Shown here one piece after another: positions 1-64,000 of a stretch of DNA of 64,000 bases. How positions within the stretch are numbered: the stretch's first letter is position 1; the number at the start of each line of letters is the position of its first letter. A program made the translations under genes and the position numbers. The notes under the pieces are model-generated. The model ran no database searches. It saw only the letters and a program-made list of their open reading frames with translations, and was not told the origin of the DNA. This DNA comes from Ramazzottius varieornatus (Eukaryota; Animalia; Tardigrada): positions 6,872,448-6,936,447 of the forward strand of contig BDGG01000002.1 in assembly GCA_001949185.1 (NCBI GenBank). Direction: 5' to 3'.

Positions 1-267
1 GGGGTACTGAAGCAAGGAGGATCGCGAAGGTCTAGCCAAGACATCAGCTCCCCAGCAGGTCGACGTTCTTCCAAACCCAAGGTAACTTTCCAGTTGACTG
101 AACGAGATGTACAGCGGAAGGAAATGATAGCTGCAAAGAGAAGAGAGTTCGAGCAGCAGCAGCAACAGGGCAAGACGTCGGTCGACGTTATTGATACGCC
201 CAGTGTGGCAGGTCCTGGACATGAGGATGTCCAGATCTACGTGGCGCCGAACGGTTCCTCGGAATAA
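1..267 (+). CDS. 3' end of a protein running in from the window edge; carries SILK-like (GVLK) and RVxF-like (KVTF) PP1-docking motifs
   Basis: Frame 1 is open from base 1 to TAA at 265-267: GVLKQGGSRRSSQDISSPAGRRSSKPKVTFQLTERDVQRKEMIAAKRREFEQQQQQG...NGSSE*. An AT-rich 3'UTR-like sequence follows. Confidence 0.55.
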   Translation, partial: GVLKQGGSRRSSQDISSPAGRRSSKPKVTFQLTERDVQRKEMIAAKRREFEQQQQQGKTSVDVIDTPSVAGPGHEDVQIYVAPNGSSE

Positions 268-591
268 GCAAAAACACAAAAGAGATTAAGGTCAAAATTG
301 AGATTAGTCTGTTTATCGGTGATAGTCGTCATTTTCGGCGTCGGCTTTTTTTGGATTAATATGCGTAGAACTCTTTGCTGCGACCATGGTTCAGTCTCTT
401 TTTTACGTGAATCTCTTTCTGGAAGCTGGGTGGATCTCATGACATTTTTTTGCCGTTTTACTGTTGAGTTCTCCTGTCATCGGTAACCGCCCTTTCTGTT
501 TCGAACAAAAATCTCTTCCGTTAAGTTTTATTACTGGTGTTTAATAAAATCAATCAAAATCAAAGGTGGGCTAGTTATCTTTAAAGAAGAT

Positions 592-890
592 ATGTATGAG
601 AAGTGGTTGAGGAGAAAATGGTACAAGGTTTTCGGGTGGAAGTATGGCAAGTTGGGCTTTCCTTCGCCGATTTTCCATGTGGGATCTCCTGGCCGAAACT
701 TCGGACACGCTACGTTTATGGCGATATTAATGACTTCCATATCTTCCCTGTTCTTCGAACCTGCTGATACGGTGAGACATCATTTTCCTCTTCTTTTACA
801 TTGCCCAACATGCTTGTAACCAAAACTTCTTCGCAGGTCGACGAGAAAATGCGGAAGGTGGCGAAAGATGCGTCAAATGTGGAATCATAA
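592..890 (+). CDS. putative 2-exon 77-aa microprotein with a basic/aromatic N-terminus and one weakly hydrophobic segment
   Basis: Exon 592-771, a canonical phase-0 intron 772-836 (GTGAGA...TCGCAG) and exon 837-890 give MYEKWLRRKWYKVFGWKYGK...HATFMAILMTSISSLFFEPADTVDEKMRKVAKDASNVES*. No family recognised. Confidence 0.3.
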
Positions 891-1967
891 ACACTGCTGA
901 TAAGGTTCCTGGCCGTAGTAAATCGAACAAATTGGGTTCGTACACTGCCAAGCCAGAAAGTTATCGGTATGATAGCACGGTACTTTCGGACCTAACTTTC
1001 GTAAGCCTTTCGAGCCAGCTCACTGTTAGTTGCAGGGTGGATGAGACTGGCGGCAGACGGTGGCTTGTCCTCCAGCTGGTTTGCTAGTGTTTACTTCCGT
1101 ATGACGGATTGGTTCGGGCAAAAGTGAAGGTCGTGGTGGACTAAATGTGATCGTGCTGTTTGCTCCAAGGATCCTAGAGTGTCCGCCGGCACCACCAGAC
1201 CTACGGTATGTACACTGACTTTCATAGCGACCTATTTCCTTAGGCAAATTGTTTGAATTACCCTATGGTACGTTATTGAACTTTAGAATAAATTTGCTAG
1301 TTTGAGTGGTCACTTGCCACCATCAGTTGCTCATTAGAGGTCTTTGTGGTCCATCGAGTGGAAACTTTCATGTTTGATAAGTCATTCGAGCACAGGCTGG
1401 TACAAGCTGATACCTCGGCAAAGAATGTCTGGTCATTTCCGCGCCGGGTCCTGACTTTGATTTCGCTACGCATTCCCAATAGCGAAATCCTTTATCCGGG
1501 GAGTGATCATGCAAGCGGCCTTTGTCTATGATTATTGTTGAATAAGAATATTGTCTGCCATGGTTTATCATCGAAAGTCTGTGCCACGCCAATTGTTGAG
1601 ATAAGGTAATCGGCGAAAAGGAGTTCGCGAACTTGAAGACTTTACTCAGCGCTGGTTAGGGCAGCGCAACTCTTTGCAGATTTTAAGTGGTTCTTCTTGG
1701 AAGAACCATCATGCGGGTGGCATCTTTTTACTCTGTACATTCCATATTTCCAGCACCTGGTCAACCCTAGATTTGCTGGTTTTAAAAACTGCAGTGAGTG
1801 TGGAATGCAAATTTTTTACACCCGAAATTCGGATTTACCTCGCCCTGTTTTAGACCGCCCATTTTTGTATGTAACTGTGTCTTTTAGCTGCACGGAAAAA
1901 TACCGCTTGGACCTTGCGACCAACGAAAAGTCGCACAAGGAAGTAGGGGATAAGACCTTGCTCGGGC

Positions 1968-6486
<4,519 letters not shown>

Positions 6487-7164
6487 AATTATTTCTTTCT
6501 GTGCTAAGTATGCCGATTTGCTCGTGAGTCTATTCGGAGTAACCTGCTCAAAAGTGTCAAGGGTGTGTTGCTGCCCGGTTTTTTCAGCTCTTAAAGATTA
6601 TATATCGTGTCTTTTGTTTCCGGTTGCAGTTAGCTTTCTCTTTCGGCTCTCATACGATCCATTATTCTTTGCCATAAATTTCAAGCTTTCGTATATCTCT
6701 GATGAGGAGCTTGAGATACATTGCCGACGATGAAGTCGTCTCGTTTGGCATCCGGCGACCACGCGCATCGAGCGTGCGCTGGGTTACCTAAGAGATTGTA
6801 TAGGTGGGATCGACCTGCTTGGAGCAATCAGAACCGGATTGTGCCTCGAGTGACCGCGTCTGAACTTTACCCGGCGTTCGTGAACAGAAGTGTATCACGA
6901 AACTGATCCATGGTTGCGTGGCCGGTCAATGTTGCAATCGAGGAACTCGTTCTACCAAACTTTGGCTCTACTTCAAAGTGCATTCGGACGAGTTTTCTGT
7001 CTGAACCATAGGCCATCGACTTTTGGGTTTTGATTGAATGATCCATTTCCGGTTTCCGTATTTTCTCACAGGTCCAGCCCTCATTAGCCACATTATCTGG
7101 ATTTAATTCCTCCGCTGATTTTTTCTCCTCTGTCCTCACGAAAGATTCCAGAGGATTACCAAGA

Positions 7165-9515
7165 ATGTGTGGAATCTGGGCATTGTTCGGATCGCCGTCT
7201 GCCGATGTTTTCAAGTATTTAGATGCATGCTTACGGATAAAGCATCGAGGTCCAGATGCATTCAGGATCGAGGGCGATCACCATCTTCCGCACAGCTGCT
7301 TAGCATTCCACCGGCTATGTGTTGTGGATGATTTGCATGGAATGCAACCGTTCCGCTTGCGAAACTTCCCTTTCCTGTATCTGCTTTACAACGGGGAGAT
7401 TTATAACCATCGACTGGTAAGTTTATGGTTTCGCTGGCAATTACAGTATAGTCTAATCGTTTCGTATATAGTATTTTGTCAGTTCGCGCCTGACGTCATG
7501 GTTCTGAATGGTGTACAGTAATATATGTGTGACGTCAAGCGTCAACAGGGCTGGACATGTTTGGCTCGTTGATTTGCAATTTCGCACTACAAAAGCACAG
7601 GAACCTGTCGAGTTCTGCTCGTAGATCCAAGACGAGCACAACTTTGTCTATGAGACCGCTCTTGACGGAGAGTGCATCCTTCATCTGTACAACAAGGGAG
7701 GAATGGAGTACTGCGCACAGCAGCTTGACGGCGAATTTGCCTTTACGCTCATCGATGCCGAAAAGAGGCAAATATATGTGGGAAGGGACACGTTTGGAGT
7801 TCGACCGGCGTTCAGGATGACTATCAAGGATAAAGGAATTCTTGGAATTTGTTCCGAGGCGAAAGGTAAGTTCCTGGTTAGCCTACGAAGTCTGTTAGGG
7901 GCGTCTACTGTAGCAAATGCCCTCACTTCCGGTTGAGTTCGGACTTAGACCTCTGGTATTCAAAAGCCTATTCGGTTGAGAGAAACTTTCCTTTGATGCA
8001 GGTTTGATCGACCTTACGTTGAAAGAAGAGTACGTGGGAGCCAAAATCGAACCGGTACCACCTGGAAAGATCGAAACCTACAGTATCGATGAAGATGGGC
8101 AGGTCCACCTGTTGCATAACAAGGCATTCCTGAAGACCGGCGAAGTGCCGAAATATCGAACACTGGTGACGAAGTTCGGTACCATACCGCACCTTACTGA
8201 ACTTCGTCTTGTGACATATACCATAAGTTGATTGTTTTGTAGAAGATGACCCGCTGAAGAATGTGGAGAACCTTCTTGTGGCCGCCGTGCGGAAACGCTT
8301 AATGGCGCATCGCCGTATTGGGTGTTTCCTGTCTGGCGGATTGGATTCTAGCCTGATCGCAGCCATCCTCGTCCGAGAAGCCAAAGCTGCGGGCATTACC
8401 TATCCCATCCAGACATTTTCGATCGGCATGGAAGACGCGCCTGATGTATTGGCAGCCCGAAAAGTAAATCTATTCACTATAAACCCCTTGGTTTATACGA
8501 GTGAAAGTGCTTCTAGTGCTTCCTTGTAGTGAAAATAAGTCGAGCCGAACTGTATTTACTTGTAGGTAGCAGCACATATCAAGTCCGAGCATCACGAAGT
8601 CATTTTTACGACCGAGGAAGCACTAGAATCTTTGGAACATGTCATCTATCATCTGGAAACTTACGACATCACGACGATCCGAGCTTCAGTTGGTAAGAAG
8701 TTAAATACCTACATCGTCGAAGGGTGTTTTATCATTGTGCTGTTTGTGTTTCGTAGGAATGTTTTTGGTTTCGAAGTATGTGAGAGAAAAGACAGACACT
8801 GTGGTCATGTATTCCGGTGAAGGTGCGGACGAACTTGCTCAAGGCTACATCTACTTCCATAAAGCTCCTAACTCAAAAGATGGACACGAGGAAAGTATGA
8901 GATTGATGAATGACTTGTACCTGTACGACGTCTTGCGTACTGACCGGTGTACCGCTGCTCACGGCCTGGAAGTACGACCACCGTTCCTGGACCACCAGTT
9001 CACATCTTACTATCTTTCGTTGCCTAAAGAAGATCGCATACCGAAGGAGGGTATTGAGAAGTACTTCCTACGAAAAGCGTTTGCCGGCCAGAATCTTATT
9101 CCGGAGGAAATCCTTTGGCGACCGAAGGAGGCTTTCAGTGATGGCATTTCCACGATGAAGAAGTCGTGGTTCCAAGTTTTACAAGAGCACTGCGCTACTT
9201 TGGTCAGTTAATCTTTGATGTTTCAATTCCAGAAAGTATGCTCGGCTTCTTAGCTTGTTTCTCTTGTAGATAAGTGACGCTGATTTCGCTTCACGGGAGA
9301 AATTCTACCCACATTTGACGCCGCCCACCAAAGAAGCTTTCTACTACCGGAAGGTCTTCGAAAAGTACTATCCAGAAAGAGAGCAATGGATACCATACTT
9401 CTGGATGCCCAAGTGGTCTCCCAATGCGACGGACCCTTCTGCACGAACGCTGTCCAACTACAAATTGACAACAACCGAAGAGGGAGCTCACCCAGTACAA
9501 AATGGTAAACTCTAG
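7165..9515 (+). CDS. ASNS: asparagine synthetase (glutamine-hydrolysing), multi-exon
   Basis: N-terminal MCGI (class II GATase nucleophile Cys), [41 protein letters not shown] and RPKEAFSDG. Confidence 0.96.
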
Positions 9516-9662
9516 TTAGCAATGGCGAACTATCATTATTCGCCGGTTATCTACCCAGCCTTCCATTTTCGCGTGCACTGACGTCCATCTCTGAACACAC
9601 CTGTCCAGTTTTAAGGTTGCTCTTCCAGAGTGAAAACCGACTTTGTTCGGTAAAGAAAAGTT

Positions 9663-10578
9663 CTAACGTCCACGTGGAGCCTGCTGATGGTTAGTGAACC
9701 GCTTATATTCCGACTCATCACGAACTGTAATCCAGAAAGTTATTGGTGCCGGTTTGTTGAGTCATGTAGGAATTCTACAGAATGATGAGCTTACGTTTGA
9801 ATACAAGGGAGAGGTCTTTTAGCATCAAGGTCTGAATCAGGATGGCGAACTTCCGTGGGGGCTTCAGAGAGCGTTGAATAATAGACTTACCACACGTCGT
9901 CCGTGGATAGCGCACAGGTTTGCGTCCTCAAACATCGAAATCATAAAATGTTTGGACCCTCCTGCAAATCCATCGCCGAATTCTTATCTGGTGCTTCTAT
10001 GGCCGAGTATTGTGGTTCCCATATTTGTGTGCATGATGGTGATAAAACTACTGTAATAAAATTATTCGTACATGTATAGCATTTAAGGCTTCGGACTGGA
10101 ATCTGTAATCGGTTCCGCCGGTACCTCGTGACCCACTGTCGCGCGTCCTTTCCGCCACTACCTTCTGCGTTACCTCTCTCACTAATCTGTGAGAAGGTAG
10201 CTTCGAGATCAGTAGCTGCACTTGCGACTGGAACCTACGGATCTCTTGCAGAGCAAGAATACCGGGTTTCTGACGAAGTTTCCTCCGACTCTTCTCGAGC
10301 TGACTCTGGCGACGCCCACTGGCCTATGGAATTTACGCACTGGATCACGTCTGCGGTACAGTATACGCAAGAGACTTTTACTCAGAGAACATACGTTCTA
10401 ATTGTCTTACTCGGTTACTCGTACTAGGGTTTCGGTCGTGAGGACTGTTGGGAGTGATCAGAGGAGACGCAGGGCTCCGAGGTCTTCCGGAGGTGCTGGG
10501 CGCTTCTGAGTGGCTTAACGGTGGTTGGAGGCGAACGAAGTCGGTTCTGCGGGGATCCGTTTGCTTGTTGCGTGGCAT
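9663..10578 (-). pseudogene. histone H3 variant, CenH3/CENP-A-like, 5 exons, with one 1-nt frameshift (pseudogene or homopolymer sequence error)
   Basis: Exons 10578-10411, 10323-10072, 9961-9891, 9831-9795 and 9724-9663, all with GT-AG introns. Translation: MPRNKQT...[71 protein letters not shown] / (E)GSKHFMISMFEDANLCAIHGRRV / TLMLKDLSLVFKLRDE, which is an H3 histone fold. Exon 3 is 71 nt, one short of keeping the frame. Confidence 0.85.
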
Positions 10579-10679
10579 ATTACCACTGCTTTAAGCACTG
10601 GTAAAGCATATTCAAATATAAAACAAAAAACTGCTGTACGATGCGCAATACATGTGTCGCCGTCTTTCACCGATCTCCT

Positions 10680-13600
10680 CCCAACGGGATAATGATTTCG
10701 CGGAAGACTAATGATCAGAAGCTTGGAAAGCCGAAGAATTAAGACCGCGTCTCCTCGAAGGATATAATGGTCTGTGACCGATACAATTATACTTCATCTG
10801 CTGGTTGCTACTCAACAGGAGCTCCATGCGTACTACCAGTTCTACAGTTCGATATGCAGGTCTGGAGTGGGAGATTGTTAGAACAACAATCCGCTGTTAG
10901 AAATCTGAAACGAAGTCGAGGAACTGGGGACCTGTAAACCTTATAGACAATTAAGCAGTACAGTTCTGTAGCCGACTCGAACACTGTAATCCCACACTTT
11001 TTCAAAACAATGTTCAGTATCCGAAACGGAAACGCCTGTACGGAAGGTGCACGGACCCGTCGAACGATCTGGGGAATAAGCAACTTAAGAGCTACTTCAT
11101 CGAGCCTGAGTAGACAACATTCACAAATAATGCCGAGGGTTGTCGTGGTCTCTCTTCAGTTTAGAGAAGATCGGGATGATTTCCACAGGCTAATATTTCA
11201 AGTTGTATGGGTCAAACTGTACTTTAAATTGTGGATGTCATTCAGCAAAGCGCTCTCCATGTTCATAAGGTCGCAAATGATGTGTACAAGCGGTGATTTA
11301 ACGCATCGATCGCGATCGTCTCTCTCTATCGGAACGACTCTGAAAGCAATTTCTGATATGTCCAGTTATCCAAACTGAATTTCCAGATCAGACTTACACA
11401 CGTTCTTTTGTCGCTCATAGCAGTGATTAGAGGCAGCTTGATAACTGATCTGGGCAAATATCATACTGTAGTTGCAAACTTGCAGTACCAACTTCCGTGA
11501 TGATGGACTTCCGCCGCGTTGTCTGCTTCGTTTTGGGAAAACCCAGCCGGTCATACAGGGTTGCATTAGCCGGAGGAGTGAAGCGAAGAGAGATAAGTCC
11601 CTTGAGTCAGCCACTCTGCTTACTTGATTAAGCGCTCATAACTGTATGACAGGACACTGGTCAGTAAACTGGAAACAAACTGGGTCCTCATCATGCAAGG
11701 CGCTAATTTTCCTTTATATCAAGAAGACGATGACTGACCGCGCGAAATGAAGCTGGACAGTGGCCACTCTTGGGCAACGAGTTTGCTGAGACAGGGATCG
11801 ACCCACCAGCTTAACGCACAGCGGCTAAGATCACCGTATGCTTGATGGACGAGCCAGCAGGTTGTGAGGTGTTATGGCTAGCCAGACCATTTCTGAATCA
11901 TTTTACACTAACCGGATTTTGGTTCAACCAGTTGGTTGTTTTCTTCGCGATGAAGTCGAATGGATGAGGTCTAATGGAGCATGGAAGAAGTATGATTCTG
12001 ACTTTCGAAGTTTCGATGGACGGTACGAAGATGAGAGTGACCAGATGCCATCATGTTGGTAAGTTGCCCTCATCATTGCTGATATATGATGCTAGTGAAA
12101 TATGTAATTATTGGTGGGCTTAACTGTCCGGTCCCTATCTCCTTGACCATAAACGTGGGCAGCTCGAGAGAATCGATCATGGATTACGCTGTTGTTATTA
12201 CAGAAGTTATGATTAATGAAAGTCCTGCACGGAGGGATGACGAAGGACAGCTTTACGCCACTGCCAGCACTTGTCCACGCATCACTGGTCGGAATGTCCT
12301 GATGGACATGACCAGTGGACTGGACTCATCCTCTTTCCAAATCGTAATAAGGATAAGCTTCCGCTGCTGTTTGGTCCATCACTCTAATGATAATTATCAC
12401 GCTCGCCTTCATCCTAGCAGCATGTTTACGACAATAACCAGTGTGCCATATTCCTCCATCTCTTCTGATTCATAGAACCGTCCTTTCTCATACTACTGTT
12501 TTGATTCATTTCTAGGTGTGATGCTCCTCCGAGGAAACGTAGACTCTCTTACAGCCCCGGCATGACTTCCAGAAACAGCTTGGATGCACCACAGGCAGCA
12601 GAAGCAGCTGGTCAATCTATTCGTGTTTCATACGGTAAGGACAATTGACCACCCGTTGCGCATTCCGAATAGCGCGCAAATTATCCAACCACACAAGCTT
12701 GCTTCGGTAGGTTCGGTACAGTGCAAGTCTGACCAGGGCTCTGCAGTAACCCCAGTTGCGCCCGCAAATGGGATTACTTACTGCCAATAGGAGCCACGAG
12801 ACATCAAGCCTTTCCTCTGCAAAGCTGTGCTCTGATGGTGCATGGTGGTAACTGTTCAGCACAGCCTCCTACAGAATGTACTCTGCAGTAACTCCCACAG
12901 CAGCAATGCAAGTTGATACGATATTCGCGCTTCTTTACGGAGACGAAATCTGACATGGTGGTGTATAAGACAGCATGTTTTCTTAGTGTCTGATGTGAGG
13001 TATCCACTGTCGACATATCTGTCTACTCGGTCGCAAATTAAAAGTTTCCTTGATGGTTGACGAGTTGAGATTATCTCTCTTTACTTTTTCACAGGTCCGC
13101 CATTTGAAACCAGTGAGGAAGTCGTCGAACTCGTCACGGAGACTTGACAGCCAATTCTACGCCTCATTGATGCTCACTGCTCCTCCGCACTCAAACGCCT
13201 CAAAAAGTTCTTCTTCCGTATCTTTCAAGGTAAGCTCAATGATGATAGGGCTTGTCAGAAAACCTAAACTGCCTTTTGCTTTGATGAAGTATCGGTCTTC
13301 TGACACCGCCGAATGAATGACTGTTCCTCCTAGTGCTTCCGGGAAGTTTGTTAAGTTCTTAGTTTTTCGGTTTTGTTGGTCCGAAACTGGAAAGGGCTCC
13401 ACCGGTTTCGAAAGGGTCTGCCGAGGTTTTGAGAACAGATGTTTGAGTTAAGGTTTTTGAACCAGAGCGCATATGGCTTTTTTGAAAACAGGTTGGGCGT
13501 TGTGTATTGTGCTGTCGCTTGACGCTTCGATCACAGGCCGGCCATTATCAAATCTTCGTAAAGCTCCTTTCAATCCAGTTTCCTGCCCGAGAAATGGGCG

Positions 13601-14348
13601 CATTCAGCGGAGGAAATTTGATCTCCATTGAGAAGAATGGCGAAACTGGAACACAGCGTGGTTACGCCGTCCAGATCTGGGCATTATATTCCGGCTTTAC
13701 AGGCGTCTCAGGAATATTATTAGACACCTCAGCAGGTGGCATAACACTTTTGTCCAGGTCCCACAATCGATTTTTCGCCTTGAAGCTGCCTGTTTTCCAG
13801 TTCGAGCTAACACCGTTGCGGTCAGCTTTCTTCCCGGAGGAGATCTCAGCAATCGTGAGAGCGCTCTCATATTTATTCGCATCTGCCCAGTCATAAACAT
13901 ATCCCATAGAGCGGAAACAGTGCGATCGATTTCTTACTGGGATCAGCAGAATCCACCCGAGTCATCTGCTGACTTATTCCTCCCTTTCTGGATCCCCGAA
14001 AATATGCGAAAAATTCAAACCGTTTTTTCTATCACAATAGAAATGTGACTTGGGCAAATGAATTGAACGTGATCGTTGTCTTAAGTGGCGCATGTTTACA
14101 GCTTGTTTGACTGAGATTGTGGGCCACTTGCAGAAACGATCATATTCAAATCATATGGCGACGCTCCAAACCATTCACCTTTCCATAAGAAATTTTGGTC
14201 AAAGGGTTTCTCGAATAGAATGTTGCTTGGTTCGTTAGTACAGAGTACGAGTGTGTTGGTAAAGAAGAGTATTTTCTTTGGAGGTATCGCGTTCATCCTG
14301 ACAGCAGCTTAGCATGTCTGTTTACACAACAGAAATCGGCTTGACCAT
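10680..14348 (-). pseudogene. heavily degenerate condensin I subunit CAP-G (NCAPG/Cnd3)-like relic
   Basis: Colinear minus-strand fragments with many stops: LYQHTRTLY*RTKQHSIRETL (N-terminal), IIELTLKDTEEELFEAF...NWLSSLRDEFDDFL, TLGIICECCLLRLDEVALKLLIPQIV...VQAFPFRILNIVLKKCGITVFE and RTGSTHG. These resemble remembered NCAPG segments in the same order. Manual comparison only; boundaries are approximate. Confidence 0.45.
14071..14141. repeat. hairpin element, family 1 copy
   Basis: GATCGTTGTCTTAAGTGGCGCA...TGGGCCACTTGCAGAAACGATC, 71 bp. Confidence 0.75.
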
Positions 14349-16677
14349 GGGTGAGTGTGAGCTACCATTGCGATGGCAGCTGAAACCTTGCCCATCTGTC
14401 AGGACCAGGAATCTGTCGGATAGAATGGCCATAACTTTATACTTGCGCTATTCATTTAGCATAATAATCAGTTGGCGGCATTATGGCATCTAGTCAGCAG
14501 TGGCTAAAGCAAGCTAAGGTTTGAACAAGGGCGCGGATGGAAAGCTGTAAACCACACGAGGCTAGCTCAGCTACTGGTCACTCTAGCTTGTTACAGTAAG
14601 TCTCGTCAACGGTCAAGGCGTCGTAGAATAATACATACAAAAATGAAAAATGTGTCTGGCTTCAATGGAGGGCTCCCATCTGGCGGGGCGAAAATATTCG
14701 CTGTTGTGTTGAGAAGTGTCAAATGCAAAGTTCCGTAAGCTCTAACGATGATCTGTCGCTAGAAGGCTCCGTGGTGCATATAACGACTGTCCAGCCTTAT
14801 GTGATGATTTAAAATCTTGGAAAATGTGCATTCATATGCTGATAGCCGGCCATTAGATATCTGCTTTGAAAGCTGACCTTGGCCGGCTGCATAATATTCC
14901 TAACGCCAGGCGGAAACGTGTCTATGTGTCATCAGTGGATAATTAATCTTCCGCTTTACTTTTGTGAGTTTTATATGGTCGGCAACTGTGCAACCAACCA
15001 GCACCCGCAAGTCCATCGCTTCGGCATCCTGCTGGTCAGCTCTCCATCCTCATCACCGTTCTCTGAACCACAACCGATCAGCGTCAATCATTTCTCGGCC
15101 CAAGGTAATCGGCGGGGTCAGCCTTAATAGTCGAATAAATCATGTTTGTCCTCCTGGACATTCTTCAAACTTTGCTTGAAGAACGACGGGAGTGCCGACA
15201 ACCTTGACAGACGTTTGCATTTCCTCGCAAGCCGTCGGAGAATTTCATCGTGAAACAATATCGAGAATTACTATACTGAATAGTTGGGATTTTTGAGTAT
15301 TGTTTTGAATATATTTTAACGGAAACACGTTATTCTGATTGGGATTTCTGTGTGATGCTTTCAGGATAAACTTGTGGTTAATGTCGCGGTTGGGGCTGGT
15401 TCGAAAGGTCTTGCAGACTCGAGTGAGACGTCGATTAGTTCTGCCTAATCAAACATCCATTCTCCTGACAAAGGGATTAAAGAGGCAAATTTGTCCAAGA
15501 TGGACAATAAGGGGCAAATTACTCTGTCCAACGAAGCGAGGGTGCATCAGGTAAAGAGGTCTCTCCCGGTAGCGTGTAGTGGCCCTTGTCCGGTTATGGC
15601 ATTGACAAAGTTGGCATTGATGTGATGAGTTTATTCAAGTTATCCTCCATATCTTCTTCGTCAGCTGAATATGGATTCTGGCGACAGTGTCAAAAGCCTT
15701 GGGGCTTGTGTGCGTGACTAAATAGTTCGTTTTGATGAAGTGGTCACCTTCCCTACAAAGTGGTCGTCGTTTTCTCAGCACTTGGCCAGACCATTCTCTC
15801 TACGGAATTCCACTTGAAAAAATCTGCTCGATGGTACCAATTCTTTGCTTTGAATACACTGCAATCGTGATAGCAAAATATAGAAAGCACTCCATGTGGC
15901 TCGCCCAAGAAGTTCACACAGCGCCACACCCTTTTTCGGCAGGACGACTGCATACTTCTGTAAAGTGGCGCATCGGACCATATCGTCTACTGCTTTTGAT
16001 GCGTCACAGTGGATAGGTATGCAGTCGCTATGCTTCCGTGCAGTGGCGCATCACGCTACTTAATTAGTATACTGGTCGTGGTGCGCCAGTGGTTTTTTTG
16101 TTTTTGTCATCTTGGATTGTTATTAGGGCAGAAAAATTTGATAATTGGGTGTCTGGAGCGAAAATAAGGCTTCCAGTTAGCATGCGGTATTTTGTTGTGC
16201 AGAGCTTTGCGTAACTCTGCCGAAGCATAATGGCGGTTGCTTTTTATGGAATACCGCCTTAGCCTAGTTTCGCCGATCCGTTGAGAGCTTTGGAGTGGTA
16301 TGCGTGACGAAGAGCAGATGGTCGGCATTCTAGTGGTCTTGCTCGGGATATCGACATGGTCTGCTCCACTTGGGCGAGTTTTTTCTACGCTACCATAGCG
16401 TGATGAAATCAAAACAGAAGGTTTTTCGCTTCTGTGGCTTTTCTACTCAAGAAGCTTTCTGTAAACCATGGCTTGACAGGCATCTCGGGTTTCTCATCGA
16501 CTTGATCCCAATAATCCTTTGATGAAATTTAAAGCGCGAAAAGTAGATCAAGCCTGTTAGCCTTATGATTACCTATTTATTTTGGGCCTTCGTTCGCGAC
16601 CGTTCCTTTTCACCACGATCGTCCTGTAAAACAAACAGTCATCGCGTAATATTTAATGCCGGGAAATGGTTTCCTCC

Positions 16678-16750
16678 AGACCGTTATTTCAAGTGACGCA
16701 CATTCTTATTGTTATTGGTAGAGAACGTGGGCCACTTCGGAGAACGATCT
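16678..16750. repeat. hairpin element, family 1 copy
   Basis: AGACCGTTATTTCAAGTGACGCACATTCT...AGAACGTGGGCCACTTCGGAGAACGATCT. Confidence 0.75.
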
Positions 16751-16779
16751 AGGCGTATTCGTTTTCTGACGTCCCATAT

Positions 16780-17660
16780 TCAGTGTGGGTTCCTTGTGGA
16801 TCTCGTCAACCATTCAAACATGTTCCCCGATTCACCTGCCCATTTTGACTTGTGCTTGTGCCGTCACAGACAACACTCTCGACCTACTTCCTCGTAATTA
16901 TGATGCAACAGATCGAGCAATGGGATCCCCAAAACCAACAAGTTGGGTTTCTCTGGAGAAGGAACTTTCTCTAGGCACTCTGGTTTCATTTCGAGAGAGT
17001 GTCTCGATAATCACTTCTTGTCCCTTTCAGGTTTAATGATGCATGCTCCGCTCGATATGATCGACTAGTTGAAGATGTTCTCGGTCCGTGATGCAACGCT
17101 CGCAACCATTGATCTTCTCCTACTGACCGAGTGAGCAATCTTAAACAAAATCAATGGGTCTAATGTGAAAGACAAGACCTAGAAGCAGGACAAGCACGCA
17201 GTGGGCAGCGGGGGCTTTTAGCAAATTATTTACCTTGTCAGAAGCTACCGCTGTTCCATCAATTTGTCTGGAAGAAAGTCGGCCTGTGTGCCAAATCCAC
17301 TTCGACTTGTGGGTAATAACTTTGAGTGAGTTGAGAAGGAAGAGAAAGCATCTGCGGAAAACATTTTTGTTCGAAGTAAAACGCAACATTAGCTATCGTC
17401 GACGAACTTGGGTTTTGAGGACAGGTCTCTGAGGAATTATTGGCGATAATATTCATATTGAGCACAGATATTTTCTCTCCAGTTGTTTCTGAGTCGCAGC
17501 ATCTTGGGAGACCAGATGGTTTGACGGCAGTTAGGGCATCTTCGTTCGCAAAGAATAAATTTTCGAAATACCGCAAAATCTTTCGAGCATCCATCTTCAA
17601 ATATCAATCTGACAGACGTGAAAAACTTCGCGATTTTCTGATGGCCGGGGCTTGTCACTC
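16780..17660 (-). pseudogene. possible degenerate RING/MATH (TRAF-like) relic
   Basis: Fragments ILCERRCPNCRQ, KWIWH and VIIETLSRNETRVPRESSFSRETQLVGFGDP, broken by stops and frameshifts. The resemblance is weak. Confidence 0.2.
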
Positions 17661-20290
17661 TACTTAATTAGTTAATGGCTGCATGAAGTTTAACGGGCCA
17701 ATTTAGCAGTCGTTACTTTTTGTATTTTTCACTTTCTTCGCGGCAAGATGCATGGAGATAGTCCTTGAAATCTTTCAGCATTTACGAGAAATCTAGTTTA
17801 ATCTAGCGGAATATTTTGAGGGGTCATTTCGAAGCAGTGCGCGCGTTGGACTAATAAAGCTTGGGAGAAAAAGCACTGTATACTTCCAACTCAATGCCAT
17901 GTTAGCAGGAACCTGTGTAGGCTGCTGGCACAGAACGTCCTGAACCCTCGATCCGACTTTGGATTTTGCAGAATATAGAATGCAGCGTCCCGTCCGAAAG
18001 GATTTGGGAAGATCCGAGGATTAGGTTAAAGTGCACCGCACTCTTTTGCGCTAAGTCCTCGGGCGGCCAACGGACTAATCGGGGTTGCCGGAAATGTTTT
18101 TATCCGTCCCACAAGCCATTGTATTGGTATCAATCTTATATTAGTTTAAAATTTCCGCTGTCAGATTTAATTTGTCTGGATCCTTTTACATATATCGATG
18201 TCCAGACGTGTGTGCTGAAGACGCCAAGCAAGGATGGTTAACGATAGGCGTAACTGAAAATTGAGTTTGAGATTGGTTACGTCGCAGACCATTGATCCTA
18301 ATCATGTAGTCGCTCGGGGGGAGGCAATCTTGTCGACATGGCAAGGATCCCGGCTTGGCGATCAGCGAGACAAGCCGGGGACCTACGGCTTGCTCCCTGC
18401 TGTAATGACAGGCACAGTCTTTGTCCCGCGCAGTCGCAATGGGCTTTGACTCCAATCCCTTTGATGCATTCATCCCGCTCGCCAGGCACGCTAAAGACCG
18501 ACCAGGCGTTGTTCCCCCAGTGCAACTAGGTGTTGTTGTGGGACTCTTTATGACTTTCAAAGACTCTTTCTTGTACTTTATTACATGTCGCTGAATCGAC
18601 GTTGAGACCCTGATGAAATTGGAAAAATCTCGAATCTATATTATCTGTGCGACTGATGCTTTTTTCTCGAGGACCGCGTTTTATTGGGTCCCTTATGTAC
18701 TGCTAATATACTTCCGCTTTATCGGCTTTTCCAAATAATCTGTCCGTGGTTCCGCTAGGTAAGATTATGGTTTTCAAATCGGGGCTCTAGTACCATCGAA
18801 TCCATGGAAGTACTAAGAATACCTAAAGGCCCCAATGATCTATGTCCTCGTCGTGATTGAGCCTGCATGTTGGACAGATGATCGGTGATTAACCTCATTT
18901 TACTTCATTTCGTTTGGGGCTTGAATTAAACCCTTCTGAATCAAACTGGACAGTTAAAAGACGTATCGCTTTTAAAAGGGGATCTAATTCAAACCGGGAT
19001 TCCTGGACTTGACACATATTGTACTGTATGTTGAGGAATCCTGTGCTAACTATGCCTTGTAATTTATCGATAAATAGTGTCCGTCGTCTTATTCGAAGGC
19101 ACGCGGGATCTCCGGTTCCTCGAAATATGCCCGAACTCCTCGAAGTTAGTCCCGTCGACTTTAGTTCTAGGTTCGCTGGACGAAGCGCCCATTGGCCTGT
19201 CGAGGATAGACCACTAATTGTCGATGATTATGAGTAGCCTAATTATCGTCATGTGGTTTAGGTGATAATGATGGACTCTGGACGACTGCCTGTCAGTAAA
19301 CGGACATGCACTGTCAAGGGAGCTAGAAAGATAACCAGTAGCCAATATAGGCTCAGGATCCCGGTAATTATCTGACTGTTATAACAGTCTCTTAGCCTTG
19401 CAACTGCCCGTGCTCCACACAAGAGCACTTAGTAAGACAAACATCGAATCGAGGCAAGTTGCTGACTGCCCAGTAGTTTATCCTCGTTGCTCCAGTGACG
19501 GCTCATTGTGCAAATGGCAGTCGCACGTGAAGGTTAGGAGCACTAGTACAAAATACTTGTCCACAATCCAGTGTCAAACTTGTCCAACTGGACTATAGGC
19601 ATTTGCTTCCGTTTGTGGATTTTTCGGCTTATCGGACCACTGGCTGTGTTCGATATGGCCAGTCGACGTGACGGTTTAGTGGCGCAGTTCATTGTGAAAG
19701 GAAAAACAAGCCGTATAGCTGCAGGGTAGTCTCTTTGAATGTCCGTTCTTGAATAATTGATGGATCTTTCTTCCTTCCATTTCACCAGTTGAAACTGTGG
19801 CACGAAAAGTGTGAAAATATTTGCGGGGCATTTGCTGATGGGATATGTGGCTGTGTCGACCGCACATGGTGCGTTTATTGACTTAAAAACGAAAGCGCGT
19901 AATGGAGTTATTCCGCTCGGGCTATTTTTCTTCTATTCAAGCGCCTATTTTGTCGGGAATGCTATTAGAATGAGAATGTCAACCGCTATAATGGTGCGCC
20001 GTCATAAGTGGGCGAAAATTACGTTCGAATTTTTTGAAGAGTTCTCTGAGGCTTCTTTTAAATTTTCGGTGACAAAAGTGACACATGTAAAATTTATCTC
20101 TTGTTTACTTTCAGGCTTGCTGATTGCCGCTGAATATTCATAAAGCTTCCTCCAAGGCTTTCAAGCGATCGGATCAAAATCGTTCAACTGCCGGGAAACA
20201 CAAAGACTGCACGGGTTCGTCTCTGCGTATCGGTCGCATCAGCAATCGCTCGATCGCCCAGTTTCACCAGTCGTTTAGAGGGAAGTGGAC

Positions 20291-23200
20291 ATGGCCGACG
20301 AAGAGTCAGTCAGCATATCATCGTAAGTGATCCTCAGCCTTCCGCTGTTTGAGAAAGCTCTAATGTCACGGCGGGTAGGGGCATTTTGCATAATGGCTCT
20401 TGCAAGAGCAAGAATCCGGTCAAATGAAAATTAATTTCCTGTCCGGTGTCGTTTCTCCATTTATGTTGCCTTCCTGTCCGAATCATAAACCCAGAAGGCC
20501 TCTCCAGACATCCATGCACAGATGAGCCTTGAAGAGAAAAGCATTCCAGGCTCACCCACCGAGCAGAAAATTCCCGGGACAAATTGCACCCACTTTCATA
20601 CAAGTTCCTCTTTCCCACTGCACTTACCTGGTTAACAGCCTGCATGTATGTGCATATAGAGCTGTTCAGGAAGAAAATTGGCCTAATTTCTTCATCCTTT
20701 CACCCCTTCGCTCGAACACAACACGTGCCCGATGACTGATGCGCATAATCATCCTTTGTAGGAGCAAGACCTTTTGATGGGGTAGAGTCCTCTGTGCCCG
20801 GACAAAGATAACCTATTAGAATTCGATCAGGCGGAAACGATGGCTGTGACATCCGCTGAAGACATATTCTTCCCTAACATGACAAACATGGGCATCAAAA
20901 TTTAATTATACGCATACTTCTAAGTGGAGGACCAGGAAACATGATAATGTATGGCGTGACTCTGAGAGGAAGAAATTGACTTCGCCCATTTCCTCGTCAA
21001 CCCGTACAATCAGGGAAGAGTACCGTTACTAACCCAGTTACGTTCGATGTTTCCATCCCGATATTCAGTTCACCTTTATTATCTGTGAAAACCATATTTG
21101 GGACGTGAATGAATGATTCCACCCTGATCGTCATCTCATGTGACGCAAAGTTTCATTGTTATTGGCTGGGAATTTGCGCCACTTCGGAAAACGATTTGGG
21201 TGACTTCATTTGCCGACGTCCCATTTTCATTTGATTTTCAGCATTTTTATTTCATTCCATGAAATCTGACTCAGGTGTATGGAGAAACTGACCAAAAAAA
21301 TTTGCTGTCTTTGGTGAACGGATCGAGTTTGAAATACGTCCTCCTTGGGAACCATTGTTGTGCTTTCCATCTTAAAGATGTTTGGTCTTTTATACTGCAG
21401 CACGTCTGTGAAAGTAAAGTGAAAAATATGTTTGAAGTGGGAAACGTGATCTGCTTGCGCTTCTCACAGTTAGAAATAACAAACGCACGATGGTCTTATT
21501 GTGCATCTTTCTTTGCAGGGATTTGGGCAATGCAAACGATCCACTTGATGCGGATGTTGTGACGACACCAGCAGAGACAACGATGCCTTCGACGGAAGCG
21601 GAGGAGGCTTTGATAACAACAACACGGAGTTCAAGTATGGCTGTATACCTTCTCACGTAACCCGATACGACAAAGTCACGTTCACTCTTTCTTTCAATAG
21701 ATTTCCTCCATATTGTCGAGCCCTTGCCAAATATCACTGTTAATTCGGGCAAGGAGGTCAGACTGAAATGTCACGTTAAAGGCCACCCCAAGCCCAAGGT
21801 CCGCTGGTTCAAGAACGAAGCTCCGCTGGAGGCCGAACGACGAGGCCGAGTGACTATTCGTAAAGAACACGATGGATCAAAGTACGTCTCTCGCATCTCA
21901 TCGAGAACCTTACACTGTCATCTGAAAACTTTTGCCTTCGCTTAGGATTCGCATTAGGAATTTGGACGTTCCGGATACCGGTAAGGAAACTTGTGAGCCG
22001 TATAAGAAGATACAGTAACTAAAGTTTTGTACCTATTCGTTTGTAATAGGTTATTATCGCTGTGAAGCATCGAATGGATTTGACAAAGTGGAAACAACCG
22101 GCATTCTCAAAGTTCTTATGGGTAAGTTCTTCACTAGTTGTCTTCCGCTCCTCTCGTTAGAGCTGAAGATTACTGTTAAGTCGGCTATGGTTTCAGTGCC
22201 GGGACGATCTTCCACTCCACTGGAGATTGAGGAGCTCGAAGATACCGCTGACTATACAGTCGGCGATGTCACCCACATCGACGAAGACGTTGAGGACCCA
22301 ATGTCGCTGGTTCCCGGTGCCTCGTCGATTCGCGCACCCAACTTGAAAGGTCCCGGCACGTGTCAGCCATACAAAGGAACAGCCTGCGCCAAGTTCCTCC
22401 AGAACACCACAGTCTTTACCTCTGGCACGCAGTCCATCGCACAAATCGAGGAAGGTCTCATGGCCGCCTTCTCGTTGGTGCCCAAACAGACCGACCTGTC
22501 CACCCAATGCGCGGAATACGCAGTTCCGTCTTTGTGCTACCACATGTTGCCTGTCTGTGATGAACACGGTAGCAGACCCGAGGCCAGAGATACAAAGATT
22601 AGAAGGTAATACTTTCCACTAGATCTTTCTCAAGGTTTTGTGGAAACTCAACATGCACACTAGCTAATTTTTCACGGACCTGCATACCGAAAGTGCATGA
22701 TATGTGTGCGGGTCGATGTATGCAGATTTCTGATAGCCAGTATACTTTTTACCATCTGGTTTCACGTACCTGCATACCCATGCTCACGAAGGATGCGTGG
22801 TTCGCTGTATGCAGGTGCTTGATGGCAAGAATATCTGCACCTTTATGGCGAAACTCGGGTGTCGATGTTGACAGTTTTTTTCTTCCAATTATAGGCAGCT
22901 GTGTCGGGATGAATGCGAGCTATTAGAGACAGAAATCTGTCGGAAAGAGTATGCGGTGGCCAACCAGCACCCCGTCCTCAAAGAGTTCACGCCTGATTGC
23001 GCCGACCTACCTCCAACAAGCTCCGTCGAGCACCGGAGGTGTATTCGGTTGGGCTTACGGGCTCCCACTAGGGCTGAAAAGCTAACGAGAGAAGAGTGTT
23101 ACGAGGGTAATGGGCAAGGCTACACTGGTGTTCAGAAAATGACAGAGTCTGGGGAAGAATGTCGGAAGTGGGACGGCGTTCATTACCCTGACATGGCTCA

Positions 23201-25256
23201 TCACAACTATTGCCGCAATCCTAATGGTAACATGGTCAAACCGTGGTGTTATAATGCCAAGACTGAAGTGCCGGAAAAGTGTCATATTGCACAGTGCAGT
23301 AAGTATGTACAAAATTAATCTAAAGAATAATACCAAAATATTAAACCTTAAAATCAAAGTATTTGCTGTTGGTGTGTTCTCATCCGATATTTTCTCTTCT
23401 AGCGCCACCACCGGACAACATGATGAACAATCTGGTGCTGATCGCGGCTAGCGGAGCTGCGTTGCTCTTGTTGATTGCCATAGTCTCGTTATGCATTTGC
23501 ATACGTCGTCGAATGGCCAAGAAGCAGTCCAAGTCAGCCTTCAAGGCTAACATCAAAGCAAACCCTCTGGAGCTGAACGCCCTGATCCCAAAATACCAAA
23601 TCCATGGGCATGTACCTGAAGTCCAAATGAACAACCTGAGGTTCCTGGATGTGCTGGGTGACGGTGCCTTTGGTAAGGTCTACGCCGGCGACTTGATGAC
23701 AGATGGTGGCATCCGGCCTGTCATTATTCGGATGGCTCGCGAAGGCGGCGGGGCTAAGCTGAAGCAAGACTTTCTGCGAGAGGTACCAATTCAACTTATG
23801 CCCCATGATATACGGCATGTCTTTGAAATTGTCCGTAATGATTTTCAGTTAGCTCAGTGGTCCGACTATCGCCACCCGAATGTCTCAGCGCTTGTCGGCT
23901 CGCATCAAGGAAACGAACCTTTCGCGTTGCTCTTCGAACACTCGACCTGTGGAGACCTTCATGAGTACCTCGAAGCCATGGCTGATCAGTACGTCATATG
24001 GTCCTAAAATCGGGACAGGAATCTGTATGAAAGTTGATTTGTATTATTTTGTCTCTGCAGCAGTCCCAACTGGAAAAGCGACAAGTCGAACGTGGACTGC
24101 CACTCCTCGGTAACGTATTTGCAGATGGCGACTCAGGTCGCGGCCGGGCTCGAGTACCTAGCAGCTAACCTGTTCGTCCATCGAGACGTGGCGACCAAAA
24201 ACTGCTGGGTCTTCGACAATGGGCAGATCAAAGTGGCAGACCATGGTGTTGGTCCTAGTCGCTATCCTATGGACTATTCCAGGTACAGTACTACGGTACA
24301 AGCCGGTTGAAACCAAAGGAAGGAGGAAGATAGGCTCGGAGAGATCTTTCCCCCAAGTGGCGCACCTTTTTATGGCCGAGAGGGCGCGGCTAGAAAATTC
24401 GAGAAGATGTTTCCCAAGTAGCGTACGTGGTCAGTTAAACCAGTGAAAGCGTGCGCCACTTGGGAAAACATTCTAGTCGAGTGTCGTTGTTGAGCTTCCG
24501 CTTGGAAGGGTATGTGTTACCGTGCACCTTTCTAGGGTGGGAAACGCGACTATCCCGATACGTTGGATGGCGCCCGAAGCCATCAACTATGGTCAGTCGA
24601 CCCTTCACTCCAGCGTCTGGTCCTTCGGTGTCCTGATGTGGGAGATCTGGACCCAAGGTATGCAGCCCTACTTTGGCTTCAGTCACCAGGAGATCCTCGA
24701 GATGATTCGAACGCGACACCTTCTCGCCCAACCTGAAGACTGCTCGGCCAACATCTACGCTCTCATGGTCGAATGCTGGCACGAGAACCCAGTTAGACGA
24801 CCGAGTTTCAAAGAACTCCACCAGCGTCTCAAAAGCTGGGAAGCGGTCCGACCTGGGCTTACAGTCTCATCTAACCAAGATCACGGTAGCGGTCGTAGTC
24901 GAAGTACAGCTAGCCAGCATAGCAGTAGCGGACCTAACTCACAAAGCAACAACACGGGCAGTACCCACATTAGCAATGGTTTCGTCCCGATTCTACCATT
25001 ACCGCAGTTTAGCTTTGGTGGAGTACCGAACTCGCCGGCATTTAGCGCGAAGTTCGGCTCGAGTTTCCCGCGGCGTCAGCCGGCGGGGACACAGACTATG
25101 ACAAGCGGAACGATGGCAGTTCCACCGTCACCACTGCTACGAGGCTCGGCCATGAATACGCCAGTATTCAGAGGACCAAAGTTTTCTGTCAATCAGTCCG
25201 TACCTTCGATTATGAATAATTTGGAGTTTGAAAGTTTTCGTACGACAAATTTGTAA
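20291..25256 (+). CDS. ROR: ROR-family receptor tyrosine kinase (Ig, Frizzled CRD, kringle, TM, degenerate kinase domain, Ser/Pro-rich tail); 5' end uncertain
   Basis: Ig (VRLKCHVKGHPKPKVRWFKN...DTGYYRC), CRD (CQPYKGTAC...SLCYHMLPVC...LCRDEC), kringle (HNYCRNPNG...PWCY), a TM segment, and kinase motifs GDGAFGKVY, HRDVATKN and PIRWMAPE. Exons are confident from 21519. The ATG exon 20291-20322 is phase-compatible but lacks a signal peptide. Confidence 0.92.
21126..21196. repeat. hairpin element, family 1 copy (probable ROR intron)
   Basis: GATCGTCATCTCATGTGACGCAAA...TTTGCGCCACTTCGGAAAACGATT. Confidence 0.7.
22677..22820. repeat. hairpin element, family 2 (CCTGCATAC...GTATGCAG), two tandem units, in ROR intron
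   Basis: Two ACCTGCATAC...GTATGCAG units; the internal TGATATGTGTGCGGGTCG matches the reverse complement of the copy at 42590-42645. Confidence 0.65.
24342..24473. repeat. hairpin element, family 1, tandem pair (ROR intron)
   Basis: CCCAAGTGGCGCAC..., followed by TGTTTCCCAAGTAGCGTACG...CGTGCGCCACTTGGGAAAACA. Confidence 0.75.
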
Positions 25257-25492
25257 GCATTTTGTAGTTTCAGCAACTATGATCTAATTTTTTTTAACGT
25301 TTCTCGACGTAGTTTCGCTAATCTAAGTGGAAAAAGAGTAGACGAATCAAATAGTAAAACAGCAACAAATACTAAAAAATCACACTTTGGTTGGGTAAAA
25401 GAATCTAACCTTCGGAGCATTTGGAAAAGCTATCCCTGTCATCCGTCTAAAAGGTGAAATCACTTTGGCTAAAAGAACCTGAACTAATGAAA

Positions 25493-28341
25493 TCAACGGA
25501 GGAAAGACCTGGAGTTTGTCCGGGAAGGAGCTGCCTGAGCGCTGTTTTGAGTTCGAAGTGAGCTCACAACTGGAGGGTTTGTGGCTCTGCGCTGTTCTTC
25601 TAAGAAAGACGTGGGTCTTCCAGCACTTGATACGTTCGCCAGTCGGGATGCAAACGACTGCTGTTCTAGCTTTAGGGTCTACACCATAAGAAAGGAACCC
25701 TGAGCTAAAGTACGAAGAGCGAAGCTATTTCTACTTACCGTTCGGTACCATGCCGCAGTCATAAGCTTCTGCTGATGCGTGTATAATCTTTTCAAATCAT
25801 CTAACTCTTTCTGCAAACGAACACCTCTCTGACTAGCTCAATAATCCACAAGTATACATTTCGTACTATCATAATTTTCATGTTTCGCCAAGTGTGCGTT
25901 ATGGACTTGTTCTTACCTGCAAGGACTGCACTTGAGCATCGCGCTGACTGGTGCTTGAATCAGCTGCGGTATCAGGCGATCCGGAAAGCATTGAAACCTT
26001 GCTGGAATCTTGGACAGGAGCGGGAATGAGTAGCCTGTCTGCTTGAGCCTTCGTGAGTTCCTGTAGCTGCTTGTCTTGATCGGTAAGCTTCTGAGAAAGT
26101 TTGGCGATTTCGATATCCCGCCGCAGTATTTCCTCTCTAAAACAACACAAAAGCCTAATTACACCAGTTCACATACTACAAAACAGAGCTGCTGTAGGTG
26201 CAGCGAGATGTTACTTGAACGATTCGGGTTCCAACTCGAACGATAAGCTTTGCTGAAGTGGAACTTCCTGAACGTGCGCATCGTCCAGGCCTCCATTCGT
26301 GACGCCATGCTTCTCCACTTCCATACCCTGAGGAAAAGATATTTGATCACTTAACAATTTCTATGATTACAGCGTTTCTCGACATTAAGGCTGGTTCGTA
26401 GAATTCACCTTGTTGCGCCTTGATAATTCGGCGACCTGTCTTCGCAGTTCGCTGATTTCCATTTCGGCATTCTCATAGCGCCTCACGCTAAGCTTCAGTT
26501 CCTCATCCCTTGTTTCTAAAGCTACTGTCTGGTCTCCCAGATCATTCTGCAGCGAAGCCAGTGCTTCGTTCTCCTAAGATATTATCCTTACAGAACACAT
26601 TTGACAGTTGGCATAACTATTTGAATCTTTACCTGTTTTAGTTCCAGGTTCTGTTTCATAAGTTCGACGTTGCGTGCTTCGACTAGCTTGATCTGACTTC
26701 GCAAGTCGCCCATCTCATCTGGAAGGAAGCACCAGGGGTATACTGAGATGCTGATTTCCCTATCATTTCCATAAATTAGAGCAGGGTGAGCGCACCTATT
26801 TTCTTCTTGTACAGTTTCGCTTCGGTCTCGTACTTGCGAAGTTGCGTGACCGTTTGCTTCCATTCATCCAGCTCATCTTTCAAATCGTCCATGTCAGCCA
26901 GTTTCCGCTTGAGCTGTTCGCTGTCAATCATGGCTGCTCCCAGTTGACTCTGAAGTTCGTTGCACTTCACGCGATATTCATCTCTTGACGTTTCCATCCG
27001 GCTCAAGGCCTCTTTCGCGGCGTTCGCTTCCTTCTGTAGCGACTCTACTCTCTTGTTCAGCGGCGAACTGCAACATGTGGAAACCACAATCCAGGATCAC
27101 AGCTCCACGAAAAGACGGGAAAAAGATGGGTGGATTGCTCGTACCTTTCATTATTCACATCCATTATGGCGTCCAGCCGAGTACGCAACTGGGCGGTTTC
27201 ATCGAGTAGCTTCTTCCTTTCCGACACTAACTGGTTAACCTGAAGAGAAGAAAATCTGGCTCTCTCAGTTGGAACCCGGAATACTTTCCAAGGTAGTTCA
27301 CAGTACTGTATAACTGACTTCCGTATCGAGAGTTGAGCAGTTCGCGCACCAAGTGTCACCATTTGTCAAGGCATGGTTGTGCTGCTGAAGGACCACATCA
27401 TCCGAATGGCGCTGAACGGGAAGTAACTGGAGAATCGCTCTCGAGATTACTACTGCCACGGAAGAAGGCAAATCACGCATTCTGTTAATGTACTCTAGAA
27501 TGAAAAACGTAATGAGAAACTGGTCAGCGGTCAAATGGGAATGACAGAGAAACCTTTGAAGTACCTTCTTTGTTCGGACATAGTACCGCACAAACCAAGA
27601 CCAGCTGCAGTAACCTTCCGACCACTGCGTTGAACGAGTTTTCGTCAACTGCGAACCACAAGAAAATAAGTTCTTCTTCGTCGTATGGATCCACGAATAA
27701 CGACAGCCGGCGCGTAAACTTACGATCAGCTTGGAATCGCTCGTTGAACCCGGATTTTGCCCTCCTCGCCTCTTCGGTGGCCGAACTGTGTTTAGTTTCG
27801 ATATATTCGACCATTCGTTCCTGAAGATCGTTTACGGCAAATCTCTGTAGGGCAAACCAATCTAAATTAACTGCGCTTAACTGACTTGAAAGAATCTGCA
27901 ACTCAAGTTCGCGTGAATAGTGATATATACGGTACATTCTCAGCGATCCAGTCTTCTATTCCGCTAAAATACGCTTGATCCCTGCAAATAGATCGTGAAG
28001 CTCATCCTATATGATCTTGTTACGAGAGGGATGAGCAAGTGGCTGTCGATAGGTACGTACAAATGGAGAAGAGCTTCCGCAAGAGCATTCCCGCTGATCA
28101 AGTCAAGGATAGATTGCGCGTGGGTCGGCAAATCCAGTGTTTGGAACTAAAACCAATCCCATTACTATACCAGATCTTCATTGTTGCTCCGTAAAAGTAT
28201 TCTTTGAGTCTCATCTTCGAGTTCCGGTTAACCCGCAAGAGCGAAGAAGTGGGCATCAATCAGCACAAAATCACTTACCCAGGTGTATAGCTCATCGCGA
28301 TGCTCCTCTGCATCGAACTCCCCGATGTGCTCCTCATCCAT
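25493..28341 (-). CDS. HOOK: Hook family microtubule/dynein adaptor protein
   Basis: Hook-domain motif GRLLQLVLVCAVLCPNKEEYINRM, long coiled coils (LKDELDEWK...YKKKI), and C-terminal QKLMTAAWY and SFLEEQRRAT motifs. Multi-exon. Confidence 0.88.
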
Positions 28342-29268
28342 TTCTTTCGAGCAAAAGATACCAAACTTCAGTCCGTCACGCTCCTGTGGATAACCCCAGG
28401 ACAGCACAGCTCATAAGGCCAAACTGGAGCACTGTAAAATTCGTAATTAAAGTAAAACACAGCAAACTGCCAACTGGGCCGAAGTGGCCCACCTCGTCAG
28501 CTGTGCAACAGAAAGTTATGGCAAGCCAAGAGGTGGCTTCGATGCGTCAAGCTGCCGATCACCATCGTTCTACTGCAACCACAAAGTCGCCTGCCAAATG
28601 CGCTATCCTTCGTGGTTGTACAGCAGTACAAGTACGAACGTATCAACTGTGGAACCGGAAACGGGATGGTCATTGTTCATTGCTGACAAATTAGCCAACA
28701 GTCAGCATGCTGATTTCTGAACTACCCCGCCTTACAGCAAAATACTAAAACAAGAAGCTTGTTCTCCATTTAAGAAATAAAGCACTGCCTGTTGCAGAAC
28801 TGGACTCGATTAAAACAGTCGTTCAATGGCGCTACTGCGACGACATCCTGGATTAGACAGACTGTAATCGTTCCTACATCGCTAATTTAGACTCCAAGCT
28901 CCTCAGTAGTTGAAGCAAATTCGAATGGTTCGCCGAAGCTCGACTCATTTGGTATTCAGGGACTGCTATCCATGAGCTCGGACTGACCCAGCCAAGCCCG
29001 AGTCGTTCAGCCTGGTTCCTGCGTTCAAATTCATATCGAAAGTAACCACAGTTCGCATTCAAAATATTTACCGTTCATCCGAACCTTACACCTGGTAAAT
29101 AATTATGAAGACGAGAATCCAACCCCGGTACCCGCTACTACGATCAAACTTATCGAAGCTGGAAAAGAGCAGATGATACGTCTTGTTGAAATCAAACTGC
29201 GCTCAAGAAGATAGTCAATCGATGTACAGTTTCGCGACGATAGTGAAACACGTCCCTGCAAAACCCAT

Positions 29269-30214
29269 CTAAACCTTGAAACCGCACGTCTTCCTGCGAC
29301 CACGGGCACGTTCAAACTTTCGTCCCTTCGAAATCACGTAGGGCCTATCAAGGAAGAAACGGATGAAACAGTCGTTAACCATTACCATAAGATATTCCCA
29401 CAAGACCAACACAGAACATACTTTGTATGACTTCCAGGAACACCGGGAGCCTTGCCGAAGTGACGGTATACTTCACGAGCATGACGGGCTCCTGAAAAAC
29501 AAAGAGATTCAGAATACGCTCACCGGCCCATTCAAGCGAATACGACCAATCAATCAACATCAGCTCGAAAGTAAGCTACACAATTACACACCTTGTAAGA
29601 GTTGGGTATGTTCGCCCAATGGAGCTTTCGTTGCCAGCTGGTCGAAAGTCATAATTTCTCCACCGTTCTTCAGGATTCGTGCTCTGGCGTTCTCGGTGAA
29701 GTTCAGCGCACAGACTCTGAGCTTGGGGATATTGTGAATGCGTTTGTCGTCTGTGACGGTGCCCACTACGACAGCGATCTTGTCCGCTCTACCGATCTTG
29801 CTCATCTGTGTGCTCTAGAGGCAAAAGAAAATCAAGCATTAGAAGACTAGTGATCAACCACAGAAGACCCTTAGAAAACTCACCAGTTTGGAAATGGATA
29901 TCGGAGGCCTGTTGGTTCGGCTCATGCATAAGCGTTTGAGAATGATCTTGTTGAACTTGGCTCCGGTGCGACGGGCCAAGAAACGGTACAGCTGCAAAGA
30001 CAATTGTCCTGAAACTTCTTACTTTAGCGGGTTTCTCACTTGGAGGTGCTTGGCCATACCTTAACGATCAGGCGCAGGTAAACATCGTTACTTCGCGGAG
30101 CTTTCCTGACGGCCTTCCGGTCAAACTTGTGGCAGATGTCGATACCCTAAAAACACGATCCATTCGTACCGGCACACGTTCAATGGAACCCTATAACAAG
30201 TATCCACTTACCAT
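29269..30214 (-). CDS. RPL18: 60S ribosomal protein L18 (eL18)
   Basis: M|[11 protein letters not shown]...VYLRLIVK|LYRFLARRT...[11 protein letters not shown]...[19 protein letters not shown]...[12 protein letters not shown]. Confidence 0.97.
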
Positions 30215-31013
30215 TCTGTTCCAAAGATCGCCCAACAAGTACGATGATGATGGATAACCACGATGTAAGCCTCGGAACTCCTTGGAAGAAATTCTGGATT
30301 ACAGGAAATCGCAAAGCAGGCTTGCGAAGAACTCCCGATCGCTGAATCAAGCGGATCGCTATCAATCAACCACCCGCTCCGTATACCGAGGAATCGTGTG
30401 TTGAGTCGACGTCGAGTTGGCTCTGGTCCGAGTCTCACGCACGCACGTGCGCTTCTGTGACTTGCACCAGAATACGGTCCGCGGCTTGAAATCCTCTTGA
30501 TGCAGCGCTGATTAAATTTCGCTGCGCACCAACCTTGTCCGACTACAGGGTGAATATCGATTCGAGGCGTGTGGGATTGGACCAGTAACGAGTAACAAAC
30601 TAACAATCCGTAACATCACATTACGTGGTATGTCATATGGCGGTAACAGCGGATTTGGAGCTAGCGGGAGATTCCTTCCTATCGATTTGGAGACTCGAAC
30701 TTCAAGAGGATCACGAAAGCACTCCCGACAAAAAACCCCTTTGCAAGCCTAGTGAGAGATGGACGAATGAGGCTTTACGGTACGGCGCCGGTATCTAAAA
30801 CAAATCAGACTGATCAAAACGATTTTCCCTGGTGGCGCAGTGAGAGACCAGTACACCAAAAAATCTACTGAAAACTCGAGCGGCAATCAAGCCCCAGCTT
30901 TGTAGATAACAAGAACCAAGCAAGAGTCTATATTAGGTAGAAAATACAAAGAAGCAATAGTTACTAAATGCAATAAGTTATCGGTACAACTGCAGTCCAA
31001 CACAAAAATGCAT

Positions 31014-32767
31014 TCACTTCCTGACGCTCTCCACCACTCCATAGAACTCGTTCGCTTCCTTCTCGTCCTTGAACTTGAGCACAAATTGGTAAGGTTTATC
31101 TTCTTTCACACCTTTGAAGACTGGATTTGGTAGGCAGAAAATATCCACCGACTCACTGTTAGATCCTTTGCCTTTCCGACTGTTGCGAGTAATCCTGGTA
31201 TCCTTCCCAACTCGCGCATTCAACAGCACAGCGCCCAACGAAGTCGCCGCTCGCACAATCAGCTGCACTGCGTTATCATCAATGGACTTCAAGTGAGCCG
31301 TACCAGTTCCCCGAGTCTTCCAGGCACCGTCATCCAAGTAAAGAACCCTGCACTTCTTGGACACCAACGCGTCAGGCTCGGCTACTTCCTGGTCTTCCAC
31401 AGGAACGACTGGTACCACATCCACTTCATCTTTGTCAACTCCTCCCTCGTCGTCATTGTCTTCATCCTCCGCTGCTGCATTCGCCGTTGGAACCTTACTC
31501 ATCTCACCGAACTTGAAGCCTCCTAAGGAGAAACCAGAAGAAGACCCAGCAACCGAAGAGAAACCTGCAAAACCAGTGAAGCCAGTCTTGTTAGTTGATT
31601 CAGTGCTGTTTGTGTCTTTGTTTGTCTCGGAAGAGTCTTTGTTCAAAGAGCCGAAGAACGAAGGAAAGGCAGGGGCGGTAGACAAAGAATCTTTGGATGT
31701 GCTCGTACTGTTCGAGGTAGACGTGGACGGAAAAGACGATCCACCGCTACCGAAAAGCGAGCCGAAGTTGAGCGCGGGAGCAGCCGGCTTGTCCGCGGAA
31801 GAAGAGTTCTGCGATAATCCTCCGAAGCCTGCAAAAACTGACTCTTTTGGCTCCTCACCAGACTTGTCGGAGTCTCCTTGCGTCGAGCTGGAAGATGATG
31901 GTCTGGGTTTGACGGAGAAGAATCCGCTGGCATTCTGCGTCAGTGAACGACCACTGCTCAAACCCTTCGAAACTTCTTCCTTATCTAAAAAGGATCACCC
32001 TAAAAAGCCAATATTCAACAGGCAGACAATTTAGTACGAACCTCCTTTCTGGCTGCTCATAGATTCAGGTTCCGTCACAGTTTTCCTCGATCGACCATCG
32101 TCATCTTCTGCTCTCCTTTTCTTGCTTGACACGGGAGGGTCGCTTGGAGGAGGAGAAACATCAGCGGAGCTCGAACTTTTGCTAGACTTGAAAGCATCCA
32201 TATTGAAGCCTGTGAACTTTGAGCTGTTGGTGGTGGCAGGAGGAGTTTCGCTTCCGGAAGTTACTGCTGAAGATTTCACCGGCGCTGATGAGGCTTGGGA
32301 TTGTGACGATGCATCTGGATGTATGGTGTGCTGCCTGTCCGGGAGTCTTACTGTCCGTTGCTCGATGAATACCCCATACTTGTCCTCCAAGCTGCAAACA
32401 AGCACACGGAGTTACACCACTGACTTCCGGTCAACAATGGTTACTGAATAGCAATAACATTTTCGCATGATTCGAACCAGATACTCTTACTCTTGCTGAT
32501 GCTTAATGTATTCTTGTAGTGTTGCGCCAAGTGGAACGCAGGGATGAATAGACGTCAGCTGGTTGATACGTTTCTGGAATGCAGCGTTCAACACTCCGAT
32601 GCTTTGGAAGAAGCCGGTGACACTCTCTTTACCTGTAGATCAGTCATCGCTGTTATCTAACCTGTTGTACAGCAACGCTATGCAGGAGTGAACTTTTATC
32701 GCTTACTGGTATCGCCATAATCGTCGTAATCCACGAATCGCAGGATCATCTCGTTCACCCTGGACAT
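31014..32767 (-). CDS. NUP50: nucleoporin Nup50-like (FG-rich region plus C-terminal Ran-binding domain)
   Basis: Helical segment LNAAFQKRINQLTSIHPCVPLGATLQEYIKH resembles the Nup50 conserved block. FG/FxFG repeats and an acidic linker lead to a RanBD (WKTRGTGTAHLK...QLIVRAATSLGAVLLN). Confidence 0.8.
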
Positions 32768-33434
32768 TCTGAGAAACGATCAGATGGCAGCGGGGCAGAG
32801 AATAATGGCTGATTAGCCGCAACGGCGAATCCAGAACGATGATACAATGTCCCTCCGGACTGAGATTCGAAATTCGTTTCAGAACACTAACACTAGCGAC
32901 CTACTATACGATTAAGTATCCTTCTTGAGACAAGTCTGCCACATACAGATTCCCCGAGACGTTTAGCAGTGCAAGAAGAAGGATTCCAGAAAACCTGAGG
33001 AAGCAGTGATGAGCTGCTAAAGGGGGCCTCCACTTGCACATGGCCTGCCAAAACTGTAAGCTGTCGAAAATGGCGTTTGATTAGTCATTATTAAACAGTT
33101 GGTAACGTGTACGTGGTGTAGACTTCCACACACAGACTCCCGGTTCAAACCATGTCATTCACGCTTTTTGCAGCCCAGCGGTTGCTTGTGTTTGGCGAGA
33201 CGGTTTTCTTTTGTTGCCCGGATCCCTTGATTGAATGAAGAGCTCATCTTGAGTTTTGTTTGTAGATTACATCACATTACGTACTGTATATCACCAACGT
33301 ATGACGTACACCACATCGGTCCTACCTATTTGTTAACGGAACGTGATCAATCAATCGCTCAATCAGTGTGTTTAACGTTCCGGCAAGGGCCCCTTTATAG
33401 TGTACGACAAAATAAACCGTTGACAATGGGTGTT

Positions 33435-33473
33435 GGATGGAGCCAGATGGATGGAGCCAGATGGATGGAGCCA
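33435..33473. repeat. 14-bp tandem repeat (GGATGGAGCCAGAT, about 2.8 copies)
   Basis: Read directly from the sequence. Confidence 0.85.
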
Positions 33474-33639
33474 ATGAAATTTGCGCATGCAGCAAGATAT
33501 AATTCTCATTGGCCGAGTCGTAAACAATCTCTAGCTGCAGTATTAAGCCCAATTCTAACGTTAATTTTGTCGTACACTGTGGCAGCTCATGTATGTGAGG
33601 AACTGTAGCGCTGGCAAGAATACGCAGTGTTGTTCCGAT

Positions 33640-35560
33640 ACGACTTTTGCAGTTCGATTTACAATTACGATTAATCAGAATCCTTCGCGTAGCCGTAATT
33701 CAAATTGCCGGTAGTTTGTCGTTGGAACTGACGATTACGACTAATCGGAATCTAGCTTTCGACAGCAATTCAGATTTCAATATACTATGCCCGCAAGCTG
33801 GTACTCCAGTCGCAATATTAATGAGCGTATGGAGTGCCCGTCCGTCGTGCTACATCGATCATGCAGTGCCCGAGGCATCTTGTCCGGGTGCACAGATCAA
33901 TTCTGGCGCGGGTTCGTCCGGCGCTATCACATAGTGGTATGGTCAGCCCTTTCGCATCAGAGGCGATTCTTACCAGCTTGAACTTCCTGAGGAACGTGAC
34001 CACTCCTTCCAACACGCGCCATTCTCCTTCAGTCAGATTATCGGCTTTCACGATCTTCTCCACCACAATCATCGACTCGACTGCAGCCTGAACTCTGGCC
34101 AATCCCTTAGTCATCATCACAGTGCTTGACCAACGAGTCTCATTCTCTCCAGTTAGCTTCACTCCCGTACGACGTATCAGCTCGGGTGTTGCAATACTCG
34201 ATAAATTGGAATTCGTGACGAGACTGCATACATTCGTCATTACTGCTTTGATTGGCTCGCTATCCTTAAACGGCTTTGTGACAAGCTGCAACGTATGTAT
34301 GAAACATGGATATCGCTTGTAGTCTCAAAACAAGCTCTCGACTTCTCGAACGCCTCTACTGTTTTCGCCGCTTCCTCGTCATCCTCCAGTGGGTCGTTCA
34401 CGTCAATCGTGCACTGCATTACAGCCTTGTCGATTGGTTTGAACTCATCCGCCTCGGTGACATACTGGTCAAGGTTCAAGGTGACCGCAGAACATAAAGA
34501 GAAACTGTCTGAAAGTGTACTGTCGTGCGTGCAAAAAATGATCAGAAAGCAGATTTTGCAAATCGGAGTGGCCGAATCAGTCGATCAATCAATTTACATT
34601 GGATGGTCTTTATTGTACGGCTTTCTTGCCTGAGCCATCTCTTCGAGCGTTACTTATTTGAAGGAAACGCCCGAAACGGAATCCTTCTCCCTTTTCAACT
34701 TTCTGTTTTGCCAACAGTTCAAGGTATCTTTTGTAGGCCGCTGGATGCTTCTGCAGATGAGCTCTGTCATTTCCTGCAGAGCAGCCGGTAAGTTGTTTCG
34801 AGCAGCCTACAATCCTGCCCATCGAATGATCGCCTTCTTTGTTATATTTGAAGAAGTTCCAAACTGGCGAATCCTTTCTTCCCCTGCGAACTTCTCGAAA
34901 ATTGGAACTCCAACGTTTGGACTTTCAACAGAATGATCAGCTCACTGGTAGCGGATGGTGACGGTGGAGGAACGCAATTCGCGGAGGATGTCGATGGATC
35001 CTATGGGAGACGTACTCGTGGAAGGCTTCTTACCCATCTTCTGCGTGTCGGCCTTACGCTTCCCCTTGTTCTGATTCTTGACCATGATTGAGATGTCGGT
35101 ATGGAAACTTGGAACAAGACAGATTAGGGGTGGATTCTGAATGCGTCACAAAGTCACTCAAGACTCTTTGGCTTCACTTCCGGCGATGCTTTACGAATTC
35201 ATCTGCTCATCAAATCGACGATCAATAATAGCCAATCGTGAGAGGCAGACTGCGAAGATAAGCCTCGATGTACCAGCCTCTAGATGCCTTATAGTCCGGG
35301 GGCAAATTGGCGATGCGGGCTTGACGCTGACAGCTGTAGATTCAACCAGCAAAGTTGAGTTTGCAATTTTGCGGTACTAATTCGCAATCCCAATCGACCG
35401 TAGTGTCTTATTCCGATTATTCTCATTTGAATTAAGCCCTTTTCGATTTTAATTACGAATTATAATACTCTGATCGTTTGTCATTTGAATTTGAATTACG
35501 ATTAATATAGAATTACGTTGGCGAACGGTTCTCAATTTGAATTGTTGTATCGGAATTCCA
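33640..35560 (-). mobile_element. defective hAT DNA transposon 1 (transposase relic about 35085-33818)
   Basis: BED-finger relic SPVWNFF...HLQKH, CFIH (CxxH) and ETRWSS motifs, with stops, frameshifts and deletions. AATTACGA-type subterminal repeats occur at both ends. Confidence 0.8.
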
Positions 35561-37339
35561 AAAAGGTCAAAATCAGCCATATTGAATTATGTATTACAGT
35601 AATCGGACCAACGCTAAAAATACGATAAAATTCGATACGATATCGGCGGATATTTTTTTGTGGTCTTCGATATTCATTCGATATCGATACTTCGGTAAGA
35701 TGTTTTTCCGATACCGGATTTTCGATATATCGTATCATATCGCAGCAATATATCGACATTTCTGGAATTTTAGTCTTTCTGAATTCCACTGGTTCAAGCC
35801 CAAAAACTCAACAAGCCGATTTCTACATAAGGTATTAGTAAGATTGAAAGCGTCGGATGCAGCAAAGACATGACTACACCAAGACTTCAAACACATGGAA
35901 ACCTGGACAGAATTAGCATCAGAACCGAATGGGCTGAGTGTGCTCGTTACACCATGGCCAAGATGGATACTGTCAAATCAGAATGATTAATCATGGATTT
36001 ATCCCAACTGTTCAGGAATCCACTTTTTGTGTTTTGGCACCTGAGGGCGATCCGAGGCCTTTTTTACGATGTGATAGAACAACTCAAGAGCTCTCTATCT
36101 CGCGCTTCAAAAATACTTTCAGACTTGCAAGATGGAAGATATTGACGTAGGAACCAGGGGTGGGGAAGATGAAAATTTCGAAAACCCAATATTCTAAAAT
36201 GAAACTGAAATATGCTTCGAAACTGAACATTAAAACTGCAATGGCGTTCGAAAATGTACGTTCATGCCGTAATTCTAGAGTACTTTAGCAGTCTGTCTCT
36301 GTTTAGCCTAGCTTACTTTGGCTTCGGCCATGGCGCTGCACAACAGCCAATGTGGCAAAAAAATGGCACATCTTCCACATCTTGCACATCACTTTCTAGC
36401 CGTGACGTCAAGCTCAACAGTGCCGTTCCCCAGCTGCTTGCCACATTCGAATTTTCTAGCGCCATGGCTGTCTGGCTTATCTCGTTCTCACTTGATGGCC
36501 AACTTACAGTCGAGACGGGTTGAATGTGTATAGGCTGTGCCGTTTATTGCATTGAATATGACAACCGAGAATACTCGAGCCGCTGTAGTTCATAAAAAAT
36601 GAAAGTCAAAATTCTGCGCTTGTGCATATTTCTGGGGAAAAAACGGTATCATCCAGGGCGTATTTTTCTTCCCAGGGGCGCCAAACTTCCAAAGTTGTTC
36701 GGCCGGCTTCTTGGTGTGCGGCCTTGTGCGGCTTCCTCAGGTCTGATAGAGCTCTTTTTCACTACATGATGAACTAAGAAAAGCTGTTTTCGGACTTTTC
36801 GTATGATTAAGCATTCTACTTTGACAATTGCGAGAGCTCCGCCCAAAAGGCTGAGCTTTAGAATTAGTCATAGACCGCTTGAATCATCGTAGAAAGCTGT
36901 CCGGATTCTAAAGCCTTTAAATTGGGGCAAACTATGGCAAGCCTGAGCTTATGGCGGAATACCAAAGAGAAATTTCTTGGCACCGAAAGTGGCCTCTACC
37001 ATTAGTCATCTTTTGTACGTACAGGCATAGTGCATTATTATACCCTGTTGATCATGCAGTGCCGTCCAGTGGTACTATCAACAGGGATATCAATTCCGTA
37101 TTAATCCATACGCCAACATCTTCAAATGATGAGTACAGAATTGATTGATGAAATCCGAAATCACGACTAATGACTCGTCAGAAACATGGAAAAATTCGTC
37201 GAAAAAAAAGAAAAATTAGGGAATCATCTTGAGTAAAGGATTGTGCAGTTTGGAGCTCGAGCTTCTTCTGATGAGCTTGTGATTCAGAGTCCCTTGGGCA
37301 TACCCAAATCAAGTCTTCAAAATCAACCGTGGTTACGAG

Positions 37340-37760
37340 TAGAGCACGGAATCTGGCCGCATGTGCTGTACTGCACTGCAGCTATCACGTTTAGCGGGTG
37401 AACTGACGAAATTTGTGCGGCACAGCACAGCATACAGCAGAAAGCCATAGACCACCGCGCAGATGCACCTATCGAAACCTAACAAGAACTACAGTTTTTG
37501 GGCATTCGAACGTCAGCCGTCTCAGCTTTGCCGTACTTTAGGGCAACGTTCTCCAGGTTGACTACCGATTTCGCTGACTGAATTACAAACCACGTCAATA
37601 CATCGGCGTTCCGCGCAGTTGCACCAGGTCAACATGCATCTGCAGCATAGCAGCTTAGCCACTGGGCATGAAAGTTGTGCAGCACAGCGCAGCGTATAGC
37701 GCCTTGGTAATGCGCGCAGCACATTACAGCGTACTTTTGGACCTGCGGCCCATTGCTCTA
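37340..37760. mobile_element. non-autonomous hAT/MITE with TAGAGCA termini and CAGCACAG/CAGCGCAG subterminal repeats
   Basis: Starts TAGAGCAC and ends TTGCTCTA. Its last ~90 bp recur in direct orientation at 39990-40084. Confidence 0.65.
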
Positions 37761-37878
37761 GATAAGCCTTCCAGTTGTTCATGTTAGAAACCACGACGTT
37801 TTACTTCTTCGTTTGTTATTCACGGCTTATTCTTCTGCCTCGCAATTTATCGCCGTAGCTGGTGAAATTGGAGCTACG

Positions 37879-39905
37879 ATGGAAGGTAACTTAAGCGGAA
37901 TGTCCGGAGAGAGCGAAGATGAGGAGGTTTCCGAAAATAGCGGAAAGAAATATCGGGCAGCTGGTGGAAAAATCGTTACCAAACGAAGAACGGTACTACG
38001 TTCTGAAATCCAACAGAAAGCCAGGTAACCAAACACCTTTGGACACCCAGGAGCTCGGATTAACACAGTGCTGCAATGAGAAACGTGAATACTGTTGCAG
38101 AAAGATGTTTGTGGAAAAAGTGAGCAAGTTGGTGAAAGATGATTCGTCCTGCGAGCGGAAATTTTGGGAAGTCGAAAACCAGCAGCGTTTTGGTCGACCA
38201 TGAGGCGTCTTGTCAATAAAGATTTGGGTGACAGGCTCGACTTTGTTTGCCGCAGTAAGTGCAAGGTAGTGTGGAAGCATGACCAAAGCATCAACACCGG
38301 TCCATTAAACCCCCATGTCCAGAAGTGCGGTGTAAAAGCTAGCCGGCCAAGAATAACGAGCTTTCTGGAAATGCACAAGCTTCTTTTGGTTGCCAAACAA
38401 GAAGTCTCGAAGGTGTGTGCTCGATTTTGTGCTGTAGACGGAAGAAGCTTTAAAGAAGTGAGTGGCAAAGGATTTAGAGCTCTGATTGACACCGTGATCG
38501 ATGCTACAATGAAGTACGGCCATGCTGGCAGACCTTCGGTCAGAGATATGATTCCTGATCCGACGACAATCAGCAACTACATTGAGAGCGAAGTCAGAAA
38601 AATTCGTCAGTTTCTGCTGGAAGAAATCAGACCTATACTGCCTATGAACGGTGGTGGTATAACTCCTGACTTTTGGGAGCAAGAATACACCAAATTATCT
38701 TACTTAGGTAAACAAATCTCTGCAGTTTAAATAGTGTGATGCGCTGTTTTACTGCCGTTTATAAAATTAAGTGTTTTGATTGCAGGGTGTTCAGTGCAGG
38801 GTGCTGGGTGCTCGTTGAGCTTGTAACTTATTAGAGATCCGATCCTATTATTCAGCCATATGGGATAATACTGTGTTTTGCCTATGGAGTAATACTGTGT
38901 TTTCTTTTTTAGCGGGAATACCCACGTCGAGATGTTGACTTCAATCCTAGCTGACTACGACAAGCTGGAAGTGATCTTGGCAAACCGGAACGAATTACAG
39001 CTACTTCCAACCAGCAGATAACGAATTCAGGAGATTCATGACGAGCCCGTAAGAGATATTACGATTCAAATCTCTGCTTCGAAGACTCCTACGCTGCATC
39101 TGGTCGCTTGGGCTTACATCGAGCTTATCCGTCATTTCAAAGAGTATACCCCTTCCGATTTTGCCGACGTCAGAGCTCTGCAAAAACACGCAGAAAATGA
39201 TTTCACTAAGAAGCTTCAGATTGATGAACTTCACAAGAGAGCTGTCTTTCTGAACTCGTCCATGAAGCACCTCAACTTCCTGAAAGCGGAAGAACGTGTG
39301 GCTGTACTCACGCGCGTCATGGCTGAGGTGCAGAAGGTCCCGATGGGAGAAAAGATCGGAGCTCCTACTGCAGAAGGTGAAAGCAACTTGTTCTATTTTT
39401 GTAACATCAACTGATACGTTTCAAGATCTCCCCCAAATATACCAGAATTGTCAGCTAATTACTAGAGCGGTACTCTTACAAAACTTTATTTGAAAATCGA
39501 GAGTTTGAGCCGATTCAGTATGATGACAAACACAGTATAGAGAGCTTCCACCTTCCAGCTGTCAACGTCGCAGCCAAAGAGCCACGAAAGTTCAACCTGA
39601 AAGCCATGGCGAAGTAATCTACGGACAGGCCCATAGAAAATGAAGTGGAGAAGTATCTCAGACTACCTAGTCCTCCGGAGGAACAAGATGTTTGGAGTTT
39701 CTGGATCGAAAAGCAGAAGGATTTTCCTCGAATGAGTAGCTATGCACTACGTTGTCTTTCTGTACCTGGTACCTGTACTCCTTCCGAGCGTCTTTTCAGT
39801 AGATCTGGAACTGCAGTTGACGAAAAGCGAATGTCGTTAGATCCCCAGACCCTAAGTGATCTTATGGTTATTCAGTCTAATTACGAGTTTCCCGATTCTG
39901 AGTAA
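37879..39905 (+). pseudogene. Hermes/hobo-like hAT transposase pseudogene
   Basis: BED-like region, Hermes DNA-binding motif DGRSFKEVSGKGF...PDPTTIS, first catalytic Asp in GITPDFW, and hATC dimerisation domain FWIEKQKDFPRMS...PGTCTPSERLFS. The central part is deleted and there are several stops and frameshifts. Confidence 0.88.
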
Positions 39906-40957
39906 TTTCATATCAAGGACACAAAATTTATATGCAGCGCAGTAGCAGCCGTTTACAGTCATTTACAGCGCAGCAGCGTAGTCCCACCGGGCAAAGTTTA
40001 CGCAGCGCAGCACAGCATGCAGCGGATACGTAACCCACACAGCACAGATGCAGCGTACTTTCTGACCTGCGGCGCAGTGCTCTACCATGGTCTTCCGTAA
40101 ACGAGATATCACTGGCGAGTTCGCCATTCAGCACTATACCGATATATCGATAATATATCGATATGGCGTGATACGATATCGCCGAATATTTCATTGCGTT
40201 ATTCGATATGAGCTTCATATCGATATTTTCGATAAGAAATCTGCCGCATATTTTATCGCAAAGATTCGATATATTTCGATACGATATCGGTATACCGTAT
40301 CGTTGCCAGCCCTATGAGGAAGTCAGAACTAATCTCTGGGAAAACCGTTGCATTCGGGAGTTTGCGATATCCATTTTTACTGTAGGTAATCAATCAAACA
40401 AAGGCAAAGCTGGCAAACCCGCTATTTTCGTGCATTACTGGCTTACCGTATACGAGAGCCTCGGGATGACTCCCGGCAATCTTTTCCGAATCACCGACTT
40501 CCGCCCGCAAAACCCGTTCGATACTTTCAATGGAGTTGGAATTCGAGGAAAACTTAATGAGCTTCCACTGAAGCGATATGTGCAACAACTCCGTTGATGC
40601 GATTTTAATAAGTTAACGCAGAGCGCCGATGGTTTCCCAGCGCCGCCAATCGAACAAACGAGAGAAAACTGACGAACTGAGCAGTCATACTTTCGACCAC
40701 CTCCATGTCAAAACGTTATTCTCAAACAGACAAAAGGAAAAAGTGGAAAATAGCTTCGGATGGAATCACCTCAAGAGTTTGAATTCCCGGCTCGTCAGAA
40801 GTTCATCGGTATCACACTGCTACACGAACAACAAAAGTATGAAAGAAAGCGTCAGGTGCTATGACGTACAACCAAAAGCAGTAGTTCCTCACACCGATAA
40901 AAGTTTTTAGTGAAGCGTAAACCAAAGGAACAAGATTCTGGCAACCGGGCGTGGCCA

Positions 40958-43900
40958 CTATTTCACTAATAAAACCAGGATAGCCATAGCTGCGGCTGAG
41001 ACTCCAACTGTCACCGGCAAGGTTACAAACCCTGAAACCCAAAGAACAGATTATCCGGGTTCTTCGCATCCCCCGTGCAAGTTTACAACAGAGACACTTG
41101 ACGCAGAGTACTTACAGCCAAATAAAATATTGCGGAACAGCTTCCAGTTAACCTGCGACTGAGAACGCAGCCAGCCAACTGCCACGACACTTCCTACTAT
41201 GCAGTGGGTCGTACTGATCGGGAGACCAATCTTCGAGGCAACCAGCACAGTGCAGGCAGTTCCCAGACCAATACAGAAACCACTACATGGGAAATCCAGG
41301 TAAATATCAATATTAAGCCAAGAAATGTAAAAAAGGAGGCAATCAAAGTCACACAAATCGATAATGAGAAACTTTCGGAGAGGAAGTCTTACCTGCTAGG
41401 AATAACCGGAGTCAGATTCGTTCCTGCAAAGGAAACAAGATTGTGGTACTGAGGTTATCGTTCCTGTGTGGTTGGAGTACGCAGTTTATGACCGGATATA
41501 AGCAACGTACCAACGGTCTCAATAACTTTGCGACCGAGAACACTGAGGCCGACAGAGATCCCGAATCCTCCAAACAAGAGTAACCAGATTGGTGTCGTTG
41601 AAGATTCCGGAATTACTCCTTGTTCAAAAACGACCCACAGAGCAACCAAAGGACCAATTGCATTGCTAGAAAGAGAAAAACTCGTCAAACTTAATTTCTT
41701 CGCCTCAAAGACAATAGGCACAACACGAAAGCTTTTTGCTTACCACACATCATTTCCTCCGTGAGCAAAAGCGGTAAACGCGGCAGTCATGATCTGAAGG
41801 AAGGAAAACACCACCTGAACTTCCAGAGGATCCTTCACGCGGTGTACAGAAGCCAGTCTTGGTCTGCCCTGAAATTACAAGGATTTTCGATGGAGATAAC
41901 TACAAAAGACTTCAAGCTTGATGCTGCGATGTACTTTTCGGTCCATGGGGATGCAACACTTGTCGTTTCTCCTGCAAGGTCCACAGCACAGCCAGGTCGC
42001 ATTCCTCGGTGGCTCTTCCGTCGGCGTATCCAGTCCGAATGTTGATCCGCCAAGCGGCGCAGGCCTCGGTCTACCCGGGTGCATCTTCACTTCTACCACC
42101 TTGGTTCCATTGGTCCGCGTGTTGGCTTCCGTGATCTTGGTGTCGTCCGTTGTACTCGAGTTGGCTACTTTGGGCCGGAAGTGCATGGTCGGCGCTGGAC
42201 TGGTCAGAGGAGCGCGTTCCGACACTTCGTTTTGGACTGTAATCTCGACGGAGGAGGGTAGCGAAGCGTGTACGTGATTGACGTCGGTGTCGTGTTTGAG
42301 GATGCCTGGATAGTCGCTGACGACTTTGGCCACTTCAGCCAGATCGACTGCGTGTTCGTTCTCGTCGGGGTGCTCGTGTACCGAGGCTAAAGGAACATCT
42401 TCTCCAGCCATTTTGGTGTTGATGAAAGACTGTGCGCGCGAAAGACCCGTCATCGATCTGTGAAAAAAAACCAACTGTAATACGAGATTTCGGTAAAAAA
42501 AGGGCTCATCTGTCGCGTTCCTGCATACATCCAGGCAAGGAGACAATACGAAATAAAAGTATGCAGGTGCATAGCGACGACTACTCTTGCCCTGCATACA
42601 CCACGACCCGATCACAACATCAACAGTCAGTATACAGGTGCACGAAACTCAAACTCGACCATCAAAAGGAACCCTGTTTCCCGAGTGTCTGAGCGACGAT
42701 AACGTACGTGGATGCGCTCATCGTTCCCTTTCCCTTATTAGCATTGAGTAGACTCTTGACATCGTTCATGCTGGTGGCCATGTCGGATTTCGTTGGTTTC
42801 TTTATTGAACGTCTCAAATCCACAACGGAGCTCGCCAATGAGACACTTGGCGTTGCGAAAGGTATCGTCCCCGTCAACACATCCGTCGTTCCGTTGGCCT
42901 TCATCGCTTCCACCTTCTTCAGAATGGCGATTCTTTGTCGCGGCACCACGTACAACCAGACGAACAACGCGGTAATGATGGCCGTGCCGAAGCAGATGAT
43001 CAGGGCACCCCACCACGGTATTCGGTCCAGGGAGAGCATCGGCGCACCGTCCAAGAAGACTGACAGACACTACAATAAAACACCCAAGTTGACAAAAGAC
43101 ATAAACACGCAAACTCTGCATTTGTAGAGTTTGTCAGCACTCAGCACTGGCACACAGTTTCGCCCAGTAACAACGGTCACATGCGCCACTTTGGAAAACA
43201 ATCGCGCATGACACGATCTTTTGTCCAAGTGGCGCACGTTTCTGGTCATTGACACCAGGAACGTGCGCCACTTCGGAACACATTCTTGTCGAGTTTGCTT
43301 GCCGACTTTCGCATCTCCAGTAATCGTGAAACTTACGTTCACGAAGACAGTGAGGCCGTAGAAGAAGGGCATAGCGTGCAGAGCAGGTTCGAGGTGATTT
43401 TCCCGCCGGAGGATGAAATGTTGGATGAAGAGGAAGAAACAACTGGAAACGACGCCGGCCAAGATGGGAGACACGAACCATGAAGCGACGATTTTCACCA
43501 GTTTCATCCACTGAATGCCTTCTGCGCCTTTGTAAACCAGGGAAAAACCCATGGTAGCTCCGACTATGCTGTGAGTGCCTATACGGAAGGATAAGAGTCG
43601 TAAAGCTCGATTACGGAAAAATTAGCGCTCTTCGGTACACCTCGTACCTGAGACGGGGATCTTCATGACGGTGGCAATCATCAGCCAGACTGCGGCACTA
43701 ATCAGCGCTGCAAGTTCACCCAGCATCAGGATGCGCTCTTCGCCCTTGTAGATCTGCACATCGACGATATCCTTCCATATCGTGTCCGACACTTTAGACC
43801 CGATCAATATCGCGCCTGCAAATGACAGAACCAATTGCTCATGTTTCTCCACATTCTCCGCCCGCAACGCCCTTCCCAACATTCTATAAGTTTGCAATGA

Positions 43901-44226
43901 CACCATCCCAGAAGCCAGAATAAATATTCTTTCGTTTCACAATGGGCTTATCGCTTATCAGAAACCATTTACCTATCAATGGACAATGTAATCTGCTTTG
44001 GCCTACATTTTAGTCAGTTCATTACAAAATTTCGGAAAAGTGTTGTACCTAGTGTCTCGAAGATGACAGCAAGGATACAAGCTTGTTTCAGTGTCAGCAC
44101 TTTGGATCCGACCGAAGTCCCGAAGGAGTTGGCCACATCGTTGGCTCCGACGGCGAAGGCAAGGATGAAGGCGATAATGAAGCCCACAACGACCATCCAC
44201 ACCACATCGGCAAAATGCGGATCCAT
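40958..44226 (-). CDS. SLC20A: sodium-dependent phosphate transporter PiT/SLC20 family, paralog 1
   Basis: Signatures [11 protein letters not shown] and HGGNDV-NAIG, plus [23 protein letters not shown] and a large intracellular loop. Confidence 0.93.
42518..42645. repeat. hairpin element, family 2, two tandem units (PiT paralog 1 intron)
   Basis: CCTGCATAC...GTATGCAGGTGC and CCTGCATAC...GTATACAGGTGC. Confidence 0.65.
43150..43285. repeat. hairpin element, family 1, tandem pair (PiT paralog 1 intron)
   Basis: Best-preserved unit at 43215-43285: AAGTGGCGCACGTTTCTGGT-CATTGAC-ACCAGGAACGTGCGCCACTT. Confidence 0.8.
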
Positions 44227-45983
44227 CTTGATGAACGATGGAGAGGACAAGCGCACTGATGAAGATCTGATTACCTGCAACAGAAGATAAGCAGTCCTCG
44301 TCCGTAAAATTGTATCCGCGTCCTCGTCAATTTAACAGTCTCGCAGCGTGACGCGGAAACACTTCCTCGTTGGCAGAATGTTCCCGGCTGGGTTAGTAAT
44401 AATACCTTATAGTTAATGCTGTATGCCGCTATAAATAAACACCAGCGAGGAGGAGGAATTCGCAGACTGCATCGTTGCCGGATGTTGAATGGCAGATCAG
44501 ACTAGCGCAGACTTGGCTACCGTTCCTGTCTCGAGCAGGACCAATCAAGGGTTATACAGGCAATCAAAGCCATGACCGGTGTTGGAGAGGGGACCCAGGA
44601 GGGAAACGGTGACTGCGGGATCGGCAGCGGAAACGACTGCTGTGCCCGCACGGAGATCGAAGGTGGGAGATCTTGTGCGGATGATTTCTTCCTTCCGTGG
44701 AAGTTTCGAACTGCGGACGACGAAGGGCTGAAGTGTCCCGCGGAGAAGAGATGGAAATAAGGAAGAGAACGGTGGATGAAGCGGAGAGATCTTGGACCTT
44801 CATAAGAACTGAATGGACCAAAATAGCGCACGGCTGCCTGGTTATGAGCTCGTGAAACGCGCAGGAGGCGAAGTATGGGTGTTGCGACACAGACGTTGCG
44901 CCCTGTGCAGTCTTGAGAATTGCACAGGCAAACTATACGAGCAGACTGACGTGAAGTTCGTACGGTAATAACGGTACTGTATTCCCTCGAAAGTTCTGCG
45001 AATCACGTGACTCTCGTGGTAAATGTCATCTGGCGGGGAACAGAAAGTATCCATACCTTCAGTCAAAGACTGCTCCCTAGTCAAGTGCAATGATGGGCGA
45101 CAATCAAACAATCAGGGATACCAGTGCGGGTGTAATTTACTGGCACGATGACGTAATTCGCAGAACTATCGAGGGAATATGGTATTAGCTTTGCGGCTTT
45201 GCCGTTGCGCCTTTGCCCTTATCGCACCACACGCATTGAAGTTGTCTCTGGATTTCGCAACAATGACGTCACACAGCCATGAGGCAAATGACAAGGCGGC
45301 AGGGAGTTCCGCGGACCGGCGTAATGACGTCAGGGGTGAGTTTCCACCGTGTTCTTCAAGTTGGCAGCACAGTTTACGCATGATGCGTGAGCCGGTAAGC
45401 GCAAGTTGCCACGCGAAGGCTAAGCCGATCTGATCGACTGGAAGACTTTAACGGCAACCTTCGAAAATCGAGATGAGTCATCAGCCTGCAGAACTCAACG
45501 CTGAATCCGCAACTGCGAATCCGGGACTCTGCGAAGAACCGCGCGGGCTTTGCGATGAACCTGAGTCAGCTGTAATGTGAGTGATGTAAAGTACGCAGCG
45601 TAATATCATGCGTCTCACGAGAGTCAAGACCTCGGCCAAACAAGAATAATAATTAGGACACACAGTCGGAGTCCGCCGGTACGTTCGGATGTGTTCCCTT
45701 TCTGAGCTCAACTCGGTTGAAATTTTCCGGGGATGATAATCTCGACTACTCGTACGTAACGCTACACCTTTATGATCAAAAAGCCCATATGACAACTCAA
45801 ATGGATGAAATGATTTCATGTTGACAAGTTTCGTCAGCTATCTCGTTGATCACTGTGAAGTACCCTACTGACAAAATCGCACGCCCTACGACGCAATAGT
45901 ATTTCTGGGTACCTACAGACGGGCCACAAAGCATAAAAAATGACGCTGTGGACTTTTAGTCATAAAAGAAACATCTCAACCTG

Positions 45984-48644
45984 TTAAGGAATGAAGCTAA
46001 AGAGAGCCATACAACCTGCGCCGCAACCAGCTGCGATGGGTACCGTCATTAGTGCGCACGCCATGATGTTTCCAAAGACTTTCCAGTTGACGGCTCTACG
46101 CGAGCGCAGCCAGCCAACTGCAACTACACTTCCGACGATGCAGTGCGTGGTCGACACCGGCAAGCCTATTTTCGAGCATAATAGAACGGTACTGGCTGTA
46201 CCAAGACCGATGCAGAATCCACTGCAAAAACATAAAGCAAACATATGAACCAGTTCAAGGCTCTTGAGAAAAAAGCTCAGCATTATTCACCGCCACGAGC
46301 ATAAATGGCTATTATACGCGTACTGTAAAGTACCTGCTTGGAATGATGATGGCCAGGCCGGTACCGACAGTCTCGATGACTTTCCTGCCCAGAACGCAGA
46401 GACCTACGGATATTCCGAAACCTCCGAACAGTAAGAGCCAGATGGGCGTGCTCGATTCTTGAGGAATATAGCCGGCGGAGAAAATCACCCATACTGCCAC
46501 CAGAGGACCGATAGCGTTACTGAAACGACAATGATAATTTCCCTCAACCCAACAAGTACATTATTGTAGGGAAGACCATCAAGCATTTCGAACTTACGAG
46601 ACATCATTGGCTCCATGAGCGAACGAAGTGAAGGTGGCGGTGAGAATTTGCAGAAAGGAAAAGATGGCGGCAATCTCCGGTGGGTCTTCAGGTGCCGCCC
46701 GCGACGGCTATCAACATAACAGCAAGTTAGAATCTGTAGCCAAGTCTTGGCAGTAAGTTCTTACTCCTCTATCGGAGCCCAAGATGGTAGTCTTCGTCGA
46801 GCTCCACAAGTCTGACAAATTTTTCTTCGCCCTTGGCATCTCTACGCGGCTTTGCTTTCGATGCTTCACGTGCCCCAGTTCGCCGTTGGTCGGTCCGTTG
46901 TCTCGCATTTCCTGTATACTGTCATCGTCTGGATCGTTCTTCCCCACGGAGAACTTCGGAGCATGATACTGTACGGGAGGTCCACCTGCTAGTTTGTACG
47001 TGTGGACGGACTTCCTTCGCATCGGTGGCTGCTTTTCTTCCTCGGCGTCATACTTTAACGGTAGATATGTCACTTCTTTTCGTGCCACCTCGTGTTGTTG
47101 CGAGTCCGCTGAAGGGAGGTAGTCGTCCCGAAGATCATCTTCGGCGATCTTGTCAGAGTCACCCAACATATCGAGCGACGTGGTGGACGTGGAAAAGTTT
47201 TGCACGTGCAACAGCGGCGCCACTGGTCCGCGACCCACCCAGTCGTCGTCCAGCATGTTCAAGCTGGTAGCTGTGGACACGTTCATGCCGCAGATGAGCC
47301 CGACAGCTGTTTTGGCCTTCAGTTTCCCGAGGTTCTCCAGAATGGTCCTTCTCTTCCATGGGACAACCCAGTAGTGAACGACGAGCCCGGTGATGACAGC
47401 GAGGCCTACGCTGATGATCAAGGCACCCCACCATGGGATTTGCTGGATGGCACCGCCCAAGAAGATACTCAGACTGTTGATGAATATACTGATGGAATAA
47501 AAAATGGGAAGACCTCGCAAACCTACAACGAAAAAACGGATATAGAAAACCCAGGGCGAAGCTAAGGACAATAGCTAACTACACGATAAACAAGAGTAGC
47601 TGATTTAGATGATGACTGTACTCTGCCGGAAACACCATTAGAAACACAAGCAAATACCGTACTTAACCAAGTCGTTTTTCTAAGTGGCGCACGCCTTCAG
47701 GCAACAAGAATAGGAACGTGCGCCCCTTGAGATATCGATTTGATTTAATTCAATTGCCCCCGTCCCATTAGTTTTTACGTTAAAATACCTTGCAATTGTT
47801 TTGATTTCGATTAGCCTTTAACGTGTAGAAAGCTCAGCTTTCACTTATTTACTCACCAGACTCCATGGGATCCTGACTCATCAATATGAATCGTCGAACC
47901 AAGATGAACAGAAAACCGGAAAGGGCGCCTGCCAGCACCGGTGAAACAAACCAGGAAGCCACAATACGAACAATGCGCAGCCATTGGATGCCGTGATAGC
48001 CATACTTGACAAATGAAAAACCCATCGTCGCGCCCACTACTGCATGGGAACCTGAAACCATAACGCATGCTCGCCACAAGAGTGGGGCGATTTTCCACCG
48101 ATCCTATCGGTTAGACTGTAGTCAGAAGCTTACCGGAGACGGGAACTTTTAGCATGGTCGCTAACAACAACCAGACTGCTGTTCCCATCAGCGCGGCCAC
48201 CTCACCGATGAGAAGAGTGCGCTCATCCCCTTCGTACATCTTGACATCGACAATCTCCTTCCAGATCGTATCCGACACTTGGCCACCCAACAGGCATGCT
48301 CCTGTAGAAAATACATAAATTATATATAAGACGTCTAAAAGCTTGGTCTCTGTATCAAGATGTAGGGGCAGCCTACCCAACGTTTCGAAGATGACCGCAA
48401 GAATGCAGGCCTGTCGGAGCGTCAAGACTTTGGAGCCGACAGAAGTACCGAATGAGTTCGCCACATCGTTGGCACCCACAGCGAAAGCAAGGATGAATGC
48501 TATCACAAACCCGACAGCTACAATCCAGATGAAATCCTTGTTGAAGCCCGTGTCCACTATCACTTCCCCGGGCGTCGTGAACCAGGGAGCTGTTGATGTG
48601 AAGTCCCCTAGGATATCTGAGAAATAATCTCGATCCTTGTCCAT
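45984..48644 (-). CDS. SLC20A: sodium-dependent phosphate transporter PiT/SLC20 family, paralog 2
   Basis: [22 protein letters not shown] and [12 protein letters not shown]. Many intron positions are shared with paralog 1. Confidence 0.93.
47670..47740. repeat. hairpin element, family 1 copy (PiT paralog 2 intron)
   Basis: GTCGTTTTTCTAAGTGGCGCACG...CGTGCGCCCCTTGAGATATCGAT. Confidence 0.75.
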
Positions 48645-49229
48645 CTCAACCCCAAAATATCAGCACCGGCCGAAGGCCTAGGTTCTTCGGACAGAAAAGC
48701 CTGCTGAATTCGTTGTGCTTTCACTGATAGCCGCGCTCACTAAAATTAAAAACCTCACGATGATCAGAGACAATTCATGAACTTTCATCGCCGTTGCCGA
48801 GTCTGATATATTAATTGATTTTTTTATTACTAGCGGGCCTCCTGCTTTGTTCTGATAAATTTCGACATTAGGTACGTTGTAAATCAAAGAAGCGTTCGAA
48901 TCTGACTTTGCAGGGGACTTGTTTACACGAGGAATATTAATCGCTGACTGATACATGCAATGAACGAGAACCTGATTTGATTCATCTCTGCAGGACGCTG
49001 TGACGCGCATCGATGGTAAGTCCAGCAGCGTGCTTTCATTGTTTTAGGGGTGGTCCGCTAACTTCAATTGAAGAAAACTCGGTATGTTATCAGAGATTTT
49101 CTTCGAGAAATTACCACAGACTGGACATTGTTTTGGCGGCAATTTCCATCACATCCTTGAGAGTATCCAACTAACTTCCCGTACATTGTTCCCTTCTACC
49201 GTTTGAAAAAGTGGTCAGGAAGTCTCGGT

Positions 49230-50722
49230 ATGGGATTCGGACTTACAGTGAAGGAGAACGTGAAGTCCATCTGGAATGCTCCTGTCTCTGAGCAGGGTCT
49301 TGGGTTCCGGCGCCATACGCTCTGTTTCTCATGCGGCATGTCCTTGATGGGTATTCTGTGCGTGGTATTCCAAGCTGCCGGTAAGTTTCAAAATGGTCAG
49401 AGTGATCGTCCTAAGCGTCAACCACTGTCAACCATACTCATGACGCTTCAGAGGTTGCCCAGCATAGATCCTACTCACCGCAGTCCAATGGCGCAGCTCT
49501 TCATTACTACAACGGCTTCTGGAACGGCTTCGGCTTGTTCTTGACATCCATGTGCGGTATCCTGACGGCCATATTCTACCTCGACCGTGAGCCAATTTTC
49601 AAGAAGATTTCTGCGAGAGAAATTACTCTGACAGTACCGTTCGCGGACCGAAGCATTAAAAGTCTCCTCAAGAAATACTCTTACCTGACACTGAAGATCC
49701 TTCTTGCTGCCCACATGTGTCTATTCGGAAGCGGCTTGGGCAGTCTGGTCTTGTCCGCGGTGACGTACCCGAACTTCCTGAAAAGCTTCAACCCAACCAT
49801 TACTGACCAGCAAACGTCATTAGGAACCGGTACAAAGAAGGGCTGTTTATAATCGAACGTTCATTCACCCAGTAAAACTAAATGAAAAAACAACAACTAA
49901 ACTAGACCAGATCGTTGTCCCAAGTGGCGCACACCACTCGCTATCAACAATGAGACCATATGCCACTTGCGATAACGATATGGTACGTTGCATTCATTTG
50001 CGCATGTAATTTTTTGTGATTTTTTATTTCTTTAATTCTCAATGGACTTAATAAAATGCTCATACGTTTTACTTTTTGCAGAATTGGTTATGACAACGAC
50101 AGATAATCCCGGCCTGGCGAACTTCACGGTCTCCCGGCCGCCGAAGGTTGATCGAGCTCTTCAGAAAGTCCGTATTACCTGTCTGACGCTGCAAGCCTCG
50201 CTGACATGGTGTACCCTAATGGGTCTTTTCCTGACGGCGTTGTGTGGGACCATAACCCTAAACCGAGTTCTTCTCCAAGAGCAGATAGCTAACCAGGGAT
50301 TTGAGCCCTCCCAAGCTACGTTAAAACGTCAAGCCAGCGCCACGGCATCAGCGAGATCACAGAGAAGGAAGAGCGTTGTGTCGGCCGTGAGGAAAGTGTC
50401 GAGAGCCTTGAGTACCGTAACGAGCCGGAAAGCTTCGACGGTAACACAACCTAACATCCCGTCCACGACGAAGACACGGGGTACACTGGACCCTGGTCGT
50501 CCGGTCCGGCAGGCAGAGCGATCCAGTTTAGCTGTTCCCGCATCCAATTTGAGTCTTCCCGGAACCAGTTTAACTGTTCCCCATGATGCACGGTCCGCCA
50601 TTATTTACATAGAGCCGCGAGAAGCCGCACTGCAGACTATGGCTGAATTTCTGAGAAATCGAAAAATGAGTCAACATAACCTGCGAGTTCCTTCTCAGTA
50701 CGAATTACAACCTACACCATAA
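49230..50722 (+). CDS. four-TM membrane protein, CD20/MS4A-like topology, with a long basic Ser/Thr-rich tail
   Basis: Three exons and four hydrophobic segments; YNGFWNG precedes TM2, similar to the MS4A-like GxxxWxG pattern. The tail contains RRKS and RKVS motifs. Confidence 0.6.
49910..49980. repeat. hairpin element, family 1 copy (intron of the 4-TM gene)
   Basis: GATCGTTGTCCCAAGTGGCGCA...TATGCCACTTGCGATAACGATA. Confidence 0.75.
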
Positions 50723-50909
50723 ACTCGCGAAAGCATCGTAATGGCTGCCAGCAGCCACCCTCATCAACCTGCGGCAACCATCATGTCCGGCGATTTTTCT
50801 ACCTGTTTCCTCAGAAAAGATCCGCAGCACGTTCTTGAATTTTTCAAAATACGCAGTTTATTGAGATGATTCGAAAACAGGATCTATTTTTTTCCCTGTC
50901 CAACCATAG

Positions 50910-52712
50910 CTAGCACGTCAAACATTCACAGTACATCAATATGTGCGTTGGTGTTCCAATTAATACTTTTCCGTTTTGAAAGACAGCCGATCCCGACCCG
51001 ATCAGGTTTCTTCCGTCGTCCGAGTAGATCTGCGTCGTCTCCGTAATGACACCCTCCGAGACATTAACTCTCAGAACCTACAAGTAGAGCTCATCCAATG
51101 GTCTTCTCGTCAGATGAAAGCGCGTGGAAAATTCCAAAAACAAAGTAAAAAAATACCAAGCTAGGCGCGACCGATCCGACTGGAAAAGCCACCTTCAGAT
51201 AAATCTTGTAGCCGATCGGGTGACTAGCCACCCAAAGATTCCCAGTTTCCGGGTCCACATTGATGTTGTCGACCAGAGTCCCCTACGACATAACCGCGGG
51301 GTAAATCAAACCGATCAATTTCCCTCACCTACAGTACTCGACTTTTCTCTCGACGCATAGAATTTCTGTTAATTACCATGAAGGTGGAGGACACTTTTGA
51401 CAGGTCTCCATTGGCGGACCGTCTAAACGTCGTAATTCTCTTGGCACCGGCTTCGGCAACGTAGACGTACCTGAAACATACACCGGTTGTAACTTCCGGA
51501 GAAAAAAACGGATTGAAGGTAAGAGTGAGCGAAAATGTAAGGTGAAGAGGTTTCGATGTACAATTCATACATTACTTTTTTGTATTACTTTTTGTCAGGG
51601 GACATGTTGATCCCATTGGCCCGACGCAAACTTTCCGCTACTTTGCGACCCTTGTGTCCATCGTAGTAGACCACATTGCCGATGGGAAGGAACGAGAAGT
51701 ACTCTAGCGTCCTCAAGAATCTGTGTCGCAGTACGTAGTCGTTCGTGGCGTAGAACTGGTCTTCTTGGGCAACCACCAGATCGTTTAACCTGACAAGGAA
51801 GGAAAACGACAGTTACGATATTGAAAACACTAGTGGAGGGATTCCGAAATTTTACGAGGTGAACGAAGGGTCTTTGAAAGTTCGCAGGTGAACAAGCGTA
51901 CTCGTCTCCAGATCCAACCTGAATTTTTCGACGCTTTCGTCAGAATCAACTTCGTCCATGGCATGATGGATAAAGTACACGTAAACGGCGCCTAAAAATA
52001 TCCACTTTTGCGGTCACAGAACGAAAAGAGACAATTCATTAAATCTTTACGTACCGTCGACAGTGAATAAGCTGATTCCGTGAGGGTTGATCTTTCGGGT
52101 AAAGCCGGTGAGCCGCAGAGCCTTTGCAGGTTCGTCTGGGTTGCTGAGGTCGAACATCATCATCCGCCCTTGCACATGCTTCAAAGCCGGGTTTCTCATG
52201 TAATTCAGTCCCTGAAAGAATTCACAAAAGGAACTTGAAGCCTCTCGACACAAAATTAGTAAATATTCGCGACAGGCGTCAGCCGTGTTGCAAATACCCA
52301 GTACGAAGTCCCAAAACATTAAAGCAACCCACTGAAGAAAAGATTGCGATGCCGTTCGGAAGGACCTCTACATCTTCGGAACCTTGATCTGCAAGCCAAC
52401 ATACACCTTGTAATTTTATTCCGTCAATAAGAAACAATCTGCTCTTTGTTACAACTGGCGACGTCTCGCGATTCGGTCTACTCACATCCTTGCTCCGGCA
52501 CATAAACACCTTCGACAGCTCGACACGGTCCAGGTTGCTGACTGTACACCACCTTGTTAATGTCCAGAAATTTTCTATGAAGTTAGAAGCAACTGTCAAC
52601 AAACACTGCTGATATTGATACAAACAAGATAGCAAAACACAACTTACATCAGCTCGTTGAAGTACCATATCCCAAGAGTGCAAAGCAGTCCGACACCGAA
52701 AGCTTTTAACAT
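50910..52712 (-). CDS. PON: paraoxonase/arylesterase (six-bladed beta-propeller), paralog 1
   Basis: N-terminal hydrophobic anchor, GSED, NPHGIS, LNDLV, FYATND, ANGINMSPD, LVDNINVD and SHP; the Ca-ligand and His residues are present. Confidence 0.9.
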
Positions 52713-53168
52713 AACTAAGTCTGTGAAGGACGCCAAAGCAAAGTTCTTTCTATAACCCAATTTTTCCAGCTTATTGCTTACTTCAGCGCTGCCATCAGCC
52801 GGTAGGTTAACAGTCAACCTTCATAGTTGAAAGTCTTCGTCTGGCCATAAACGTAAATGACTGAAGAAGTGATATCACTGATGGATTAGCTGATAGGTGA
52901 GACTGAAGCTACCTGAGGCAGTATTTAGAAGTTATCGGCTAGTGGGCTGGCGGTTACGTAACTCAAGATCGGTTTCGTGTACCGGCAAATGCGCTATGGC
53001 AAAACGATGTTTGCGCAAGTCAAAGGCGCGGATAACAAAACGAGTAAAACGGGTAGGATAAAAATTTTATGCGAGCAAGATTATCACAATAGGTGAATTC
53101 ACCATGGAAGATTTTTAAGGAAGGGGTTGTGTGGAAGGCACGAAATGAGCGTACTCGGTGGTCACTTA

Positions 53169-55068
53169 CTACAACTTCAAGACAGGGTTCAGACCAGTAA
53201 GCTTGCAGTGAAGAGCCTTGTGGTCGAGGGTCCCGATAAACAGAGCGTCCTTGTAAGGTACTGCTACGGTACTAGCGCTGAGAACGGATCCGTCGTCAGC
53301 GAAGACTTCCGTGCTACCTCCGAACTTTCCGTTCTTGACTCCCACCCGAATCACCTGCAGACATTTACAGAAGAAAAGCTCGCTATGTTCTATAGTTCGG
53401 GGCAAGACACGAATAAGCACCTGACTGGGAGCTGAGGCTTTAGGGTTGAACATCATCTTGCCCATAATGCGGAAACCAACTGGATGACATCCGGTCCAGA
53501 TATCGCCTGCAAGAGGAACACGGAAGTCAGACAGAAAATTCATAATGACACGACCAAACTTGTTGCGCGTAAGTCTATGGATTACGCACCTGACTCTGGA
53601 TCAACATCCAAGTTGTCACACAAAGAACCCAGGTTTTTTTCATCGACCGGGACCAGGTTGAGCGGGGATTCTATCCGGTAGGAAGTGAGGCGCTTCTTGT
53701 TAACTTCCATCAGATAAAGATACCTTTCAGAAAACCTGCGTTAGAAGTGTACTATCAAACTCTCAAGATTATACGACAGTGATCACGTACTTTTTATCCG
53801 GGGAGGCATTAATGCCGTTAGCTCCATATTTGCCACTGAGAACCACGGTACCGGCTTTGCCGTCGAAGTATACAACGTTCTGGAGAGGAAGCACGAAGAG
53901 GATGGCTTCCAACTGTCTCATGATGGGGCTCTTCATGGTGAACCAGTTCGTGACGTAGAACTTATCATCTCCCACCACGACGAGGTCGTTCAAACTGAAA
54001 ACAAGCACGCAATATGCACATGCAATACCTGCCAACAGCCAAAGGCGACTGCATAACTTGGTCCAGCTGCTTACCTTCGAAATTCGGGATCTTTAAAGCT
54101 CTTTTGAAACATCAACGTCTGTTTGTCCGTTTGCCACAAGAACTTGAGCACTTCGTCCTCACCGGTTCCGTTGAGCAGTCCAGCGGGGTGGTTGACTACG
54201 TAGACGAACGTTTTACCTACGACGCAAACCATAAAGTCTCTTGGTAAAAACGGCTCAAGCAACAGAGCAGTACCATTAGTCGAGTACAAGGAAAGCCCAT
54301 GTGGCATAAGGTCTCCCTGAAAAGAAACCAAGATAGCATCGCAACCGGTGGACTGTCCGCGCCCAACCTTCCGTAGGAACAGCTCACCTTAAAACCAGAC
54401 AACGTCAAGTCTCGTGCAGGCTGTTCGGGTTTACTGAAGTCAAAGCTTTTGAGTGCTGGCTTGCCACCACTTTCCGTCGGAACCATAAGACCCTGTGAAG
54501 CAGAAACATGCCGAAGACAGTAGGGCAAATCCATCGCAATATCTCGACAGAAATGCACGGCATCACGACACTCACCGTGGACATAATCGCCAGGCCATTT
54601 GGAAGGACGGAAATATCCTCAGCTCCAAGGTCTGTAATTAGGAGATATTACATATAGAATTAATATGGCAAGGGCAGCCACCCCGAAATATTGATAGTCA
54701 TCCATTCTATCTGCAGGATGAGATGTTCTTTTCCCCGAATACATCACCAAGGCATCTCATATCACTTACCAATGCCTTGAACGAACTTGCAGGGTCCTGG
54801 GACATTCTTGTGAACGACATTATAGAGATCAGAAAACTCTCTGCAAAGAGACGTATGTGGATTAGGCCAACAAGTTTCGCCGGCGAAATGCCTATGTATT
54901 TATACTAGTTGAACGTGCAGTTCGGACGGTCCAAACCCACGTCTGCAAAAACGTTTGTGGGCTTTGGAATGGTATCAGTACACGGTCCACTTACAGTGCT
55001 CGCATGAACCACAAGCCAAGTCCCGAGACTATGATCCCGCAGAAGAAAAGACGAATGAAAAAACCCAT
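53169..55068 (-). CDS. PON: paraoxonase/arylesterase, paralog 2
   Basis: GAED, MPHGLS, VVNHP, LNDLV, ANGINASPD, CDNLDVD, GCHP and ASTVA...LFIGTL. Confidence 0.9.
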
Positions 55069-55196
55069 GATCTGCTGGTCCTCTTATCCTTCGGACGAAG
55101 TATCCGACTACGACGACGATGTCCTCCGGTTGTAGAGTAACTGCAGCGGACAACGAATGTTAAGAACGCGTTCTCGCGTCTTTTTGTTGGAAGAAG

Positions 55197-56090
55197 ATGA
55201 AACCAACCTCGTTACAAGGATCTAGACTGATTGCAGATACTGCTAATCAGGTTGATAAAGCATTCCACCGACCGGAATTAGACAAAAATTACCTTGACTT
55301 CGAAGGACTGAGAGTCTCTGTGGCCACAGTGTTTCACTTGCGCGGTATGGGTCACCAAACGCCGTTACCTATAGCCAAACGGCGAACCGTGGTATGTGTT
55401 GTGTAACTGCTGCAACGGCCGAACAGCTGATCGTTTCTGTTGTGATTTTGATTCATGAGGAACCCGGAAGAGTCTTAATTTCACAGGAAGAGAGCACTTG
55501 TAAGGATACCCGTTACTCGAGGCGGGGTCCTTGTACCGTTTTTCCAGTCAGTGAGGGAAGTAAAAGTTTCGAGATAGAGCGATTGACCTGGTCCTTGGTA
55601 AGCAAACATTTCGCGGTGTTCGCAATGCTTAATTTCTTGCAGGTAAACGTGCTCGCTGGAGCAATCTGTACTCGGAAAGCTCTTCGACTCATGAGGAAGG
55701 GTAATGTCGATGACGCACATGTTAACCTCGCAGACCAAGGCCTTGAATGCGGAACTTTGACAAGCAAAAAGGAAGATTCGCGTGACAGAAAGAACGTCTA
55801 CGGAACAGCATAGAACTTGTTTCTTCTGCAGGGACTGAGTTCTCTTTCTGCTTTGGAGCTTAAGCCTCGATCGGTATGGTGGCCACTCGGACCACTCCTT
55901 TCACCAAAACCGTTCCGGTTCAGGCCTTATTGCCAGCTGTAGATCCCAATCAATACTGTGAGCAGCGTACTCCGCGTCTTGGGTACCCCGACTTATGTCA
56001 AAAATCGCCATCGTTCCAGAGGAGCAGAGCTGGTATAGTGAACAAAAGACTGGTCAAGAACGTCATAACCAGGACTATAGATCGGCTCGC
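55197..56090 (+). pseudogene. possible degenerate spliced EF-hand (EFCAB11-like) relic
   Basis: A regular series of GT-AG pairs. The first exon QVDKAFHRPELDKNYLDFEGLRVSVATVF resembles an EF-hand helix-loop-helix; later segments contain stops. Confidence 0.2.
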
Positions 56091-56180
56091 TTTCACAATT
56101 CACTGTGGTTATCTGGTGACAGACTATCAAATATGGGATTCCATACGTAGTGGAAAAACAAAAAACAAAGAGTGTTGATT

Positions 56181-58670
56181 TTATTTATACATCAAGACCT
56201 GACGAAATGTTGGAGATTGGATGATTATGTGGTGAAGGATCGGGCAAGGGAAAGGGGAGGGGATTTGGACTGCGGGGAGGTTCCTTGTGGGAAAACGTTG
56301 AGCACGGTGTTGCGGGTAGAACGGAAGCGTGGGAGACTTAGGGGGCCTGTGGCAAAGAAGAAAGGTCACGGCGGAAGAGGAGCGAAATTAAAAGTTATTT
56401 TCAAGGGGACTGGAAAATGAGCATACTTCACGGCAATCTTCGTAGAACTTTTTATAGTAGGCGAACGTGGGCGAGTCTCGACCAGCACAGACCGAAACTA
56501 TTTTCATGGCTTCGACGAAATGCTTCAGGAGCTCTAGCTGTTCTTTGGGAGCAGTCTTGACAATGAGACCTCTGGTCGTGCACTTCATCAGGATTTCCGC
56601 ATTTTGGAAGGTCCAGAAAGGATGGACTTTCGTGTACGTCGTGCTTAGCTCGCTGAAATGGGCGAAGGCCTTGGCATATTGGCCCAGTATGTCGGCCGAA
56701 CAGGCTATTTGCAGGGATGTGGATATTACGAGGCTGTTGAAGGGGTGAAGGACCTTCCGAAGCTTACTGTTCAGCTCTTCGGACAATGAAAGAACTCTCC
56801 GATGATCTGCAAGAAAGATTCGGGTAACGTTAACGCTGTATCAGTCACAAAAGTATCTACACAACTCTGAATTTCATGCTGCTTGTGCCATCTCGAAAGT
56901 CGCTACTGACCATCGGACTTTTTGGCTTCGGAAAGAAGAATTTGGGTATGACGGCCAAGTTCAAGCATCTGTCGGACGTTTTCGACGTCTTTTTCGCTGC
57001 AAGACTGGGCGCATTTTTGGCAAGGCTCGCTCTCGAATGAAAAAGGTTCCATCAGTATTACTCCATCACAGTTTGAGCATCGCACGCTATTCATTCGTTT
57101 GTCCAGGGACTCATCAACGCAGGCTCGGCAAAGGCAGTCGAAGTAATATCTTTTCTGCAGCATTTCGCGCCTTGGTTTGGAAAAGTAGAGCTTGTCCAAA
57201 TAACTCAAACGAAGCTGGAAAACAAAAGAATTAGCGAGGAAAAAAATCCTACTGACGGTGTGAAGGATACCATACGTTGTCGAAGCAGTCCACACTTTCG
57301 GTGGTGTGAATATTGAGTAGGGTTCCTGAAAAGCTTGGACAAGCGTTCGGCAGACAGGCGTGGTCCAGCGAGGACCCGGAGAGATACAAGCCAACGCCCA
57401 GTTTATCCCCGTAGGTCCCGAAGATGGTCATGTTGTTTATGCGTATACGTCCATGGATCACTCCAAGCTGGTCCATATCGATGAGGTCGCCGTAGTCTGC
57501 TATTCCTTTGAACGTTTTGTAAAAGTAGGATGACATCACTTCAAGAAATTCCATTTCGGCCGGGTCGTTCTGGATTTCCTCCCAATCTAGCAATTATAAT
57601 CGTCAGAGCTGTGGGCAGAACAATACAGTAGAGAAGAAGATGGAAACGTACGATGCATGAGGTTGGTGAATGTCCGGTTGGGTAGGATCGGAAATGCATC
57701 GCTTGGTAAGTTCCACGACTTATCGTGCTGCAAGTGACACCGAAGAAGGCATTTTATCGATTCAGTGTACCGTATTGATACATGACGATGTTTCATAACT
57801 TAAATGTTGATTAATCCATAACAATACTTTAATTCTTATGATAGCTTGCAAGCAAAGACGAACGGTCTCGATGGTCAAGGGAACCGCCAGCTCTGTCGAC
57901 GCCAACGCATTCTTGAATATCGGACATTCGTATTTGTGGACAAATTTCCAGCTGGCTTTCTGGAAACGCAATAGAACGGCATAGTGAGACGCTGAGAGAA
58001 AACTCGACAATTGTATTTTGATCAACTCCAAGCCACCGCTCAGCCCTGTTCTGACAGAAGCTTTGGTACCGACCCGGAAGTATCCAGCTTCGTGTCTCAC
58101 CTGGCATTCTTTTCCACAGTACCAGGAGAATCCGCAGCCGGTACATCGTTTCAAGGTTGGTCCTCTGAAAACGAAAGACCAACAATCGAAGGACATGGAT
58201 GTAGTGTTAATGTGCGACAGCTCATAAAGTATGAGGGCTTTACTGTAGCCGGAAGTGGTGAGTGAAAGGAGCCGTCATGCAGGTCCAGTATGATTATTAT
58301 CTTCAGGCGTAGCGGGTTCACGCGTACGGGATCTCTCTAAATGAGGTATAAAATATCTAATTAAACATTTCGAAACGGGGACCAGAGAAACCATCTAAGG
58401 AGTACTTCGAGTCACGACTTGATACTCATGACTTTGGACATGCGGGGAATCTGGAGAAACGAACACTGATTATCAGCTGGATCACAGCCTAGTTCACCTC
58501 TGAAAACAATGGTTGCAGATGCCTTGCCGGCACTTCTCGCTGACGACAAAGATCCAGGGTTTCTCGTAGAGGACACGGTCACCGATCTGGTATGGACCAT
58601 ACATCTTGGTCTTGACCGGCCCGATCGGGAACGCCGGATCACAGGCATAACTGTCGGAGGTTGCAGACAT
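56181..58670 (-). CDS. SMYD: SET and MYND domain lysine methyltransferase (SMYD2/3-like)
   Basis: GDRVLYEKP, MYND finger CNHC...CTGC...YCGKECQ...W..H..EC, SET motif GLYLSGSSLDHACLPN, and post-SET YYFDCLCRAC. The last exon is uncertain: stop at 56388 if unspliced, 56181 if spliced. Confidence 0.9.
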
Positions 58671-59948
58671 TTTCGCTGCTTTTATGGGATCCGGTATGTT
58701 TAAATCAACGATCCACTAGCCTTCCACATTCACAACACAGTGGTGTCAATTACCAGCCTTTCAGAAATGCAATCTTGCTCTGAAATGAGGGGAAAGAGGG
58801 GTCACCAAATACTTCGATCATGGAGCAACATCCGAGGCGTTCTGAAATGTCAGTATGGCCAACACGGTCAACTTGCCAACTATCATAAACTCACGTCGCG
58901 ATCTGGTCTAGTGACGTTTCTGCAGGCAGCAACTCCGATTACCACCAGCTGATGTACAGATAAGCTATGATAGAGACCCGAGAGAGTGGAGGAGACTCGG
59001 AGCAAATGTCGTTAAGAGAGAAACGCTTGGTATGAAAGTTTCGCTACAAAGAACCCTAGTGGGAAAACTGACACGATGAAACCGCGCGTGGATCGACATC
59101 TTTGTATTAGCTTTAATCACGTCGCGAATAACTGTCGCTACTCCGGGAACTCGAACATGTCGAACACAAATACGACATAAAGCCGGCGAGTATTAGTTGG
59201 CAGTTCGCCACAGAACCTATTCTGCGTGTTTGGAGGTTATTGATTGCGGTAATTTACTTTAGCGACAACGTGAATTTCGCCGTTCAGAAACCACGGGATG
59301 TCCTACGAAAGCAGACTTCGTGTATCAGTGCCACGCAGGCTGGATTCTGAAGCTTCGAGAAAACTATTTACACCTGACAACTATTATGAACTCATGGCGT
59401 TCTGGAAGGCTGGTGTGGCAGACGGTCGGTAAATATTTAACGAGACCAAAACCTTTTATCGTCATACAGACGAGAATACGGATTTTGGGTTTTTGGAACA
59501 GAAAAGATAACTGCACGGAGTGACCTGAAACTGCAAGAAATGTCCAATCTCGTCCGCCCACTGAAGCGTTTGAAATTTCCACTACAGCAGTCTTCAATCT
59601 TTCAGCAACGTCGAGATTGAATTTGTGTATTTTTAGATCCTACTTCAGCATCGGAGATATCACGTTTCTTTATAACACTTTACTGCAGATCCTTCAAGCG
59701 TCCATCAACAAGTCATCTTCAAGCCCTGGATCTTGCTTGCAAAGGTCTCCAGCCCCAAAACATGTCTGATACTGAAATAGATCTGCTTGTGCATAATAAT
59801 TTTTGCAGCCGTAAGCATAATGAAACAAGGAACTAAGTGACGTCTGTCACTTGCAAGTCGTCACTTAGTTCGGATTCTTCAAGTCGATTGCTTCGTCAAA
59901 TGATCAGTTGATGCTCTTCACTGTCAGGTTTCTTTTCGCGTCAGAGTC

Positions 59949-60490
59949 CTACGCGTCGGGATACCCTGAAAAATCATCATCATGACTTTGCTTCAGCTTG
60001 ACTGTTTTGCAAAAGCTCAAAATACCCGTAACCGGATGAAAAGTGGCTCACCTTGTTGTTCCGTGTCAGAGAAGAAACCTGAACCTAGACAGGCGGCGAA
60101 GGAAGATTTGACGAAGCAAGGCGGGGGTGGGCGATGAGGATTGCAGCACGACAGCTTGTTTACAAGTTTGCGGTCTGGAATGACCACGGGAACGATGAAA
60201 GTAGGCACTTTACCAACAGAGCTAGCTGAAAATTGGAAGCTTGAATTATACAGGCTGACTACATTCTTAGATATTCAGAAAGAGAAAACAAGTTACGGCC
60301 TACAACAGGCGCCGTACCCACCGTCGTCCATGTCCCGAAAGTTCTCCTGATTAGGAGTTTGTCGCCAAGGTCCATCGTCTAAGCCGTCATGTTTGAATGG
60401 AAAAGGATAACGTCGAGAGCTGGGAGCCGCTAGGGCATTCCCGAATATTACAATGCCCAGCAATATAGTCAAACCCATGCAATCAAACAT
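59949..60490 (-). CDS. small secreted orphan protein or peptide precursor (about 97 aa, tentative 4 exons)
   Basis: Signal peptide MFDCMGLTILLGIVIFGNALA, a dibasic RR, then ...GYGACCRP|AYFHRSRGHSRPQT|CSGFFSDTEQQ|GYPDA*, using canonical GT-AG junctions. The 3' exons are tentative. Confidence 0.5.
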
Positions 60491-60950
60491 TTCGATGGTT
60501 CTCGTGAGATAACCATGTAACTAGTGGCTCCCCGTGATTCCTCCTCGGATGCAATAAACTGAGAATTAGTTCTCTATTCGGAGTGCAGATTCAGTGTGGC
60601 ATGGCTATTGTTTTACCCACAGAGCCAGATAAGGGAGACTTATTCACAGAAACCAAAAGTTTCCAGGTTGCCACGCCCTCTTTTTTATAGTTAATGATGA
60701 GGTGCCAGTCTGAAATTTCTCCGAAGTTGAAACGCACAAAATCCTCGTTCGTTGTTGGACACAGTAACACGAACAATGAAATCCTAACTGGAAATCTCAA
60801 TAAGAACGGAAACTAAATAAAACAGCGGCGGGAGACAAAAATTCAGCTGGAATGCCGACAGTGGAATTTTATTTAGGAAAAAATAAAATTTTGTGTAATG
60901 ACGTTCTGATTGATAATCTTGATTAAATGACTTGCTTCAAAATTAACTAT

Positions 60951-62323
<1,373 letters not shown>

Positions 62324-62668
62324 GTTTGATGGAAAATTCAATGTCAGTGGATGAGCCTGGACAACCGAACTGAAGCTCAGAATGAAGAATAACGAGGAAA
62401 TCATGGAGTCTAAACTCAATTATATTTTCGCTAATTAGCGTCTACCACGTTCCGCAACAGTGCGTTTGCGAGAAAGCAGATGTCACATGATTGACGTGAA
62501 GGGAATATTGCAAAATCAATGAATCACCTTGGATTTCTCAGCAATATGATATGAATGACATGACATAAACGCCAGACAGTTTACTACTCTTTGGTTGACT
62601 TTCTTCAGGACCCCGGAATCCCCGGATAACGAAGTTCTCTCCTCAGGCGACCAGTCCTCGACCGAACC
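62324..62668. promoter_or_regulatory. probable bidirectional promoter between AK3 and TFIIIA
   Basis: Head-to-head start codons are 345 bp apart. Confidence 0.5.
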
Positions 62669-63793
62669 ATGGAGGTTTTCGATCAAGACCTTACAGATCT
62701 GGCAAACGAATATCGAGATTCTGACGAGGTTTTATCCGATGAAGGGTTGGAGGACTGCGGCTCCATATCCACGTAAGTTACTTCCGGTCGGTTTAGTGTA
62801 TATGGATAATATGATACTGTATGCCTCTCGTCGTATCAAGGTGAGCTGCATGAGTGTTCTGTTTAGGTCTGAGGAGGATGACTGTTCCGAAGATGAGGGA
62901 GACACCCGCCGCTTCAAATGCGACTTTCCTGGTTGCGACGCCGCGTTCAGGAAGTCGTGCCGACTCCAGTGGCATATCCGAGTGCACGACGGCGAAAGGC
63001 CGTACAGATGTGACTTCCCGAAGTGCGAGAAGCAGTATACCCGATCATATCATCTGACAAGACACAAGAAGAAAGCACATGGAAGAGCAGGATCGCCTTC
63101 AGGAACACCCAGCTACCCATGCTTGTTGGACGGGTGCAGGAAAGTTCTCTCGACGAAGCAGCTCTTGGATCGTCATGTAGACAACTACCATAAGAGACGA
63201 CAGTTTGCGTGCGCGACTTGCGGCAAGCGGTTTCAGAAGCACCAACATCTGCGATCTCACGAGTTCGAGCATAACAAGGTGTTTCCGTTTGTATGCTTGA
63301 ATGAGAACTGTGGAAAAGGTTAGTTGATTTTCGGCTCAATAGTCTATCGTGCTTTCCATGGATGTATCTGGTATTTCTAGGGTTTTTGACTCGGGCGAAA
63401 CTGACCCGACATTCCAAAAGCCACGAAGGATACGCGTGTGACGTCGAGACCTGCAAAGAGAAATTCGACAAGTGGTCCACGCTTCGAAAGCACAAGGCGA
63501 GTGCGCATCGGAAGGTATTCCAGTGTCAGCGATGTTCCAAAACGCTCTCCCGTCGGTCATTGCTGGAAGACCACGTCACAACTCACGATGAGGAACGAGA
63601 AGCGTTCGAGTGTTCCAAGTGCAGAAGCGTCTTGCTGTCCCAGAAGTCCTTGAAGACTCATCAGGTGCACTGTGGAGTTTTGAAAGAGCAGCTCATTTGC
63701 AGCTTTCCAGCTTGTGGTAAAATATTTGTGCGAAAAGCTAACTTTGTGAAACATGAGAGCTTGCATTCGTTGTCGGTACCCGACGGTTTGTAG
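62669..63793 (+). CDS. GTF3A: transcription factor IIIA (nine zinc fingers)
   Basis: Three exons, an acidic N-terminus and nine tandem fingers. Fingers 1-2 (FKCDFPGC...HDGERPYRCDFPKC...YHLTRH) and the short HEGYAC linker between fingers 5 and 6 are typical of TFIIIA. Confidence 0.85.
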
Positions 63794-64000
63794 CACTGTA
63801 GCGGTATATGGTACCTTCCAAGGTGCCCTGTCTTCCAAACATTTAGCTAACTGTTGCGGATACACCAACGATGTGTACACCAGTGACTTCCGGCAAAGTT
63901 TTATTTCCTGTTTTTGTTCTGACTCCGATGCTACAGTACTTCCGTCTTGTTGTTGAACATGGTTATTCACATTTTTCCCGAACTCTCTGCTTACAGTAGT

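Follow-up and report, generated by a model that had tools for sequence, protein, structure and literature searches.

CenH3/CENP-A is the H3 variant of centromeres, where it is deposited by HJURP/Scm3. In most animal and fungal CenH3s the residue F84 is replaced by tryptophan. No description of tardigrade CenH3, CENP-A or H3 variant genes, or of RvY_05687, was present in the literature that we searched. The window, the whole stretch of 64,000 nucleotides of the Ramazzottius varieornatus contig BDGG01000002.1 that was analysed, contains on its minus strand an H3-fold gene of five exons (10578..9663; contig positions 6882110-6883025) at the RvY_05687 locus. This gene has in common with human CENP-A, yeast Cse4 and Drosophila Cid an H3-type fold, a longer loop 1, replaced Q68 and T107, and a long tail that aligns with H3 over its first residues only. 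It differs from them in several ways. It has F84, while the named CenH3s in our panel have W, and it starts with the H3-like MPRNKQT. Its C-terminus is a basic extension of 15-20 residues rather than a short hydrophobic end. It groups with a multi-copy tardigrade family, its frame is broken, and the classical marks belong to another locus, L013. The comparison with H3.3 is also mixed. Like H3.3, the window gene is spliced, with an intron in phase 0 behind residue 93, and no histone 3′ stem-loop is detected. Unlike H3.3, the window gene has a tail of about 75 residues (42 in H3.3), an insertion of 14 residues in loop 1, many substitutions in the fold and the C-terminal extension.

On balance, sequence comparison favors a reading in which RvY_05687 is the only genomic copy of an old long-loop-1 sub-lineage in a tardigrade-specific H3 family, recently inactivated or decaying, with the CENP-A role fitting L013.

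Gene structure and fold residues

Reading of the three frames and exon-by-exon translation give the following features, in window coordinates.

Exon 1, 10411..10578, minus strand: start codon and 56 residues of Pro/Ser/Arg-rich tail, MPRNKQT...STSNR
Intron 1, 10324..10410, minus strand: 87 nt, GTAAGA..ATAG, phase 0, private to this gene
Exon 2, 10072..10323, minus strand: 84 residues covering the family motif, αN, α1, loop 1 and the start of α2, ending with AIH, whose H occupies position Q93
Whole loop-1 region, 10105-10173, minus strand: 14 residues longer than in H3
Loop-1 insertion core, 10114..10155, minus strand: 14 residues
Intron 2, 9962..10071, minus strand: 110 nt, GTACGA..GCAG, phase 0, after position 93
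Exon 3, 9891..9961, minus strand: 71 nt, the remaining α2 and loop 2, with the signatures SMFED and HGRR
Frame break, 9957..9961, minus strand: codon 94 GAG (9961-9959), codon 95 GG alone (9958-9957), then TCC
Intron 3, 9832..9890, minus strand: 59 nt, GTAAGT..TCAG, phase 0, after V117, private to this gene
Exon 4, 9795..9831, minus strand: 37 nt, TLMLKDLSLVFK and one further base, α3
Intron 4, 9725..9794, minus strand: 70 nt, GTAAGC..ACAG, phase 1, after K129
Exon 5, 9663..9724, minus strand: end of α3 and C-terminal extension (L)RDESEYKRFTNHQQAPRGR, stop codon TAG at 9665-9663

The coding parts sum to 590 bases, and one additional base gives 196 amino acids and a stop. All four introns are of the GT..AG type and measure 59-110 nt. 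Among 1.84 billion cluster representatives, GAU93804.1 (RvY_05687, "hypothetical protein", 147 aa) matches best. Its residues 1-56 are identical to the translation of exon 1, and its residues 57-140 match that of exon 2 at 100%. It joins STSNR to ASGRRQ at exactly the position of intron 1, in agreement with this intron. After exon 2 it runs on into VRIILLQ, which is translated from intron 2, and ends before exon 3. As a protein of 147 aa, RvY_05687 is mis-modelled: its gene extends over five exons and, as assembled, is broken. The histone frame of exon 3 reads (S)KHFMISMFEDANLCAIHGRRV. Intron 3 is placed by its splice signals and by the homology on either side of it. The paralogs do not have the two private introns: L002 and L004 show a single open frame across the position of intron 1, and HGRRVTIMPRD is uninterrupted in one exon in the paralogs, without intron 3.

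Pfam PF00125 matches exon 2 with an E-value of 1e-9 and exon 3 with an E-value of 0.004. The motifs PGxxALxEIR, RLVRE, RFQ, FEDxNLCAIH and KD are in H3 register, and the predicted protein is a member of the histone H3 superfamily (PF00125, H3-type fold). A preliminary description had proposed a five-exon gene for an H3-fold protein of about 196 residues, with an MPRNKQT start, a C-terminal extension and an exon 3 one base short at a GGG run. The rebuilt model agrees with it on each of these points, and codon 95 holds two bases in the assembly. An Rfam scan found no histone 3′ stem-loop or other RNA family at the locus.

Two further observations concern the surroundings and the splicing of the gene. 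The 3′ exons of an asparagine synthase gene lie at 8738-9515 of the window on the plus strand (PF00733, E-value 3e-35), convergent with the histone gene, and the two stop codons are about 150 nt apart. A transcript that skipped exon 3 would connect exon 2 directly with exon 4 (9795-10072) and stay in frame, with phase 0 at each boundary; the product would be without residues 94-117 and would have no workable histone fold.

The tail matches H3 only at R2, K4, Q5 and T6. LPSHRL replaces LPFQRL, with S and H codons for F67 and Q68 at 10189..10194 on the minus strand. F84 is retained (YRFQ) and T107 is replaced by A. The change of LPF to LPS, Q68H, T107A and the retention of F84 had all been noted before and read the same in our alignment. 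Among 33 aligned H3-type sequences, F67S is found in the window gene alone. P121L and G132D are off the family pattern as well, which counts towards decay. Loop 1 between E73 and R83 has 23 residues compared with 9 in H3. The long loop described earlier stands, with an excess of 14 residues where about 13 had been given.

Tardigrade family of long-tailed H3 variants

We searched the genome assembly (55.8 Mb, 200 contigs) in six frames, with exon 2 and the α2-α3 exon of a paralog as queries. About 16 H3-type loci were found, including the following.

Canonical H3: L008-L010
H3.3: L007
Odd H3 variants: L006, L011, L012 and L015
Long-tailed MPRxKQ group: L002 on contig C6, and an array on contig C1 with L003, L004, L005 and probably L028

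At least five loci of R. varieornatus besides the window gene belong to the long-tailed family; Hypsibius has two members, and further members are environmental. The family is marked by the MPRxKQ start, [AS]G[KR]Rx[ST]QxEK before αN, PG[IV] in place of PGT, LIPK, SMFED and HGRR, and by a C-terminal extension of 15-25 residues after [LI]R[GD]. L003 starts with MARTKQ, unlike the MPRxKQ of the other members. The window gene has all of these marks except that LIPK is LISK and RG is RD. Extensions trailing LKLRG/IRG and comparable to that of the window gene are present in L004 and in the Hypsibius proteins P0022 and P0028.

The Hypsibius exemplaris proteins OWA52022.1 ("putative histone H3.3", P0022) and OWA50995.1 ("putative histone H3", P0028) are members of the same family. 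They share with the window gene the MPRxKQ start, AGKRSxQxEK, PG[IV], HGRR and the extension after LKLRG; P0022, but not P0028, also has SMFED. In contrast to the window gene, they exceed H3 by no more than 1-3 residues in loop 1, keep F67, Q93 and E97, and have open frames. With the P0022 fold as query, fused gene models of canonical H3 dominated the search, and no useful names came out. Searches against PDB sequences ranked canonical H3 at the top for the window gene and L013 alike, and hence are non-discriminating.

The intron positions are partly shared. A phase-0 intron after residue 93 is present in every spliced H3-type gene checked in this genome, canonical H3 included, with a GT after the codon (Q; H in the window gene) in L001-L004 and L007-L011. 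The position and phase of intron 4 (phase 1, after K129) are common to L004, L005 and apparently L003. In the exon-2 tree (59 columns), the window gene pairs with the environmental sequence P0003 with support 81/73. This pair is nested in a clade (88/94) with the family members of R. varieornatus, Hypsibius and JGI and two Logan proteins. Because of this clade, the family motifs and the two shared intron positions, a lineage-specific H3 variant, which was one of the readings offered in the preliminary description, fits best, and the window gene appears to be a member of a long-tailed H3 variant family restricted to tardigrades.

P0003 is the closest relative of the window gene. It is an environmental fragment from an ENA metagenome contig, 94 aa long, equivalent to exon 2 only and 54% identical. 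Its loop 1 aligns with that of the window gene without gaps over 23 residues, of which 10 are identical, and has the same length and the pattern AExxRxSGSxxxGxTxYxFQ. Unlike the window gene, P0003 keeps LPFQ (F67, Q68) and Q93. The assembly contains a single copy of the window gene, and the closest paralog reaches 57% identity over 58 residues. These observations, together with the loop-1 insertion in P0003, give no support to a recently dead duplicate, the second of the readings proposed earlier. Since P0003 shares the insertion and there is no close paralog, the long-loop-1 lineage is old rather than the product of a recent duplication. A word-based search with residues 57-140 of GAU93804.1 returned the self-match only, and metagenome scans with exon 2 alone and with alignment A1 gave no relative.

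Other loci show related variation. In L005 (C1:5901434-5901822, minus strand) the frame changes inside loop 1, with REIAGK and a stop followed by MKLDIRFQ, and FQD and HHGS are present; it looks like a second broken copy of the family and would fit birth-and-death turnover. L006 (C23:80978-81187), another H3 variant, has a tail rich in glycine, and its loop 1 exceeds that of H3 by about 9 residues (NIVASEDNVRVNAPEGYKFQ); together with an environmental relative, P0127, it makes up a clade of its own (98/97). In L012 (C6:2045910-2046369), α1/loop 1 and α2 are in different frames and there are odd residues (DIHRLRESYHLLISK), so that it is possibly a decayed copy. P0092, a protein of 209 aa from a Logan contig, is a near-ortholog of the L002 variant and shows that a close relative of R. 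varieornatus is represented in the public archives, where the window gene had no counterpart that came to light.

Frame break in exon 3

As assembled, the spliced frame reads EGPNIL* and terminates after six codons of exon 3. None of the canonical GT-AG alternatives, the tandem CAG/GAG acceptor among them, brings back the histone frame. The frame break is probably genuine, although it may instead be an assembly or consensus error. Since the published R. varieornatus assembly is built on Sanger sequence and has 160x Illumina coverage, a mistake over only three G is unlikely, though possible. Two further exon junctions follow the premature stop, and because of this the spliced transcript would be exposed to nonsense-mediated decay.

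The residues around the break point to decay. The window gene has four private changes at near-invariant sites (F67S, Q93H, A95G and E97K), the maximum in our panel, and three of the four adjoin the frame break. The sites of F67S, Q93H and E97K are constant in all other compared sequences. Other features are those of an intact gene. After the break the histone frame is open for 55 codons, for which the chance is about 0.07 by a rough estimate with uniform codons, and the family signatures persist in the downstream exons. The terminal branch of the window gene in the exon-2 tree equals that of P0003 (0.47 in both), so no acceleration is visible. With the break and the private changes on one side, and intact splice sites, an open downstream frame and kept signatures on the other, the lesion is either very recent or an error.

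These same features make it possible to argue that the gene is intact and functional, with the missing base an assembly error or a polymorphism. The 196-aa long-loop H3 variant would then mark specialised chromatin, such as that of germ-line cells, embryos or animals under stress. The whole splice sites, the open frame, the retained SMFED, HGRR and C-terminal extension, the branch length equal to that of P0003 and the conservation of the loop-1 insertion in P0003 are all consistent with this explanation, which we nevertheless hold to be unlikely. It is opposed by the Sanger and 160x Illumina basis of the assembly over so short a run, by the changes F67S, Q93H and E97K at otherwise constant sites, and by the public model GAU93804.1, which stops short of the break. 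In addition, no longer protein with the exon 2 of the window gene was found among the 1.84 billion cluster representatives, and only one match there is below 1e-30. A more specific version, which we think rather improbable, would have eutardigrades keep an undescribed long-tailed H3-like family beside a classical CENP-A. The window gene and P0003 would be an old branch of this family in which the conserved basic, serine-rich RxSGS insertion of 14 residues in loop 1 serves as a phosphorylatable surface handle of a specialised nucleosome; the R. varieornatus copy would be intact and the break an error.

The favored reading is recent inactivation or ongoing decay. In its intact form, the 196-aa protein would pair with H4 through the H3-type histone fold. 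The insertion of 14 residues, rich in Arg, Ser and Gly, would be exposed on the surface of the nucleosome, next to loop 2 of H4. The short loop-1 bulge of CENP-A occupies the same place on the nucleosome and is read by CENP-N. The insertion may have been a handle for a reader protein or a kinase, and the conserved RxSGS core of this basic, serine-rich segment resembles the sites of basophilic kinases; any such function is purely conjectural. In the broken form most of α2, loop 2 and α3 would be missing. Such a product could not form a histone-fold dimer, and it is for this reason that the window gene is read as recently inactivated or decaying.

L013 and the centromeric histone

The remaining reading in the preliminary description was a centromeric histone with an assembly error. 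It had in its favor the long loop 1, Q68H, T107A and the divergent tail, and the window gene indeed has three of four CenH3 sequence hallmarks. The losses of Q68 and T107 do not discriminate for CenH3, because paralogs that are not CenH3-like share these changes. F84 is kept, and L013 fits CENP-A better.

L013 (contig C3, around 3663045; L013:866-1782) encodes the whole fold in one exon, with PFSRL, T107A, a loop 1 extended by 6 residues relative to H3, KMWQ (W84) and a C-terminal DFF. The upstream tail exon is GPRRGTPRSTARKS, which recalls the MGPRR start of human CENP-A. Many of its best non-tardigrade database matches are named CSE4 or CENP-A, and a Hypsibius ortholog is present. No R. varieornatus protein for L013 is among the best 120 matches listed, and the locus may be unannotated or mis-modelled in the public set. 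L013 is likely the true CENP-A ortholog of R. varieornatus, and the window gene is probably not a CENP-A ortholog. A window gene that is the centromeric histone and carries an assembly error is unlikely in view of this separate locus with W84, PFSRL, a longer loop 1, a hydrophobic C-terminus and an ortholog in Hypsibius. GAU99461.1 is reported as an HJURP ortholog of R. varieornatus (PMC13001451); the searched text of that paper does not say with which H3 variant it was paired.

A histone-fold phylogeny, proposed earlier as a way to settle the CenH3 identity, gives a partial answer. The best tree places the window gene in the tardigrade variant family. The W84 sequences (16 in the panel, L013 included; the window gene reads YRFQ instead) form a separate group of CenH3s in the exon-2 tree with support 82/76. 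The family and these CenH3s lie on one weakly supported side of the tree (68/82). On the short alignment, AU tests gave p 0.13 and 0.11 for a window gene grouped with the CenH3s and p 0.16 for one grouped with canonical H3; none of these placements is rejected. When the tree was calculated from the full fold, with the window gene left out, the family (100/96) was a clade distinct from the L013 type (99/97); both are common to Ramazzottius and Hypsibius, and both sit on an unresolved star.

The entire MPRxKQ family might be duplicated centromeric histones, like the Drosophila Cid paralogs, with L013 as another paralog or a different variant. The shared side of the exon-2 tree is compatible with this, as are the AU tests on the window gene, the loss of Q68 in most members, the PFSRL found in several as in CENP-A, and the lost T107 and long, divergent tails of all members. 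We consider it improbable. F84 is found in nearly all members, whereas the named CenH3s of the panel have W; Hypsibius P0022 shares about 65% identity with canonical H3 over its fold; the tails keep the H3-like MPRTKQ and ARK motifs; and the C-terminus is a long basic extension and not a short hydrophobic tail. The full-fold tree is a star, and L013 is a better candidate for CENP-A. That the window gene is the sole functional centromeric histone of R. varieornatus is scarcely credible despite its long loop 1, Q68H, T107A and divergent tail, as its frame is broken in the assembly, F67S falls in the conserved LPF, its nearest relatives are non-W84 variants, and L013, conserved in Hypsibius, fits CENP-A better.

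For the window locus alone the practical outcome is modest: the RvY_05687 model needs correction to five exons. Annotation of the centromeric histone is also helped, with L013 and not the window gene as the candidate. Tardigrade chromatin draws interest through Dsup and stress tolerance. A lineage-specific H3 family beside a CENP-A-like gene would offer a useful entry point to tardigrade-specific nucleosome biology.
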